From contig JACKBK010000018.1 of NCBI GenBank assembly GCA_020634555.1, positions 987-64,986 of the forward strand: DNA of 64,000 nucleotides. Direction: 5' to 3'. Source of the stretch: Caldilineae bacterium. GTDB lineage: Bacteria; Chloroflexota; Anaerolineae; JAAEKA01. Numbering within the stretch: the stretch's first letter is position 1; each line of letters opens with the position of its first letter. Shown here piece by piece: positions 1 to 64,000 of this stretch. The notes below the pieces were generated by a model that did not search any database, was not told the origin of the DNA, and was given only the letters and a program-made list of their open reading frames with translations. Made by a program: the position numbers and the translations under genes.

Positions 1-542
1 ATGGCCTGGATGTTGTCGACCAACGCGGCTCGCAGCAAGTCATCGATTTCGGCGATGGACTTGCCGCGGTTGTCCGCTTCGGCCAGCAGGCGACTTTTAA
101 GCGGATAGGGCGCAGTGGCGACCTGCAGGGGCTGGCCGCGCCGGCAAGTGATCTGCCACACCTTCTCGCGGTCGCCTACGATCACATTGGGCACGTCCAG
201 GGTGCTGAAAATGCTGATGCTGGTAGCGCGCTGGGCAACGGCGGGCAGGTCGTGGTTGCCCACCAGCATGACCACCGGGATATCAGCGTCAGCCAGCCGT
301 TTCATGCGCCGGGCGAACTCGCGCTGGTAAGTGGGATTCGGATCGCGCGTCTTGTAGGCGTCGCCGGCGAAGATGACGACATCCACCTCGTTGTCCAGCG
401 CAAAGCTCACCGCGTCGCTCAGCCGGCGCAGGAAATCCATCACGCGGCCGTTGATGCCGGTCTGAGGATCAAGACGGCCATAGTTCTCCATGCCGATGTG
501 GATATCGGCGATGTGTAGCAATCGGATAGGTGGATACGTCAC
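1..542 (-). CDS. sbcD: SbcD/Mre11-type metallophosphoesterase nuclease subunit. The N-terminal part is present and the gene runs off the left edge.
   Basis: Absent from the ORF track because the window edge cuts it. My minus-strand translation from GTG at 542 reads VTYPPIRLLHIADIHIGMENYGRLDPQTGINGRVMDFLRRL..VDVVIFAGDAYKTRDP..IPVVMLVGNHDLP. This gives the DxH, GD and GNHD calcineurin-fold motifs in SbcD/Mre11 order. The plus-strand ORFs 115..330 and 252..518 are its antisense shadows. Confidence 0.7.
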   Translation of the reverse strand, partial: MTYPPIRLLHIADIHIGMENYGRLDPQTGINGRVMDFLRRLSDAVSFALDNEVDVVIFAGDAYKTRDPNPTYQREFARRMKRLADADIPVVMLVGNHDLPAVAQRATSISIFSTLDVPNVIVGDREKVWQITCRRGQPLQVATAPYPLKSRLLAEADNRGKSIAEIDDLLRAALVDNIQA

Positions 543-708
543 GGTTCGGATAATATCACCAACTTCTGTTCCGGCAAAGCCGTGTTTTTGGACTGCATCG
601 CTTCGCGCGGCTTAGCCGCCAACAAGCAGGATGGGGAGCAAGAGACTGTGCAACTTGACCTCTCGCGAGATCTCTCCAAATCTTTGTTTGATCAGTCAAC
701 AAAACCAG

Positions 709-2373
709 TCACGCGAGTTTGCCGGCGTCGTGAACGATTACGCCGTCGAAAATGGTCATCACCGGTCGCGTCCCTGCGATCTCTGCCGGTGGAACGGCGA
801 AAATGTCGCGGTCCAGCACCACCAGATCGGCCAGCTTGCCGGGCGTGATGCTGCCGAGGCGGTCCGACAAGCCCGTGGCGTAAGCCGGTCCGGCTGTGTA
901 GCCAGCGACGGCTTCGGCAACGGTCAGACGCTGTTCAGGATGCCAGCCGCCGGCCGGATGGTCGTTGAGCCGCTGGCGGGTCACAGCAGCGTGGAGACCC
1001 TCGAACGGATTGGGGCTGGCGACCGGACAGTCTGAACCCAGCGCCAGCACCGCGCCACCCTCAAGGAGCGTGCGGAAAGCATAGGTCCAGCGGGCGCGTT
1101 CCTCGCCGATGGCCCGCTCCACCAGACCGATGTCGTCCTCCATGTGGATCGGCTGCACCGACGCCACCAGGTCCAGCTCACCCAGCCGGCGCAGGTCCTC
1201 GGGATGGCTGTGTTGCACGTGTTCGATGCGGTGCGGCGCGCTTGGCTGCGTCGCCGCGGATGCCCGCGCGCGCGGCAAGACCTCGCTGAACACGTCCAGC
1301 AGCTCGCGGATGGCCCGATCTCCGATGGCGTGGATGGCGACCGAGATGCCAGCTTCATGGGCACGCTCCACCTTGTCCGCGATCACGTCCATAGGCACAA
1401 CCGGCAACCCGGCGCCGCCATCACGGTATGGATCCAGCATCCAGGCAGTGCGCGCGCCCAGCGACCCATCGGCGAAGAGCTTGATACCGCCCATACGCAG
1501 CCGGTCATCGCCGAATCCGGTACGCAGACCGAGATCGATGGCGCCATCCAGCGCGTCGCCGGCGATGTGGCTCCAGACGCGCAGGTTCAACTCGCCGCGC
1601 GCCCACAGCCGCTGCCACGTAGCCCACGCCGTCTGGCCCTCCGTGATGCCGGTGGAGCGAAAGTCGTGGACGCCGGTCAGACCTAAACGGTGCATCTCGG
1701 CAATCGCGTCACGCATAGCCGCGTCCACTTCGGCCTCCGTCGAGCGGGGGATGACAGCATCGACCCGCTTCATAGCCTCGTCGCGCAGGACACCGGTTGG
1801 CTGGCCGGCTGCGTCGCGGTCGATGACGCCGGCCGGAGGATCGGGCGTCGCGGCGTCGATGCCCGCCAGCCGCAACACCGCCGAGTTGGCCACAGCCAGG
1901 TGCAGGTCGCTGCGCAGCAAGTAAACCGGCACATCCGCGGCAACTGCGTCCAGGTCGTGGCGGGTCGGGAAGCGTTGTTCGGGCCAGTTAGTCTCGTTCC
2001 AGCCCTGGCCACGGACCCATTGGGCGGGTTGAGTGTCTTCCGCGGCAGCCGCCACCGCGTCGACTACGGCCGCCAACGACGGCAGGCCGGCCAACCGCAG
2101 ACGCGTCCGGCTCATGGCCCAGCCGCGGAAGTGAAAGTGCGCGTCGGTGAGACCTGGCAGCACGCGATGGCCGTCAAGGTCGATGACCAGGGAGCGGCTT
2201 GTGCGCAGCGAGCGGATGTCGTCGTCGCTGCCGACCGCCAGAAACCGGCCATCGCGAATTGCGACTGCGGTTGCGGCAGGCATAGCCAGGTCCTGGCTCC
2301 AAATCTGACCGTTGAGGAGGATGAGATCGGGCATGAGTTTCTCTATTTCAGGGGGAAGTGGCAAGACAGCCAC
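709..2373 (-). CDS. Amidohydrolase-family metal-dependent hydrolase (YtcJ-like / Amidohydro_3 type)
   Basis: 554-aa ORF. N-terminal LPGLTDAHFHF metal-binding motif, central HAIGDRA and C-terminal GSDCPV motifs typical of this family. Confidence 0.8.
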   Translation of the reverse strand: MAVLPLPPEIEKLMPDLILLNGQIWSQDLAMPAATAVAIRDGRFLAVGSDDDIRSLRTSRSLVIDLDGHRVLPGLTDAHFHFRGWAMSRTRLRLAGLPSLAAVVDAVAAAAEDTQPAQWVRGQGWNETNWPEQRFPTRHDLDAVAADVPVYLLRSDLHLAVANSAVLRLAGIDAATPDPPAGVIDRDAAGQPTGVLRDEAMKRVDAVIPRSTEAEVDAAMRDAIAEMHRLGLTGVHDFRSTGITEGQTAWATWQRLWARGELNLRVWSHIAGDALDGAIDLGLRTGFGDDRLRMGGIKLFADGSLGARTAWMLDPYRDGGAGLPVVPMDVIADKVERAHEAGISVAIHAIGDRAIRELLDVFSEVLPRARASAATQPSAPHRIEHVQHSHPEDLRRLGELDLVASVQPIHMEDDIGLVERAIGEERARWTYAFRTLLEGGAVLALGSDCPVASPNPFEGLHAAVTRQRLNDHPAGGWHPEQRLTVAEAVAGYTAGPAYATGLSDRLGSITPGKLADLVVLDRDIFAVPPAEIAGTRPVMTIFDGVIVHDAGKLA

Positions 2374-2469
2374 GATTATAGGTCAACGCACAAGGCAGGT
2401 CAAACGTCGCTGGCGTGATGCGATTGGCACTCTCTTGCGTGAAACAGCTCGGCGGTGAACCACGCGAAA

Positions 2470-2501
2470 GAAGCTCGACTTTGCGGAAAAAGTCGAGCTT
2501 C
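2470..2501. repeat. 32-nt palindromic hairpin element (GAAGCTCGACTTT-GCGGAA-AAAGTCGAGCTTC). It belongs to the same family as 47864..47895.
   Basis: Perfect 13-bp stem read directly. It lies 39 nt downstream of the stop of the minus-strand acyl-CoA dehydrogenase gene. A near-identical copy follows a cytochrome c gene. Confidence 0.7.
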
Positions 2502-2539
2502 GGGGAGGAATGCAATGCGTGATGAACGCTTCGGAAGGG

Positions 2540-3682
2540 CTACCGGAACAGCTCGCGGGCGATGATCACTCGCTGGATCTGCGATGTTCCTTCGTAGATC
2601 TGGTAGATCTTGGCGTCGCGCATCAGCTTTTCGACGGGATACTCGGCGCTGTAGCCGTAGCCGCCAAAGACCTGTACGGCGTCGGTGGTGGCTTTCATGG
2701 CCACATCGGCAGCAAATGCCTTGGCAAAAGCCGCTTCTTTGACGTTGTTCTCGCCGCGATCCACCAGCCAGGCCGACTTGTAGACCAGCAGGCGAGCCGC
2801 CTCGACGTTCATCGCCATTTCTGCCACCATGAAACTGACGCCCTGGTTGCTGGAGATTGGCTTGCCGAAGGCATAGCGCTCGTTGCCATAGCGAACAGCC
2901 TCGTCCAGTGCCCGCTGAGCAACACCCACCGCGGCGGCTGAAACAGTAGGACGGCTGCGGTCAAAAACCTTCATAGCGATGATGAACCCTTGTCCCTCCT
3001 CGCCCAACCGGTTCTCAACCGGCACCTCTACATCCTGCAAGAACACCTCACCTGTCCAGGCTGCGTGCTGGCCCAGTTTGTGAATGGGCTTGCCGGTGCT
3101 AACACCGGGCCAGTCCTTCTCCACCACAAAAACCGACATGCCGCGGTGGCGCGCGGTGGGATCGGTTTTAGCAAAGATCACGAAGTAATCAGCCACCGGT
3201 GCGTTGGTGATCCAGGTCTTGCTGCCGTTGAGAATGTAGGCGCCATTCTTGCGGATGGCGGTAGTCTTAATGCCTGCCACGTCAGATCCGGCAGCAGGCT
3301 CAGTCAGGCCATACGCGGCCATCTTGCCCTTGTCCATCAGCCATTCGCCGAGATACTTCTGTTTCTGAGCCTCGTTGCCAGCCAGAATTATCGGCCAGCT
3401 TGCCAGGCTATTGAGCATCATCGCGGTCTGGATGCCGGAGCAGCCCCAGGCCAACTCCTCGTTGACAATACACTCGCCCAGCACATCCAGGCCAGGGCCG
3501 CCATACTCTTCGGGAATATTGACGTTCATCAGGCCGAGCTGCAAGCCCTGGCGAATGATCGGCCAGGGATACTCGCCGCTGGTGTCGTAGTGCTCGGCGA
3601 CCGGCTTGATCTCCTTCTCGGCAAACTGGTGAGCCAGATCGCGCACCATGCGCTGTTCGTCGTTGAACTGGAAGTCTAGCAT
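2540..3682 (-). CDS. Acyl-CoA dehydrogenase
   Basis: The ORF track gives 2540..3811. I trim to the ATG at 3682 ([20 protein letters not shown]...), which is preceded by GAGGAGAACCAACG. Full-length ACAD-like sequence ending ...[16 protein letters not shown]. Confidence 0.9.
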
Positions 3683-3866
3683 CGTTGGTTCTCCTCTTTT
3701 GGCTGCCAGAAATAAGCTATGACGCGGTGTGTCAATTGGCCCAATTGTAACACTAGTGAGCCGTGAGCACAAGTGGAACGCTGAACCGTGAGTACTGCGC
3801 AGGCCACACATGAGAGCTGCTCACCTTGCCACTCACTGTCTACGTTCACATGATAGCAAGGACAGG

Positions 3867-3996
3867 GTAACTATTCAGCCTCAGACTTCGGAAGTCGCCG
3901 GTTCTATGTAACACCCAGCCCAACGCGGTTAGGGACGCTTCCTCCTTGCTTCGGCGACTTCCGAAGTCTATCGCTCCGTGTTGCCTGAATAGTTAC
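3867..3996. mobile_element. MITE-like composite palindromic element, about 130 bp
   Basis: Outer inverted repeat: GTAACTATTCAG (3867-3878) / CTGAATAGTTAC (3985-3996). Inner inverted repeat: AGACTTCGGAAGTCGCCG (3883-3900) / CGGCGACTTCCGAAGTCT (3952-3969). GGACAGG occurs on both flanks (3860-3866 and 3998-4004) and may be a target-site duplication. The element sits between divergent genes. Confidence 0.6.
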
Positions 3997-4112
3997 GGGA
4001 CAGGAATGTATTGCGCTTGACCTACATCTGTGGTATGCTGCGCGCCGCCTGCAATTGCGAACAAAACAACAGCTTCTACTTGTTCCGAAGCGAAAAGGAG
4101 CGCCAATACTAC

Positions 4113-5195
<1,083 letters not shown>

Positions 5196-5215
5196 GCACG
5201 CGTGTAATGGGCGCT

Positions 5216-5255
5216 GACGCGAAACGATCCGGGGTGTCCCGGATCGTTTCGCGTC
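5216..5255. terminator. Strong hairpin between convergent genes; candidate bidirectional terminator
   Basis: GACGCGAAACGATCCGGG-GTGT-CCCGGATCGTTTCGCGTC forms an 18-bp perfect stem. There is no clear U-tract on either side. Confidence 0.5.
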
Positions 5256-5348
5256 TATGTCAGGGCAATTTTGGCGCCGGGTATCAACGCGGCGTTGATC
5301 AGCACCACGGTGTCGGCGCGCCTGGCGAGCTACCGCACTGTCGCATTC

Positions 5349-5879
5349 TCACTGCGTGGCGGTTCCGTTGGTAGCCGGAGCGCCCAGCGCCAGGTTGATC
5401 TGCTCCAGGCTGTCGCCAGGTGTGCTGTCGGCGGCGCAAGCCATCTCCCAGGCAAGGCGGTCCATACTGGAGCGCAGCAACTGTGTGTCAACGCTCGTCA
5501 AATGATGTTTCTCACCGTGCCAGAACAGATCCCGGATCACTTCGGCCAACTCAACCGGCCGGGTAACCTTGATCCGTTCACGCACAGTGGCTTGCCGGCG
5601 CTTGTAGTCATCCGGCAACGAATTTGGCTCGCTGCGCAGCGTCTGCAGGACGTTTCCTAAGCGGTCACTAGACATAACTGAGCGAAGCCCCAGCCGATCC
5701 GCGCGCCGCACAGGGACACGCACGGTCAGGTTCTGCTCGTAGATGTCGATGACGTAGTAACGTCGAAAGCCGGCGATGGCAGCGTCAATCTGCTCAACGG
5801 CCGTAATCAGACCCGGTCCATGGGCAGGATGAACAACCCTGTCATAGACTGCGAATTCACCGTTGGAGCTGTCGTTCAT
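5349..5879 (-). CDS. carD: CarD/CdnL-family RNA-polymerase-binding transcriptional regulator
   Basis: ORF 5349..5912 trimmed to the ATG at 5879 (MNDSSNGEFAVYDRVVHPAHGPGLI...), preceded by AAGGAG. N-terminal Tudor-like segment (FxxGDxVVHPxHG type), YYVIDI and a C-terminal helical part. Confidence 0.85.
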   Translation of the reverse strand: MNDSSNGEFAVYDRVVHPAHGPGLITAVEQIDAAIAGFRRYYVIDIYEQNLTVRVPVRRADRLGLRSVMSSDRLGNVLQTLRSEPNSLPDDYKRRQATVRERIKVTRPVELAEVIRDLFWHGEKHHLTSVDTQLLRSSMDRLAWEMACAADSTPGDSLEQINLALGAPATNGTATQ

Positions 5880-5908
5880 AGTTACTCCTTGTGCAAGTTT
5901 GGGATGCG

Positions 5909-7138
5909 TCAAGCTATTACTTCTGGCTCACCTTCGACCCAGTCGATCACGACTGCTGGTTCCTGTGCTACGGTCTCCATGCCTTCGCCTTCGTCGCTGG
6001 CGCCGTCATCCTGCGGCACATCGCGCATGCTGAGGGCGATGCGCTGGCGGCCGGCATCGATGCCCACGACGCGCACCTGCACTGTGTCTCCCGGCGCGAC
6101 GACTTCTGATGGGTGGCTCACCGAGTGATCAGAGAGACGGCTGATGTGAATTAACCCCACCAGCCCCTGCTCAATACGGGCAAAGGCGCCAAACGGAGCG
6201 ACGTTGACAATAGTTGCCGACACGACCTGTCCGGCAAAGAGGCGGGAATAGATATCATCCCACGGCGACGGCAGAAGCTGCTTGATGCTCAGACCGATGC
6301 GTTCCCGCTCACGATCGAGCTTGATAACACGCACCCGCACTTCTTCACCAACCTGCAGGGCATCCTTGGGGTCGTTCACCATCTCGTGGCTGATCTCACT
6401 GATATGCACCAGCCCATCGGCGCCGCCAATGTCCACAAAGGCGCCGAAGCCAGCCAACGACGATATCTTGCCGCTGACCACATCCCCTACCGACAGGTTC
6501 GCCAGCAGCTCTTCACGGCGTTTGCGCCGATAGACCCGCTCGGCCTTGCGCTGGGACAGGACAAGCCGGCGCTTGGACTGGGAAACCTCCAGGAGCTTGA
6601 GGCGCAACACCTTGCCAGGCATGGCACGCAGCCAGTCAGACTTGTCCTGGTCAGACATGCCGCGCCTGTAATCGACCAAATGCGAGGCTGGCACGAAACC
6701 GGTCAACTGGTTAAAGGCGACCGTGACGCCGCCCGAGTTGTAGCCGCTGACCTGCAGTTCCAGCACCTCGTCTGCCTCCAGAAGGCGCTCGGCTTCCTGC
6801 CAGTCATCCAGTTCCTTACCCTTCGACAGCGAAAGAACCAGTTCGCCGGATGAGTTTTGCGCGCTCAATACAAACACCGGCACTTCATCGCCAACTGCCA
6901 AAGCAGCCAGTATCTCGTCATCCAGCCTGCCCAGATCACGGGCCGAGACAAATCCATCTCGTTTGGCGCCGATGTCGACCAGCACTGCCTCAGGCCGCAC
7001 CTCCAGGATCGTTCCCATGATCAAATCGCCTTGCTTTGGGCGCTTGTAGTCGTAATCCTCCTGCCACACCTCGCTCCAGTGTTGTCCTGGTTCGATCCCC
7101 GAAGTCAGATCAGCCTGATCGGCTGTGCTTTCTGTCAT
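5909..7138 (-). CDS. S1 RNA-binding-domain protein with four S1 repeats (ribosomal protein S1-like)
   Basis: 409-aa ORF with repeated GxxxxGxVxxxxxxGaFVdiG-type S1 modules, for example GDLIMGTILEV..VLVDIG, GDVVSGKISSLAGFGAFVDIG and GQVVSATIVNVAPFGAFARI. AAAGGAG lies 6 nt before the ATG. Confidence 0.85.
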   Translation of the reverse strand: MTESTADQADLTSGIEPGQHWSEVWQEDYDYKRPKQGDLIMGTILEVRPEAVLVDIGAKRDGFVSARDLGRLDDEILAALAVGDEVPVFVLSAQNSSGELVLSLSKGKELDDWQEAERLLEADEVLELQVSGYNSGGVTVAFNQLTGFVPASHLVDYRRGMSDQDKSDWLRAMPGKVLRLKLLEVSQSKRRLVLSQRKAERVYRRKRREELLANLSVGDVVSGKISSLAGFGAFVDIGGADGLVHISEISHEMVNDPKDALQVGEEVRVRVIKLDRERERIGLSIKQLLPSPWDDIYSRLFAGQVVSATIVNVAPFGAFARIEQGLVGLIHISRLSDHSVSHPSEVVAPGDTVQVRVVGIDAGRQRIALSMRDVPQDDGASDEGEGMETVAQEPAVVIDWVEGEPEVIA

Positions 7139-7302
7139 TCCACACTCCTTTTGTTGTGTTGATAGTCGAGTAATTTGGTAGACATAACCAAATTCATTAA
7201 CAAACGCCGAACCCGGAGTTCACGAGACTCCGCAACGCTGCATACCAATATACCCCCTGATATGTTGGAAGCCTGGCGCTGTTCAGGTTTTATGGCAGAG
7301 GG

Positions 7303-7331
7303 ATTATACCCCAGGTGAGCGCTTTCGTCAA
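7303..7331 (-). promoter_or_regulatory. Sigma-70-type promoter for the S1-domain gene
   Basis: The minus strand reads TTGACG, a 17-nt spacer, then TATAAT. This would give a 5' UTR of about 160 nt. Confidence 0.5.
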
Positions 7332-7371
7332 AAGCCTCCAGACCTCCCCGCACCCTTGGGTTGAGCTGTGG

Positions 7372-8319
7372 TCAGACGTCCAACGGCTCTTTAAAATCGA
7401 AGATACCGGCGCGCACGGGCCAGCGCCGTCCACAGTGTGTACAGTCCATCGACACACCGCCATCGGTCAACGAACCGCGGCATTCGGGACACTGAAAAAG
7501 GCTGGCTGGCAGAGCGGATGGCGCAGACCCGGGAACGCGGCAGCGCACGAAAACACTGGGGGTGAGCTTCCAGCGCGCGCCGATTCCCTGCACCGCGCCG
7601 TCAGCGGCTGCCAGGTAGCGAGCCGGAACCAGTTGCTTGAGAACTGCGATGCGGAAGTGCGACACAGCCAGTTCCTGCTCGATGGTGAGGCCCGCTGACC
7701 GGAACCGAGCGGTCATCCAGTCGGGGTGAAAGTCGAAGTTGAGGGGGACAAACTCATAGGGGTTCGAGTCGAAAGGACTCCACTGCTGGCGGCGCAAAGC
7801 GTAGCGCGCGATAGACTTGAGGTGGCGCTTGCTGGCGTACTCGGCCACCAGCGCGCCGCCCGGAGCGACCGTGCGACCGATCTCCGCCAGCGCGGCCGCG
7901 ACGTCAGCCAGATGGTGCATCACGCGCACAATGACACCGGTGTCGACAACACCGTCCACCAGCGGCAGCTTGTACAAATTAGCCGCCACAAAGACGAAGC
8001 GTTGGTCATGCCCCAAGCGCGCTTGAGCTTGCGCCAGCAGCGAGCGCGAGTAATCCAACAGGATCACCTGATCGTAGCCGCCGTAGAGGTCGGCCAAACG
8101 GCCAAAGGCCGCACCGAACTCGACCAGCCGCCGGCCGGCCGGCGGAACCAGCTTGCGCAGCGCTATGCGCTCGGCCCGATCCTCGTAATCGCGCTCGCCA
8201 CTGCCCCAGAACCGCTCCTGGTAGTCAGACCCCTCGTAATCCATAACCTCGGGAGGCGCGCCACCAGTGGTGTTTGCGGTGCCCTGAGAAACGTTTTTTG
8301 TATCGCTTTGCGTATTCAT
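7372..8319 (-). CDS. Class I SAM-dependent methyltransferase with a C-terminal Trm112-like zinc ribbon
   Basis: 315-aa ORF. LVEFGAAFGR motif-I-like segment. C-terminus CPECRGSL..CTHCGRRWPVRAGIFDF (CxxC..CxxC). Confidence 0.75.
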   Translation of the reverse strand: MNTQSDTKNVSQGTANTTGGAPPEVMDYEGSDYQERFWGSGERDYEDRAERIALRKLVPPAGRRLVEFGAAFGRLADLYGGYDQVILLDYSRSLLAQAQARLGHDQRFVFVAANLYKLPLVDGVVDTGVIVRVMHHLADVAAALAEIGRTVAPGGALVAEYASKRHLKSIARYALRRQQWSPFDSNPYEFVPLNFDFHPDWMTARFRSAGLTIEQELAVSHFRIAVLKQLVPARYLAAADGAVQGIGARWKLTPSVFVRCRVPGSAPSALPASLFQCPECRGSLTDGGVSMDCTHCGRRWPVRAGIFDFKEPLDV

Positions 8320-8489
8320 TGTTTCACGTGAAACACGGTTATGACAAACATGCGTGGATTCTACAGGCAGTCGTGTGTCGTGTGCATGGCCTGCCGCGCC
8401 AGCGATTATAGCACGGCTGGCGCGCTCGCACCAAGCGCCAAGCCGGATCGGGAAGGGTAACCCGCCGGATGGATGCCGCGCAAATCACC

Positions 8490-8518
8490 TTGTCATGGAA
8501 CAGCGCTTCAGGTAGAAT
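8490..8518 (+). promoter_or_regulatory. Sigma-70-type promoter for the moxR operon
   Basis: TTGTCA, a 17-nt spacer, then TAGAAT, about 110 nt upstream of the MoxR start. Confidence 0.45.
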
Positions 8519-8627
8519 ACCCGCAGCAGTATTTGCCCGCGGATGGGTAGCTCAAAGGAAACGCTGATATCTTCCTTTCTCGGCTCATCCGCGTCCTCCC
8601 CTATCTGCGAATCAGTGCTGCCCGCAG

Positions 8628-9623
8628 ATGACCATTAGAACGTCAACCAGAACAGGATCGCCTCCCATGCACTCTGTCGAAGACATTCAGTCGTTTGCCA
8701 GGCAGGTTACGGAGAACGTCGAGCGGGTGATCGTCAGCAAGAGCCAGGTCGTCGAGCTGCTGCTCGTGGCCTTGCTGTGCGATGGCCACGTTCTGCTGGA
8801 GGATGTGCCCGGCGTTGGCAAGACCATGCTGGCACGCTCGCTGGCAGTCAGCCTGGGCGTGACTTTCAAACGTGTCCAGTGTACGCCGGACCTGCTGCCC
8901 AACGACATTACCGGCGTGTCGGTCTTCAACCAGCAGACGCGCCAGTTCGAGTTCATGCCGGGGCCTGCCTTTGCGCACATTCTGCTGGCCGATGAGATCA
9001 ACCGGGCGACGCCCCGAACCCAGTCGGCGCTTCTGGAAGCCATGGGTGAGCGCCAGGTCACGGTAGACGGCGTGACGCGCGCACTGCCGCGGCCGTTCAT
9101 GGTGATGGCAACCCAGAACCCGATCGAGTACGAAGGTACCTTTCCACTGCCGGAGGCACAGTTGGACCGCTTTCTGCTCAAAGTAAGCCTGGGCTACCTG
9201 ACCGTTGAAGAGGAAAAAAACCTACTGCTGCACCTTCGCCGCCAGCACCCTATCGACACGCTACAGCCGGTGATCGACGGCGCGACAGTAGCAGACTTGA
9301 GCGAGGCCGTCTGGGAGGTACATGTCGACGACACGATCCGCGACTACATCGTGCGCCTGGTCGATGCCACGCGGCAGCATCCCGATCTGCTGCTGGGCGC
9401 CAGCCCGCGCGGCTCACTGGCCCTATATCGCAGCAGCCAGGCGTTGGCGGCGCTGCGGGGCCGCTCCTTTGTCCTGCCCGACGACGTCAAGCTGCTGGCG
9501 CCGCTGGCATTGGCGCACCGCTGTATTGTTCAGCCCGAAAGCGCGCTGCGCGGGCGCACCGCACAAGCCATCGTCAACGACCTGCTAGACCAGGTGGCGC
9601 TGGATATCGGCGAACTGTCCTGA
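8628..9623 (+). CDS. MoxR-family AAA+ ATPase
   Basis: Walker A LEDVPGVGKT, Walker B LLADEINRA, and the conserved MATQNPIEYEGTFPLPEAQLDRF segment. The start could instead be the internal ATG at 8667. Confidence 0.9.
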   Translation: MTIRTSTRTGSPPMHSVEDIQSFARQVTENVERVIVSKSQVVELLLVALLCDGHVLLEDVPGVGKTMLARSLAVSLGVTFKRVQCTPDLLPNDITGVSVFNQQTRQFEFMPGPAFAHILLADEINRATPRTQSALLEAMGERQVTVDGVTRALPRPFMVMATQNPIEYEGTFPLPEAQLDRFLLKVSLGYLTVEEEKNLLLHLRRQHPIDTLQPVIDGATVADLSEAVWEVHVDDTIRDYIVRLVDATRQHPDLLLGASPRGSLALYRSSQALAALRGRSFVLPDDVKLLAPLALAHRCIVQPESALRGRTAQAIVNDLLDQVALDIGELS

Positions 9624-9626
9624 ACC

Positions 9627-10868
9627 GTGCGTGATTTCTCGTATCTGCTGATTGCTCTCCTGGCGCTGGCCCTGCTGCTACGCCTGGACTTCGTGTTCTA
9701 CATTGTATATGTCGTTGGCGGCATCTGGCTGCTGGCGCGCTGGTCGACGCCGCGCAGCCTGGCAGCACTGCGAGTACGCCGCCAGTTCACCGACCATGCG
9801 TTTCTGGAGGAACGGATCGCCGTGTCGTTGGAACTCAGCAATTCCTCCTGGTTTCCCATCCCCTGGCTGCGTCTGACCGAAACGTTGCCGCTGGCGCTGG
9901 CGCCGTCGGAGCAGTTCAATCGGGTCTACACGCTGCGACCGCGCGAGCGGGTGGTGATCGACTACGAACTATACTGCACACGGCGCGGCTACTATCCGCT
10001 CGGTCCGCTGCACCTGAGTGTCGGCGACCTGTTTGGTTTTAGCGACGCGGCCGGGCGGGAAGATGCCCAACAGTATCTGACCGTCTATCCGCGCATCATC
10101 CCGCTGGTGCGTCTGGATCTTCCCTCCCCCCTGCCGCACGGCACACTGAGCGCGTCACGTCGCCTCTTCGAGGATCCGGCGCGGCTGCGCGGCGTTCGGA
10201 AGTATCAGGACGGCGACAACTTGCGCCGTATCCACTGGAAGGCCAGCGCACATGCCGACACGTTGCTCGTGAAACAGTTTTCTCCCTCGATCTCGCTGGA
10301 AAGCATGGTATTGCTCAATCTCAACGGGCGTGACTACCACCGCCAGCGCATCTACAGCGCCAGCGAATGGGCCATCGTAGTCGCAGCGTCGGTGGCGACC
10401 TATCTCGAAAGCATGCGCCAGGCGGTTGGACTGGCAACCAACGGCAGCGATCCGCTGAGCAGCACAGAAACAAGCGCGCCGGGAGGCACAACGCATCCCG
10501 CCGCGATCCCGCCCCGCCCCGGCCGCCAACATCTGATGAAGGCATTGGAGACCCTGGCGCGTGTCGAGGTAGCCGACCACGACGAATCGTTCGTCCATTG
10601 GGCGCAGAGCAGCGCCGTTTCTCTTGCGTGGGGAACAACCGTTCTAGTTATCACGCCCCTGGCCGACGAGACCGTCTGCCAGGGGTTCCACCGGTTGACG
10701 CGAGCCGGAATGAACGTCGTCCTGCTGGTGACAGAACCATACGTCAACTTCGGTCTCGTGCGCGAGCGGGCGCGCCGCCTGGGCTTGCGGGCCTACCAGA
10801 TGGCATCGGAGGAGGATCTGACCCGCCTGCAAGCGGTCTCGTCCCGCCCCGTCGGAGTAGCAGCCTGA
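9627..10868 (+). CDS. DUF58-domain protein (MoxR partner)
   Basis: 413-aa ORF starting 4 nt after the moxR stop. N-terminal TM segments and the DUF58 signature VRKYQDGDNLRRIHWKASAH. Confidence 0.85.
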   Translation: MRDFSYLLIALLALALLLRLDFVFYIVYVVGGIWLLARWSTPRSLAALRVRRQFTDHAFLEERIAVSLELSNSSWFPIPWLRLTETLPLALAPSEQFNRVYTLRPRERVVIDYELYCTRRGYYPLGPLHLSVGDLFGFSDAAGREDAQQYLTVYPRIIPLVRLDLPSPLPHGTLSASRRLFEDPARLRGVRKYQDGDNLRRIHWKASAHADTLLVKQFSPSISLESMVLLNLNGRDYHRQRIYSASEWAIVVAASVATYLESMRQAVGLATNGSDPLSSTETSAPGGTTHPAAIPPRPGRQHLMKALETLARVEVADHDESFVHWAQSSAVSLAWGTTVLVITPLADETVCQGFHRLTRAGMNVVLLVTEPYVNFGLVRERARRLGLRAYQMASEEDLTRLQAVSSRPVGVAA

Positions 10869-12532
10869 TGTCTGGTGACCTGGACCGCGCGCCGGCAACC
10901 GTTGAGGACCTGCGCGATTCAGCCTGGCAGAGTGAGATCGGCCGCCCGCTGCTGATCGCCATCCAGATGACCAGCCTGGTTGCCGGTCCGCTGGCCGTTG
11001 CCATCGCGATCACCGAGGATCCGCGGCTGCGTTTCGTGGCAGCGTTGGCGTTCCTGGCAGCATTGGCCGGAGTTTACAGCCACCAGTGGTTGTCGATGCC
11101 CTCACAGCGAGTGACCCGCAAGACCGCCTTCATGCTGGCCGAGCTGGTCGTGCTGGCACTGGTGCTGCGGGTGGCGACCTGGGCGCTGACCGGTGACTGG
11201 CCAACGGTCGAGACTTTGCGCGACTGGCTGCTGGACCCGTTTTCATTTCTGGACGGCTTCTACTTGATCGCGTTTCTGCTTTCGGCGCTGGCCTGGCAGC
11301 GGGCCGGAATCGTGGCCGAGCTGTTCTACCAACTGGCGCTGACGCCCGGCGAGCTGCGTTGGGTGGAGGAACAGCGACTCGGCTCCTGGTGGCGCGGCAG
11401 CCGCTCGACTGACCGCTCTCAGATATCGCGCCAGGAGATGGTCGATGGCTACATCACCCAATGGCTGATCGGCGGCTTCCTCCTGATCCTGTGTGCCGGC
11501 GCCACACGGGTCAGTATCGACAAGGACGCGGGCCTGCATCTCTTCAGCACCGGAGTCCCTGACCAGGTCATCGTGGCCACGGTCGTTTATTTCCTCACCG
11601 GGCTGCTGATGATCAGCCAGGCGCGGCTGGCGCAGATGCGCGCGCTCTGGTACTTCGACGGCGTTGAAGCGCCGCCGGGCCTGGTAAGCCGCTGGAACCG
11701 GCTAAGCCTTCTGGTCATCGTCGGTGTCGGCCTCGCTGCGTCATTGCTGCCGCTGGGATCTACCTGGCAGTTGGGATCGATCGTCAATCTGGTCGTCACA
11801 GTCGTCATGCAGATCGCGATCGGGATCGTCAGCCTGCTGGTTGCACTGTTCTCGTTGGTGCTGCTGTTGTTTGGAAAGCCGGTGGAGGAATTGCCGCAGC
11901 TTCCGATGACCCCCGCACAGGCGCCGCCACCGCCGCCGCCGGTGCCAACCCTTGATCTGCCAGCCTGGTTGGGCGGCGCAGGAGTCTGGCTGGCGGTGAT
12001 CGTGATGCTGATCCTGGTGCTGCGGTTCTTCATTGGCCCGGAGGGACTGGCGGTTACCAAGAATCGGCTACGCGCGCTGGCGCGACGGATATTCGCGCTG
12101 TTTGGCCGCTGGTGGGCTGGCGCAAAAGCAGCCGCGACCAGCCTGTCGGTGGTTGTACCACGACGGCGCGCTGCGGAAGACACAAAAGGTGGTGGGCTGC
12201 GGCTTCCCTGGCGTTTTGTGCGTCTCAACGCGCTGTCGCCGCGGGACCGCGTGCGCTACTTCTACCTCAGCACAGTCCATCGCGCGGCGAAGCAGGGCGC
12301 TGTTCGCCAGCCCAGCCAGACGCCTGTCGAGTTCCTGCACGATCTTGAGTCTACCTGGCCTGAGGCGGAGATGGACACATCGGCCCTGACGGAAGCATTC
12401 CTGGCCGCTCGCTACGACCGGGTTGAGATCACCCCGGACGACGCACAGGAAACCAAGACCGTCTGGGAGCGCGTCAAACGCGCTTTGAAGCAGCAACACG
12501 CGCCGCCAGACGAGTCAAAGGAGGATTCATAG
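10868..12532 (+). CDS. Polytopic membrane protein with a C-terminal DUF4129-like domain
   Basis: ORF 10367..12532 trimmed to the ATG at 10868, which overlaps the DUF58 stop (TGATG). Multiple hydrophobic segments, a PPPPPP linker, and a C-terminus RVRYFYLSTVHRAAKQG..TPVEFLHDL..AFLAARYDR. Confidence 0.7.
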   Translation: MSGDLDRAPATVEDLRDSAWQSEIGRPLLIAIQMTSLVAGPLAVAIAITEDPRLRFVAALAFLAALAGVYSHQWLSMPSQRVTRKTAFMLAELVVLALVLRVATWALTGDWPTVETLRDWLLDPFSFLDGFYLIAFLLSALAWQRAGIVAELFYQLALTPGELRWVEEQRLGSWWRGSRSTDRSQISRQEMVDGYITQWLIGGFLLILCAGATRVSIDKDAGLHLFSTGVPDQVIVATVVYFLTGLLMISQARLAQMRALWYFDGVEAPPGLVSRWNRLSLLVIVGVGLAASLLPLGSTWQLGSIVNLVVTVVMQIAIGIVSLLVALFSLVLLLFGKPVEELPQLPMTPAQAPPPPPPVPTLDLPAWLGGAGVWLAVIVMLILVLRFFIGPEGLAVTKNRLRALARRIFALFGRWWAGAKAAATSLSVVVPRRRAAEDTKGGGLRLPWRFVRLNALSPRDRVRYFYLSTVHRAAKQGAVRQPSQTPVEFLHDLESTWPEAEMDTSALTEAFLAARYDRVEITPDDAQETKTVWERVKRALKQQHAPPDESKEDS

Positions 12533-12539
12533 AACTGGT

Positions 12540-12776
12540 GTAACTGCTCACCCATCACTCCCGCGAAGCTCCCAATGCCATCACAGACAGCAGGCGCCGT
12601 GGTAAGAGACTTCTTCACTGTCCTTCTGAATGGATCAAACACGCGATCCGCACAAGGCCGAACCGATAATGAAGAATCTCTTCGTGGTCGTTTCTTGGCA
12701 AGCGGGAATCCAAGTCTGCGAGGAGTGGATTCCCGCCTTCGCGGGAATGACGCCACTCTGTCGGCTGAGTGGTTAC
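12540..12776. mobile_element. MITE-like repeat, copy A of the GTAAC-terminus / GTCATTCCCGCGGAG family
   Basis: Outer IR: GTAACTGCTCACCC (12540) / GGCTGAGTGGTTAC (12763-12776). Inner IR: ATCACTCCCGCGAAG (12554) / CTTCGCGGGAATGAC (12737-12751). By eye about 85 percent identical to copy 24703..24914. The ORFs predicted across it (12412..12795, 12575..12838, 12630..12860) are repeat-derived. Confidence 0.75.
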
Positions 12777-12841
12777 GAACCAAATCCCGTATCATTATGT
12801 CTACTAAGCATCATGTGGCGCAAGCGCCAAGGAGGTAACTT

Positions 12842-13798
12842 ATGGACTATGGAGCGTTGATTGGACGGGCCTGGCAGATCACATGGCGCTACAAGGTGCT
12901 GTGGATCTTCGGCATTCTGCTGGCGCTGACGGTCAGCGGCGGCGGAACTGTGGGCAGCGGTGGCGGGAACAGCGGCGGGTCGTCAGCGGCTATGGGATCG
13001 GCTGCGTTCGCTCCGATACTTGCCACCTTTCTGGTGCTCTGCTGCTGCGCGCTGCTGTTCTTCATCGTCGTGGCGGTCATCGTGCAATATGTGGCGCGCA
13101 CCGCGCTCTATCGCGGCGTGGACCAGATCGAGGAAGCGGGCGTTGGGCCGACCTGGCGCGAGGGCTTTCGGCTCGGGTGGAGCAACCGCGCCTTTCGTAT
13201 GTTCTTGCTGGACCTGATCATCGGCGTCGTGTTTGCCTTCGCGGCCATGCTGCTGATCGGGCTGGGCGCTCTGCCGCTGTTGCTGCTGATCTTCGACAAC
13301 GAGGCCGCGCGGATCATCGGAGTGGTGGCGACCGTCGGTCTGGAAATGATGGTCTTCTTCGGCTTGATGGTGGCGGGCGTCCTCATCAGCATCGGCGGCC
13401 AGTTCTGGCGGCGCGAGATCGCACTGGCAAACCGTGACATCGGCGCGGCGCTGAGTAGCGGCGTGGCGTTAGCCCGCAACAGCGCCGGCAACGTCGGCGT
13501 CATGTGGGTGATTCTGACCGCGATCGGCCTTGGGTTCGGCCTGGTGACGGCGATGGTGTTCTTCGCGCTGGGAATCATGGCCTTCGGCGCGGGCGGTGGA
13601 CTGGGATACGCGGTCTATGCGTTGACCGACTCGCCAGCGTTGGCGTTCCTGGTCGGCCTGCCGATCTTCCTGCTGATCACCGTAATACCGATGGCCATCG
13701 TGCGAGGCATCTACCTCGTCTTCGACTCCAGCGCCTGGACGTTGGTCTACCGCGAGGTCGCCGAAAGCGCGATGACGGATCTCGTGCCCGCCGCGTGA
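12842..13798 (+). CDS. Hypothetical polytopic membrane protein
   Basis: 318-aa ORF with a Gly-rich loop (GGGTVGSGGGNSGGSS) and at least 6 hydrophobic helices. No recognisable catalytic motif. Confidence 0.6.
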   Translation: MDYGALIGRAWQITWRYKVLWIFGILLALTVSGGGTVGSGGGNSGGSSAAMGSAAFAPILATFLVLCCCALLFFIVVAVIVQYVARTALYRGVDQIEEAGVGPTWREGFRLGWSNRAFRMFLLDLIIGVVFAFAAMLLIGLGALPLLLLIFDNEAARIIGVVATVGLEMMVFFGLMVAGVLISIGGQFWRREIALANRDIGAALSSGVALARNSAGNVGVMWVILTAIGLGFGLVTAMVFFALGIMAFGAGGGLGYAVYALTDSPALAFLVGLPIFLLITVIPMAIVRGIYLVFDSSAWTLVYREVAESAMTDLVPAA

Positions 13799-13803
13799 CG
13801 GCC

Positions 13804-15954
13804 ATGCCAACTTCTGCTGTGAACCTGACCGGGGCCCAGAGGGCCGTCGGCGCTGCGCCCTTCGACCGCACCATCTTCCTCGATGGGCCGGCCGGCGCGG
13901 GCAAGACCACCGCGGGCGTGCAGCGGCTGCTGAACCTGGTGCAAAGCGGCATCGCGGCCAGCTCGATCCTGGTGATGACGCCGGTGCGGCCGCTGGCCAG
14001 GCCGTACAGCGAGGCGTTGCGGCGCACCCGGCTGCGGCCGGGCAGCATCCCGGCGCTGGTCACCGCAGGCGGCCTGGCGCGGCGCAGTGTCGAGCTGTTC
14101 TGGCCGCTGGTCAGCCGAGAGGCCGGTTTCGCCCAGCCTGACAACCCGCCGGTCTTCCTGACACTGGAGACCGCGCAGTATCACATGGCGAGGATCGTCC
14201 GCCCGCTGCTGGAGGACGGCTACTTCGAGTCGGTGGCCATCGATCGCAACCGCATCTACAGCCAGATCATCGACAACCTCAACAAGGCTGCCGTGGTTGG
14301 CTTTCCATACACGGAGATCGGCGCTCGCTTGCACGGGGCATGGATGGGCGACGAGAGCCAGTTGCGTGTCTACCGCGACGCGCAGGAGTCCGCCAGCCGC
14401 TTCCGCGAGTATTGCCTGGACCACAACCTGCTGGACTTCTCGTTGCAGGTCGAGGTCTTCCGGCGCTATCTCTGGCCGTTGGCCGAGTGCCGCGAGTATC
14501 TGCAAGGCACGTACCGGCACCTGATCGTTGACAACCTGGAGGAGGACACACCCTTTACCCACGACCTGCTGCGCGACTGGCTGCCGCAGGTCGACTCGGC
14601 GCTGCTGATCTACGACCGAGAGGCGGGGTATCGCCAGTTTCTGGGCGCCGACCCGGATAGTGGCGCCGCGCTTAAGGTTCTCTGCACGGACTACGTAACC
14701 TTAAATGAGAGCTTCGTAGCGTCTCCAGCACTGCAAGTATTGGGAGCACACTTGGCGACCGCGCTCCGCCAGCCAGCGCCACCCGCACCGCCTGCCGAGC
14801 CTGCGGCCGTGCGCCAGACACTGCTGTTCGAGGAGAACATGCGCTTCTATCCACAGATGCTGGACTGGGTAGCCGCGCAGATCGTTGATCTGGTAGATGG
14901 CGGCGTCCTGCCGGGCGAGATCGTGGTGCTGGCGCCGTTCCTGTCCGACGCGCTGCGCTTCTCGCTGACCAACCGGCTGGCGCAGGCTGGCATCGCAGCC
15001 CGGTCGCACCGCCCATCGCGCGCGCTGCGGGATGAACCGGCGGCCCGCAGCCTGTTGACGCTGACCTCGCTGGCCCATCCCGACTGGCAGCGCCCACCGG
15101 CGCCGTTTGACGTGTCGTACGCGCTGATGCAGGCCATCGACGGGCTGGATCCGGTGCGCGCTCAACTGCTGACCAAGATCGTCTACCGCACCAAGGAGGG
15201 TTCACCCGGTTTCTCCTCCTTCGAGCAGATCAACCCCGACATGCACGAGCGCATCAGCTACGTGCTGGGCGGCCGGTTTGACACGCTGCGGGTCTGGCTG
15301 GCCGATCTACAACAGCGCCGTTCGCCCGCGACGCTGGACCACTTTCTCAGCCGGCTGTTCGGCGAGGTGCTTTCTCAGGCCGGTTTTGGCTTCCACGACA
15401 ATTTCGACGCGTCGCAGGCCGCGGCCAATCTGGTGGAGTCGGTGCAGAAGTTCCGGCAGGCGGTGGCGGAAGGGGACGGGGAAGAGGGAAGGGAAGGAAA
15501 AGAGAGCGGTGATTTGGGGCGCGAGTATCTGGATATGGTAGAGGACGGCGTGATCGCGGCGCAGTATGTGCGGGGTTGGCAGGAGGTGGATCGCAACGCG
15601 GTGCTGCTGGCGCCTGCCCACACCTTCCTGATGATGAACCGGCCGGTGGACTACCAGTTCTGGCTGGATATCGGCAGCCGCGGCTGGTACGAGCGCCTCT
15701 ATCAACCGTTGACGCACCCATATGTGCTGAGCCGTCACTGGCAGCCCGCCCGGCAGTGGGATCACGACGACGAGGACGCCGCCAACCAGGAGCGACTCTA
15801 CAAGCTGGCGGTCGGGTTGCTGCGCCGATGTCGCAAACAGGTTTTCTTGGGCTTGAGCGAGCTGGGCGAGCAGGGCTACGAACAGCGCGGCCCGCTGCTC
15901 TGGGCGTTCAACCACGTGCTGCGGCAGTTGGCAGTGTCGGAGAAAAGACAATAA
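13804..15954 (+). CDS. UvrD/AddB-like P-loop protein (degenerate helicase-like subunit with no nuclease domain)
   Basis: ORF 13504..15954 trimmed to the ATG at 13804 (MPTSAVNLTG...). Walker A LDGPAGAGKTT and a Walker-B-like HLIVDNLEED. The other SF1 motifs are weak or absent. Contains a purine-rich insert encoding EGDGEEGREGKESG. Confidence 0.65.
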   Translation: MPTSAVNLTGAQRAVGAAPFDRTIFLDGPAGAGKTTAGVQRLLNLVQSGIAASSILVMTPVRPLARPYSEALRRTRLRPGSIPALVTAGGLARRSVELFWPLVSREAGFAQPDNPPVFLTLETAQYHMARIVRPLLEDGYFESVAIDRNRIYSQIIDNLNKAAVVGFPYTEIGARLHGAWMGDESQLRVYRDAQESASRFREYCLDHNLLDFSLQVEVFRRYLWPLAECREYLQGTYRHLIVDNLEEDTPFTHDLLRDWLPQVDSALLIYDREAGYRQFLGADPDSGAALKVLCTDYVTLNESFVASPALQVLGAHLATALRQPAPPAPPAEPAAVRQTLLFEENMRFYPQMLDWVAAQIVDLVDGGVLPGEIVVLAPFLSDALRFSLTNRLAQAGIAARSHRPSRALRDEPAARSLLTLTSLAHPDWQRPPAPFDVSYALMQAIDGLDPVRAQLLTKIVYRTKEGSPGFSSFEQINPDMHERISYVLGGRFDTLRVWLADLQQRRSPATLDHFLSRLFGEVLSQAGFGFHDNFDASQAAANLVESVQKFRQAVAEGDGEEGREGKESGDLGREYLDMVEDGVIAAQYVRGWQEVDRNAVLLAPAHTFLMMNRPVDYQFWLDIGSRGWYERLYQPLTHPYVLSRHWQPARQWDHDDEDAANQERLYKLAVGLLRRCRKQVFLGLSELGEQGYEQRGPLLWAFNHVLRQLAVSEKRQ

Positions 15955-16308
15955 TGACCTCGGTCAACTTTTACATGAACACACTTCGCTGCTGTTCGCC
16001 GCCGCGCAAACTGTGGAGTAGGCATCCTCAGATGCCGGGTCACGACGCCGCGCACAGCCCGGCATCTGCCCACTCCGGAGTGCTTCGCAAAGGATGCTTA
16101 CTCAGCGACGCGAGGTGTCTTGATTGCCAGAAAATCAATTCTTGACACCACACTTCTGACCGAAGTCATGATTTCAGTGAAAACAAATTCTTGATCGGCT
16201 GCAACTGCCGAACCCTGGTTTCACGACTAACCTTAAATGCTTTTTGGGGCCTTCTTCTCATAGTCGTTGAGAGAATGTCGCCCGCAATGGATTTTTGACG
16301 AAACGCTT

Positions 16309-18603
16309 ATGCCACCAGAGTCCTTCATTCCTCGTCCCAAACAAGCCGAAGTGCTGGCCTACACCGGCGGCAAGATGGGCGTTTCGGCGGTGCCGGGCAG
16401 CGGCAAGACCGAAACGTTGTCCCGGCTGGCCGCGCAGCTCATCGCGGGCGGCAGCCTTGCCGGCCATCAGGAAGTGCTGGTGGTGACCCTGGTCAACTCG
16501 GCTGTGGACAACTTCTACCGGCGGGTCAGCAACCTGGTGAAGACGCGCGGGCTGCTGCCCCACGCGGGCTATCGGGTGCGCACGCTGCACGGCCTTTCCC
16601 ACGACATTGTGCGCGAGCGGCCGGCGCTGGTCGGCCTATCGGACAAGTTCGAGATCGTGGACGAGCGCAGCGCGGACGAAATACTGGGCGAGGCGGCCGC
16701 GGCCTGGCTGCGCGGCCATCCGTATACGCTGGAACGCTTCCTCGACCCGGCGCTGGAGTCCAGCAAGCTGGACTGGGTGCGGCGCGACCCACTGCTGGAC
16801 CAGGTCAAGGAGATCGCGCTGGCGTTCACCCGCATGGCCAAAGATCGCCAGTTGGCGCCGGAGCAGGTGCGTGACAAGTTGGATGGGCTGGTCAACCCGC
16901 TGCCGCTGGCCGAGATGGGCTGGGCGATTTACGCCGACTACCAGCGCGCGCTGGCTTACCGCGGCGCGGTGGACTTCGACGACCTGATCCGGCTGGCGCT
17001 GCTGGCGTTGCAGAGCGACGACAAAATGCTGGCCCGGCTGGGCGACCGCTGGCCCTTCGTTTTGGAGGATGAAGCTCAGGACAGCAGCCGCCTGCAGGAA
17101 CAGATTCTGCGCCTGCTCACCGGCCCCGATGGCAACTGGGTGCGGGTCGGCGATCCCAACCAGGCGATCTACGAGACGTTTACCACCGCCAGCCCGGACT
17201 ATCTGCGCGATTTTCTCGACGAAGAGGGTGTTGCCCGGCGGGAACTGCCCAACTCCGGCCGCTCCACCGAGAGCATCATCTGTCTGGCGAACCACCTGGT
17301 GACCTGGACGATGGACGAGCATCCGGTTCATGCGGTGCGTGATGCGCTGTCGCCGCCACCCATCCTGCCCGCGCCACCCGGCGACACGCAGCCCAATCCG
17401 CCCGACGACCCGGCGGCCATCTACTTGATGGGCAACAAGTTCAGCCCCGACGGCGAGTTGCGGGCCGTGGTCGAGTCGCTGGTGCGCTGGCTGCCGGAAC
17501 ACCCGGAAAGCACGGTGGCAGTGCTGACGCCGCGCAACAAGCGCGGCTTCGATGTGGTCGATGCTCTGCGGCAGCGCGATGTTGAGACGGTGGACAGCCT
17601 GCTGCGCAGCTCTACGTCGACCCGCAAGGCTGCCGGCGCACTGGCCAACGTGCTGCACCACCTGGCCGACCCGACCGCGCCGCAGCGGCTCGCCAGGGTC
17701 TTTCAGGTTTGGCGCCGCGCCGACCAGGAGGACCCGGAGGCGTGGCAGCATGTCTTGAAGCTCAGCAAGCTGTTGGCCGGTTGCCGTCAGGTGGAGGAAT
17801 ACGTCTGGCCGAGGGCAGGTCAGGACTGGCTGGCCGAGGCTGATCTCTCCGACGAGGACACGGCGTTGCTGGCGATGTTCCGCGGCGCCATCCAACGCTG
17901 GCAGGGAGCGATCGTGCTGCCGGTGGATCAACTGCTGCTGACGCTGGGCCAGGACCTCTTCACCGAGGCCAGCGACCTGGCGCTGACCCACAAGCTGGCG
18001 GTGACGCTGCGCCAGGCAGCCGAGCAGCATCCGCAGTGGCGCCTGCCGGAGTTGGCCGGCGAGCTGGCGGTCATCGCCCGCAACGAGCGCCGCTTCCTTG
18101 GGTTCAGCGACGAGGACAGCGGTTTTGATCCCAGCGCGTACAAGGGCAAGGTGGTGGTGGCGACGATGCACAAGGCGAAGGGGCTGGAGTGGGACCGGGT
18201 CTACCTGATGTCGGCCAACAGCTATGATTTCCCCTCCGGCCAACCCTACGACCAGTACATCGCCGAGAAATGGTTCGTGCGCGATGAATTGAATCTGGGC
18301 GCGGAGGCGCTGGCACAACTGGAGGCACTGTTGGATAATCAACTCATTTACCGCGAGGGCGATGCTACGGCGCAGGCGCGCCTGGATTACGTTCGCGAGC
18401 GGCTGCGACTGCTGTACGTCGGCATCACCCGGGCGAAGCAGGAACTTGTGGTGACGTGGAATTCTGGGCGTTCAGCAACCAGCAGGCCGGAGGCTGTTCA
18501 GGCGCTGCCCCTTGTTGCGTTGCAAAGCTATTGGGAACTGGGCGGCTGCCGGCAGGACGAGCCAGCGTACGCCGCTGAACCTGTCAAATTCAGGAGTGTT
18601 TGA
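16309..18603 (+). CDS. UvrD/Rep-type SF1 DNA helicase (AddA-like, lacking a RecB nuclease domain)
   Basis: ORF 16267..18603 opens on TTG; the first ATG is at 16309. Motif I AVPGSGKTETL, motif II FVLEDEAQDS, motif III VGDPNQAIY, motifs V/VI VATMHKAKGLEWDRVYL and LLYVGITRAKQEL. Confidence 0.9.
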   Translation: MPPESFIPRPKQAEVLAYTGGKMGVSAVPGSGKTETLSRLAAQLIAGGSLAGHQEVLVVTLVNSAVDNFYRRVSNLVKTRGLLPHAGYRVRTLHGLSHDIVRERPALVGLSDKFEIVDERSADEILGEAAAAWLRGHPYTLERFLDPALESSKLDWVRRDPLLDQVKEIALAFTRMAKDRQLAPEQVRDKLDGLVNPLPLAEMGWAIYADYQRALAYRGAVDFDDLIRLALLALQSDDKMLARLGDRWPFVLEDEAQDSSRLQEQILRLLTGPDGNWVRVGDPNQAIYETFTTASPDYLRDFLDEEGVARRELPNSGRSTESIICLANHLVTWTMDEHPVHAVRDALSPPPILPAPPGDTQPNPPDDPAAIYLMGNKFSPDGELRAVVESLVRWLPEHPESTVAVLTPRNKRGFDVVDALRQRDVETVDSLLRSSTSTRKAAGALANVLHHLADPTAPQRLARVFQVWRRADQEDPEAWQHVLKLSKLLAGCRQVEEYVWPRAGQDWLAEADLSDEDTALLAMFRGAIQRWQGAIVLPVDQLLLTLGQDLFTEASDLALTHKLAVTLRQAAEQHPQWRLPELAGELAVIARNERRFLGFSDEDSGFDPSAYKGKVVVATMHKAKGLEWDRVYLMSANSYDFPSGQPYDQYIAEKWFVRDELNLGAEALAQLEALLDNQLIYREGDATAQARLDYVRERLRLLYVGITRAKQELVVTWNSGRSATSRPEAVQALPLVALQSYWELGGCRQDEPAYAAEPVKFRSV

Positions 18604-19439
18604 TGCCTCTCCCCAGCGATTTTCAGTTCAGCCAGGGCAGTTTGCAGGATTTCGTCGACTGCAAGCGCCGCTTCCAGCTTCGCTACCTGCTCGAGATCGC
18701 CTGGCCGGCTGTGCCGGCCGAGCCATACCTTGAGAACGAGCAGCATCTGCGGCTGGGCGCGCTGTTTCACCTGATGGCGCAGCAGCACGTGCTGGGCGTG
18801 GACGAGGGGCGCTTGACAGCCATGGCGCAGGAGGAGCCGCTGGCCGGCTGGTGGCAGAACTTCCTGCAAGACCGGCCGGCGACGGCGGGCGCGCAGTACC
18901 CGGAGACGGTGCTGTCGATGCCTTTCGGCCAGGCAGCCGAACGCCGGTTGCTGGCGAAGATGGACCTGGTGGTAGTGGACAATGGCAGGGCGACGATCTA
19001 TGACTGGAAGACGTCGCGTCGCCGCCCGCCGCGCGCCTGGCTGGCGGAACGCATGCAGACGCGCGTCTATCCATATCTAATGATTCAGGCGGGAGCGGAG
19101 CTGAACGGCGGCCAGCCGTTCGCGCCCGAACAGGTCGAGATGGTCTATTGGTTCGCCGGTTTCCCCAACCGGCCGGAGCGTTTCAGCTACACGGCGGATC
19201 AGTTTGCAGAGGACGGCGCGTCGCTGGCTGGGCTGCTGGATCAGGCGGCGACGTTGAGCCTGAGCGATGCGCCCTTCCCGCTGACGCCTGACGAGAGCAA
19301 ATGCCGGTTCTGCGTCTATCGCTCGCTGTGCAACCGCGGTGTTGTTGCCGGCGATCTGAACGAGCTGGATTTCGACGACCCCGAACCGGCAGTTGAGTTC
19401 GATCTCGACTTTGAGCAGGTGGCAGAGGTTGAGTATTGA
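18603..19439 (+). CDS. PD-(D/E)XK (RecB/AddB/Cas4-type) nuclease with a 4-Cys Fe-S cluster signature
   Basis: The ATG overlaps the helicase stop (TGATG). Motifs DLVVVDNGRATIYDWKTS (D..D/ExK) and QTRVY (QxxxY). N-terminal Cys (FVDCKRRF) plus C-terminal CRFCVYRSLC (CxxCx5C). Confidence 0.85.
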   Translation: MPLPSDFQFSQGSLQDFVDCKRRFQLRYLLEIAWPAVPAEPYLENEQHLRLGALFHLMAQQHVLGVDEGRLTAMAQEEPLAGWWQNFLQDRPATAGAQYPETVLSMPFGQAAERRLLAKMDLVVVDNGRATIYDWKTSRRRPPRAWLAERMQTRVYPYLMIQAGAELNGGQPFAPEQVEMVYWFAGFPNRPERFSYTADQFAEDGASLAGLLDQAATLSLSDAPFPLTPDESKCRFCVYRSLCNRGVVAGDLNELDFDDPEPAVEFDLDFEQVAEVEY

Positions 19440-19458
19440 GCAAACCGCCGCGGATCCA

Positions 19459-19716
19459 CCGTGAATGAATTCACGGCCTGACACAGAGAAGCATGCTGAA
19501 GCAAGCTGCCGAATTCGGATCTCCGCAGCCTGCTTTGAGCAAGCTTTTCCGCTATCAGACGCCGGATTCATCCGGCGGGATGCCAGCCGCCAGCCGCCGT
19601 GAATGAATTCACGGTCTGACACGGAGAAGCATGCTGAAGCAAGCTGCCGGATATCGGACCGCCGCAGCCTGCTTTGAGCAGGCTTTCCGCTATCAGACGC
19701 CGGATTCATCCGGCGG
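19459..19716 (+). repeat. Two tandem 120-bp REP/BIME-like units (period 138 bp) immediately upstream of the RAYT gene
   Basis: Unit 1 is 19459-19578 and unit 2 is 19597-19716; they are near-identical. Each begins with the hairpin CCGTGAA-TGAA-TTCACGG and also contains AGCCTGC..GCAGGCT and GCCGGA-TTCA-TCCGGC hairpins. Confidence 0.85.
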
Positions 19717-19742
19717 AGCTCTGCAAGAAAGGTATTCCGCTC

Positions 19743-20246
19743 ATGCCATTTTGGCGCTCCTATTACCACATCGTCTGGGCAACCAAGAATCGCGAAGCCT
19801 TGATCCAGCCAGAACTCGAGCCGCGCCTCTTCGCATACATTGTCCGCAAGGCGGCAGAGCTGGACGCTTACATCTACGCGTTAAATGGATGGTTCGATCA
19901 TGTACACCTTGTCACCAGCATCCCTCCAAAGATAGCAGTCTCGCATTTCGTGAAGGATATCAAAGGCTCCAGTTCCCACGACTTGAATCTACAGGGACTT
20001 GAATACAGATTCGCATGGCAGCGTGGATATGGCGTGTTGACCCTCGGCCAAACCCAGCTCGCCAGAGCAATAGCCTATGTCAACGAGCAGAAACAACATC
20101 ATCGCGCCGAGACCGCGATCCCATGGCTAGAGCATTGCTCTGAGATCAACGAAGGCCCGGAGGACCACGGACTCACACGTTCCCACGTACCGGCGCTCAA
20201 GGAAGAGGCGCCGGTGTATAACATACTTGGCGATCCCGCGTTCTGA
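19743..20246 (+). CDS. REP-associated tyrosine transposase (RAYT; IS200/IS605-like Y1 HUH transposase)
   Basis: ORF 19674..20246 trimmed to the ATG at 19743. MPFWRSYYHIVWATKNRE, HUH motif DHVHLV and catalytic-Tyr region AIAYVNEQKQHH. More AT-rich than its neighbours. Confidence 0.85.
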   Translation: MPFWRSYYHIVWATKNREALIQPELEPRLFAYIVRKAAELDAYIYALNGWFDHVHLVTSIPPKIAVSHFVKDIKGSSSHDLNLQGLEYRFAWQRGYGVLTLGQTQLARAIAYVNEQKQHHRAETAIPWLEHCSEINEGPEDHGLTRSHVPALKEEAPVYNILGDPAF

Positions 20247-20255
20247 TCCCGCGCC

Positions 20256-22571
20256 ATGACCTCCTGGCAAGCCCTCCCTTCCATCACCGTTCCCGACGCG
20301 TTGTGCAACGCCGTTGGCGGCCACCCATTGGTGGCGGAACTGCTGGTGCAGCGCGGCATCCGGTCGCCTGACACCGCGCTGGCTTTTCTGGACCCTGATC
20401 GCTATGCCGCGGCGTCTCCGCACGAACTGCCGGATATGGATCGGGGCGTCGAGCGGTTGCAGCGGGCGATGCGCAACGGCCAGCGGATCGGCGTTTGGGG
20501 CGATTTCGACGTGGACGGGCAGACCTCCACGACCTTGCTGGTATCCACGCTCCAGTCACTGGGCGCGGACGTCACATTTCACATCCCGGTGCGCGACCTT
20601 GAGGGGCATGGCGTCACGGTTCCTGCCCTGCAACGTTTCCTCGATCAGGGTGTCGAGCTGGTGCTGACATGCGACACCGGCGTGGCGGCCCACGAGGCTG
20701 TGGCTTACGCAGCTGCCCGCGGCGTCGACTTTGTCATTACCGACCACCACGACCTGCCGGCGATGTTGCCGGATGCGGTCGCCATCATCAACCCGAAGCG
20801 GCTGGTGGGCGGTCACGCATTGGCAAACCTGCCCGGTGTAGGCGTAGCCTACAAGCTGGCCGAAGCTCTATTCACTGCTTTCGGGCGCGCCGGCGAGGAG
20901 ACACAACACCTTGACCTGGCAGCGCTGGGAATCATCGCCGACGTCGCCTTGCTGTCCGGTGACACACGGGCGCTGGCGCAGCGTGGCATCGCTGCGCTGC
21001 GCCAGCCGCAACGATTGGGCTTGCAGGTCATGATGGAATTGGCCGGGGTTAATCCCACCTGGCTGACTGAGGAGCACATCGGATTCGAGCTGGCGCCGCG
21101 GCTCAATGCGCTGGGCCGGCTGGACGATGCTAACCCGGCGGTCGAGTTTCTGACGACCGACGACCTTGGGCGGGCGAGAATCCTGGCTACACAGCTTGAG
21201 GGACTAAACGAGCGGCGCAAGCTGCTAACCGACCAGGTGTTTCGCGGCGTGCTGGCGCAACTGGAACGCGAGCCGGCGCTGCTGGAGTACGCCGCGCTGG
21301 TGCTGGCACATCCGCAGTGGCCGGCGGGCATCATCGGCATCGTTGCCAGCCGCCTGGTCGAACGCTACCGGCGGCCTGTGGTGCTTTTCAGCGCGCCGCC
21401 TGGCGAAGTTGCGCGCGGGTCAGCCCGCTCTGTCGATGGCTGTGACATCAGTGCAGCTATCGCGGCCCAGGCCGATTTGCTGTTCAGCTACGGCGGGCAC
21501 CCGATGGCTGCCGGGCTTTCCCTGCCCGCAGAGCGCATCCCGGAGTTCCGTCGCCGGCTTTCACGGACTGTCGATGAGATGCTCGGTCGGGCAGCGGAGG
21601 CAGAGCCGCTGGCGGTGGATGCCGAACTGCCGCTGGAAGACATGAGCCTGGCGCTGGCGCTGGAGATCGAACGACTGGCGCCCTTCGGAGCGGGCAACCC
21701 TGCGCCTGTGCTGGTCAGCCGGAATCACTCGCTATCCAGCAGCCGGACCGTTGGAAGGTACAGCGATCATCGTATCCTCGATCTTGAAGATGAAGCGGGC
21801 AACGTGCAGCGCGTGTTCTGGTGGCAGGGAGCAGGCTGGCCGCTGCCGCAAGGCCGTTTCGATCTGGCCTACCGTGTGCGCGCCAGCACCTACCGTGGCC
21901 AGCGCGCCGTTCAGTTTGAGTGGGTGGATGCACAGCCGGTGGTGGAGGGCGCCGCCGAGCTCAGCGCTCCCACCTTGCAGGTCCTCGATTGGCGGGCCGC
22001 GGCCGATCCACAGGCCAGCCTGTCTGAGTTGCGGCACACAGGCGACGTGATTGTCTGGGCCGAGGCCAGCCAACGCCGCCAGGTCAGCGGAGCGGACCGA
22101 ACACAACTGGAAAGCGCCATGACGCTGGTCGTCTGGACTGCGCCGGCCAGCCGCACCGATCTGTTGACGGCGCTGGAGCGGGTGCAGCCGCGGCAGGTCG
22201 TTTTGGTCGGCGTCGATCCGCAACTGGACGGGATGGAAGCGTTTCTGGCGCGGCTGGCCGGCTTGATCAAGCCGGTGTTGGCCAGCGACGGAGCGGTTTC
22301 GCTGGGTTTCCTGGCCGCAGCCATGGCTCAGCGCGAGGTGACGGTGCGCGCCGGGCTGCGCTGGCTGACTGAGCGGGGCCACCTTCGGATTCTCGAGGAG
22401 AGCGGTGATCGCCTTCAGCTTGCCCGCGGGGACGGCGTGACGTCCGGTGGCCTGGCCGCGGCCGCGGCTGATCTGCAAGCCCTGCTGAACGAGACAGCAG
22501 CCTATCGCCGTTTCTTTGCCCGCGCGGAACCGGCCTCGATCCTACCAGGAGTTAAAGCCCATGGACGTTGA
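20256..22571 (+). CDS. recJ: Single-stranded-DNA-specific exonuclease RecJ
   Basis: 771-aa ORF. DHH-family motifs IGVWGDFDVDGQTS, TCDTG and FVITDHHD, plus the DHHA1 region GGHPMAAG. Confidence 0.9.
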   Translation: MTSWQALPSITVPDALCNAVGGHPLVAELLVQRGIRSPDTALAFLDPDRYAAASPHELPDMDRGVERLQRAMRNGQRIGVWGDFDVDGQTSTTLLVSTLQSLGADVTFHIPVRDLEGHGVTVPALQRFLDQGVELVLTCDTGVAAHEAVAYAAARGVDFVITDHHDLPAMLPDAVAIINPKRLVGGHALANLPGVGVAYKLAEALFTAFGRAGEETQHLDLAALGIIADVALLSGDTRALAQRGIAALRQPQRLGLQVMMELAGVNPTWLTEEHIGFELAPRLNALGRLDDANPAVEFLTTDDLGRARILATQLEGLNERRKLLTDQVFRGVLAQLEREPALLEYAALVLAHPQWPAGIIGIVASRLVERYRRPVVLFSAPPGEVARGSARSVDGCDISAAIAAQADLLFSYGGHPMAAGLSLPAERIPEFRRRLSRTVDEMLGRAAEAEPLAVDAELPLEDMSLALALEIERLAPFGAGNPAPVLVSRNHSLSSSRTVGRYSDHRILDLEDEAGNVQRVFWWQGAGWPLPQGRFDLAYRVRASTYRGQRAVQFEWVDAQPVVEGAAELSAPTLQVLDWRAAADPQASLSELRHTGDVIVWAEASQRRQVSGADRTQLESAMTLVVWTAPASRTDLLTALERVQPRQVVLVGVDPQLDGMEAFLARLAGLIKPVLASDGAVSLGFLAAAMAQREVTVRAGLRWLTERGHLRILEESGDRLQLARGDGVTSGGLAAAAADLQALLNETAAYRRFFARAEPASILPGVKAHGR

Positions 22572-22986
22572 GATGGAAGTGATGGAGATCGTACACCGCA
22601 ACCTGCAAGCGATCTGGGATGCTGACCCGGACGCCTACAGTGAGACGTGCGCGCCCGACGTTTCCTTCTTCGAGTGGTATGTCACCACGCAGCGCATCGA
22701 CGGCATCGATTTTCACCTGCGCGAGATCCTGGTGCATGCCGGGGCGCTAGGCGGCAGCAGCGGCGCCCGCACGGAGCATGAAATCCTCCAGCCGCGGGTG
22801 CAGGTGTTCGGCGACACAGCAGTTGTCACCTACACGCTGCTGGTGCGATCCGTTCGCGATGGCGCCGTCAGCCGTACGCAGCAGAACGAGACGCGCGTCC
22901 TGCACCGCTTCGACGACGGCTGGAAACTGGTGCATTGCCACAAATCTCCCTGCTGGCGCGCACCCCACGACCCACCTGTGAGGTAA
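22561..22986 (+). CDS. SnoaL-like / DUF4440 (NTF2-fold) protein
   Basis: ORF 22516..22986 trimmed to the ATG at 22561; 22573 is also possible. The C-terminal pattern ..TRVLHRFDDGWKLVHCH is typical of the DUF4440/CaMKII-association fold. Confidence 0.6.
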   Translation: MDVEMEVMEIVHRNLQAIWDADPDAYSETCAPDVSFFEWYVTTQRIDGIDFHLREILVHAGALGGSSGARTEHEILQPRVQVFGDTAVVTYTLLVRSVRDGAVSRTQQNETRVLHRFDDGWKLVHCHKSPCWRAPHDPPVR

Positions 22987-22989
22987 ACG

Positions 22990-23388
22990 ATGGACACTAC
23001 GTTCCACCCCGGACTTGCCGGCTCGGCTTCCGTTCAGGTTACTTCGGCCAACACGGCCCAGGCGCTGGGCAGCGGGCTGGTGCCGGTGTTCGCCACACCC
23101 GCGCTGGTGGCCCTGCTGGAACAGGCGGCCGTCAACGCACTGACCGGCTCGTTGCTACCCGGCAGTACATCAGTCGGCACGCACATCGATGTGCGCCACA
23201 TGGCCGCCACACCGGTGGGGATGATGGTTACCGCCACCGCGACGTTGGTGGAGGCAGACGGGCGGCGGCTGTGTTTCGAGGTTGCCGCGCGTGACGACGC
23301 GGAACCCATCGCCGAGGGCATCCACGAGCGAGTCGTCGTGGACGAGCAGCGCTTCATGGATCGGGTTGAGGGAAAGCGCGCCGGGTAA
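22990..23388 (+). CDS. Hotdog-fold thioesterase
   Basis: 132-aa ORF. GSGLVPVFATPALVALLEQAA..GTHIDVRHMAATPVG..ATLVEADGRRLCFEV matches the small thioesterase-superfamily pattern. Confidence 0.7.
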   Translation: MDTTFHPGLAGSASVQVTSANTAQALGSGLVPVFATPALVALLEQAAVNALTGSLLPGSTSVGTHIDVRHMAATPVGMMVTATATLVEADGRRLCFEVAARDDAEPIAEGIHERVVVDEQRFMDRVEGKRAG

Positions 23389-23408
23389 GCCCAGGACAGC
23401 ACTGCTTC

Positions 23409-24335
23409 TTACTTGCCCGACCACGCGGGATGGGAATAACTTGCGTCGTCGGTGGTCAGGCGGCGCACGTTTTGGCCGTCAGCGCTCATGATGTACAAAC
23501 TCTGGGTCCCATCGCGGTCGGACGAAAAGACGATTTCCTTGCCATCGGGCGACCACGCCGGCTCGCCGTCGTTGGAGTCCGCCTGGCTAAGATGCGTCGC
23601 TTGGCCGCTCTTGACATCCAGTAGCCAGATGTTGGCCACTCCGGTCTCCAGGTCTTGATTCATGAACACAATCTGGCGCCCATCTGGTGACCAGGCGGGA
23701 GTCCATTGCCGGCCATCCACCGAGGCAGTAACGTTGGTTGCGGGCGCGTCCTCAACAGGCTCCTGCAACATGATGCGGATCTCGTCGGTTATTTCCTGCG
23801 ATGCCAACTGCTTGCCGTCAGGCGACCACGAAGGATAGAGTGACTGGTCCTCGTAGTTGCCTGTAACACGTCTCATGTTGCTGCCGTCTGCATTCATCAC
23901 CCAGATCTCGAAACCGGCCTCGACCAGTTGCCGTCCTCCCTCCATTGGCACTTCGTAACTGCGCGTAGATGCGAACGCGATCTGTTGGCCGTCGGGCGAC
24001 CAGGCCGGCATCAGGCTGGCATAGGTCGCATCGGTGAGTGGCCGTTGATCGCTGCCATCCGCGTTCATCAGCATGATTACCGGCGAGCCCAGCCGTTCAG
24101 ACGCAAAAGCTATCTGCGTCCCGTCAGGCGACCAGGCCGGCGTGCCATCCCAACCGGGGTCGTCGGTCAGGCGGGTCAACCCTGTCCCGTCGGGGTTCAT
24201 GATGTACACATCGCTGTTGTCGCTTTCTTCGCGCTCGAATGCCAGCCGGCCCGCGGGCTGTGTGTTTCCAATACCGCTGCAACCGGCAAGAAACAAGGTT
24301 ACTGCCAGGCCGGCAAGCGCCAATCGTCGTATCAT
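23409..24335 (-). CDS. Lipoprotein with TolB-like WD40/PD40 beta-propeller repeats
   Basis: Lipobox LFLAGCSG. Repeated (P/T)AWSPDG(T/Q/K)(Q/E)I(A/V)F units occur 6 times. Confidence 0.8.
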   Translation of the reverse strand: MIRRLALAGLAVTLFLAGCSGIGNTQPAGRLAFEREESDNSDVYIMNPDGTGLTRLTDDPGWDGTPAWSPDGTQIAFASERLGSPVIMLMNADGSDQRPLTDATYASLMPAWSPDGQQIAFASTRSYEVPMEGGRQLVEAGFEIWVMNADGSNMRRVTGNYEDQSLYPSWSPDGKQLASQEITDEIRIMLQEPVEDAPATNVTASVDGRQWTPAWSPDGRQIVFMNQDLETGVANIWLLDVKSGQATHLSQADSNDGEPAWSPDGKEIVFSSDRDGTQSLYIMSADGQNVRRLTTDDASYSHPAWSGK

Positions 24336-24384
24336 GTCACACCTTTTCTGCCGGATTCCGTCTGTCCCGGCATGTTGTTCTAGC

Positions 24385-24620
24385 GTAACTGCTCAACCTA
24401 TAGTGTGCCGTCATTCCCGCGGAGTTCCCAGTGCCATCACAGACGGCATGCGCCGTGGCAAGAAACTTCTTCGTTGTCATCCTGAGCGAGTGGAGCACGC
24501 GACTTCCTATACGGCGAATCGCCAGCGAAGGATCTCTCCGGGAAGTTTCTAGGCAGGCGGGAATCCAGGTCTGTGAGGAGTGGATTCCCGCCTCCGCGGG
24601 AATGACGGGTGAGTAGTTGC
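24385..24620. mobile_element. MITE-like repeat, copy B1
   Basis: Outer IR: GTAACTGCTCAAC / GGTGAGTAGTTGC. Perfect 15-bp inner IR: GTCATTCCCGCGGAG (24410-24424) / CTCCGCGGGAATGAC (24592-24606). Flanks are TTCTAGC and TTTTAGC. Confidence 0.8.
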
Positions 24621-24702
24621 GTTTTAGCAACGGGGATTATACGCCAGCAAGCGCGTTTGCAGAAACCTACCGCGGACCCACCGGTTCAGCTTGCAGACCA
24701 TC

Positions 24703-24914
24703 GTCATTCCCGCGGAGTTCCCAATGCCCTCACAGACGGCATGCGCCGCGGCAAGAAACTTCTTCACTGTCTTTCTGAATGGGTCAAGCACGCGATCCAC
24801 ACGAGGCCGAACCGCTAATGAAGAATCTCTCCGTGGCCGTTTCGAGGCAGGCGAGAATCCAATTCTGCGAGGAGTGGATTCCCGCCTCCGCGGGAATGAC
24901 GAGTGAGTAGTTAC
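24703..24914. mobile_element. MITE-like repeat, copy B2 (tandem to B1)
   Basis: Perfect inner IR: GTCATTCCCGCGGAG (24703-24717) / CTCCGCGGGAATGAC (24886-24900), followed by the outer terminus GAGTGAGTAGTTAC and the flank CTCTAGC. Confidence 0.8.
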
Positions 24915-24926
24915 CTCTAGCAAGGC

Positions 24927-24955
24927 TTTGTCCGGCGCGTTGGCTATGCTATAAT
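24927..24955 (+). promoter_or_regulatory. Promoter with an extended -10 (TGCTATAAT) directly in front of obg; predicts a leaderless or near-leaderless mRNA
   Basis: TTTGTC/TTGTCC -35-like hexamer, a 16-17 nt spacer, then TGcTATAAT ending at 24955. The obg ATG is at 24964 and has no Shine-Dalgarno sequence upstream. Confidence 0.45.
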
Positions 24956-24963
24956 TCCGAACA

Positions 24964-26247
24964 ATGACGAGAGACAACGAACTACTGATCGACGAAACGA
25001 CAATCAACGTGCAGGCAGGCGACGGTGGCAACGGCATCGTCGCCTTTCGCCGCGAGAAATTCTCACCGCGCGGCGGGCCGTATGGCGGCAACGGCGGCAA
25101 CGGCGGCAACGTCATCCTGCGCGTCGACAGGGGCCTCAACACGTTGCTGCCCTTTAAGTACAAGATTCATTTCAAGGCCGGCCGAGGCGGGCATGGCGGC
25201 AGCAAGAACAAACAGGGCCGCACCGGTGAGGATGTGATCGTCCCTGTCCCGATGGGAACGCTGGTCTACCTGCGCGACACAGAAGAGTTGGTTGCCGATT
25301 TGGTTGCCGACGGCCAGGAGGCCATCGTCGCCCGCGGCGGACGGGGCGGACGCGGCAACGCGGCCTTCAAGAGCTCCATCAACCAGGCGCCGCGCCTGGC
25401 CGAGCGCGGCGAGCCGGGCGAAGAGCGCTGGCTGCGGCTGGAGTTGAAGCTGATCGCGGATGTCGGCATCGTCGGCGTGCCTAACGCAGGCAAATCGACG
25501 CTGCTGTCGGTGGTCAGCCGCGCCAAGCCGAAGATCGCCGACTACCCGTTCACAACCCTGGCGCCCAACCTGGGTGTGGTGGTCGTCGATCACAAGGACT
25601 TCGTCATGGCCGACATCCCCGGCCTGATCGAGGGCGCACACACCGGCAGCGGGCTGGGGCACCGCTTTCTACGCCACATCGAGCGTACCCGAATGGTGAT
25701 TCACCTGTTGAACGGGCTCAGCCCTGACCCGCTGGGCGACTTCGAGGCCATCAACAGCGAGCTGGAACTTTTCAACCCGGCGCTGGCCGACAAGCCGCAA
25801 ATCGTCGTCTTCAACAAAATGGATCTGCCCGACGCACAGGTGCGGTGGCCGGAAGTTCGCGGCGCGTTGATTGCCCTGGGTGTGCAGGAGCCGTTGGCGA
25901 TCTCGGCCATCACCGGCGAGAACGTCCAGGCCTTGCTACACCGGGTGATTGGCGCCCTGGATGAGCTGCCGAAACCGACTCCGGTTGCCGCGCAGCCGGT
26001 TGTCTTCCGCCCGGAGATGGACGAGGACTATTTCGACATCGAGCAGGTGGGCGACCATTGGCGCGTCACCGGCGTCCGCATCGAGCGCGCCGCAGCCATG
26101 ACCAATTGGGACTACTACGAAGCTGAGATGCGCTTCCAACGAATCCTGGAAGCGATGGGCATCAGCCAGGCGCTGGAGGATGCCGGCGTGGAAGACGGCG
26201 AAGTCGTGGTCATCGGCAATACTGAGCTGGTCTGGGGCGAGCAGTAA
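24964..26247 (+). CDS. obg: GTPase Obg/CgtA
   Basis: Obg fold ([18 protein letters not shown], glycine-rich GGxGG repeats). G-domain motifs GVPNAGKST and [10 protein letters not shown]-terminal OCT-like domain. Confidence 0.95.
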
Positions 26248-26249
26248 CC

Positions 26250-26915
26250 ATGCAGTCGCGGCGATCCCTCTGGCTGCGCTGGGTCGGCGCCAATTCACTG
26301 GGGGAACTGCTGGGGCTGGGTGCGACCTTTGCCCTCGATATCCTGATCATCAGCCGCATTCAGAGCGGCGGCGCGGCGGCCGCTCTGCTGGGCATCGTGC
26401 TGATCGCCGCCACCGGCGCTGTGGAAGGCACGGTAGTCGGCCTGTTTCAGTGGACGGCGCTGCGCGGTTCGTTTCCAGGCATCGCACGCCGCGCCTGGGT
26501 AGGCGCCACGATCATTGGCGCAGTGGTGGCCTGGTTTCTGGGTAGCCTGCCCAGCACGTTGATGGACATGGGCGGGCAGGATGCGGCCGCGGCCGGCCAG
26601 GAACCCGCGACCGCTGTCGTGCTGCTGCTGGCAGCAGCCATGGGGGTCGTGCTGGGCGCGGTACTCAGCTTTCCGCAGTGGCTGGTGTTGCGGCGCCATA
26701 CGGCCGGCGCGTGGCTGTGGATACCGGCCAACTGCCTGGCCTGGGCCGCGGGCATGCCGGTGATCTTCGCCTCCGTCGACCGGGCCTATGCAGCCTATGA
26801 GTCCGGCTCGCTAGCCGGCACGCTGCTCATCTTCGCCGTTGCGCTGCTGCTGGCAGGCGCAGTCGTCGGCGCGATCCACGGGCTGGCGCTGGTGAGGCTG
26901 GCCGTTAACGATTGA
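26250..26915 (+). CDS. Hypothetical membrane protein
   Basis: 221-aa ORF beginning 3 nt after the obg stop, with six predicted hydrophobic helices. No recognisable motif. Confidence 0.55.
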   Translation: MQSRRSLWLRWVGANSLGELLGLGATFALDILIISRIQSGGAAAALLGIVLIAATGAVEGTVVGLFQWTALRGSFPGIARRAWVGATIIGAVVAWFLGSLPSTLMDMGGQDAAAAGQEPATAVVLLLAAAMGVVLGAVLSFPQWLVLRRHTAGAWLWIPANCLAWAAGMPVIFASVDRAYAAYESGSLAGTLLIFAVALLLAGAVVGAIHGLALVRLAVND

Positions 26916-26940
26916 CAAGACGTACGTAACCCCGTACAAT
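26912..26940 (+). promoter_or_regulatory. Sigma-70-type promoter of the yefM-yoeB module
   Basis: TTGACA, a 17-nt spacer, then TACAAT, ending 39 nt before the antitoxin ATG. Confidence 0.5.
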
Positions 26941-26978
26941 GCGCTCGGCGAATCGAAATAGCTGACCGGGAGAGCACG

Positions 26979-27221
26979 ATGACTGCAATTACAGCAACCA
27001 AGGCGCGATCATCCCTGTACCAACTTCTGGACAGCGTTGCCGAGTCTCATGAACCGGTATTAATCACTGGCAGGCGAAGCAATGCCGTATTGGTCTCGGA
27101 AGACGACTGGCGAGCGATCAATGAAACTCTCTATCTGCTCAGCATTCCAGGGATGCGCGAGTCAATTATCGAGGGGATGAACACGCCGTTTGATGAATGT
27201 AATGGCGAGGTTGAGTGGTGA
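26979..27221 (+). CDS. yefM: Type II antitoxin, Phd/YefM family
   Basis: 80 aa. KARSSLYQLLDSVAESHEPVLITGRRSNAVLVSEDDWRAINETLYLL is the canonical YefM pattern. It overlaps the toxin gene by 7 nt. Confidence 0.85.
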   Translation: MTAITATKARSSLYQLLDSVAESHEPVLITGRRSNAVLVSEDDWRAINETLYLLSIPGMRESIIEGMNTPFDECNGEVEW

Positions 27222-27499
27222 CGTGGCGCCTCGTGTTCACGAAGCAAGCAAAGAAAGACGCCAAGAAGCTGTCGGCATCAGGACTACGGTCGAAAGCGGA
27301 AGAACTGCTTGCGATCTTAGCCACAGATCCTTTTCAAAATCCACCCCCTTTTGAGAAACTGGTAGGCGATCTGGCAGGTGCTTACACACGCCGGATCAAC
27401 ATTCAACATCGCTTGGTTTACCAGGTCGATGAGGATGCGCGCGAAGTTAAAGCAATCCGCATGTGGACACACTACGAATGGCAGTATCCCTGTTGTTGA
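27215..27499 (+). CDS. yoeB: Type II toxin, YoeB/Txe family mRNA interferase
   Basis: 94 aa. ...YTRRINIQHRLVYQVDEDAREVKAIRMWTHYE matches the YoeB C-terminal catalytic region. Confidence 0.85.
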   Translation: MVTWRLVFTKQAKKDAKKLSASGLRSKAEELLAILATDPFQNPPPFEKLVGDLAGAYTRRINIQHRLVYQVDEDAREVKAIRMWTHYEWQYPCC

Positions 27500-27513
27500 G
27501 GAGATGATATCGG

Positions 27514-28917
27514 ATGACTAACACAACACACATTGCTCCTGATGCTCTGGAAGATCTACGCAAACAGATCGAAGGTTCCGTTTTCGCCCCGGGCGACTCC
27601 GGCTACGACAAAGCCCGCATGACCTGGAACCTGGCGGTACAACAGTTTCCGGCCGCGGTGGTGATGGCAACCAGCGACGCGGATGTCGTCGCGGCGGTGC
27701 GCTTCGCCGGCCAGCAAGGATTGAAGGTTGGCGTCCAGGCCACGGGCCACGGCGTGATCCGCCCGGCCGACGGCAGCCTGCTGATCAACACCGCGCAGAT
27801 GGCCGGCGTGGAAGTCGATGCCGCGACGCAGACGGCGCGGTTCGAGGCCGGCGCGCCGTGGGGCGCAGTGCTGGAAAAGGCGCAGGCTCATGGCCTGGCG
27901 CCGCTGCTGGGATCGTCGCCGAGCGTTGGTGCGGTGGCCTACTCGTTAGGTGGTGGGTTGGGCTGGCTGGCGAGAAAATACGGCCTGTCCGCGGACAGTG
28001 TTACCTCTTTCGATGTCGTGACGGCTAACGGACGCACCCTGCACGTCAGCGCCGACGAGAACACCGACCTGTTCTGGGGCATGCGCGGCGGCGGTGGCGG
28101 GTTTGCCATCGTTACCTCCATGGAGATCAAGCTGTACCCCGTGGCTGAGGTCTTCGGCGGCAACCTGGTCTACCCGGCCGCGCTGGCAGGCGAGATCCTG
28201 CGCCGCTACCGAGACTGGATCGCGACGCTGCCGCTGGAGTTCAGCACGTCGGTGGCGCTGATGAACCTGCCGCCGCTGCCCATGGTGCCCGAGTTTCTGC
28301 GCGGCAAGTCGGTAGCCATGGTGCGCGGCTGCTACTGCGGCCCGGTCGGGGAAGGCCAGGCATTGTTGCAGCCGTGGCTGGACTGGCAGGCGCCCATCGC
28401 CAACCTCTTCCATCCCATGACCTTCAGCAGCGTGGCCGAGGTCAGCAACGATCCGCACGACCCGGTACCGGGCGCGACCACCGGCGCATGGCTGAGCGAG
28501 TTGAGCGACACGGCCATCGATGCGCTGGTTCGCTATGGGGTTTCTATCAACGGCTCGTCGCCGTTTGTCCTGACCGAGGTGCGGCACGTAGGCGGTGCGA
28601 TGGCATCAGTGGATCACAACAGCAACGCCTTTCCGCACCGCGAGGAGTCGCTGCTGCTCGACGTGACCGGTATGGCGCCTACGCCGGAGGCCCACGCTTT
28701 CGTTGTCAACTACGCCCGCGAGTTCAAGAGCGCATTGGAGCCGGCCATCAGCGGTCTGTATGCAAACTTCACGGAGCGGGACGAAGCGCGCCACGCGGTT
28801 GCCCACAGCTTTCCCCCGGAAACCTTGCAGCGGCTGGCGGCGCTGAAGGCAAAGTACGACCCCGACAACCTGTTCGACTACAGCTATCAGCTCGGAGACG
28901 GCGCAGACGCATCATGA
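27514..28917 (+). CDS. FAD-linked oxidase (PCMH-type FAD-binding domain plus a BBE-like C-terminus)
   Basis: 467 aa. VVMATSDADVVAAVRFAGQQGLKVGVQATGHG and GGGLGWLARKYGL, with a C-terminal LAALKAKYDPDNLFDYSYQL BBE motif. Confidence 0.85.
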   Translation: MTNTTHIAPDALEDLRKQIEGSVFAPGDSGYDKARMTWNLAVQQFPAAVVMATSDADVVAAVRFAGQQGLKVGVQATGHGVIRPADGSLLINTAQMAGVEVDAATQTARFEAGAPWGAVLEKAQAHGLAPLLGSSPSVGAVAYSLGGGLGWLARKYGLSADSVTSFDVVTANGRTLHVSADENTDLFWGMRGGGGGFAIVTSMEIKLYPVAEVFGGNLVYPAALAGEILRRYRDWIATLPLEFSTSVALMNLPPLPMVPEFLRGKSVAMVRGCYCGPVGEGQALLQPWLDWQAPIANLFHPMTFSSVAEVSNDPHDPVPGATTGAWLSELSDTAIDALVRYGVSINGSSPFVLTEVRHVGGAMASVDHNSNAFPHREESLLLDVTGMAPTPEAHAFVVNYAREFKSALEPAISGLYANFTERDEARHAVAHSFPPETLQRLAALKAKYDPDNLFDYSYQLGDGADAS

Positions 28918-30140
28918 TCTACGACTTCGACCAGGAGATTAACCCGCACGGCACGAACTCCGTCAAGTGGGAGTGTGTGCCGAGTGATAACGGCCTCGTG
29001 CCGTGGGACAAGACCGATCCAGCGCTGGGCAATGACCGCGTGCTGCCGATGTGGGTGGCGGACATGGACTTCTGCAGCCCGCAGCCGGTGATCGACGCGC
29101 TGGTGGAGCGGGCGCGGCACGGCATCTTCGGCTATGCGGTACCGACGGAGAGGTACTATCAGGCCGTCGTGGACTGGATGGCGCGGCGCCACGGCTGGCA
29201 GGTCGAGCCGGATTGGATATGCACAACGCCCGGTGTGGTGCCGGCCCTCTACGTACTGGTGCGGACCTTCGTGGCACCCGGCCAGAAGGTGCTGGTCCAG
29301 CCGCCGGTATATCACCCGTTCTACCGGGCGATCACCGACAACGGCGGCGAGATCGTGCGCAATCCGTTGATCCTTGAAGACGGCCGGTACCGCATGGATT
29401 TTGATGATCTGGCCGGCAAGCTGGCCGATCCCAACCTGAAGCTGGCGATCCTGTGCAACCCGCACAACCCCATCGGGCGGGTGTGGCCGGCTGACGACCT
29501 GCGGCGCTTTGGCGAGCTGTGCGCCGAGCACGACGTGCTGGTGATAGCTGACGAAATCCACGGCGACCTGATCCTGCCCGGCGAGAGGTTCGTGCCCTTT
29601 GCCAGCCTGGGCCAGGACTTCGCCCGCAACAGCATCACCTGCACCGCGCCCAGCAAGACGTTCAACCTGGCCGGTCTGCATACGTCCAACATCATCGTGC
29701 CCGACGACGAACTGCGGAATCGCTTCCGCCAGGCGCTGAACGCCAGTGGCCTGCCGTGGCTGAACCCGTTCGGCATCACGGCGCTGGAGGCGGCGTATGC
29801 AAAAGGCGAGGACTGGTTGGCGCAGGTGCTGACTTATCTCAACGGCAACCTGGATACGCTGGATTCCTATCTGCGCGAGCGCCTGCCGGCCGTGAGGCTG
29901 ATCCGGCCGCAAGGCACCTACCTGGCCTGGCTGGACTGCCGCGGTCTGGGCCTTTCCGAGGAGCGGTTAAAACAGCTGATGCTGGACGAGGCCCGGTTGC
30001 TGGTTGAAGAGGGCAGCATCTTCGGTCCGGAAGGCGAGGGCTTTCTGCGGGTGAACATCGCCTGCCGTCGGACAACTCTGGTGGAAGCACTGGACCGGAT
30101 CGCAACAGCTTTGGCAGCCCGCGCTTCGGCGCCTGCGTGA
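28914..30140 (+). CDS. PLP-dependent C-S lyase / cystathionine beta-lyase of the PatB/MalY type (class I/II aminotransferase fold)
   Basis: ORF 28374..30140 trimmed to the ATG at 28914 (ATGA overlap with the upstream stop). MIYDFDQEINPHGTNSVKWE, NPHNPIGRVW and the PLP lysine motif APSKTFNLAGL. Confidence 0.85.
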   Translation: MIYDFDQEINPHGTNSVKWECVPSDNGLVPWDKTDPALGNDRVLPMWVADMDFCSPQPVIDALVERARHGIFGYAVPTERYYQAVVDWMARRHGWQVEPDWICTTPGVVPALYVLVRTFVAPGQKVLVQPPVYHPFYRAITDNGGEIVRNPLILEDGRYRMDFDDLAGKLADPNLKLAILCNPHNPIGRVWPADDLRRFGELCAEHDVLVIADEIHGDLILPGERFVPFASLGQDFARNSITCTAPSKTFNLAGLHTSNIIVPDDELRNRFRQALNASGLPWLNPFGITALEAAYAKGEDWLAQVLTYLNGNLDTLDSYLRERLPAVRLIRPQGTYLAWLDCRGLGLSEERLKQLMLDEARLLVEEGSIFGPEGEGFLRVNIACRRTTLVEALDRIATALAARASAPA

Positions 30141-30161
30141 GTGCATTAGCCTCACAAGAAA

Positions 30162-30803
30162 GTGTCCCCCATGCGACTTGGCATTCTTGGCGGTACCTTC
30201 GACCCAATCCACATCGGCCACCTGATTCTGGCAGAGGAGGCCTGGTATCAGCTTGGCCTGCAGAAAGTTCTGCTGGTGCCGGCCGGTGATCCGCCGCACA
30301 AGCGCGGACGGCGGCTGTCTCCCGTTGAGCATCGGGTGCGCATGATCGAGCTTGCCATCGCCGATAACCCACACCTGGAGTTGTCGCGGATCGACGTCGA
30401 TCGACCCGGCCCTCACTACACCATCGAAATGGTGCGCCAGCATCTGGAGCAATACGGCTACGGCACCGACCTCTACTTCCTGATGGGGCTCGACTCGCTG
30501 GCCGATCTGCCGAACTGGCACAAGCCGCAGGAGTTGGTGGAGCTGTGCAACCTGGTCGCGCTGAGCCGGCCCGACTCGGGGTTCGACTGGGACACGCTGG
30601 AGGAGAAGCTGCCGGGCGTGCGCTGGCGTGTGATCTTCCTGCCAATGCCGGAGCTTCAGATCTCCAGCACAATCCTCCAGCAGCGAGTGCGGCAAGGCCG
30701 GCCGCTGCGCTACCAGGTGGTGCCGCAGGTTGAGACCTATATTTGCGAGCAAGGGCTGTACCAGCAAGGATGGGAAGACGATCAACTGAAGCGTGAAACG
30801 TAA
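30162..30803 (+). CDS. nadD: Nicotinate-nucleotide adenylyltransferase
   Basis: [14 protein letters not shown] (HxGH motif) and [10 protein letters not shown] (ISST motif). The last codons and the stop lie inside a GAAACGT heptamer repeat. Confidence 0.9.
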
Positions 30804-30911
30804 AACGTGAGAGATGGCCTGGCGGGAAATATCACGGTTCACGGTTCACGACCGACTATCACACGAAACCCTGAAGAGTCAAAACCTACAGGAATAGCGA
30901 GGTTTACCTGA

Positions 30912-31484
30912 ATGTCTCCGGAGACAACGCTCTATACCGGCGTTGGCGATGACGGCTACACCGGTGTTCTGGGCCGCGAGCGCGTAGCGAAATACGACCT
31001 TCAACCGGTTGCATACGGCACGTTGGATGAGCTGTCAGCCGCGCTGGGGCTGGCGCGCACTGGAAGTAAACACCCGCGCAGCAACGACATCATCGTCGAG
31101 ATACAGCGCGATCTGTACCGGGCGATGGCAGACATGGCTACGACACCCGAAGCAGCGGAACGGACAGGCGCCTGGTTGCCGGCCGACCGCGTCGCCTGGG
31201 TGGAGGAGATCATCGCCGAGGTTGGCGGTCAGGTCGAGATACCGCCGGCCTTCATCGTCAGCGGTGACAGCTACGGCGGCGCGCTGCTGGATGTGGCGCG
31301 CACGGTATGCCGGCGCGCCGAGCGCCATGTGGCCAGGCTGCACCACCAAGGAATGCTGTCCAACATCGAGGCGCTGCGCTACCTGAACCGGCTGTCATCG
31401 CTGTTGTTTGCGTTGTCACGGTTGGAAGACAAAGCTGCCGGTGTGGAGCAGTTCACATTAGCAAGATTGGAGAGAGGTTCATGA
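30912..31484 (+). CDS. ATP:cob(I)alamin adenosyltransferase, PduO type
   Basis: 190 aa. LYTGVGDDGYTGVLG N-terminus, IQRDLYRAMADM and RTVCRRAER are typical of the PduO/MMAB family. Confidence 0.85.
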   Translation: MSPETTLYTGVGDDGYTGVLGRERVAKYDLQPVAYGTLDELSAALGLARTGSKHPRSNDIIVEIQRDLYRAMADMATTPEAAERTGAWLPADRVAWVEEIIAEVGGQVEIPPAFIVSGDSYGGALLDVARTVCRRAERHVARLHHQGMLSNIEALRYLNRLSSLLFALSRLEDKAAGVEQFTLARLERGS

Positions 31485-32335
31485 GTCCGGTATTGGGATC
31501 CCACGTGTCCGCCGCGGGCGGCGTCAGCAAAGCGTTCGAACGCGCTCAGTCCATCGGCTGCCAAACCATGCAGATATTTACCCGCAACCAGAACCGCTGG
31601 GCAAGCAAGCCACTGGATCCATCCGAGATCAAGAAGTGGCACGCCGCGGCGGAAGAAACCGGCATCACGCCGACCATCTCACACGCATCCTATCTGATCA
31701 ACCTTGGCTCACCCGACGATGCCCTGTGGGAAAAATCTATCGACGCGCTGGTTGACGAGCTGCAGCGAGCCGAGGCGCTGGGACTGCTGGGGGTGGTGTT
31801 GCATCCCGGCGCGCATATGCAAGAGGGTGAGGATGCGGGCATCGCCCGCGTGGCCGCTGGTCTGGATCGCGCCCATCTGGCCACCGACGGCTTCAAAACG
31901 CTGACGCTGCTGGAGATCACCGCCGGGCAAGGGACAACCCTGGGCTACAAGTTCGAACACCTGGCAGCCATGCGCGCCCAGGCGGCCAACCCGGAACGAT
32001 TGGCGGTTTGTTTCGACACCTGCCATGCTTTCGCTGCCGGTTACGACTTCCGCGAGCCGGCCGGTTATGCGGCGATGATGGATGAGTTCGACGGCACCAT
32101 CGGGCTGGATCTACTCGCCTGCTTCCATTTCAACGACAGCAAAGGTGGGTTGGGTAGCCGCAAGGACCGCCACGAACACATCGGCCAGGGAGCAATCGGC
32201 GTCAGTGGCTTTGCGCACATTCTCAACGACCCGCGCTTCGCCGCCATTCCAATGATTCTGGAGACCCCCAAGAGCAAGGACATGCACGAGGACGTGGAGA
32301 ACTTCCAGGTCTTGCGCAGCCTGCTTGAGGATTGA
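31481..32335 (+). CDS. nfo: Deoxyribonuclease IV (endonuclease IV)
   Basis: ORF 31307..32335 trimmed to the ATG at 31481 (ATGA overlap). Motifs SHASYLINLGSPD, VVLHPGAH, LLEITAGQG, CFDTCHAFAAGYD, FHFNDSK and DRHEHIGQG. Confidence 0.9.
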   Translation: MSPVLGSHVSAAGGVSKAFERAQSIGCQTMQIFTRNQNRWASKPLDPSEIKKWHAAAEETGITPTISHASYLINLGSPDDALWEKSIDALVDELQRAEALGLLGVVLHPGAHMQEGEDAGIARVAAGLDRAHLATDGFKTLTLLEITAGQGTTLGYKFEHLAAMRAQAANPERLAVCFDTCHAFAAGYDFREPAGYAAMMDEFDGTIGLDLLACFHFNDSKGGLGSRKDRHEHIGQGAIGVSGFAHILNDPRFAAIPMILETPKSKDMHEDVENFQVLRSLLED

Positions 32336-32518
32336 CCGCATCTGTTGATGCCAACACTCGTCGTCGAGTATGAGTTTCATCGAATTGTAATCCCTGCCAG
32401 ATAATCCATGTGCTATGCTGAAATTGGCGTGCGTTCTGGAAATTTGACAGCGAAGCGGGTTGAAAGCGGTCAACCTGTCCCGGAACTCAAATAATGGGTC
32501 CGCGGACCCGCTGATACA

Positions 32519-33619
32519 ATGCGCATCGTCTACGTTCTCCTTTCCCCCACATTCGGCATGCACCAGTACACAGCCGACCTGGTGAACCGGTTAGCCGAGC
32601 AGGGACATGACGCAGCGCTGGTGACAACAACAACCTTGGCGCGCGATCGCTACAGCCCCGCTGTTCGAGTTGTCACCCCGATCACCACGCATAGTACCGG
32701 CTTTAGGGTTGAAGGGCTGCGCGTCTGGCAACTTCGGCGAGTAACGCAGGCAATCGATGCTCTGAAGCCCGAGGTTGTCCACATCACCGGTGTACATGCG
32801 TGGAACGTCCCTCTGGTGCGTTGGCTGCGAAGGAAGGGTATCCCCACAGTGCATACCCTACACGACCTGGATCCACATGCCGGTGTGCGCTTTAGTTCGC
32901 TGATCCGGCATTGGAATCGCCTGATTATTCGTTCTGTGGATCACCTGCTGGTCCATGGCAAGGTCTATGCACAACGATTGCTGGCGTCGGGATGCGATTC
33001 CAGCCGCGTTACCAGTGTGCCGTTGTTGCATCTTTTTCTCAGTTATGATGGATTTGCCAGCCTGGTCAACCGTGAAGTAAACTACAACGCGTGGGGCCTC
33101 TTTTTTGGCCGTTTTGAGAGTTACAAGGGCGTATCACAACTCATCGCAGCAGAGGACATGCTGGTCAAGTCTGATGCCGGCGTGAATCTTGTGCTTGCTG
33201 GAAAAGGGGTCCTGAACGCTGATGTTGCAGCCATCCCGACGGTGGAGGTTCGCAACCATCTCATCGGCGACGACGAAGCCGTGGCTCTCTTCCAGGATTG
33301 TGGAGTTTTAATCTTGCCTTATCTTGACGCGTCTCAGTCTGCACTGGTTGCAGCAGCCTACTTCTTTGCAAAGCCGGTCATCGTGACTGACGTCGGCGCT
33401 TTGGCCGAGTACGTTCAGCAAGGAGTAACAGGCTGGGTCGTTCCCGCCGGAGACTCCCGCGCGTTGGCCGACGCGTGGCGTGATGCACTGGCTGATACAG
33501 AGCGACTGCGACACATGGGTGAGTTAGGAAGAGCGTGGTACAACACTCAGCGGCAGCAGGAAGAGGCAGCGTTGATCGCTATGTACCTTGGGATGAGAAA
33601 AAAAGAGGATTTAGCATGA
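32519..33619 (+). CDS. Glycosyltransferase family 4 (GT-B fold)
   Basis: 366 aa. N-terminal MRIVYVL..GMHQY. C-terminal ..LILPYLDASQSALVAAAYFFAKPVIVTDVGALAEYV resembles the EX7E-region pattern. Confidence 0.8.
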   Translation: MRIVYVLLSPTFGMHQYTADLVNRLAEQGHDAALVTTTTLARDRYSPAVRVVTPITTHSTGFRVEGLRVWQLRRVTQAIDALKPEVVHITGVHAWNVPLVRWLRRKGIPTVHTLHDLDPHAGVRFSSLIRHWNRLIIRSVDHLLVHGKVYAQRLLASGCDSSRVTSVPLLHLFLSYDGFASLVNREVNYNAWGLFFGRFESYKGVSQLIAAEDMLVKSDAGVNLVLAGKGVLNADVAAIPTVEVRNHLIGDDEAVALFQDCGVLILPYLDASQSALVAAAYFFAKPVIVTDVGALAEYVQQGVTGWVVPAGDSRALADAWRDALADTERLRHMGELGRAWYNTQRQQEEAALIAMYLGMRKKEDLA

Positions 33620-35091
33620 AGCTGGAGACAACGGTTGTGAAACAACGCAACCAAACCCAGCGACGGCGGATAAGCTTGCCGCGGCTGAGAATCCGCACAT
33701 CAGAGCGCAAGATATTCCTTTTCTTGGTGGACATTCTGATCGTCAACCTGTCGTTGGCCATATCCTGGTTGCTGGCCGCCGACAGCGGCTTCACAGTCGA
33801 GACGATCACTGCCCCGTACAAGTGGTACCTCACGCTGACACTCGTCTGGTGCATCAGCGCCTTCATTTTCGACGTCTACAACCTGGCGCGGTCAGCCAGC
33901 ACCACCAACATCGTCCGCAACATCGCACTGGCCGGGGTGACTGCCGTGCTGGTCTACACGCTGATCCCCGTCCTCACACCGCCGCTTCAGAATCGAAGGC
34001 TGTTGTTCGTGTTCAGCGCGTTGGTAGTCGGCGGGCTGATTGCCTGGCGGATCGTCTATGCCCAATTGTTTGTGCAGCCACATTTTCGCCAGCGGGCCTT
34101 GGTAATCGGCGCCGGCTGGGCCGGGCGCACCCTCGTCGAGATGTTGAGCAGCGTCACCCACGACGCCAACCCATTCCGGGGTACCGGCTACGATCTGGTC
34201 GGGTTCATCGACGACAATCAGAAGCTGACGGGAACCACTGTTGCTGGTATACCGGTGTTGGGAGGGCGCAATGTGCTGGCACCTATGGCCAACGCGCTGC
34301 ACATCGACGAAGTGATTCTCGCTATCACACAGCGCCATGCCATCGCCGACGACCTGTTCGACGAGATGTTGCGCTGTCGCGAGCTGGGCATCCAGGTGAC
34401 GACCATGTCCAGTGTGTACGAGAAACTGACCGGTCGGGTGCCGGTGCAACATGTGGGACGCGATCTGTATCTGGCGCTTCCGTCGGGCGATCGTGCATCG
34501 GAACGAATTTACTTGGGCATGAAGCGGCTGATTGATCTGGCTATTGCGGCGCTGGGACTGGTGGTCTTGGCGATTGTAGCCGCGGGAGTTTGGGTCGGCA
34601 ACCGCCTCCGCTCCCCAGGCCCGTTGCTCTATCGCCAGGAGCGAGTCGGGAAAGGAGGCCGGTGCTATCAGGTCTACAAGTTTCGTTCCATGATTCCAGA
34701 TGCGGAGGCGACCACCGGCGCGATCTGGGCAACGGCTGACGACAACCGCATCACTCCTGTAGGACGCTTCCTGCGCAAGACACGCCTGGACGAGTTGCCA
34801 CAGTTGATCAACGTACTCAAGGGTGAGATGAGCCTGATCGGGCCACGCCCCGAGCGTCCGGAGTTCGTGGACCACCTGGCTGACACCATTCCGTTCTACC
34901 GTGCTCGGCATGCTGTGCGCCCCGGCATTACCGGCTGGGCGCAGGTTTGCTACCGCTATGGAAGTTCACCGGACGACGCCCGGATCAAGCTGGAGTACGA
35001 CCTGTACTACGTCAATCGCATGAGTCCGCTGCTCGACATTCGCATCATCCTAAGAACCGTTCAGGTCATGCTTGAACTCAAGGGACAGTAA
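33616..35091 (+). CDS. Polyprenyl-phosphate sugar-phosphate transferase (large WbaP/EpsB-type initiating phosphoglycosyltransferase)
   Basis: ORF 33535..35091 trimmed to the ATG at 33616 (ATGA overlap with the GT4 stop). N-terminal TM bundle and Rossmann-like ALVIGAGWAGR. C-terminal catalytic domain YKFRSM..DELPQLINVLKGEMSLIGPRPERPEF. Confidence 0.9.
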   Translation: MKLETTVVKQRNQTQRRRISLPRLRIRTSERKIFLFLVDILIVNLSLAISWLLAADSGFTVETITAPYKWYLTLTLVWCISAFIFDVYNLARSASTTNIVRNIALAGVTAVLVYTLIPVLTPPLQNRRLLFVFSALVVGGLIAWRIVYAQLFVQPHFRQRALVIGAGWAGRTLVEMLSSVTHDANPFRGTGYDLVGFIDDNQKLTGTTVAGIPVLGGRNVLAPMANALHIDEVILAITQRHAIADDLFDEMLRCRELGIQVTTMSSVYEKLTGRVPVQHVGRDLYLALPSGDRASERIYLGMKRLIDLAIAALGLVVLAIVAAGVWVGNRLRSPGPLLYRQERVGKGGRCYQVYKFRSMIPDAEATTGAIWATADDNRITPVGRFLRKTRLDELPQLINVLKGEMSLIGPRPERPEFVDHLADTIPFYRARHAVRPGITGWAQVCYRYGSSPDDARIKLEYDLYYVNRMSPLLDIRIILRTVQVMLELKGQ

Positions 35092-35096
35092 TTTGT

Positions 35097-35381
35097 ATGA
35101 GTAATATCGACATCCGCAGACCAATTCATCATCCCTCCACTGCATCACGAGTCTTCGGCAGCGACGCGGTGGTCATTAGCCCAACCGAGAACATGGTGCG
35201 TATGTTGAACCCCGTCGGCTCGCGCATCTGGCAACTGACCGATGGCAGCAACACCATCGAAGATATTGCGGTCACATTGACCCAGGAGTTCGAGGTAGAC
35301 CTCCCACACGCGCGGCAAAGTGTTGCCGGCTTTGTCGAAGACCTGGTGGATAGAAATCTACTGGACTGGTCGGAGTCTTGA
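35097..35381 (+). CDS. PqqD-family protein (RiPP recognition element / peptide chaperone type)
   Basis: 94 aa, beginning 5 nt after the sugar-transferase stop. RMLNPVGSRIWQLTDGSNTIEDIAVTLTQEFEVDLPHARQSVAGFVEDLVDRNLLD follows the PqqD consensus. Confidence 0.8.
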   Translation: MSNIDIRRPIHHPSTASRVFGSDAVVISPTENMVRMLNPVGSRIWQLTDGSNTIEDIAVTLTQEFEVDLPHARQSVAGFVEDLVDRNLLDWSES

Positions 35382-35397
35382 GCCTGAGTATTGCACT

Positions 35398-37047
35398 TTG
35401 ACAACTGAACAGCTTACAATCTCTCCACTTCCGTCGGTTCGTCGCTTTGAAGCAGTGCTGGAGTGGCTGGCCAATCGCCCACCAATCGTGTGGCGGCTGC
35501 TGGCGTTTGGCCTTGTGGCCGCGATGACCGTCCTGGCGATCCGTCAGGCCAGCATCAGTATCGACGGCGTTCGCTACTTCTGGCTCGACGACGACCAGAT
35601 GATCTCGATGCGCTATGCGCGCAATCTGGCTGAGGGACACGGGTTAGTCTGGAACCCCGGTGAGCGCGTTGAGGGCTACAGCAACTTCCTGTGGACGCTG
35701 GTTATGGCGGGTGTGCATTTGTTGCCGCTGCCGGACGCCACCACCTCGTTGGCCGTCAAGCTGATCAACCTGGGGCTGGCGTTCGCCGTGTTGCTGCTGG
35801 CTGAGCAGTTGCTACGGCGCTTCCTGCCCAAACCTGGTCTGGCGCTGCCGGCTGTGCTGCTGACCCTGGCCTTGTGCGGTGACCTGTTGTACTGGTCAGC
35901 CAACGGTTTTGAGACAACACTGCTGACGGTCATCTTTCTGGCTGTTGTGGTTCGCTTGCTGGACGAGGAGCAGACCGGCCAGCCGCGGCTGTTAACCTAC
36001 CTGTTGATGGGGCTGCTGCCGCTGGTGCGCAGCGATGCCCTGCACATCTGGCTTGGGACAGCGATTCTGGCCTTCGGGATCAGTGGGAATCGGAAGAAGA
36101 CTGTGGTCTTTCTGGCTGTATCCCTTGTCTTGCCGGTACTGCAGGTGGTGGGGCGGCGATGGTACTACGGCGACTGGCTGCCGAACACGTATTATCTGAA
36201 GGTGTACGGCATCGAAGGGCTACCGCGCATCGGCATCGGTTACGTGCGTTTTTTCGTTCATAACTATGCAGTCGCCCTGTTGTTAGCGGTTTTGGGAGCT
36301 TTTCTGGCAGCGCAGCGACGTTGGTGGCTGTTGTTGGCCGGCGTCGGCATCAGCATGGGCTACAGCGTCATGATCGGTGGCGACATCTTTGAGTTCTCGC
36401 GTTTTCTGGCCCATGAGGTTCCAGTGATTCTGGTGCTGGCGGCAGTGGCCGCAGTGCAGTTTGGAGCACGTTGGAACTTGATCGGTTCGTTTCTCGTCCT
36501 GGCAGCGTTATCGATCGCTACACTGGCTGGCGCCGGCGTGGTCTATCCTGACAAGCTGTACTCCAGAAACGGCGGCCTGGAGTACTCAACTGTCGCCGGA
36601 GTTCTGATCGATCGTTATTCGGCCCCGGAGTCCAGTGTTGCAGTAATTGCGGCAGGCGGTATACCGTATTTCAGCCATCGCTACAGCATTGACCTGCTGG
36701 GAAAATCGGATCCTGTTATTGCTCACCGCGCCCCAGTCTGTTGCAACGATGTAATCGGACACAACAAATTTGATGTGGACTACAGTTTGAGCAAGAAACC
36801 GGACATGTTTGTGCCCTTGCTGCCCGATGAGTTGAATCAGTTCGACTGGTGGCTTGATTACCAGGAGCGCGAGTTCGGTGTGTCGTATAACTCAACAATC
36901 GTCAGGAATCCGATATTTCGCAAGGAGTACCTGTCTAACCCAGTTCAGATCGACTTTTTGCTAGAGAAAATGCCCATCTACGTTCGTAGCTCGTCAAGCG
37001 AGATGGAGACACTTTCACTGTGGCAAGCGCCACAGGTTTCCCGCTAA
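35398..37047 (+). CDS. Polytopic GT-C-like membrane glycosyltransferase (arabinofuranosyltransferase-like)
   Basis: ORF 35320..37047. The ATG at 35320 overlaps the PqqD-family gene by 62 nt, so TTG 35398 or GTG 35455 are the likelier starts (uncertain). The first loop carries YFWLDDDQMISMRYARNLAEGHGLVWNPGERVEGYSNFLW, an acidic DDD motif as in GT-C enzymes. More than 10 TM helices. Confidence 0.65.
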   Translation: MTTEQLTISPLPSVRRFEAVLEWLANRPPIVWRLLAFGLVAAMTVLAIRQASISIDGVRYFWLDDDQMISMRYARNLAEGHGLVWNPGERVEGYSNFLWTLVMAGVHLLPLPDATTSLAVKLINLGLAFAVLLLAEQLLRRFLPKPGLALPAVLLTLALCGDLLYWSANGFETTLLTVIFLAVVVRLLDEEQTGQPRLLTYLLMGLLPLVRSDALHIWLGTAILAFGISGNRKKTVVFLAVSLVLPVLQVVGRRWYYGDWLPNTYYLKVYGIEGLPRIGIGYVRFFVHNYAVALLLAVLGAFLAAQRRWWLLLAGVGISMGYSVMIGGDIFEFSRFLAHEVPVILVLAAVAAVQFGARWNLIGSFLVLAALSIATLAGAGVVYPDKLYSRNGGLEYSTVAGVLIDRYSAPESSVAVIAAGGIPYFSHRYSIDLLGKSDPVIAHRAPVCCNDVIGHNKFDVDYSLSKKPDMFVPLLPDELNQFDWWLDYQEREFGVSYNSTIVRNPIFRKEYLSNPVQIDFLLEKMPIYVRSSSSEMETLSLWQAPQVSR

Positions 37048-37159
37048 GACAGCACCTGAACGTGTTCGCTGGTATTGTCTAGCCTTGATCTCTACCGCTA
37101 TTTGCTGGCAAAATAACCGGAGCATCGGAAGTCTGTCTTGAGAAGGCAACGCCCGGCTA

Positions 37160-37188
37160 TTGACACTTTCTCTTGCACATGCTAGAAT
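37160..37188 (+). promoter_or_regulatory. Sigma-70-type promoter for the radical SAM + peptide unit
   Basis: TTGACA, a 17-nt spacer, then TAGAAT, about 60 nt upstream of the rSAM start. Confidence 0.55.
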
Positions 37189-37249
37189 TGCCCCGCGCAA
37201 TGGAGTATGTTTCTTGAAAACACGATGGACTGGAGTGGCTTGAAACAAC

Positions 37250-38473
37250 GTGTATAAGCAAACGAGGCAAACCGTTGAGGTGGCTTTCGCAGGGTGCGAG
37301 CTTCCTGGCCCATCAGACGATCCTTATGAAGCCCTGCTGTTTCGCCTTAAGCAAGAGTTTGTTCCGCTGACCGTTCTGTGGGAGTTAACACACAAATGCA
37401 ACCTAGATTGCATCATGTGCTACAATGTCCCACTAGGCCAGTCTGAGTTGACCACGGTTGAATGTTTTAACGTTCTGGAGCAACTTGCGTCTGCAGGCAC
37501 TCTATACCTGACATTTACTGGTGGTGAGATTCTATCGAGGCGAGATTTTTTTCAGATTGCCCAGCATGCGCGATCTCTTGGATTTGCCGTCAGCCTCAAA
37601 ACCAATGGCACGTTGATTACGCCCGAAAAGGCCGATCAAATCGCCGCTCTCGCACCATTGCGGGTTGACATCAGTTTACTTGGCGCGACTGAAAAGACCT
37701 TCGATGCCATTGCCGGCAGCAAGGACACATTGCGACGAGTGTTGCGTGGTGTGAGGTTGTTGCAGGAACGCAACGTACGTGTAAAGCTTCTGTCGTTGCT
37801 GATGGACTTGAACATGCCCGAGCGCGAGCAGATGATCGACCTGGTGATGGAACTGGGCGTAGACTACGAGCAAGCGTTCAAGATATCCACGGCTGACGAT
37901 GGCACAGACAAAGCAGGTGATCATCAACTCTCCCGTGAACAGATGACAGAGGTTCTTGCGGTGGACCACACGCCATTCAGGCCACGGACCGTGAATGCGA
38001 CCTCGCGTACTTGTTCGGTAAGTCTGAGTTCATGTCTGGTGGATCCGTACGGCAACTTGTTGCCTTGCATCGAGTTGCGTATCCCTGCGGGCAATCTGCG
38101 AAATAAGCCGTTCTCCGAGCTATGGTCTAACGGCGGGATTTTCCGTCAACTGCGAAATCAGCATGTCATGAAGAACCTGCCCGATTGCTGGATATGTCCA
38201 ATCAACCGCTATTGCGAAGGGCGCTGTTCTGGATTGGCTCTTAAGGAACACGGAGACCTTTATGGCGGCCATCTGTTGGCGTGCCAGCAGGCACAGGCCC
38301 GTTTTGCATCGATCTTTCCCAATGAACGGGTCCCAGTAACGCCGCTTCAAACACGCCTGCACGGCTCAACAGTCAAGCGACCCGGATCACCACAAGTCGG
38401 CCAACCGATTCCGCTGTTAGAAGGGGTCAACGTTCACCCAACCTTCTTTATGGAAACGAACGGGTCAGTATAG
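37250..38473 (+). CDS. Radical SAM enzyme with a C-terminal SPASM domain (peptide-maturase type)
   Basis: 407 aa with a GTG start. CNLDCIMC (CxxxCxxC) followed by TFTGGEILSRRDF. SPASM cysteines CSVSLSSCLVDPYGNLLPC .. CWICPINRYCEGRC .. C. Confidence 0.85.
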   Translation: MYKQTRQTVEVAFAGCELPGPSDDPYEALLFRLKQEFVPLTVLWELTHKCNLDCIMCYNVPLGQSELTTVECFNVLEQLASAGTLYLTFTGGEILSRRDFFQIAQHARSLGFAVSLKTNGTLITPEKADQIAALAPLRVDISLLGATEKTFDAIAGSKDTLRRVLRGVRLLQERNVRVKLLSLLMDLNMPEREQMIDLVMELGVDYEQAFKISTADDGTDKAGDHQLSREQMTEVLAVDHTPFRPRTVNATSRTCSVSLSSCLVDPYGNLLPCIELRIPAGNLRNKPFSELWSNGGIFRQLRNQHVMKNLPDCWICPINRYCEGRCSGLALKEHGDLYGGHLLACQQAQARFASIFPNERVPVTPLQTRLHGSTVKRPGSPQVGQPIPLLEGVNVHPTFFMETNGSV

Positions 38474-38498
38474 CACTCAAAAGTCAAAGGAGCATACC

Positions 38499-38693
38499 AT
38501 GAAGACTTTCGATTATTCGACCAACAACCATTCCGTTCAGCGCGCTCCTCAGCCGTGGCAAGAGCCAGCCATCGCCTTCGAACGTTCGCTGATGGCGGAA
38601 GCCCAGGATGGCATCGGTCCTCGCAATGCACCTTCCGGTATCTTGGGGCCGCTTGCCACATCCGGGAGTACTACCACCTCCACTTGTCTTTAG
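38499..38693 (+). CDS. Small 64-aa ORF; candidate RiPP precursor peptide
   Basis: Starts 25 nt after the rSAM stop, with a strong AAAGGAG 6 nt before the ATG. Sequence MKTFDYSTNNHSVQRAPQPWQEPAIAFERSLMAEAQDGIGPRNAPSGILGPLATSGSTTTSTCL, with a Ser/Thr-rich C-terminus and a single Cys. No homology evidence is available. Confidence 0.5.
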   Translation: MKTFDYSTNNHSVQRAPQPWQEPAIAFERSLMAEAQDGIGPRNAPSGILGPLATSGSTTTSTCL

Positions 38694-38709
38694 TACAGTT
38701 TGGCTGCGC

Positions 38710-38762
38710 CTGATCCAGACCTACCTGAACAGTGCTAGGTGGTTCTACCAGGTCTGGATCAG
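38710..38762. other. Long hairpin downstream of the small ORF; possible terminator or processing site
   Basis: CTGATCCAGACCT (38710-38722) pairs perfectly with AGGTCTGGATCAG (38750-38762). The loop is 27 nt and there is no U-tract. Confidence 0.4.
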
Positions 38763-38907
38763 ATAGCGTAGCTCTCTTTAGATTCGCTGAAATCGGCTGA
38801 TGCCAGACCAAGCCGTGTCGCTCCTTCAACGACATGGCTTTTTTGTATGGCTGCAAAGGTTTATAGGATTGTAACAAATCGTCCCCAGGCGCTATGGTAT
38901 AATTATC

Positions 38908-39012
38908 GTAACAGCTCAGCCCTCACTGCTGCGTCCCTCCCGCCTCCGCGGGAGTCTAGTGCCCGCGAAGCCTTGATTCCTGCTTCCGCGGGAATGACGG
39001 GTGAGCAGTTGC
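38908..39012. mobile_element. Short (105 bp) variant of the GTAAC-terminus MITE family, copy D
   Basis: Termini GTAACAGCTCAGCCC / GGGTGAGCAGTTGC. The interior retains CTCCGCGGGA and TTCCGCGGGAATGAC modules. It lies in the 5' region of the C25 peptidase gene. Confidence 0.7.
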
Positions 39013-39072
39013 TAGTTAACGAATAACAACGGCAAACACTGAATAGTCTAAGGCTCGATTAAGGAATACATC

Positions 39073-42000
39073 ATGCGATCACAATTCTGGAAGTCCCTCT
39101 TTCTAATTGCCGTAGTGGCAACGTTGGCAGGAATTCCCCCTGCAACCGATGCTCAGGTAAGCCAACAGGTTACGAAGCGCCGCATTCAAACTCCACTGTA
39201 TGATCTTTCGTCTACCGGGCTTTCAGTTCCCGACAGTGCCACGAACAATGTACCCGGTGCACCGCAGTTGCCTGTCAAAGGCTTTACTGTTCAAGTGCCC
39301 ATGGCAGAAAGCTGGGCTGTGACATTTGAGTCGACAGGAAGCCAGATCTTGCCGGACTCCGTGGTTATCCCCTCAGTTCCAGTGCCCGACCTGAATTTGA
39401 ATACACCAGCAAACTGGTCAAGTGACCTGGACAGTTTGCCATCAGCCGTTCCTGTCGTTGATCAACCTGATGCGTCGATCTATGCTGTCAACGCATTCTA
39501 TCCCGAATCACCGGTCGTTGTGGGTGAGGCGCAGATTCAAAATGGTCAAAAGGTGTTACCGGTTCGCGTCTTCCCTTTCCAGTACAATCCGATTACACAC
39601 CAGGTCCGTTATCATCCCGACATAGAGGTCACTGTCACGGTATCAGGAGCAGGAGTCCCGGAAACAACCGCCACCGTTGCGGAGGATTATAGTGGTCAGG
39701 CTGTGCCGGAGACCGCAGGAAGGGTTCTGCGTATTCACACTGAACAGCGTGGCTTTTACCATCTTACCTATGATGATTTGTTGGCTGCTGGGGTTACAGT
39801 GGGGCCGGGCGGGAGGAACCCAAACAACTTCGCGATGGTGTACAAAGGCGATCCGATCGACATCCAGTTGACCGGAGCTGATGACAACAGCTTCGACCAG
39901 GGTGATTTGGTAGTTTTTTACGCTGTGCCGTATGACCTGGGTCGATACCAGGACTACAACGTCTACTATTTCCTCGAGGACGGAGCTGCGTATGCGTCAC
40001 AAATCGCCTCCCGGCCTGTCACCGCGAGCTTCACACCGACCACTGCTTCAGCTATCACGCAGACATTGCATGTGGAACAGAACCTGGACTATCGCTCAAC
40101 CTATGAACGCCCTAAGCGTGACGATCATTTCTTTGATACTGCGGTTTTTGCCAACGTGTCTACTCCAGTGGTCACGCGTACCTACGCATTAACGCTTGAT
40201 GATCCATTGGCGGTTTCCGGCGACGCTAAGCTTTCTGCGGTGATACACGGCGGCGACGATAGCAACGTCACCTTCAACCCGGACCAGTCGATGCGCCTGC
40301 GATTCAACAACCAGGACATCGGTATGTATCAATGGGACGGCAGTGTGGACTATACTGTTGATGAGATTGTGCCGGCCGCCTCGCTCCAGACAAACTCCTC
40401 TGTCGACTTGACTGTTGCCCTCAACCAGCTCCCCGGTATCACAAGCTATTGGGTATCTCCCGATTGGGTCGAGTTGACCTATCCGGCCCTGGCCGACGCA
40501 GAGAACGACCGTATGTTCATCGAGGGTGTTGTCGCCGGCGGCGGCAACATCGTCACGACTGGCTTCTCGACCAGCAGCGTATCAGTTTATGACGTGCGCG
40601 ACCCGATCGCTCCCAAACTCCTGAGCGGGGTCGGCGCTCAACTTGACGGGTCTTCCTATTCGATCTACTGGACAGAGACCGAAGCGCAACCAGCTTACTT
40701 TCTCACCACAGAAACCGCCATACTCGCGCCGATCGCTATCGAAGTTGACCAACCATCAGGCTGGCGTTCACCCACAAACGACTTCGATTACATCGCCATT
40801 ATTGGAACTGAGCGCAATGCGACCGGCACGACATCGCTAGGCGCAGAGCTAGGCAATGCCGTTCAACCGCTGCTGGACCATCGCAGCGCCGAGGGGCTTC
40901 TGGTGGCCAAGGTAAACCTGCAGGATGTCTACGACGAGTTCAGTAACGGGTTCGTCGATCCGGATGCAATCCGCGCTTTTCTCACCTATGCATACAACAA
41001 TTGGCAGCGACAACCACGTTACGTTCTCCTTGTAGGGGATGGACATTATGCATTCCGTAACGAAGTTTCAACTGCTTTGCACAACACTTTACCCCCCTAT
41101 CTAGTGCATGTTGACCCTTGGATCGGTGAGGTTCCGGCTGACTCTCGCTTCGTGAGTGTGGATGGAGAGGACGACTATCTACCGGAGATGGCTATCGGCC
41201 GCATTCCGGCCAACAGCGCGGCAGACGTGACCGCTGTTGTCAACAAGACACTGGCATATGAAGACGCCGTGGCAACACCGGACGGCGACTGGAACCTGCG
41301 TTCCGTCTACGTCGCTGACAACTATTCGGATCCTGCCGGAGACTTTCATGCCTTGAGCGACAACGTGCGTCTCAACTGGCTGCCTTCTTTGTACACCGGC
41401 CAACAGGTCTACTACCGTATGGACCCGGACCACGATACCGGCCCTGAAATGCGCACAGCTATCAAGAATGCGTTCAACCAGGGAGCCGTATTTTTACAGT
41501 GGTTCGGTCATGGTTCCACAGTTCGCTGGGGATCAGTCAGCATGTACAACATTCTGGACCCAGCCAATTTAACTCCAACCGGACAAACACCCCTTACCAT
41601 GCACAATGCCTGCTGGACCGGTTACTTCGCGGTTTTGTCTAACAACTACCAGGCCCTCGGAGAGACATTGGTGAGCGTTCCCAATAAAGGTTCCGTCGCC
41701 GACTACTCCCCCAGCGGGCTGCATATCGGCGCGGCGCTTCTGACGCTGGACCAAGGCATGCACAAGGCTATGTTCAAGGACCGGATCCCGCGAGCCGGCG
41801 ACGTCGTCAAGGCCAGCAAGGACTACTTCTTCGCCAACAGCCTCGCCTACCACGACCTGATCGACTCGATGATCTTCTTCGGCGATCCGGCTCTGGAATT
41901 GCGTCTGCCTACTGCGGACTTCTCTGATTCCACCATGGAAGTTAGCGAGACGACGGCCGACCCTGGTGACACACTGAACTACACCGTCACGCTTACCAAC

Positions 42001-42825
42001 ACCAGCGTGTTTACAGCACCAAATGTCATCCTGACTGCTGATTATCCGCAGAATCTGGTGACAGTGGTCGACGCAGGCGGCGCAGTTGACAACGGCGACA
42101 CGTTGACGTGGACTCTCTCAGACGTGCGGACTGCGGATGCCGATTCAGCGGTCAAGACGTTCTCATTGGCTGTCAACTCTGGCCTCGCGCCCGGACTGTA
42201 CAACGTGACTGTTCCTGGGCAGATTACCAGCGACATCTCATCGCCTGCCGATCTTCAGGTCAACACCGAGGTAAACGCCGCGCCGCTCATGGTCAACTCG
42301 ACATTGCTTGCCCAGCGCGCCTGGATTCCACCCGGCATGCCTGTCACCGTAACCGCAATGCTGCTGAACTACGGCACCGCTCCCTCTCTGGGGACCCAAG
42401 TCACGCTCACCTTGCCCTCTGAACTGGGTGAGCCAACGTGGATGGCTGCCTCAACAGGTTCGACTCCTGTCTACGACGCCGGCGCCCGCCAGGTCCTTTG
42501 GTCCGGTGATATACTAATAGGCGGCGACGAGACAGTATCATTCAGCAGCATTGTGTCTCCCACCCTGACGGCCTGCGGTACTTTCACGGTGACAGGAGAA
42601 GTGACCGACACCCTTGGCGTGCTGACACCGCTCGATGTGGCCGTCAACCTGGCTGTGCCTGACGTCAACTGTACCGGCAGCGTGAACGTGGTGGATGTCC
42701 AACTCGTCGCTGGCCGCTGGGGAGCGACTCTCGGCCAGCCCGAATACCTGTACGAGTATGACCTGAACGGCAACGACGCCATCGATGTCAACGACATCAT
42801 CATCGCCGCCAATCACTGGGAGTGA
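39073..42825 (+). CDS. Secreted 1250-aa peptidase C25 (gingipain-like) family protein with Ig-like/CARDB-type repeats and a C-terminal dockerin-like module
   Basis: Signal peptide MRSQFWKSLFLIAVVATLAGIPPATDAQ. C25 core VLLVGDGHY, His region WFGHGS and Cys region MHNACWTGYF. C-terminal DVNCTGSVNVVDVQLVAGRWG..YDLNGNDAIDVNDIIIAANHWE forms a duplicated Ca-binding dockerin-type segment. Confidence 0.8.
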   Translation: MRSQFWKSLFLIAVVATLAGIPPATDAQVSQQVTKRRIQTPLYDLSSTGLSVPDSATNNVPGAPQLPVKGFTVQVPMAESWAVTFESTGSQILPDSVVIPSVPVPDLNLNTPANWSSDLDSLPSAVPVVDQPDASIYAVNAFYPESPVVVGEAQIQNGQKVLPVRVFPFQYNPITHQVRYHPDIEVTVTVSGAGVPETTATVAEDYSGQAVPETAGRVLRIHTEQRGFYHLTYDDLLAAGVTVGPGGRNPNNFAMVYKGDPIDIQLTGADDNSFDQGDLVVFYAVPYDLGRYQDYNVYYFLEDGAAYASQIASRPVTASFTPTTASAITQTLHVEQNLDYRSTYERPKRDDHFFDTAVFANVSTPVVTRTYALTLDDPLAVSGDAKLSAVIHGGDDSNVTFNPDQSMRLRFNNQDIGMYQWDGSVDYTVDEIVPAASLQTNSSVDLTVALNQLPGITSYWVSPDWVELTYPALADAENDRMFIEGVVAGGGNIVTTGFSTSSVSVYDVRDPIAPKLLSGVGAQLDGSSYSIYWTETEAQPAYFLTTETAILAPIAIEVDQPSGWRSPTNDFDYIAIIGTERNATGTTSLGAELGNAVQPLLDHRSAEGLLVAKVNLQDVYDEFSNGFVDPDAIRAFLTYAYNNWQRQPRYVLLVGDGHYAFRNEVSTALHNTLPPYLVHVDPWIGEVPADSRFVSVDGEDDYLPEMAIGRIPANSAADVTAVVNKTLAYEDAVATPDGDWNLRSVYVADNYSDPAGDFHALSDNVRLNWLPSLYTGQQVYYRMDPDHDTGPEMRTAIKNAFNQGAVFLQWFGHGSTVRWGSVSMYNILDPANLTPTGQTPLTMHNACWTGYFAVLSNNYQALGETLVSVPNKGSVADYSPSGLHIGAALLTLDQGMHKAMFKDRIPRAGDVVKASKDYFFANSLAYHDLIDSMIFFGDPALELRLPTADFSDSTMEVSETTADPGDTLNYTVTLTNTSVFTAPNVILTADYPQNLVTVVDAGGAVDNGDTLTWTLSDVRTADADSAVKTFSLAVNSGLAPGLYNVTVPGQITSDISSPADLQVNTEVNAAPLMVNSTLLAQRAWIPPGMPVTVTAMLLNYGTAPSLGTQVTLTLPSELGEPTWMAASTGSTPVYDAGARQVLWSGDILIGGDETVSFSSIVSPTLTACGTFTVTGEVTDTLGVLTPLDVAVNLAVPDVNCTGSVNVVDVQLVAGRWGATLGQPEYLYEYDLNGNDAIDVNDIIIAANHWE

Positions 42826-42848
42826 TATCCGCGACACTCACACAAAAA

Positions 42849-42877
42849 GCCCCGGCCGATCTGGCCGGGGCTTTTTT
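42849..42877 (+). terminator. Rho-independent terminator of the C25 gene
   Basis: GCCCCGGCC-GATCT-GGCCGGGGC followed by TTTTTT. Confidence 0.85.
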
Positions 42878-42918
42878 ATACGTCGGTTGGATCAACAATC
42901 GCCGCGACTGGTCGTGGT

Positions 42919-43006
42919 GGACTTCGGAAGTCGCTGATTGCTCATCACGACCAGCCTACAACTGTTGAATGCCCTTCGGCTGTTGGCTCGGCGACTTCCG
43001 AAGTCC
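42919..43006. repeat. Inverted pair of the GACTTCGGAAGTC palindromic repeat family
   Basis: GGACTTCGGAAGTCGC (42919-42934) and GCGACTTCCGAAGTCC (42991-43006). The core is the same as the inner arms of the 3867..3996 element. Confidence 0.7.
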
Positions 43007-43035
43007 CGTTGGGTGGCTTTTCAAACAGTATCTCA

Positions 43036-44691
43036 TCACGCCTCCAGGATCGCAGTAACGATCAGCGGCTTGCGGCCGGTGCGGTCGTAGAAGTAGCGCC
43101 CCAACGTCTCCCGGCTCACCTCGTCCAGACCGCGCTTGCTGACGCGGCTGGTCTGACGCAACGCTGCCACCAACCGTTCTTGGGCACCACGTAACAGCTC
43201 ACCGGCTTCCTTCTCATAAACAAACCCGCGCGACACAATCTCCGGCTCGCCGGCCAGCTCGCGGGTCGCGAAGTTCCAGGCAAATGCAACGCTGACGAAG
43301 CCATAGCTCGCCAGAATTTCCCGGTCACGCAGCACAGCAGGTCCAACGTCGCCGATGCCGCTGCCGGCCACAAAGACATAGCCGCCCGGCAGCCGTTCGC
43401 CGACCACCGCGCCCGCCTCATCGAACTCCAGCACGACACCGTTCTCGATAAGCAGGATATACTCTTCGGGAATGCCCAGCCCGCGTGCCAGGCGTGCATG
43501 TGCGTGGAGGTGGCGCAGCTCTCCGTGGATGGGTACGAAATACTCTGGCTTGGTCAGCGCCAGCAGCAGTTTCATCTCTTCCTGGCTGGCGTGCCCGCTG
43601 ACGTGAACGTCGGCCAGTGGCGGATAAATCACGTCTGCGCCGCGGCGAATCAGCCGGTTGATCATCGCAGAAACAACTTCTTCGTTGCCGGGGATCGGCG
43701 TTGAACTGAGGATAACCGTGTCACCCGCTACCACGTCTATATCGCGGTGCCGACCGGTTGCCATGCGCGCAAGTGCTGCCTCCGGCTGCCCCTGAGCCCC
43801 GGTTGTGATGATCACCTGTTTGTCCGGAGCGATTCCCTTGATCTTGTCGAAGTTCACCAGCGTGCCGCGCGGCACATCGAGATAGCCCAGCTTGCGGGCC
43901 GTCTCGACGTTCTTGCGCATGCTGTAGCCCGCCAGCGCTACCTTGCGGCGATGTTGATGTGCGATGTTGAGAATGAGTTGCACTCGGCCCAGCGACGACG
44001 AGAAACTGGAAACAATGACTCGTCCCGGCGCATCGCGGAAGATGGCGTCGAACGCGCCGGCGATGCTGGACTCAGGTGGTGTCCAGCCAGGCCGCTCGGC
44101 GCCGGTGGAGTCGGCCAGCAGCACCATGACGCCCTCGCTGCCCAGCTCCGCCAGCCGGCCGAAGTCAGGTCCATAGCCTTGTACGGGAGTATAGTCGAAC
44201 TTGAAGTCGCCGGTGTGCAGCGCCAACCCAACCGGGGTGCGGATCGCCACCGCCATGCCGTCGGGGATGGAATGCGTCACCGCGATAAATTCGGCTTCAA
44301 ACGGGCCGATGGCTACCTGTTCACCCTCGCTCACAGTGACCCGTTCGCAAACCTTTTGTAAACCGGCTTCCTTGAGTTTGTGCTCGATCATGCCCTGCAC
44401 CAGCCGCGAGGCGTAGATCGGGACCGACAGATTGAGATCCTTCAAGAGGAAGGGCAAGCCACCTATGTGGTCTTCGTGACCATGGGTGATCACCAAACCG
44501 ATGATACGGTCAACCTTGTCGCGCAGATAACTCCAGTCGGGCAGTACCAGGTCCACACCCAGCATGTCGTTGTCCGGGAACATCACGCCGCAATCGACGA
44601 TCAATATCTGATCGTCGTATTCAAACAGGGTCATGTTCTTCCCGATCTCGCCAAGCCCGCCAAGGGGGATTATTCTTAAACTTGTTGTCAT
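43036..44691 (-). CDS. rnj: Ribonuclease J
   Basis: 551 aa. The metallo-beta-lactamase motif VITHGHEDHIGG with a beta-CASP and C-terminal domain architecture is typical of RNase J. Confidence 0.9.
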   Translation of the reverse strand: MTTSLRIIPLGGLGEIGKNMTLFEYDDQILIVDCGVMFPDNDMLGVDLVLPDWSYLRDKVDRIIGLVITHGHEDHIGGLPFLLKDLNLSVPIYASRLVQGMIEHKLKEAGLQKVCERVTVSEGEQVAIGPFEAEFIAVTHSIPDGMAVAIRTPVGLALHTGDFKFDYTPVQGYGPDFGRLAELGSEGVMVLLADSTGAERPGWTPPESSIAGAFDAIFRDAPGRVIVSSFSSSLGRVQLILNIAHQHRRKVALAGYSMRKNVETARKLGYLDVPRGTLVNFDKIKGIAPDKQVIITTGAQGQPEAALARMATGRHRDIDVVAGDTVILSSTPIPGNEEVVSAMINRLIRRGADVIYPPLADVHVSGHASQEEMKLLLALTKPEYFVPIHGELRHLHAHARLARGLGIPEEYILLIENGVVLEFDEAGAVVGERLPGGYVFVAGSGIGDVGPAVLRDREILASYGFVSVAFAWNFATRELAGEPEIVSRGFVYEKEAGELLRGAQERLVAALRQTSRVSKRGLDEVSRETLGRYFYDRTGRKPLIVTAILEA

Positions 44692-44707
44692 TTTGTTTTT
44701 CCTTCTC

Positions 44708-45637
44708 TCAACCGACCAAATCGCTCTCGGCCAGCTTCAACTTTACAAAAATCAATGGCGCCACACCAATAGCCGTCAGACCAACCAGGGCATAGCGCGC
44801 CATGCGGACGGACTGTTCCAGCATCCATGGCTCCAGGTCAGGCACGAAGCGGCCGCCGACATAGACCAACCCCACCAGTGCGATGCCAACAATGTAACGC
44901 AGCACGCGCCGGCCCAGGGAACCTTCGACTCGGAAACCCACCCAGCGCGCCTCGATGATCGATCCAAATCCTGCCCCCATCAAGATACCGCCAACCACAG
45001 CGCCAAACGAATTCGGATACTGGCCGGCCCGATCCGGCGGCAGCAGCAGCACCAACACTACCGGTCCCAACACACTCAACGCCAGCTTGCCTGCAACTGA
45101 CAGACCGGCCCAGCGCGCAGCCAGCCGCTCCTCGTAGCGCAACCATAAGATCAGTATCAATCCGCCCAGCAGCCAGCCGGCCAGCACATCCTGGGGAAAA
45201 TGAGCGCCCAGGTAGAGGCGCGAAACGCTGATCAACAGCGCCATAATCACGGCAAGTATGGTGAACCAGCCGCGCCGCACCTGGACGGCGAGATAGCCCC
45301 ACAGCACGACGCCGGTGGTCTGGGCGTGGTTGCTGGGCAGCCCGTAGGTCGGTTCCTCGACCAGTTGCCGCACCCGGGCCGGATCGGGCCGTGGCAGTTT
45401 GAGCAGCGACTTGACAAATTCGTTGGCCCAGGATGACAGCATCATCAGCACCAGCAGCCGGATCCCCCAGCGCCGGTTGATGCACCAATAGACCAGCGTC
45501 AGCATCACCATGTACGCTTCCGCGTTGCCTAACCAGGTGACAGCCAGGAAGAACGCGTCCAACAGCCCACCGCTGAACGCCTGAATCCAAAGAATGACGT
45601 CCGTACCCCAGGTCTGCAGGCCGAGGAACTGTTCCAT
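44708..45637 (-). CDS. PAP2-family (type 2 phosphatidic acid / undecaprenyl-PP type) membrane phosphatase
   Basis: Motifs KSLLKLPRP, PSNH and SRLYLGAHFPQDV (C1-C3 acid phosphatase motifs), plus additional C-terminal TM helices. Confidence 0.85.
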   Translation of the reverse strand: MEQFLGLQTWGTDVILWIQAFSGGLLDAFFLAVTWLGNAEAYMVMLTLVYWCINRRWGIRLLVLMMLSSWANEFVKSLLKLPRPDPARVRQLVEEPTYGLPSNHAQTTGVVLWGYLAVQVRRGWFTILAVIMALLISVSRLYLGAHFPQDVLAGWLLGGLILILWLRYEERLAARWAGLSVAGKLALSVLGPVVLVLLLPPDRAGQYPNSFGAVVGGILMGAGFGSIIEARWVGFRVEGSLGRRVLRYIVGIALVGLVYVGGRFVPDLEPWMLEQSVRMARYALVGLTAIGVAPLIFVKLKLAESDLVG

Positions 45638-46726
45638 TTACACCGCCATCCGGCGCACCACCGCCAGCAGCAACTCCGTGCCAGCAGCCATATCGGCAAC
45701 CGCGATGTGCTCGTTGGGAGTGTGGACATCCTCCATGCCGGTGCTGATGACCACGCAGGCAATGCCGGTCGCGTTGTAGATGTTGCCATCGGTACCGCCG
45801 CCGCTGCTGCGTAGCATGACTTCATAGCCCAGCTCGCGGGCCGAGGTAGCTGTCGCCTGCACAATGGGCGTCTGCTCCGGCAGCCGGTAGGCATCGTAGG
45901 CCCGGGTCACGTCGCAGTCGACGCGGGTGTTGTGCCTGGCCGCAGCTCCGTTGAACGCGTCGAGGATCGATGCCGTCAGCATTTCCAGCTTCTTTGCGTC
46001 GCGGCTGCGCGCCTCACCAACCACCCGCACCCGGTCGGGCACAATGTTGCGCGCCGTCCCGCCCTCGATAATGCCGATATTCGACGTGGTTTCGAAGTCG
46101 ATGCGCCCCAGTGGCATGGCAGCGATGGCCTCAGAGGCGACGCGGATGGCGTTGATGCCGCGCTCCGGCTCGGAACCGGCGTGCGAACTGACGCCGTGAA
46201 CCGTGAATACCAGACTGTCCTGGCCGGGCGCCGCGACCACAAGATGGCCGGTCGGGCCGCCGGCGTCCAGAATCACACCATGGCGGGCGCGCAGCTTGCC
46301 GGTGTCCATGTTGCGCGCACCATACAGCCCCAGTTCCTCGCCAACGCTGATGACGACCTCCAGCGGCGGATGTGCCAGGTCATGCTCGCGCAGCGTTTGC
46401 AGCACCTCCAGAATCGCTGCGACACCCGACTTGTCATCGCCGCCGAGAATCGTGTCGCCCGCGCTGTAGATCACGCCATCGCGAATCACCGGTTCGATGC
46501 CAATGTCAGTGCCGACGGTGTCCATGTGCGCGCTGAGCAACAACCAGTCGTCGCCAACGCTGTTAGTTCGACCAACGAGGTTGCCGATCTCGTCGAATTC
46601 GGTCTCCAGGCCCAACGCTTGTAGGCGCCCGGCCAGATGGCGGCCGATCGCGGCTTCCTGCCCACTAGGACTGTCGATGCGTACCAGTTCCAGAAATGTA
46701 TTGACAAGGCGATCTTGGTTGATCAC
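45638..46726 (-). CDS. M20-family metallopeptidase (PepT-like tripeptidase type)
   Basis: 362 aa. LLLSAHMDTV, ILGGDDKSGVAAILE and GGTDGN motifs. Confidence 0.8.
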   Translation of the reverse strand: MINQDRLVNTFLELVRIDSPSGQEAAIGRHLAGRLQALGLETEFDEIGNLVGRTNSVGDDWLLLSAHMDTVGTDIGIEPVIRDGVIYSAGDTILGGDDKSGVAAILEVLQTLREHDLAHPPLEVVISVGEELGLYGARNMDTGKLRARHGVILDAGGPTGHLVVAAPGQDSLVFTVHGVSSHAGSEPERGINAIRVASEAIAAMPLGRIDFETTSNIGIIEGGTARNIVPDRVRVVGEARSRDAKKLEMLTASILDAFNGAAARHNTRVDCDVTRAYDAYRLPEQTPIVQATATSARELGYEVMLRSSGGGTDGNIYNATGIACVVISTGMEDVHTPNEHIAVADMAAGTELLLAVVRRMAV

Positions 46727-46855
46727 GAAATTACCTCAGAAGAATATAGTTGAGAAGGGGGAGGACCGGGCGCGGGTACTCTACAACAGCGGGATTATAA
46801 CACAGGAACGGTTTGCGGCCAACGAAAACTCGTGTCCGCTTCCGGTCCCGGTGGT

Positions 46856-46892
46856 AAAAAAACGCCCCTGCCATCTCGTGCTGACAGGGGCG
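46856..46892 (-). terminator. Rho-independent terminator of the cytochrome operon
   Basis: The minus strand reads CGCCCCTG..loop..CAGGGGCG followed by TTTTTTT, 32 nt after the cytochrome c stop. Confidence 0.8.
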
Positions 46893-46923
46893 CTCGAATT
46901 TAGAAGCGTCGTCTGCTGCTGGC

Positions 46924-47760
46924 TTACGACTCCGGTGTCTTGCGCCCAGAGAACCAGATCACCAGCACGATGAGGGCGACAACCAACAACAACAGCAGTA
47001 GAATTAGCAGCCAGTTTGTGCCGCCACTGTCAGTTGCCTCTGAAGGCGCGGGCGTTGCAGTTGCTTGCGCTGGCTGCGCCGCCTGCAGGCTGATGATGTA
47101 GGCAGAGATATCGTCAATCTCGGCGTCACTCAGCGGGCCGCCGTTGGCCTGACTCCAGGCCGGCATAGCTGTGCCACTGATGCCGGTGGCGACAGTAGCA
47201 CGCACAAACTGCTGCGGATTGATGCTGGCGAAAGCTTTATTAAGATTTGCGCCAACCCGTCCCTGCCCCTGGTCGCCATGGCACATAGCACAGTTCTCGA
47301 CAAACAGCACATGGCCAGTGCTGGGATCACCGCTCACACCCGGCACCGTTGGTACCGGCGTCACCGGCAGCGGAGTCGCCGTTGGCGCCATAGGGCTGCG
47401 TCCGCCGCTGAGGCTCACCACAAAAGCCGACACGTCGGCGATCTCCTGGTCGGTCAGCGGTCCGCCATGCGCCTGGCTCCACGGTGGCATGGCCGTACCT
47501 GCAATACCCTGCTCTACGACCGACTGCACAAAGGCGTTGGGATCCAGCGCCGGGAAGTCGGACGACAGGTTCAGACCAAGCCGCCCCTGCCCTTCCGCCC
47601 CGTGACAGACCGCGCAGTTGGCGTCGTAGATCTGCGAGCCGCGCGTGATGTCACCCTCCTGAGCCGCGGCAGCGGCAGTGAACAGGATCAACAGCAGGGC
47701 AGTCAGTAGAACAACGATGGATATGCGTGCTACGTGGCGATGCGGGTGGTACGCTGGCAT
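46924..47760 (-). CDS. Membrane-anchored dihaem c-type cytochrome
   Basis: Two CxxCH motifs (CAVCHG, CAMCHG). N-terminal signal/TM and a C-terminal TM anchor NWLLILLLLLLVVALIVLVIW. Confidence 0.85.
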   Translation of the reverse strand: MPAYHPHRHVARISIVVLLTALLLILFTAAAAAQEGDITRGSQIYDANCAVCHGAEGQGRLGLNLSSDFPALDPNAFVQSVVEQGIAGTAMPPWSQAHGGPLTDQEIADVSAFVVSLSGGRSPMAPTATPLPVTPVPTVPGVSGDPSTGHVLFVENCAMCHGDQGQGRVGANLNKAFASINPQQFVRATVATGISGTAMPAWSQANGGPLSDAEIDDISAYIISLQAAQPAQATATPAPSEATDSGGTNWLLILLLLLLVVALIVLVIWFSGRKTPES

Positions 47761-47863
47761 ATCGCCTCCTTTGGGTAAACAACGAGGGCTGACAAAGCAA
47801 CTGGCCGGGCGGCGGGTGGCCAGCCCGGCCAGTCATGAGGGTCAGAATAGGCGTGTGCGTCAA

Positions 47864-47895
47864 GAAGTTCGACTTTTCGGAAAAAGTCGAACTTC
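47864..47895. repeat. 32-nt palindromic hairpin element, second copy of the 2470..2501 family
   Basis: GAAGTTCGACTTTT-CGGA-AAAAGTCGAACTTC, 9 nt downstream of the cytochrome c stop at 47904. Confidence 0.7.
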
Positions 47896-47903
47896 TGCAC
47901 GGT

Positions 47904-48704
47904 CTATTGCAACGTCAGCAGGTATTGGATCAACCCGTTCAACTCAGCCTCGGAAAGGGTGCTGCCGAACGTCTGCGGCATCAGGTTCGGCGAACATGGA
48001 CCAGTTGGACACTCAGGCACGATAAAGGCGTTGGGATCCACGATAGACTGATGGATGTATTCCTCAGCCGACAGTCCGGCGACCTCCGTTCCGGCGCGAG
48101 TCGCGATGCCACCCAGGTTCGGGCCGATGATTCCTGCGCCACCTGGCTCGCCGTGACAGCCTGCGCAACCGTTGGCCGCGTAGACCGCCATGCCGATCTC
48201 GACCGGATCAGCGTTGGGATCGATGACAACTTCTTCGGTAGGAGTAGCTTCGCCGCCGCCTACCGCCGTGGCCTCCCAGTTCAGGATGAAATCAGCCAGA
48301 TCGCGTACCTGGTCGGGCCGCAACGGACCGCCATATTCCTCACCCCAGGTCGGCATAACCGCTGAGTAGTTGCCGCTGCCCACCGGCCTGCCGGACGCAA
48401 TGGTCAGTTCAATGTAGCTTTGCAGCGTACCGGCGTAACCGACTTCCTGCAAGCGGCCATCGAAGAAATTCGCGCTGTTCAGCGCCGGCGCCACGCCGGG
48501 AATGCCCTGTCCCTGCACACCGTGACAGCCAATGCAGTTGGTCTCGAAGAGCTTGGCGCCGTTCTCAATCGAACGTCCTGCAAAATTAGCCTCGCGTTCA
48601 GAAAGGCGATTAAGCTCGCGGAAGCCAACAATGGAGGTTGCCAGAGCGATGCCGAGAACGGCCAGGATGCCAATTGTGATCTTCAATAAGGTGTTGTTTC
48701 TCAT
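47904..48704 (-). CDS. Dihaem c-type cytochrome
   Basis: Two CxxCH motifs (CIGCHG, CAGCHG) and an N-terminal TM/signal sequence. Confidence 0.85.
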   Translation of the reverse strand: MRNNTLLKITIGILAVLGIALATSIVGFRELNRLSEREANFAGRSIENGAKLFETNCIGCHGVQGQGIPGVAPALNSANFFDGRLQEVGYAGTLQSYIELTIASGRPVGSGNYSAVMPTWGEEYGGPLRPDQVRDLADFILNWEATAVGGGEATPTEEVVIDPNADPVEIGMAVYAANGCAGCHGEPGGAGIIGPNLGGIATRAGTEVAGLSAEEYIHQSIVDPNAFIVPECPTGPCSPNLMPQTFGSTLSEAELNGLIQYLLTLQ

Positions 48705-48709
48705 GGCCG

Positions 48710-50326
48710 CTACTCGCCGTATCCGGCTTCTTCATGAATGAAGAAGGTCTTTTCAAAGGTCTGTTCGTCGACGCCTTCAGGCTGCCAGAAGATTCTCATG
48801 GTGATCTTCTTCAAGCCGTCTTGCCATTCTTCGATGATCATCTTGCCGTAACCATTGGGCAGCCCTTCGTCGAGCCCCTTTTCGTAGGCTTTCACGTCTT
48901 CTTGGACGATATGCTGGGCCATTTCCTCCATCAGCCCTTGCATGACCGGGTTGGCGACGCTGTCCGGATCGCCCGGCACATCAACGCGCGTGTCCCATTC
49001 GCCAAGCTGCAGCTCAGCCCAGGGGGTTTCCCGCACGGGACCGGCCTCCTCTTCTGGCAGCATCAACTGCACGACCTCCTCGGCGGGCGGCGATGCAACC
49101 TTGAAGAACGGCGTTCCCATCCAGGTCAGGATCACGAACACAGCGAGTGCTAGCATCCACGCCGACAAGGCGAAACGCCGATCCTTGGCGCGGCGGCTGG
49201 GATTGAAGTCGATGTATGGCATGATGAACAGGAAGCCAAACACAATGGTGGGCACGACCACCCCCATGATCGTCGGATCGCCCAGCTTGAGCAGGCCCTG
49301 GATCCACAGGAAATACCACGGCGCCTTGGTGTGCAACGGCGTCTTGTTTGGATTGGCGTGGTGTTCCAGCGGCGCACCTGGATATACGTTCAGCACAATC
49401 AGCGCCAGCAGGATGAAGGTGATCAGCGCCAGCAACAACATCTCGTCGGTAAACACATCGGGCAGATAGTAGCGGCGCCTGTCAGCCGGCACACGCTTGG
49501 CTGTGTCCTGCCCAATCTCTTCCTCCGACGAGGGTAGGGAAATACCAACCCGCACCACCTTGTAGTAGTGGATGAAGAACACGAAGATCACCAGCAACGG
49601 CACGAAGAGCACATGCAACAGGTAAAAACGCAGCAAACCGGCCGGCCCGATAGCCGGCGCACCCAACAGGATAAGCTGCGTTGTCTTGCCGAGGACAGGC
49701 GGCGGCGCTTTGTCGATCATGCTGCCGCCGATGGTCACCGCCCAATAGGCCAACTGGTCCCACGGCAACAGATAGCCGCTGAAGCTGAGGAACAGGGTCG
49801 CCAGCAGAAGAACCACGCCCGTCAACCAGGTAAACTGGCGCGGCTTCTTGTACGATCCTGTTAAGAACGTACGCACCATGTGTAAGAAGACGACGATCAC
49901 CATTCCTTCCGCGGTCAGGCGGTGGACGTCGCGAATAAGTTCGCCGAAGGGCACGTTGGTGAGGATGTTCAGCATGTCGCCGTATGCCCGCTGAGGCGTC
50001 GGCGCATAGTAGATCATCAGAAAAATACCGGTCACCAGCTCGATGAAGAAGAAATACGTGCTCAATAACCCCAGCCGGAAGGTATGCGTCAGCTTGGTTA
50101 CAGACTGGTGGTAGTAGCTCGGCTTGATGTGAAACCAGAACGACTCCGAGTGAACCGTCAATCGGGGGTTGGGACGCCGCGGGTCATCGCCCCGGGCCAA
50201 CCCGCGCAGGTCGTTCCAGTTCAGCCCGGTGGTGAGCTTGGTTATCAGAACATCCAACTGTCTGAGCAGCCAGGAGATGACGCCCTCTGTGCGTATTTCC
50301 CGGGCAACGTTGTTGATAACACCCAT
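48710..50326 (-). CDS. Cytochrome b (fused b6 plus subunit IV-like protein) with an extra soluble C-terminal extension
   Basis: 538 aa. VHRLTAEGMVIVVFLHMVRTF, FSGYLLPWDQLAYWAVTIG and PLHTKAPWYFLWIQGLL. About 125 residues follow the last TM helix. Confidence 0.85.
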   Translation of the reverse strand: MGVINNVAREIRTEGVISWLLRQLDVLITKLTTGLNWNDLRGLARGDDPRRPNPRLTVHSESFWFHIKPSYYHQSVTKLTHTFRLGLLSTYFFFIELVTGIFLMIYYAPTPQRAYGDMLNILTNVPFGELIRDVHRLTAEGMVIVVFLHMVRTFLTGSYKKPRQFTWLTGVVLLLATLFLSFSGYLLPWDQLAYWAVTIGGSMIDKAPPPVLGKTTQLILLGAPAIGPAGLLRFYLLHVLFVPLLVIFVFFIHYYKVVRVGISLPSSEEEIGQDTAKRVPADRRRYYLPDVFTDEMLLLALITFILLALIVLNVYPGAPLEHHANPNKTPLHTKAPWYFLWIQGLLKLGDPTIMGVVVPTIVFGFLFIMPYIDFNPSRRAKDRRFALSAWMLALAVFVILTWMGTPFFKVASPPAEEVVQLMLPEEEAGPVRETPWAELQLGEWDTRVDVPGDPDSVANPVMQGLMEEMAQHIVQEDVKAYEKGLDEGLPNGYGKMIIEEWQDGLKKITMRIFWQPEGVDEQTFEKTFFIHEEAGYGE

Positions 50327-50350
50327 TCGATCCTGCTCCTTGCCAGTTGT

Positions 50351-51067
50351 CTAGTGCGGTTGGCCCTTGAGGATTTGGCCAGTATCGACAATGACTTCCG
50401 CGTTGGGATATTGGGCAGCCGGCAGCGGCTCGCCGCCCTCGGTTATATCGGCGACCTTCTGCCCGTTTTCTTCCAGAACAGCATAGAACTGATCCAACGA
50501 TCGCGGGGCCGGTCCTTCGATGTATTTGCCTGTCTTCTGGAACTTGGAACCGTGGCACGGGCACTCGAAGCGGAAGGTCTGGTCTTTCCACTCGTACAGG
50601 CAGCCCAGGTGCGTGCAGACGCGATAGAGCGCCCGGAAGCCGTCCGCATCGTTGCTTGTCCAGAACTTGCCGTCCAGATTCGAAATCGGTGGGCCGTCTA
50701 CCGGTGGCAGGCTGGAGAAGGTTCCCAGGTTGAACAAGCCGCCGAATTCGCCTTCCTTGAATCGCGGTACGGTGAACAAAAAGCCAGCGATGCCCGCCTC
50801 CACCAACACCACGCCCAAGGCCGCGCCCCATGCGTAGTTCAGGAACTCGCGGCGGCTGACAGCCTCGCTTTCAGGTTTGGCTGCTTTCTTTGCCGCTTTC
50901 TTCTCTTCTTTCTGCTGGCGGCCAGATTTGAGGTACTCGCCGCTGTCACTTTGGAAGGTTTGGCCGGCAGCGGCGTCCTGCTGGCGCTGCTGCTCCTTGG
51001 TCTCTTGAAACTTTTGTTGTTCGGGGCTTAGCTCGTCGCCCGCTCCTGAAGACTTCTGGTTTGCCAT
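50351..51067 (-). CDS. Rieske [2Fe-2S] subunit of a cytochrome bc-type complex
   Basis: CTHLGC and CPCHGS boxes, an N-terminal Lys/Glu/Gln-rich region and a TM anchor. Confidence 0.9.
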   Translation of the reverse strand: MANQKSSGAGDELSPEQQKFQETKEQQRQQDAAAGQTFQSDSGEYLKSGRQQKEEKKAAKKAAKPESEAVSRREFLNYAWGAALGVVLVEAGIAGFLFTVPRFKEGEFGGLFNLGTFSSLPPVDGPPISNLDGKFWTSNDADGFRALYRVCTHLGCLYEWKDQTFRFECPCHGSKFQKTGKYIEGPAPRSLDQFYAVLEENGQKVADITEGGEPLPAAQYPNAEVIVDTGQILKGQPH

Positions 51068-51210
51068 AGGCTATCAGTTTCCTTACGTGCTACTGGGATC
51101 GCCATGATCCACATAGTCAATTTGCAACCAGGGGATTACGGACGCACCAGGTAACGTGGATACAACTACGGGAAGGTTATACTGTAATGGGGGCAGAAAA
51201 CACAGGCGTG

Positions 51211-51239
51211 ATTATAGCATGTGGGTATACCCTTGTCAA
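51211..51239 (-). promoter_or_regulatory. Consensus sigma-70-type promoter of the Rieske/cytochrome b/cytochrome c operon
   Basis: The minus strand reads TTGACA, a 17-nt spacer, then TATAAT (perfect hexamers), about 140 nt upstream of the Rieske ATG. Confidence 0.6.
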
Positions 51240-51244
51240 AAAGT

Positions 51245-51685
51245 TCACATTTCTCCCGACGAATCTGGTGGCCGGCGTCGCTGCTTGGTTTGAGCCCGCC
51301 GCCGTTTGGCATCCAGGCGTCGCTGGCGGGCGGCTGCGCCGGGACGGGTCGGTTTGCGCCGCTTGCGCGGTTTCAGCGCTGCGGCCAGCAGCCGCCGGAA
51401 GCGCTCAGTCACGTCGGCACGGTTCTCAGCCTGGCTGCGGCCTGCTTGCGAGGTCAGATGCAACACGCCGTCGCTGTCCAGCCGGCTGGCCAGACGTGAC
51501 AGAGCCAGGGCGCGCTGCTCGTCGCCCAAACTGGGCGAGTTGGTGAGATCAAACAGCAGCTCCACCTTTGTCTCTGTCCGCTGGACATGCTGGCCGCCAG
51601 GCCCGCCGCCGCGCGCAAAGCGAAAGCTCAGCTCGCTAAGCGGAATGGCAACCTGCTCGTTGATGATCAGCGTATCTTCAGTCAC
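51245..51685 (-). CDS. arfB: Alternative ribosome-rescue factor ArfB (GGQ-domain peptidyl-tRNA hydrolase)
   Basis: 146 aa. GPGGQHVQRTETKVEL with a basic C-terminal tail KPRKRRKPTRPGAAARQRRLDAKRRRAQTKQRRR. Confidence 0.85.
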   Translation of the reverse strand: MTEDTLIINEQVAIPLSELSFRFARGGGPGGQHVQRTETKVELLFDLTNSPSLGDEQRALALSRLASRLDSDGVLHLTSQAGRSQAENRADVTERFRRLLAAALKPRKRRKPTRPGAAARQRRLDAKRRRAQTKQRRRPPDSSGEM

Positions 51686-51762
51686 AAGGTTTCACAACTT
51701 CCCGGAGGTTCTTGCTGCTTTGGCCGGTCTCCAGCCCCAGCCAGCGCTCGCAGTCTCTCTGC

Positions 51763-52695
51763 TCAAGGTGTCGCTGTGCTGGGCGCAGTTCCGGTCAGTG
51801 GTTCGGTAGCCGTTAGCGGCAGGGTCGATGTGACTGTCCCTGTAACTGTCGGCGGTGGAATGATGACCGGTGGCGGGTCCAGGCGTTCGATGCGCAGCGA
51901 GCGCGTTAACTCATTGTAGCCCGCGCACGTTGGCTCCGAATACTGCAAGTTTCGGTTGCGAAAAAGCGACACCTCGTACAGCGCGCCGCTGTGCGACAGC
52001 AGGTCGTCCTCGCCGGGATACAGGGTAATCGTCTCGTTGCGCCAGCGTACCTCCAGCGGCAAAACCTGCCGGCTGGCAACGCAGGGATTGCTGGAAACGG
52101 GAACAGCAGGACACTCACCGTCAACGTTGGTTAACTCGATGTCCAGTGGATCGTCGCGCAGGTCGGTGTCGGTCAGTCCCAGAAACAACAATCCTGCATC
52201 GTCGAAGATCTGCAGGCCGTAGCTGCGCGCATCTGGCAACGTCTGGGCGGCCGGAGTCGCCGTATCCGCTGGCACTGGCGACAGCGAGCCAGAGGAAATG
52301 TCTGCCCACGCCACCAGCCGATACGACTGGTCCACGGCCAGCGGCGGCGGGTCTCCCTGATAGTCCAGCGTCAACGTGATGCCCTCGGCGGCCTCGGCCA
52401 GGATGAAGCGCCGATGCGGCGCGCGCGCCGGGTCGTCGTCCTGCCCCACCACGCGTGCCTGAAATTCGATCACCTGTCCGGCGCGGTAGGCCGTGGTCAG
52501 GTCGGTCTCCGGTGGATCCAGCGGCAGCAGCAGCCAGGTCTGCGGCGCGCCGTCTCCGCGGCACTGCGCCGGCAGGTCGATCTGCGCCTCTGGCGCGGTA
52601 TCGGGCACGCCAGGCTCCGGCGCGATCTGCGGCGCGCTGCAACCAGCCAGGGCGACTATCAGACCGATCAGCAAAGCAAAGCGTAATCTGTTCAT
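51763..52695 (-). CDS. Hypothetical lipoprotein
   Basis: Lipobox LIVALAGCSAP. No recognisable domain. Confidence 0.55.
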   Translation of the reverse strand: MNRLRFALLIGLIVALAGCSAPQIAPEPGVPDTAPEAQIDLPAQCRGDGAPQTWLLLPLDPPETDLTTAYRAGQVIEFQARVVGQDDDPARAPHRRFILAEAAEGITLTLDYQGDPPPLAVDQSYRLVAWADISSGSLSPVPADTATPAAQTLPDARSYGLQIFDDAGLLFLGLTDTDLRDDPLDIELTNVDGECPAVPVSSNPCVASRQVLPLEVRWRNETITLYPGEDDLLSHSGALYEVSLFRNRNLQYSEPTCAGYNELTRSLRIERLDPPPVIIPPPTVTGTVTSTLPLTATEPLTGTAPSTATP

Positions 52696-52726
52696 GGTGG
52701 AGAGGAACTGTCTGACGGCATGCTTG

Positions 52727-52790
52727 CCACGAATTACACGAATTGTTCGAATCCCTGACGACTGCTTCGTGGAATTCGTCCAATTCGTGG
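52727..52790. repeat. Imperfect hairpin built from CACGAAT-type heptamer units, downstream of valS
   Basis: CCACGAATTACACGAATTGTTCGAAT .. TTCGTGGAATTCGTCCAATTCGTGG. The outer 9 bp (CCACGAATT/AATTCGTGG) pair perfectly. Confidence 0.6.
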
Positions 52791-52800
52791 CATCTCTGGT

Positions 52801-55584
52801 CTAGCCTTCCAGCGCCGCCAGCCGCTCCTCGATCTGCGTCTGCTTGGCCTGCCACTCGGCCAACTGCTGGCGCGCGCCGGCGATCACGTTCTCAGGAGCG
52901 TTGTTGACGAAGCCGGGATTGGCCAGGCGCGCGGCGGTGCTGGTCGCCATCTTCTGCGCGTTGGCCAGCTCCTTTCGCAGCCGCGCCAGCTCCACGTCGA
53001 TGTCCACCAGATCCGCCAGCGGCAGCGCGACCGTGACGCCGCCGGCCACGGAAGACGCCGCCTTGGCCGGTATCTCCAGGCTCTCGGCTACGCTGGTGTG
53101 TTCCAGGTCCAGCCCGGCCAGCCCGGCGATCACCGGCAGCTCGCGCTGCACCAACTCGGCGTGCTTGCCGGCGCTGAACAGCGCGCCGATGCGCCGTCCC
53201 GGCGACACGTTGTATTCAGCACGCGCGTTGCGTATCGCCCGCACGATCTCCTGGATGCGCTCAAAGTCGGCCTCGATACGCTTGGTCCGCTTGCCAGTCT
53301 GTGGCCACGATGCGATGATCAACGCCTCCGGCCAATCGCCATCGCCAGACGGAACACCGGTGGCCAACGCACCCGCCCGCAACTGCTGCCAGATGTCCTC
53401 GGTCACGAACGGGATGAAGGGATGCAGCAGGCGCAGCGTCTGGTCCAGCACGCGCACCAGCAGGTGCGCCGTCTGCCAGGCCGTGTCGCCGCCGGCATCG
53501 AACTGGCTCTTGGCGATCTCGATGTACCAGTCGGCCACCTCGCCCCAGAGAAACTCATACGCCTGCCGGCCCGCCTCGCCGTACTGGTACGAGTCGAACA
53601 GCCGCGTCACCTCGGCGATCGTGTGGTTAAGCCGGCTCTCGATCCAGCGATCGGCGAGCGTCGGAGTCTCAGAGATCAGAGAGTCAGAGGTCAGAAGGTC
53701 AGAAGTCAGAGACTCAGAGACTGCCTGTCCTTCTGCTCCTCTGTCCCTCTGCTCCTCTGCCATCCTGCCCAAATTCGCCAGCGTGAAGCGGGTCGCGTTC
53801 CATATCTTGTTGGCGAAGTTGCGGTTGGCGCGCACCCGGTCGATGCTCAGGTTCATGTCGTTGCCGGGCGTCGAGCCGGTCAGCAGAGTGAAGCGCAGCG
53901 CGTCGGCGCCGAACTCGTCCATCACCTCGATGGGATCGATGACGTTGTTGAACGTCTTGGACATCTTGCGTCCCTGCTCATCTCTGACAAGGCCGTGCAG
54001 ATAGACGGTGTGGAAGGGGATGTCGTTGGTGTAGAGCAGCCCCTGCATGATCATCCTCGCCACCCAGAAGAACAGGATGTCATAGCCGGTCTCCAGCACA
54101 TCGGTGGGATAGTAGCGGCGCAGGTCGTCGGTGTCGTCGGGCCAGCCCAGCGTGCTGAACGGCCACAGTCCCGAGCTGAACCATGTGTCGAGCACATCGG
54201 GATCCTGCTCCAGCGCCGCCGGCTTGCCGTAGTGTTTGGTCGCCTGTTCCTGTGCTTCCTCTTCGCTGCGGGCCACAAACACCGTTCCGTCCGGCCCGTA
54301 CCAGGCAGGGATGCGGTGTCCCCACCAAAGCTGGCGGCTGATGCACCACGGACGCAGGTTCTCCAACCAGTGGTAATACACCTTGGTGAAGCGCTCAGGC
54401 ACGATCTGGATGGCGCCGCTGCGCATGGCTGCCAGCCCCAGCGCGGCCATGCCGTCGGTGTTGACGAACCACTGCTTGCTGATCAGCGGCTCGATGATCT
54501 CGCCGCCGCGCTGGGCGCGCGGCACGGTCAGTGCATACGGCTCTTCTTTGATCACCAGCCCGGCGGCGCGCATGTCTTCCCACAGCTTGCGGCGCGCCTC
54601 GAAACGCTCCATCCCGGCGTACGGCCCGGCCTCGGCGTTGAGCGTGGCGTCCTTGTTCATCACGTTGATGATCGCCAGTCCGTGGCGCTGGCCGATCTCG
54701 AAGTCGTTGGGATCGTGGCCGGGGGTGATCTTCAGCGCGCCGGTGCCGAAGTCGGTGGACACATAGGTGTCGTGGATCACCGGGATGGTGCGGTTGAGCA
54801 TCGGCACCAGACAGGTGCTGCCGATCAGGTGGCGGTAGCGATCGTCGTCGGGATGCACGGCCACGGCGGTGTCGCCCAGGATCGTCTCAGGGCGAGTGGT
54901 AGCCACGGGGATATAGCCCTTGCCCGGCCCTTCGTCCAGGCTATGGCCGGCCAGCGGGTATTTGAAGTAGTAGAGCGTTCCCTGCTCTTCGCTGTACTCC
55001 ACCTCCACGTCGCTGACGGCAGTCTGCAGCCCGGGCGACCAGTTGACGATGTACTCGCTCTGGTAGATGAGACCCATCCGGTGCAGGCGCACGAACGCCT
55101 CGGCCACCGCTCGGCTCAGCCCCTCGTCCAGGGTGAAGCGCTCGCGGTCCCAGTCGCAGCTCGCGCCCAGCCGGCGGATCTGGCCGGTGATGCCGCTGTG
55201 CTTCTCGTCCTTCCATGCCCAGCAGGCCTCCAGAAAGCGCTCGCGACCGAGTTCCTCGCGGCTGGTGCCCTCGTTGCGCAGCTTGCGCTCGACCTGAAGC
55301 TGGGTCGCGATGCCGGCGTGATCGGTGCCGGGCACCCACAGCGCTGCCTTGCCCTGCATCCGCGCGTAGCGGATCATCAGGTCCTCCAGAGCGACGAAGA
55401 GCGCGTGTCCCTGGTGCAGGACGCCGGTCACGTTGGGCGGCGGGATGGAGATCACGAACGGTTTGGCGTCCGGGCCGGCAACCTCCGGCTTGAACCAGCC
55501 GTTCTGCTCCCACCAGTCATACAGCCGCCCCTCCGCGGCATCGAAGTCGTAGGTTTTGGGCATGTCAAATGGGTTGTTGGTCAT
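52801..55584 (-). CDS. valS: Valine--tRNA ligase
   Basis: 927 aa. HIGH-type motif PPPNVTGVLHQGH, the KMSKS motif (RKMSKTF), an editing domain and a C-terminal coiled coil. A low-complexity insert lies in the loop before LADRWI. Confidence 0.95.
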   Translation of the reverse strand: MTNNPFDMPKTYDFDAAEGRLYDWWEQNGWFKPEVAGPDAKPFVISIPPPNVTGVLHQGHALFVALEDLMIRYARMQGKAALWVPGTDHAGIATQLQVERKLRNEGTSREELGRERFLEACWAWKDEKHSGITGQIRRLGASCDWDRERFTLDEGLSRAVAEAFVRLHRMGLIYQSEYIVNWSPGLQTAVSDVEVEYSEEQGTLYYFKYPLAGHSLDEGPGKGYIPVATTRPETILGDTAVAVHPDDDRYRHLIGSTCLVPMLNRTIPVIHDTYVSTDFGTGALKITPGHDPNDFEIGQRHGLAIINVMNKDATLNAEAGPYAGMERFEARRKLWEDMRAAGLVIKEEPYALTVPRAQRGGEIIEPLISKQWFVNTDGMAALGLAAMRSGAIQIVPERFTKVYYHWLENLRPWCISRQLWWGHRIPAWYGPDGTVFVARSEEEAQEQATKHYGKPAALEQDPDVLDTWFSSGLWPFSTLGWPDDTDDLRRYYPTDVLETGYDILFFWVARMIMQGLLYTNDIPFHTVYLHGLVRDEQGRKMSKTFNNVIDPIEVMDEFGADALRFTLLTGSTPGNDMNLSIDRVRANRNFANKIWNATRFTLANLGRMAEEQRDRGAEGQAVSESLTSDLLTSDSLISETPTLADRWIESRLNHTIAEVTRLFDSYQYGEAGRQAYEFLWGEVADWYIEIAKSQFDAGGDTAWQTAHLLVRVLDQTLRLLHPFIPFVTEDIWQQLRAGALATGVPSGDGDWPEALIIASWPQTGKRTKRIEADFERIQEIVRAIRNARAEYNVSPGRRIGALFSAGKHAELVQRELPVIAGLAGLDLEHTSVAESLEIPAKAASSVAGGVTVALPLADLVDIDVELARLRKELANAQKMATSTAARLANPGFVNNAPENVIAGARQQLAEWQAKQTQIEERLAALEG

Positions 55585-55602
55585 GATGAGTCCTTGAATC
55601 GA

Positions 55603-56367
55603 TTATTTCGGGCTGTTACCAACCAGCCGCACTTCCCAGTCACACGACAACTCGCGCACGTTGCTCAAGCCGGCTGCCTCCATCAGTTCTATCACCTCCG
55701 CGCGCCGCCACATGCGGTAGCGCAGCGGATACACCTCCGTCTGCCAGCCGTCGGCGCTTTCCTGCGAGAAGAAGACCTCGAACGTCACCAGCGGATCGTC
55801 GTAGCTCCACAGGTCCCACAACACCGTACGCAGGCCGGGAGCAGGCGCGTCCTTGTGTTCGTGACGGAATCGGAAACGCGGCCGCTCGGTGGCAATGGCA
55901 TCCCAGTCGCGCTGGCCGACGATGACCAGCCCGCCGGGCCGCGTCTGGTCCACCATCTGGCGCAACGCGGCCTGCATATCGGTCTCGGTCAACAGATGTG
56001 GCAACGAGTTGCCCAGCGACACCACGGCGTCGAACGGGCCGGCGAACGGGACGCGGTCCAGAAAACGCACGTCGGCGCGGTGCCACATCACGGACACACC
56101 AAACTCCGCTGCCCCACGCTGCGCCACGGCCAGGTTCTCGTCGCTGAGATCGCTGGCCGCCACATCATAGCCGTTCAGCGCCAGGGCAATAGCCTGAGTG
56201 CCGATGCCGCAGGTGCAGTCCAGCACGTTGCGAACGCCGAACGGGCGCAGAATCCCGTCCAGCCAGGCGCCCTCCTGTTTCATGTAGGCGTGCCAGTCGC
56301 GGTAGAACAGCCGGTGCCGGTTGGCCACCGCGTCGTAGAAGGTCTCGCTGTTGGTTGCTAAAGCCAC
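55603..56367 (-). CDS. Class I SAM-dependent methyltransferase (small-molecule N-methyltransferase-like)
   Basis: 254 aa with a GTG start. VLDCTCGIGTQAIALALNGYDVAASDLS (motif I plus the acidic residue). The ORF ends 18 nt before the valS start. Confidence 0.8.
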   Translation of the reverse strand: MALATNSETFYDAVANRHRLFYRDWHAYMKQEGAWLDGILRPFGVRNVLDCTCGIGTQAIALALNGYDVAASDLSDENLAVAQRGAAEFGVSVMWHRADVRFLDRVPFAGPFDAVVSLGNSLPHLLTETDMQAALRQMVDQTRPGGLVIVGQRDWDAIATERPRFRFRHEHKDAPAPGLRTVLWDLWSYDDPLVTFEVFFSQESADGWQTEVYPLRYRMWRRAEVIELMEAAGLSNVRELSCDWEVRLVGNSPK

Positions 56368-56388
56368 GATTGCCTGCCTTGTCGATCC

Positions 56389-57156
56389 CTAAAGTTTCTT
56401 TGCCACGATCACCAGCCGGCTGTTGAACGGCTCGAATGGGTTTTCGTCCAGCGGCGTGGCCAGATTGCCGTAATAGGCTATCGGTTCCAGCCCGGCTGCT
56501 TGCAGCATCGCCGTCAGTTCGGTAGCGGTGTACAGGTGAACCCGGAAGTACAAACTCTGCCGCTCGCCCCGATCATCGCTCCACAGCCAAAACTCGGTGT
56601 TGGTTCCACCGATCGCGTCGAACTCGCGGCTGACGCAGACCAATAGATCGTCCACCTCGAACCAGTCGGTGGGACGGTAGTTGTGTACCACTGCATCGCG
56701 CTGCGCGAGGTCGATGACGAAAACACCGCCCGGCCGCAGCACCCGCGCCACCTCAGCCAGCACCTGCTGGTTATCGTCCGGTTCGTCGAAGTAGCCAAAG
56801 GCCGAGAACATGTTGAGCACCGCGTCGAACTTGCTGGACCAGTCCGCCGGCAGAGTACGCATGTCGCCTTCCTGCCATGTGACATCGAGGCCGGCCCGCG
56901 CGGCCGCGGTTTGAGCCTGATCCAGCAAGAACACCGACAGGTCGGAGCCGGTCACGCGATGACCGGCCTGTGCCAGCGGCAGTGCAATACGCCCGTAGCC
57001 ACACGCCAGGTCAAGCACACTGGCTGCATCGCCGCAGTGCTGCTCCAGCAGGACCAGCAGCGCCTCGACTTCCTGGTCGGTGCGCAGCGGCGGCCGCGCC
57101 TCGGCGAACATGCGCAGGTATTTCTCATCAAACAGGTCTTGCCACCAGTGGGTCAT
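56389..57156 (-). CDS. Class I SAM-dependent methyltransferase
   Basis: 255 aa. VLDLACGYGRIALPLAQAGHRVTGSDLS and LRPGGVFVID. First gene after the T-box leader. Confidence 0.8.
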   Translation of the reverse strand: MTHWWQDLFDEKYLRMFAEARPPLRTDQEVEALLVLLEQHCGDAASVLDLACGYGRIALPLAQAGHRVTGSDLSVFLLDQAQTAAARAGLDVTWQEGDMRTLPADWSSKFDAVLNMFSAFGYFDEPDDNQQVLAEVARVLRPGGVFVIDLAQRDAVVHNYRPTDWFEVDDLLVCVSREFDAIGGTNTEFWLWSDDRGERQSLYFRVHLYTATELTAMLQAAGLEPIAYYGNLATPLDENPFEPFNSRLVIVAKKL

Positions 57157-57170
57157 GGGTCTTCCTTGCG

Positions 57171-57279
57171 GTGATCGGTGTTCAGTGACCAGTGATCAGT
57201 TATCAGTAGCCAGCCAGCAGATGGTCGACATCTCTGCACCATTCACCGTTCACCATTAACTATTAACCATTAACCAATT
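57171..57279. repeat. Two heptanucleotide tandem arrays in the spacer between the T-box terminator and the first methyltransferase gene
   Basis: 57171-57220 reads GTGATCG GTGTTCA GTGACCA GTGATCA GTTATCA GTAGCCA GCCAGCA. 57238-57279 reads ACCATTC ACCGTTC ACCATTA ACTATTA ACCATTA ACCAATT. Confidence 0.8.
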
Positions 57280-57602
57280 AAAAACCCCTTCCATCACAAG
57301 GACGAAAGGGGAGTTCGCGGTACCACCTTGTTTGGCAGCCGGCGCCAGCCAACTGCCCACTCATGCGCTGTAACGGGCGTTCCCGGGATGGCCTGCCCGG
57401 TATTCGGTAATCCGTATTCGGTGATCGGAGGTCTTTTTCCGATTACTGTTTACCGATCACCGTTCACCGATTGAGCCACCCGACTCCCCGGCGACCTTCG
57501 GCGGTGCTCACGTCCGGGCAGGCTTTCAGTCGCTGACCTGCCCTCCCTGGTGACGGCGTGCCGCCTACTCCTCCGGTTCACAGTCGTTGCTGGTTTTCGA
57601 TT
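57280..57602 (-). promoter_or_regulatory. T-box riboswitch leader with an intrinsic terminator; predicted Val (GUC) specifier
   Basis: The minus strand contains the T-box sequence AAGGUGGUACCGCGAACUCCCCUUUCGUCC (GGUGGUACCGCG at 57316-57327). It is followed by the terminator CCCCUU..AAGGGG plus UUUUU (A-run at 57280-57284). Stem I elements: AGGAGUA, an AGCGA bulge motif and UGAAAG. The specifier-loop 3' side GAAGGUCG places GUC (57493-57495) directly before the closing helix. Confidence 0.8.
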
Positions 57603-57608
57603 GCCTCG

Positions 57609-57637
57609 ATTATAGCCTGAACAACGTTGGCTGTCAA
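57609..57637 (-). promoter_or_regulatory. Consensus sigma-70-type promoter of the T-box/valS operon
   Basis: The minus strand reads TTGACA, a 17-nt spacer, then TATAAT (perfect hexamers). Confidence 0.65.
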
Positions 57638-57962
57638 CCCGTAAATGCTCGGCAAAGCCGCATGCCAAGAAGAACTCGTCGCGATTTTTCTATGGAAGCG
57701 ACCTGTGAGAAAATTGGGGAGATCACAGGCTGTTTGTATCACCCTGCCAGCGCCGATGAGATCACCGAGTTCAATCGCCGCGTCAAGACGCTCGAAGACA
57801 GAATGCGCAGCTCCGGCGAGCTTTGAAAATTGCGAGCAGCCAGGCGCACAAAGTGTACCAGGGCAGACGACCATCGGATGTCTTGGCTGAACAACGAAAC
57901 TGGTCAGGTAAGGGTGAAGCTGTCACCCCCGTTCTCTCTCTAGTCTTACCTACAACGCTTCC

Positions 57963-58916
57963 ATGGTTTTCCTGACTGCCTTCTCAAAAGTTCTCCCTGT
58001 CTTCCTGCTGATCCTGCTGGGCGTGCTGCTGCGGCGCATCCGGTTGGTGCGGCCGGAGTCCATCGCCGACATCAAGAAACTGGTGGTCAACGTCACACTG
58101 CCGGCTGCGTTGTTTTTGGCGTTCACGCAGGTGACCATCGAGTTGCACTACCTGCTGATCGTCGTCACGGTCTTCGTCGCCTGCTGGCTGGTGCTGTTGC
58201 TGGGACGCCGGCTGCACGGCGTGCTTCACATCGACTCGCCGTTCATGCCGCCGCTGTTAACCGGCTTCGAGGCCGGGATGATGGGCTACGCTATCTACGG
58301 CGCGGTCTACGGCACCGATAACATCTGGCGCTTCGGCATCATCGATCTCGGCCAGGTGCTGTTCGTCTTCTTCGTGCTGGTGCCCGGCCTGAAGCGCCTG
58401 TCCACCGGAGCGACCTCGTTCCGCGAGACATTGCTGGGCTTCCTCAAGACGCCGGTGATCCTGGCCATCCTGGCCGGCCTGCTTGCCGGCCAAATCGGCC
58501 TAAACGATCTGCTTGCCGAGTCGTCCATCGGCGAAAGCGTCCTCGAAACCCTGCGGCTGATCGGCAGCATGACCACGCCACTGGTGGCCATCGCCATCGG
58601 CTACGAGCTGCAACTGCGGGCCGGCGAGATCGGCCGGCCGCTACGTACCATCGCCGTACGCCTGTTGATCTGGGTTCCGGCCGGTGTGGCCTTCAGCCTG
58701 CTGGTGGTCGGGCGCCTGCTGAACCTGGACCCGGCGTTCCAGGCTGCCGTGCTGACCATGGCTATCCTGCCGCCGCCTTTTGTCATCCCCCTGTTCATGC
58801 CCAACGCCGAGGAAGCGGACGTCAACTTCGTGGTCAACGCGCTGACCCTCGCGATCCTGGTGACGCTGGTTGCCTACCCGCTGATCCCCGCCCTGTTCCC
58901 ACCGGCGGTTGGATAA
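57963..58916 (+). CDS. AEC (auxin efflux carrier) family transporter
   Basis: 317 aa with about 10 TM helices. The N-terminus VLPVFLLILLGVLLRR is typical of the AEC/membrane transport family. Confidence 0.75.
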   Translation: MVFLTAFSKVLPVFLLILLGVLLRRIRLVRPESIADIKKLVVNVTLPAALFLAFTQVTIELHYLLIVVTVFVACWLVLLLGRRLHGVLHIDSPFMPPLLTGFEAGMMGYAIYGAVYGTDNIWRFGIIDLGQVLFVFFVLVPGLKRLSTGATSFRETLLGFLKTPVILAILAGLLAGQIGLNDLLAESSIGESVLETLRLIGSMTTPLVAIAIGYELQLRAGEIGRPLRTIAVRLLIWVPAGVAFSLLVVGRLLNLDPAFQAAVLTMAILPPPFVIPLFMPNAEEADVNFVVNALTLAILVTLVAYPLIPALFPPAVG

Positions 58917-59076
58917 CCGCTTTTATACATAACGCGCCATCAATTCGCTATTTTTCGCAATATGACTATAATAATCCCTCGTTGCGCCCGACGACGGAGC
59001 GCGACACAAAGCAAAACCTGTAGATATTCGGGCTGAGAGTGCGACTTGGCTCACAGGAGTCAAGGAGTACTCCCAT

Positions 59077-60351
59077 ATGAAATTCGAACAACTATCCCTG
59101 GACGCGCGCGTCCTGGCCGGCGTCAAAGCGGCCGGCTATACCTCCCCCACCCCCATTCAGGAACAAGCGATACCGGTCGTCATGCAGGGACGTGACGTTC
59201 TCGGGCTGGCACAGACCGGCACCGGCAAGACAGCCGCGTTCATGCTGCCCATCCTGCACCGCCTGGCGACCCAGCGCGGTCCGCGCGGTGTGCGCGCGCT
59301 GATCCTGGCGCCAACCCGCGAGCTGGCGGAGCAGATCCACCAGGCCACTGCCGACTATGGCCGGCAGACACGGCTGCGAAGCGTCACCATCTACGGCGGC
59401 GTCAACCCAAGGCCGCAAATTGAAGCGCTGCGGCGCGGCGTCGAGATCGTCGTCGCCTGCCCCGGACGTCTGCTGGACCACATCAGCGCCGGCGCTATCG
59501 ATCTCTCCAAGGTCGAGGTACTGGTACTGGACGAGGCCGATCGTATGTGCGACATGGGCTTCCTGCCCGACGTTCGGCGTATCCTGAAGCACGTGCCGGC
59601 CCGCCGCCAGACGCTCTTCTTCTCGGCCACCATGCCCGACGAGATCCGCACCCTGGCCAACGACATTCTGAAGAACCCGGTAACGGTGCAGATCGGCATG
59701 ATCGCCCCGGCCAAGACGGTCTCGCACGCGCTGTATCCGGTGTCCGACAAGCGCAAGAAGGACCTGCTGCTGGCCATGCTGGAAAGCACCGCCACCGCCC
59801 GCGTGCTGGTTTTTACCCGCACCAAGTGGCGAGCGCGCAACCTGGCGCGGGACCTGGAGAAGCGCGGCTATCGCGCCTCGGCGCTGCAGGGCAACATGAC
59901 GCAGAACCGCCGCCAACAGGCTATCGACGGCTTCCGCGATGGCAAGTACGACATCCTGGTGGCCACCGACATCGCCGCGCGCGGCATCGACGTGTCAGAG
60001 ATCTCGCACGTGATCAACTTCGACATGCCGGACACCGTGGACGCCTACACCCACCGCATCGGCCGCACGGGTCGCGCCCACCAGTCGGGCGAAGCGTTCA
60101 CCTTTGTCTCCCAGAACGACGAGGCCATGGTGCGCAGCCTGGAGCGTCTACTGGGCGATCCCATCGAACGCCGCCACCTGCCAGGCTTTGACTATGGTGT
60201 AGCTGTCGCTGACAGCCGGCCACAGCCGGAGCAGCATAGCCGGCAGCCCCAACGCCCGCCCTCCCATAGCTCGACCACCCGCCAAAAGCCGGCCAACACA
60301 TCCCGCCCGCGCCGCAGACAACCGCGCCGCCGCTACACGACGCAGGGCTAA
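59077..60351 (+). CDS. DEAD-box ATP-dependent RNA helicase
   Basis: Q-motif region GYTSPTPIQ, AQTGTGKT, PTRELA, the DEAD box (VLDEADRM), SAT (FSATMP) and HRIGRTGR. Basic C-terminal tail. Confidence 0.95.
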   Translation: MKFEQLSLDARVLAGVKAAGYTSPTPIQEQAIPVVMQGRDVLGLAQTGTGKTAAFMLPILHRLATQRGPRGVRALILAPTRELAEQIHQATADYGRQTRLRSVTIYGGVNPRPQIEALRRGVEIVVACPGRLLDHISAGAIDLSKVEVLVLDEADRMCDMGFLPDVRRILKHVPARRQTLFFSATMPDEIRTLANDILKNPVTVQIGMIAPAKTVSHALYPVSDKRKKDLLLAMLESTATARVLVFTRTKWRARNLARDLEKRGYRASALQGNMTQNRRQQAIDGFRDGKYDILVATDIAARGIDVSEISHVINFDMPDTVDAYTHRIGRTGRAHQSGEAFTFVSQNDEAMVRSLERLLGDPIERRHLPGFDYGVAVADSRPQPEQHSRQPQRPPSHSSTTRQKPANTSRPRRRQPRRRYTTQG

Positions 60352-60356
60352 CGCGC

Positions 60357-60390
60357 AGAAGTCCGGCTTCCCGGAAGAAGCCGGACTTCT
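60357..60390. terminator. Hairpin at the end of the DEAD-box helicase gene; candidate terminator
   Basis: AGAAGTCCGGCTTC-CCGGAA-GAAGCCGGACTTCT forms a 14-bp perfect stem. No U-tract. Confidence 0.45.
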
Positions 60391-60397
60391 CAAACTG

Positions 60398-60424
60398 AAC
60401 GCCCCGCCGATCTGGCGGGGCGTT
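60398..60424. terminator. Second hairpin between convergent genes; candidate terminator
   Basis: AACGCCCCGCC-GATCT-GGCGGGGCGTT, the same architecture and GATCT loop as the terminator at 42849. Confidence 0.5.
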
Positions 60425-60441
60425 GTGATTCGGGAGGCGAC

Positions 60442-60696
60442 TCAGAAGCGGAAGTGGACGAAAATGCGGCCGTGGTTGCGGTCGTCCTTCTCGAGACGAT
60501 GATACTGTGCCTTGATGTGCGGCTGGTTGAGGAAACGCAACACGTGCTTCTTCAACTGCCCGCTGCCCTTGCCGGGAATGATCTCCACCAGCGTGATGCG
60601 TTTATCCACCGCTTCTTCGATGACGCGGTTCAGCTCCGCGTCAATGGTCGCGCCGCGGTTGTAGATGTCGTGCAGGTCGAGTTTCAGCTTTGCCAT
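60442..60696 (-). CDS. Smr-domain protein
   Basis: 84 aa. LKLDLHDIY..VEIIPGKGSGQLKKHVLRFL resembles the Smr (MutS2 C-terminal) domain LDLHG..hGkG pattern. Confidence 0.65.
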   Translation of the reverse strand: MAKLKLDLHDIYNRGATIDAELNRVIEEAVDKRITLVEIIPGKGSGQLKKHVLRFLNQPHIKAQYHRLEKDDRNHGRIFVHFRF

Positions 60697-60738
60697 AGAG
60701 TTCTTGAAAATGAGAGATTTCTGATGTGGAGAGCCTTC

Positions 60739-61167
60739 CTAATTCTCAGCCGCAAGCTTTATCCACGATTGATTGACCACGTTAACCAGACGTCGATCCG
60801 CTGTCCAGAGATCGCAGCCTCGCAGTTCTGCCGCCGCCAGATAGAAGCTGTCGTACGCTGCAGCTCGCCCCAACCGCCTGGTCCAGTCGAACGCCCGACG
60901 CGATTGATCTTCATCAGGCTCAATCAATTGCACGCCCATTCGATACACAATCGACAAGCCTGAGCGCGCTTCATCCTCACGCAGGCTACCAAAATGAACC
61001 GCCTTGGCAAATATGGACGTCACTTCATAAAGCCACAACGCGGGCGCGCAGAGCCGCAAATCCTCTTGGCTCCACCGGCGAAAGAGTTGCTGAATATAGC
61101 CCCGTTGCGGATTTGGAACCAGTAGATTGAAGGCAACTCCAGAATCAATCACCACGTAAGTAGTCAT
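60739..61167 (-). CDS. vapC: PIN-domain toxin (VapC type)
   Basis: ORF 60739..61245 trimmed to the ATG at 61167 (MTTYVVIDSGVAFNLLV...). Acidic residues in PIN order: VIDSG, YEVTS, AYDSFYLAAA and WTADRR. Confidence 0.75.
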   Translation of the reverse strand: MTTYVVIDSGVAFNLLVPNPQRGYIQQLFRRWSQEDLRLCAPALWLYEVTSIFAKAVHFGSLREDEARSGLSIVYRMGVQLIEPDEDQSRRAFDWTRRLGRAAAYDSFYLAAAELRGCDLWTADRRLVNVVNQSWIKLAAEN

Positions 61168-61471
61168 GCTGCGCCTCCTGGTCAGCCTTTTCCGCAGCAA
61201 GGATTGCCTCAGTATCCACCTGCGCGCCGTGCAACCGATCGGCAATTCGGGCCACCAACCGATTGCTTTCTACCAACCACGCTTCTTGTTTGCTTTGGTT
61301 TCTAACGGCTGCGTCCTGTACCAGGTACTCATAATCTTCGATGCTCACAATCGCAGCCTTTGGCTTTCCGCGCGACGTTAGCACAACACGCTCACCACCA
61401 TATGCCACCCTATTGATGAGATGAGAAATATCTCGTTTCACCTCACCTATGCTCACATGTAGTTCGTCCAT
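61145..61471 (-). CDS. Type II antitoxin (Phd/YefM-fold, VapB partner)
   Basis: 108 aa. VSIGEVKRDISHLINRVAYGGERVVLTSRGKPKAAIVSIEDYEYL. It overlaps the toxin start by 23 nt. Confidence 0.75.
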   Translation of the reverse strand: MDELHVSIGEVKRDISHLINRVAYGGERVVLTSRGKPKAAIVSIEDYEYLVQDAAVRNQSKQEAWLVESNRLVARIADRLHGAQVDTEAILAAEKADQEAQHDYLRGD

Positions 61472-61506
61472 GGTGCCATCCTTATTGCAATTTCCTGATA
61501 GACATC

Positions 61507-61535
61507 ATTTTACACAACTTGCATTACCCTGTCAA
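61507..61535 (-). promoter_or_regulatory. Sigma-70-type promoter of the vapBC-like module
   Basis: The minus strand reads TTGACA, a 17-nt spacer, then TAAAAT, about 35 nt upstream of the antitoxin ATG. Confidence 0.5.
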
Positions 61536-61629
61536 TCAAATGGATGCATCGGATTATGATGTGTATCATTGGCCCGTAATACTTCTTGTGCTAGGATTCG
61601 ACCAACAACCAGCGACAAGGAGGTCGCCA

Positions 61630-63840
61630 ATGACTGTCCCACCCTCGACCAGTCACGTTTCTCGTTTCACGTTTCACCCCTCGCCTGGCCAGACTCCCGG
61701 CGAGACAGGGTCCCCCCTCGACGCGTTCTTCAACCCGGCCGGCGTCGCGGTCATCGGCGCATCGGCCAATCCCAACAAACTCAGCCACGGCGTCCTGCGC
61801 AACCTGATCAGCTTTGGCTACCGCGGCGCTGTCTACCCGGTCAACCCGGGACGCAAGGAAATCCTGGGCCTGCCCTGTTACCCGACCATCACCGCTGTCC
61901 CCGATCCGCTGGACCTGGCGGTAATCGTCGTGCCGGCGCCGGTCTGTCCGGCTGCGCTGCACGAATGCGGCGTGCGCGGCATCAAGTCTGCCATCGTCAT
62001 CTCCGGCGGCTTTCGCGAGACGGGACCGGACGGCCTGGCGCTGGAACAGGAGCTGCTGGACATCGCCCGCCAGCACAACATGCGCCTCATCGGCCCCAAC
62101 TGTGTCGGCACGCTGGACGCCTACAGCGGCCTGGACACCAGCTTCATCCGCACCATGCCCGAACCGGGCGACATCGCCTTCATCAGCCAGTCGGGGGCGA
62201 TCTGCGGCGGGATTCTGGAGTGGACGGCCGGTAAGGGAGTGGGATTCAGCCGTTTTGCGACGCTGGGCAACGCGGCCGATGTCACCGAGACCGACCTGAT
62301 CGAGGCGCTGGCCGATGACCCGCGCACCAAGGTTATCGTCGCATACATCGAGGCCATCAAGGACGGGCCGCGCTTCATCGACGTAGCCAGCCGCGTGACG
62401 CCCCACAAGCCGATCCTCGTCATCAAGGCCGGCGCCACCGAAGCCGGCACGCGCGCCGTCTCGTCGCACACCGGCAGCCTGGCCGGCGCGATGGCCGCCT
62501 ACGACGCAGCGTTCAGGCAGAGCGGCGTGATCCGTGTCGACGATGTGGAGGATCTGTTCAACTTCGCGCTGGCATTGGCTTACGGTCCCTTGCCGCGCGG
62601 CCACCGGGTCGCGATCGTCACTAACGCCGGCGGGCCGGCCAGCCTGGCCGCCGATGCGCTGGAAGAAGCCGGTCTGACCATGCCATCTCCTTCCGTTGAA
62701 ACGCGCGACTACCTGGCCGCCCACACTTGCTCGGAAGCCCAGCTTGGCAATCCTATCGACATGCTGGGCGGCGCTGACGCGGCGGACTACGAGATGGCCG
62801 TGCGCGCGCTGCTGGCGGACCCCGCCTACGATGCGGTGTTGCCGATCCTGGTACCGCAGGCGCTGGTCAGCCCGGCGGCCGTTGCGGAAGCCATCGGCCG
62901 CGCGTCGGCAGACTTCCCCGATAAGCCGGTGGTGACGTGCTTCATGGGCGACGAAGCAGTGCGCGAGCCGATGATCGCGCTGCACCGCCACCGCATCGCG
63001 CTGTACCAATTTCCGAAGCAGGCGGCGCGGGCGTTGGGCGTGATGTGGCGATATGCGGAAGGAAGAGAGGGAAAGGAAGGAAATAAGGGAAAAGGGGAAA
63101 GAAGGAATGCGGTGGCATCGAGCGAAAACCGCCGTCCAGCGATCGACGTCCCGGAGGGCAGAACACACCTGGGCGAGGCGGAGGCGCGGCCGCTGCTGGC
63201 AGCTTATGACATACCGCAGCCGCGGGCCGAGTTAGCGCGGTCACCTGACGAAGCAGCGCGGCTGGCAGCCGGTCTGGGGTTCCCCGTGGTACTGAAGATC
63301 GTTTCGCCCGACGCCTTCCACAAGTCGGAGGTGGGGGGCATCGCCCTGAATCTGGGCAGCGAGGACAAGGTACGCGACGCGTATGTCGCCATGCTGGAAC
63401 GGGTTCGTGAACACCGCCCCAATGCCCGCATCGACGGCGTTCTGGTAACGCAGATGGCCCCGCCCGGCCATGAGTTGATCGTCGGGATGCGCCGTGACCC
63501 GCAGTTCGGCCCGCTGCTGATGTTCGGACTGGGCGGAATCTACGTCGAACTTCTCAAGGATGTCGCCTTCCGCGTCGCGCCGTTCGACCGGGCTGAAACG
63601 CTGGCGATGATCGGCGAGACCCACGCCGGCAAACTGCTACAAGGGCTGCGCGGCCAGCCACCGGCCGATATCGACGCGGTGGCCGAGGTCATCGAACGCG
63701 TTGCCAGGCTCGCGCTGGACTATCCGCGGATCCAGGAGATCGACATCAACCCGCTGATCGTGTACGCGGCCGGGCACGGCGCGCTGGCGGTGGACGTACG
63801 CATGGTGATCGATCAACTGAACGGTGCGTTGGGCGCGTGA
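61630..63840 (+). CDS. ADP-forming acetyl/acyl-CoA synthetase (fused CoA-binding, CoA-ligase and ATP-grasp domains)
   Basis: ORF 61519..63840 trimmed to the ATG at 61630, preceded by AAGGAGG. FFNPAGVAVIGAS..KLSHGVLRNL, IGPNCVG, SQSGAICGG and the C-terminal ATP-grasp FPVVLKIVSPDAFHKSEVGGI. A purine-rich insert sits in the inter-domain linker. Confidence 0.85.
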   Translation: MTVPPSTSHVSRFTFHPSPGQTPGETGSPLDAFFNPAGVAVIGASANPNKLSHGVLRNLISFGYRGAVYPVNPGRKEILGLPCYPTITAVPDPLDLAVIVVPAPVCPAALHECGVRGIKSAIVISGGFRETGPDGLALEQELLDIARQHNMRLIGPNCVGTLDAYSGLDTSFIRTMPEPGDIAFISQSGAICGGILEWTAGKGVGFSRFATLGNAADVTETDLIEALADDPRTKVIVAYIEAIKDGPRFIDVASRVTPHKPILVIKAGATEAGTRAVSSHTGSLAGAMAAYDAAFRQSGVIRVDDVEDLFNFALALAYGPLPRGHRVAIVTNAGGPASLAADALEEAGLTMPSPSVETRDYLAAHTCSEAQLGNPIDMLGGADAADYEMAVRALLADPAYDAVLPILVPQALVSPAAVAEAIGRASADFPDKPVVTCFMGDEAVREPMIALHRHRIALYQFPKQAARALGVMWRYAEGREGKEGNKGKGERRNAVASSENRRPAIDVPEGRTHLGEAEARPLLAAYDIPQPRAELARSPDEAARLAAGLGFPVVLKIVSPDAFHKSEVGGIALNLGSEDKVRDAYVAMLERVREHRPNARIDGVLVTQMAPPGHELIVGMRRDPQFGPLLMFGLGGIYVELLKDVAFRVAPFDRAETLAMIGETHAGKLLQGLRGQPPADIDAVAEVIERVARLALDYPRIQEIDINPLIVYAAGHGALAVDVRMVIDQLNGALGA

Positions 63841-63913
63841 CGCGGCGCGCCTGGGAGTGCCGCTCCCAGGCACGCTTAACCCCGATCGTTTGCTTCGGAA
63901 ACTGCCCCGCCTC

Positions 63914-64000
63914 TCAACCGTCGTGCGGCGCGGTCAACTCCACCTGGATGTTGTCTGGGTCACGGAACGCCAGCACGTAGATACCGAACGGCTGAAGATT
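63914..64000 (-). CDS. C-terminal end of a glyoxalase/VOC-family protein; the gene continues beyond the right edge
   Basis: My minus-strand translation reads ..NLQPFGIYVLAFRDPDNIQVELTAPHDG-stop. The FRDPDGxxxEL-type ending is typical of VOC proteins. Only 28 codons are visible. Confidence 0.4.
   Translation of the reverse strand, partial: NLQPFGIYVLAFRDPDNIQVELTAPHDG

Follow-up and report, generated by a model that had tools for sequence, protein, structure and literature searches.

A predicted tRNA-Val T-box leader ahead of a conserved methyltransferase-valS gene pair in Chloroflexota

The window analyzed here is a 64-kb stretch of one contig from an uncultured Caldilineae bacterium. On its minus strand, a sigma-70-type promoter (TTGACA-17-TATAAT, 57609..57637) matches the consensus at 12/12 positions, just where a sequence-only reading of this DNA had placed it. 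Next comes a T-box leader (57295..57590; Rfam RF00230) composed of Stem I, Stem II with an insertion, Stem IIA/B, Stem III, and an antiterminator, followed by an intrinsic terminator (57280..57311) and a 3' leader of direct and inverted heptamer repeats (57171..57276). The first gene, MT1 (56389..57156, 255 amino acids), encodes a class I S-adenosylmethionine (SAM)-dependent methyltransferase by Pfam, of the NmbA/CypM-like amine N-methyltransferase type. It is followed by MT2 (55603..56367, 254 amino acids, GTG start), another class I SAM-dependent methyltransferase and a distant relative of glycine/sarcosine N-methyltransferase (GSMT) and glycine N-methyltransferase (GNMT), and by valS (52801..55584, 927 amino acids; Pfam, NCBIfam). 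Its product, valine--tRNA ligase (ValRS), is full length, scoring 1165.8 bits with an NCBIfam model whose cut-off is 704, and the motifs for editing and catalysis (VATTRPET, GTGALKITPGHDPND, and KMSK) are intact. Two further minus-strand genes lie downstream: a conserved lipoprotein gene (51763..52695, 310 amino acids, lipobox LAGC), which matches no Pfam or NCBIfam family and is probably cotranscribed, and a gene for an ArfB-like RF-1-domain protein (51245..51685, 146 amino acids; PF00472, 62.7 bits), probably the last of the unit.

The gene order suggests that MT1, MT2, and valS form a single transcription unit, as had been proposed earlier. The intergenic gaps are only 21 nt (MT1-MT2) and 18 nt (MT2-valS), and between these three genes on the minus strand we found neither a promoter-like site matching at least 9/12 positions nor a convincing terminator. 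Perfect TTGACA-17-TATAAT promoters are rare; the 64-kb window has two, against a chance expectation of 0.00, and they bracket the unit, the second (51239..51211) beginning directly after the ArfB-like gene. The unit probably runs on through the lipoprotein and ArfB-like genes. In all relatives with enough sequence the lipoprotein gene lies 3' of valS, overlapping it by 17 nt in locus L006 and standing 6 nt away in L003.

The Val T-box assignment of the sequence-only reading agrees with the Rfam covariance model, and the elements lie at the positions it gave. RF00230 matches 57590..57295 on the minus strand over model positions 1 to 219 of 219 (84.5 bits, E 7.5e-19), though below its gathering score of 93, and a default whole-window Rfam scan leaves the leader unreported. 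The score is low because a 76-nt insertion relative to the model, a hairpin of tandem heptamers (57399..57470), fills the tip of Stem II. This insertion lengthens the helix and does not break it: Stem II with the insert folds at -42.7 kcal/mol (z = -6.0), and the insertion site is hypervariable across relatives. In the specifier loop, the model's GAAauuca aligns with GAAGGUCG of the leader. The 3' side of the loop reads GAA-G-GUC-G (57499..57492), with the GAA-G of the S-turn side preceding the valine codon GUC (57493..57495), which fills the three positions just ahead of the final specifier-loop base and is followed by a purine (G at 57492), as had been read from the sequence.

At the 3' end of the leader, two mutually exclusive folds compete for the segment UUCGUCC, bearing out the alternative structures described earlier. 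The antiterminator (57297..57330, model positions 185 to 216) carries the T-box core GGUGGUACCGCG (57327..57316), in which UGGU faces the tRNA 3' end; folded in isolation, it forms a bulged helix of -5.7 kcal/mol. Its 3' half serves as the 5' arm of the terminator, an 11-bp stem (57311..57285) with a 5-nt loop and U5 that folds at -16.7 kcal/mol (z = -3.7), and the two stabilities rank as expected. The UGGU bulge would match A73 of tRNA-Val. Judged from these elements, the leader appears to be a T-box riboswitch of the classical transcription-attenuation kind, with specificity for tRNA-Val. Transcription would begin at the consensus promoter. With charged tRNA-Val, the terminator would form and transcription would end near 57280. 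Uncharged tRNA-Val would pair through its GAC anticodon with the GUC specifier and through its free NCCA end with the UGGU bulge, stabilizing the weaker antiterminator so that RNA polymerase reads on through MT1, MT2, and valS and probably into the two genes beyond (lipoprotein, ArfB-like). MT1 and MT2 would thus be induced together with ValRS when tRNA-Val charging falls, and we keep this earlier suggestion as a proposal.

Relatives conserve the leader in both sequence and pairing. The T-box model matches 20 further orthologous loci at 66 to 93 bits, one of which (L013, 93.1 bits) exceeds the gathering score. We aligned 15 orthologous leaders, and GUC is invariant in all of them (15/15); the same specifier is found in L093, L173, and L174. 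Paired cells make up 96.2% of this alignment, and compensatory changes occur in 21 of 63 base pairs, compared with 6.6 +/- 1.9 in shuffled alignments (0/500 reach 21) and 2 to 9 in slid controls. In the terminator, L011 and L013 show compensatory C-G to U-A changes. The distance from T-box core to MT1 start varies across relatives (70 to 172 nt), and in 10/14 of them a perfect promoter precedes the leader by about 20 nt.

A broad Chloroflexota clade shares the order T-box-MT1-valS. Among relatives whose MT1 is at least 45% identical (45 to 84%), 17 distinct loci, that of contig P0028 included, have MT1 directly 5' of valS, so the earlier question of whether two methyltransferase genes keep their place behind a T-box and before valS has a stronger answer than expected. 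That answer holds for MT1, the sole constant partner of valS; it fails for MT2, a variably present accessory member gained and lost between lineages. MT2 orthologs lie between MT1 and valS in L008, L088/L089, L090/L091, and L092; in L093 MT2 follows MT1 and the contig ends there, and L009 has only an MT2 remnant. Where MT2 is absent, the MT1-valS gap ranges from -14 to +215 nt, and the MT1 stop and valS start codons frequently overlap. In L008 and L088/L089, inserted mobile genes (RAYT, HNH) separate MT2 from valS, and no second T-box is present. The pair is kept amid unrelated flanking genes in L173 and L174, and MT1-MT2-valS is kept without a T-box in the L090/L091 lineage. In L016, an Ile T-box is followed by a 46% identical MT1 homolog and then by ileS. 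Synthetase genes and T-boxes are absent from the vicinity of the 71 more distant MT1 homologs (at most 42% identity, other phyla), which have no neighbor in common.

Purifying selection on both methyltransferases is as strong as on valS (dN/dS of 0.16 for MT1, 0.19 for MT2, and 0.17 for valS). By sequence and modeled fold, both appear to be amine-directed small-molecule N-methyltransferases rather than RNA methyltransferases, in line with their earlier description. The best match of MT1 among PDB sequences is NmbA (9RI2; 102 bits, full length), and its AlphaFold2 model (pLDDT 93) retrieves 1wzn, CypM, CcbJ, NmbA, and YunM as top Foldseek matches. MT2 is closest in sequence to GSMT (~69 bits) and GNMT (~65 bits) and in fold to 1wzn, then GSMT/GNMT; it scores 84 bits with the NCBIfam GSMT model, whose cut-off is 350. 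Both proteins are single domains of ~255 amino acids with the four-strand cap typical of small-molecule enzymes.

What might the methyltransferases do here? We give roughly even chances to the reading that this is a Val T-box operon in which selection has long kept MT1 as a partner of valS in this Chloroflexota clade, with methyltransferase chemistry linked to ValRS function. Our committed guess is that MT1 and MT2 would have as their substrate an amino-acid-like compound tied to that function. Two observations run counter to it: a valine-consuming enzyme induced in valine shortage would be counterproductive, and the editing site of ValRS is retained, which leaves no obvious gap in fidelity. 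The target could instead be a macromolecule (a base or ribose of tRNA-Val, the alpha-amine of Val-tRNA-Val, or the N terminus or a lysine of ValRS), which would suit the tight, often translationally coupled valS pairing and the activity of CypM and YunM, close structural relatives of MT1 that methylate peptide N-terminal amines. We consider this unlikely, as the best matches by sequence and by fold include no RNA methyltransferase, and both proteins lack the (D/N/S)PP(Y/F/W/H) motif and any RNA-binding extension; fold and motifs thus lend no support to the earlier suggestion of action on tRNA-Val. A decayed, nonfunctional T-box, with constitutive expression from the strong promoter or from internal ones, might explain the subgathering score, the Stem II insertion, and the repeat-filled 3' leader. 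It is very improbable given a match at every model position, the L013 score, an insertion that extends a hypervariable helix tip, and a specifier, T-box core, and terminator that are invariant or covary in 15 leaders.

It is quite possible, if somewhat less than probable, that MT1 and MT2 are passengers. In this reading, an ancestral insertion would have put MT1, and later MT2, between leader and valS, and both would have been retained because breaking up the arrangement would deprive valS of its promoter and leader, rather than for any valine or ValRS chemistry. The unit includes a lipoprotein with no conceivable valine link, so unrelated genes can ride there; MT2 comes and goes, mobile genes land at the same place, MT1-family genes of other phyla have no synthetase link, and the folds are those of generic natural-product-type N-methyltransferases. 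There is also a precedent in Bacillus subtilis, where T-box-controlled valS is cotranscribed with the unrelated folC. However, the MT1-valS pair survives complete rearrangement of its surroundings (L173, L174), and its persistence without a T-box in L090 removes the argument that MT1 is trapped between leader and gene. Frequent stop/start overlap, the ileS-paired homolog, and selection equal to that on valS also argue against passengers. The conserved pairing is what is new here: MT1 is not an accident of the Caldilineae bacterium genome, and its clade-wide position between switch and valS hints at an undescribed link between the two enzymes.

Compared with known systems, the leader shares with transcriptional-class T-boxes (RF00230, such as those of B. 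subtilis tyrS and valS) the Stem II and IIA/B pseudoknot architecture, a specifier loop with codon and purine, a 14-nt T-box sequence bearing the UGGN bulge, and mutually exclusive antiterminator and terminator ahead of the cognate synthetase gene. It differs in its subgathering score, which reflects GC-rich divergence as well as the Stem II repeat hairpin, and in its first gene, a methyltransferase instead of the usual synthetase, biosynthetic, or transporter gene, as the sequence-only reading had pointed out. MT1 shares a class I core and four-strand cap with NmbA (a bacillithiol N-methyltransferase), CypM, YunM, and CcbJ (Foldseek E ~1e-21), all of which methylate a primary or secondary amine. 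However, MT1 is only ~28% identical to NmbA, under the 35% identity that defines the NmbA cluster (PMC12719100), and the I-N-P that follows strand 5 in NmbA is replaced in MT1 orthologs by an invariant Q-R-D; no Chloroflexota in the NmbA survey had a complete bacillithiol pathway (PMC12719100). MT2 keeps the G-N-S-x-x-H-L and Q-R-(D/N)-(W/Y)-D motifs of GSMT (5HIL/5H02) and GNMT, among them the Arg and the Asn that contact, respectively, the carboxylate and the amine of the substrate (GSMT contacts from PMC5146677); R153, N120, and H124 are invariant or nearly so. Unlike GSMT, MT2 seems to carry Val in place of pocket residues Tyr206 and Met218, an assignment that depends on aligning sequences within a variable cap region. 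We recognized no SDMT partner for MT2. Like B. subtilis valS-folC, this is a Val T-box operon with a gene that is neither a synthetase nor part of the valine pathway. In B. subtilis that gene follows valS; in the operon described here, MT1 and MT2 separate valS from the leader, and the pairing has persisted across far greater divergence.

The regulatory part of the sequence-only reading, a Val T-box with a GUC specifier and alternative terminator and antiterminator, is present in all its elements. A permissive covariance-model scan of 57100..57750 gave a significant RF00230 match at 57590..57295 on the minus strand (84.5 bits, E 7.5e-19), spanning model positions 1-219 of 219. This does not reach the RF00230 gathering score of 93 bits, and at that threshold a default Rfam scan across the whole window reported nothing. 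The match carries a single 76-nt insertion relative to the model, in Stem II; the score below 93 reflects insertions, not absent elements, and the leader is real. On the 3' side of the specifier loop, the model's GAAauuca aligns to GAAGGUCG, which reads GAA-G-GUC-G, and this alignment gives the codon as GUC (Val; 57495..57493, minus strand), followed by a purine and matching the valS gene downstream. The third base of GUC fits the "C-rule," and the placement of the codon agrees with the TBDB position rule (PMC7778990). The T-box sequence AAGGUGGUACCGCG (57329..57316, minus strand), with its core GGUGGUACCGCG (57327..57316, minus strand), provides the UGGN bulge of an antiterminator whose bulged helix has a predicted energy of -5.7 kcal/mol. 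The terminator has 11 pairs and then U5 (57311..57285, minus strand; -16.7 kcal/mol, z = -3.7). UUCGUCC is common to both, so the two structures are mutually exclusive, and the greater predicted stability of the terminator is the ranking expected if tRNA is required to keep the leader in its read-through form. For the entire leader, the predicted folding energy is -143.6 kcal/mol (z = -3.9). Altogether, the switch is a textbook, ordinary T-box.

The UGGU of the bulge would fit A73, the usual tRNA-Val discriminator in bacteria. In a single relative, locus L088, the T-box core (L088:5040-5055) has UGGC instead of UGGU, which would not form a canonical pair with A73; this may be genuine variation or a mistake in the assembly. 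No tRNA-Val gene was found in the window or in the fetched relative loci; close to L008 and L088 lie genes for tRNA-Thr. ARAGORN calls a 92-nt "tRNA-???" with a two-base anticodon at 37224-37315 of the window, which is probably spurious, as Rfam scanning at gathering score placed no tRNA there.

T-box leaders also lie 5' of the MT1 orthologs in related loci (L001-L003, L008-L010, L013, L015, L088, L092, L093, L173, and L174), with scores of 66-93 bits. Only the L013 leader attains the gathering score (93.1 bits); because all of the others fall under it, routine Rfam annotation would overlook T-box control across this clade. All 15 leaders in an alignment carry GUC (L015, for example, reads GAA-C-GUC-G), and 96.2% of cells hold standard pairs. 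Compensatory changes, in which both sides are altered and pairing is kept, occur in 21 of 63 pairs, mainly in Stem III and the distal part of Stem I, with some in the terminator stem as well. Shuffled alignments gave 6.6 +/- 1.9 such pairs, with 0 of 500 reaching 21, and structures slid by 1-3 columns gave 2-9. We regard a non-functional leader as very improbable.

The tip of Stem II is hypervariable among relatives. In the window, 7-nt repeats (unit roughly CNGTRAW) are arrayed into long hairpins on the minus strand at 57399-57470, which fills the Stem II tip, and at 57171-57276, which fills the 3' leader ahead of MT1. Hairpins of heptamer repeats fill the Stem II tip not only in the window but also in loci L001, L008, L011, L088, and L092, so this tip tolerates repeat expansion time after time; the window holds no second copy of the Stem II insert at up to 3 mismatches. 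Repeats also occur elsewhere in the window. Within valS, 53669-53764 (residues about 607-639) contains tandem 8- and 16-nt repeats. The low-complexity linker that they encode (…SESLTSDLLTSDSLISE…) joins the catalytic domain of ValRS to its anticodon-binding domain and differs in length and sequence in every compared ortholog. Farther away, 19459-19716 is a tandem duplication (138-nt unit, 1.9 copies, 93% identical) with short inverted repeats within.

A TTGACA-17-TATAAT promoter (57637..57609, minus strand; 12/12 match) precedes the leader, and a perfect promoter lies about 20 nt 5' of the leader in 10 of 14 relatives. Two perfect copies occur in the 64-kb window, where shuffles predict 0.00. 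The second (51239..51211, minus strand) lies just past the last gene of the unit, directly 5' of Rieske and cytochrome b genes (51067..48710). Between the two, all on the minus strand, are MT1 (57156..56389; 255 amino acids) and MT2 (56367..55603; 254 amino acids, GTG start), both class I SAM-dependent methyltransferase genes; valS (55584..52801), encoding a full-length valine--tRNA ligase of 927 amino acids (NCBIfam 1165.8 bits versus a cut-off of 704); a lipoprotein gene (52695..51763) with the lipobox LAGC and no family match; and an ArfB-like gene with an RF-1 domain (51685..51245). MT1 and MT2 are 21 nt apart and MT2 and valS 18 nt, with a Shine-Dalgarno-like sequence in each gap, and the lipoprotein gene abuts or overlaps valS in relatives. 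No additional promoter-like site of at least 9/12 was found on the minus strand of the unit, and terminator-like hairpins on that strand are weak ones only (5 seen versus 3.4 expected by chance). Gene spacing, promoter positions, and the lipoprotein-valS overlap in relatives make it most likely that the unit runs leader-MT1-MT2-valS-lipoprotein-arfB.

How far does this arrangement extend? We collected MT1 homologs from the protein database, species-representative genomes, and encoding contigs. Those with at least 45% identity all come from Chloroflexota-type assemblies (labeled Anaerolineae, Chloroflexia, or Chloroflexota), and wherever the contig reaches far enough, each lies immediately 5' of valS (loci L002-L010, L012-L015, L088-L092, L173, and L174 and the P0028 contig), with one exception (L016). 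The check suggested from the sequence alone, whether the MT-MT-valS order behind a T-box is conserved, came out positive: T-box-MT1-valS is conserved across a deep Chloroflexota clade. MT1 is constant beside valS; MT2 is missing in many lineages. Without MT2, the MT1-valS distance ranges from -14 to about +215 nt, including overlapping or abutting pairs in L003 (+2), L173 (0), P0028 (-4), and L174 (-14). The flanks of L173 (RsmD-like gene, DUF2207) and L174 (SecDF, DnaA) are wholly different, and both loci retain the GUC T-box, MT1, and valS. Loci L090/L091 retain MT1-MT2-valS with no detectable T-box across 7.6 kb (L090:1-7605), and the upstream gene ends 43 nt before the MT1 start. There, aminoglycoside-phosphotransferase-like and alpha/beta-hydrolase genes precede MT1 on the same strand. 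MT1 is therefore a stable partner of valS across divergence that has replaced flanking genes and, in one lineage, the leader.

The exception, L016, is an Ardenticatenaceae MAG whose MT1 homolog (46% identity) lies beside IleRS genes, not valS. An Ile T-box with specifier AUC (GAA-A-AUC-C) heads this cluster (L016:4650-14647), which encodes an AlaXM-type editing protein, a hypothetical protein, an RNase H-like protein, the MT1 homolog, and two IleRS. In the first of these IleRS, the match to the ileS profile begins only at position 142. Beyond the clade, 71 MT1 homologs of at most 42% identity, from Planctomycetota, Poribacteria, cyanobacteria, Actinomycetota, Myxococcota, and others, lack any T-box core or gene for a class I synthetase within about 7 kb, and no common neighbor of MT1-family genes was found across these other phyla.

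Orthologs of MT2 are 60-82% identical to it. They sit between MT1 and valS in L008, L088/L089, L090/L091, and L092, and in L093 one follows MT1 where the contig ends. L009 keeps only a remnant of 49 codons. A metagenome scan with MT2 returned one ortholog (that of L093); the other 79 homologs are distant, and none is next to valS. Two weak T-box matches (L103:4821-5128, 63 bits; L104:5934-6244, 47 bits) lie just 3' of distant MT2-like genes; the L103 specifier is AAG (Lys-like), and these T-boxes face other genes, to which they belong, and seem unrelated to the methyltransferase. Mobile-type genes have entered between MT2 and valS at L008:8558-9235 (REP-associated tyrosine transposase), L089:6765-7193 (HNH endonuclease), and L088:6754-7736, putting up to about 1 kb between leader and valS, with no second T-box present.

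The sequence-only reading likened both methyltransferases to small-molecule N-methyltransferases, and sequence and fold matches (NmbA, CypM, GSMT, GNMT) agree. The best solved relative of MT1 is NmbA (9RI2; 102 bits, full length), followed by 1wzn, YunM, and CypM. The AlphaFold2 model of MT1 (pLDDT 93.1) has as its nearest folds 1wzn, CypM, CcbJ, NmbA, 3d2l, and YunM, then TylM1 and GSMT; those of known function mostly methylate amines on small molecules or peptides, and they share a four-strand cap. No RNA methyltransferase ranked among these nearest folds, and a macromolecular substrate for MT1 or MT2 strikes us as improbable. The best NCBIfam match of MT1, daptide methyltransferase, scores 82.8 bits versus a cut-off of 175. 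NmbA methylates the cysteine amine of bacillithiol, and its published network clusters proteins at 35% identity or more (PMC12719100). MT1 is only about 28% identical to NmbA in the structural alignment, short of that threshold, and the accompanying survey found the complete bacillithiol pathway (bshA/bshB/bshC) in no Chloroflexota (PMC12719100 supplement). MT1 is thus unlikely to be NmbA itself, and we rejected a role as bacillithiol methyltransferase.

MT2 is only 30% identical to MT1, which rules out a recent duplication. Its best sequence matches are GSMT (69 bits) and GNMT (65 bits), and its model (pLDDT 88.9) is closest to 1wzn, then GSMT, with CalS10, TylM1, and GNMT lower. In MpGSMT, the substrate is contacted by Arg167, Asn134, His138, Tyr206, and Met218 (PMC5146677). 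MT2 shares with GSMT the Arg that binds the carboxylate (R153), the Asn that binds the amine (N120), and the His (H124), and its orthologs conserve all three. The residues aligned to Tyr206 and Met218 are V198 and V212, in a cap region where the alignment is uncertain; they would fit a different, more hydrophobic pocket. On the NCBIfam GSMT model (NF051855), MT2 scores 84.1 bits versus an equivalog cut-off of 350; both proteins fall far under their NCBIfam cut-offs, so a GSMT-SDMT betaine pair is unsupported. Neither protein has the (D/N/S)PP(Y/F/W/H) motif IV (the regions read NMFSAFGYF in MT1 and LGNSLPHL in MT2), which rules out a tRNA(Val) m6A37 methyltransferase (YfiC/TrmN6) and other N6-adenine or glutamine-N5 methyltransferases. 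Compensation for an editing-less ValRS was rejected because the editing motifs are intact (as are the catalytic motifs), and recent horizontal acquisition finds no support, with no GC anomaly over the methyltransferase genes. Against L088, dN/dS is 0.16 for MT1, 0.19 for MT2, 0.17 for valS, and 0.17 for the lipoprotein gene.

MT1 may work with ValRS, and we give such a functional partnership about an even chance. The argument for it is a neighborhood conserved despite changed surroundings, together with the related copy beside ileS. The methyltransferases may instead be pure passengers, a credible reading that we nonetheless do not favor. An unrelated lipoprotein gene rides in the same unit and MT2 is dispensable, which argues for passengers and against a functional link. 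However, the MT1-valS pair outlives both the exchange of flanks and the loss of the T-box, so MT1 is less likely to be merely trapped between leader and gene, and a relative beside ileS also counts against the passenger reading. Two further points weigh against the link: the predicted folds indicate only a generic amine N-methyltransferase for a small molecule, and a valine-consuming activity would make little sense under valine shortage.

If the partnership is functional, valine charging would prove to have an accessory activity not known before. One specific form, which is speculative and which we consider unlikely, is that MT1 (and MT2 where present) serves class Ia synthetases as a dedicated helper and is induced together with ValRS as tRNA-Val charging falls. 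N-methylation could then neutralize valine analogues, near-cognate amino acids, or a ValRS inhibitor; alternatively, Val-tRNA-Val, tRNA-Val, or ValRS could be methylated. If MT1 is such a helper, the T-box operon would be a combined supply and quality-control (or antimetabolite-defense) module, and the L016 Ile T-box cluster, which combines an AlaX-type editing protein, a member of this methyltransferase family, and two IleRS, would be a sister form of it.

In regulon surveys, T-box targets are synthetase, biosynthesis, and transporter genes (PMC2494555, PMC3766115, PMC7778990); none of these surveys, which cover few Chloroflexi, records a methyltransferase among the genes of a Val T-box operon. 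We found no previous report of the MT1-valS T-box arrangement in the literature covered, that is, outside subscription journals. The pairing with valS gives a concrete starting point for testing what a widespread "class I SAM-dependent methyltransferase" family does. Compared with known T-box systems, what is new here is the conserved, uncharacterized cargo: placed between valS and its Val T-box, an amine N-methyltransferase family is a new cargo type for T-box regulons.
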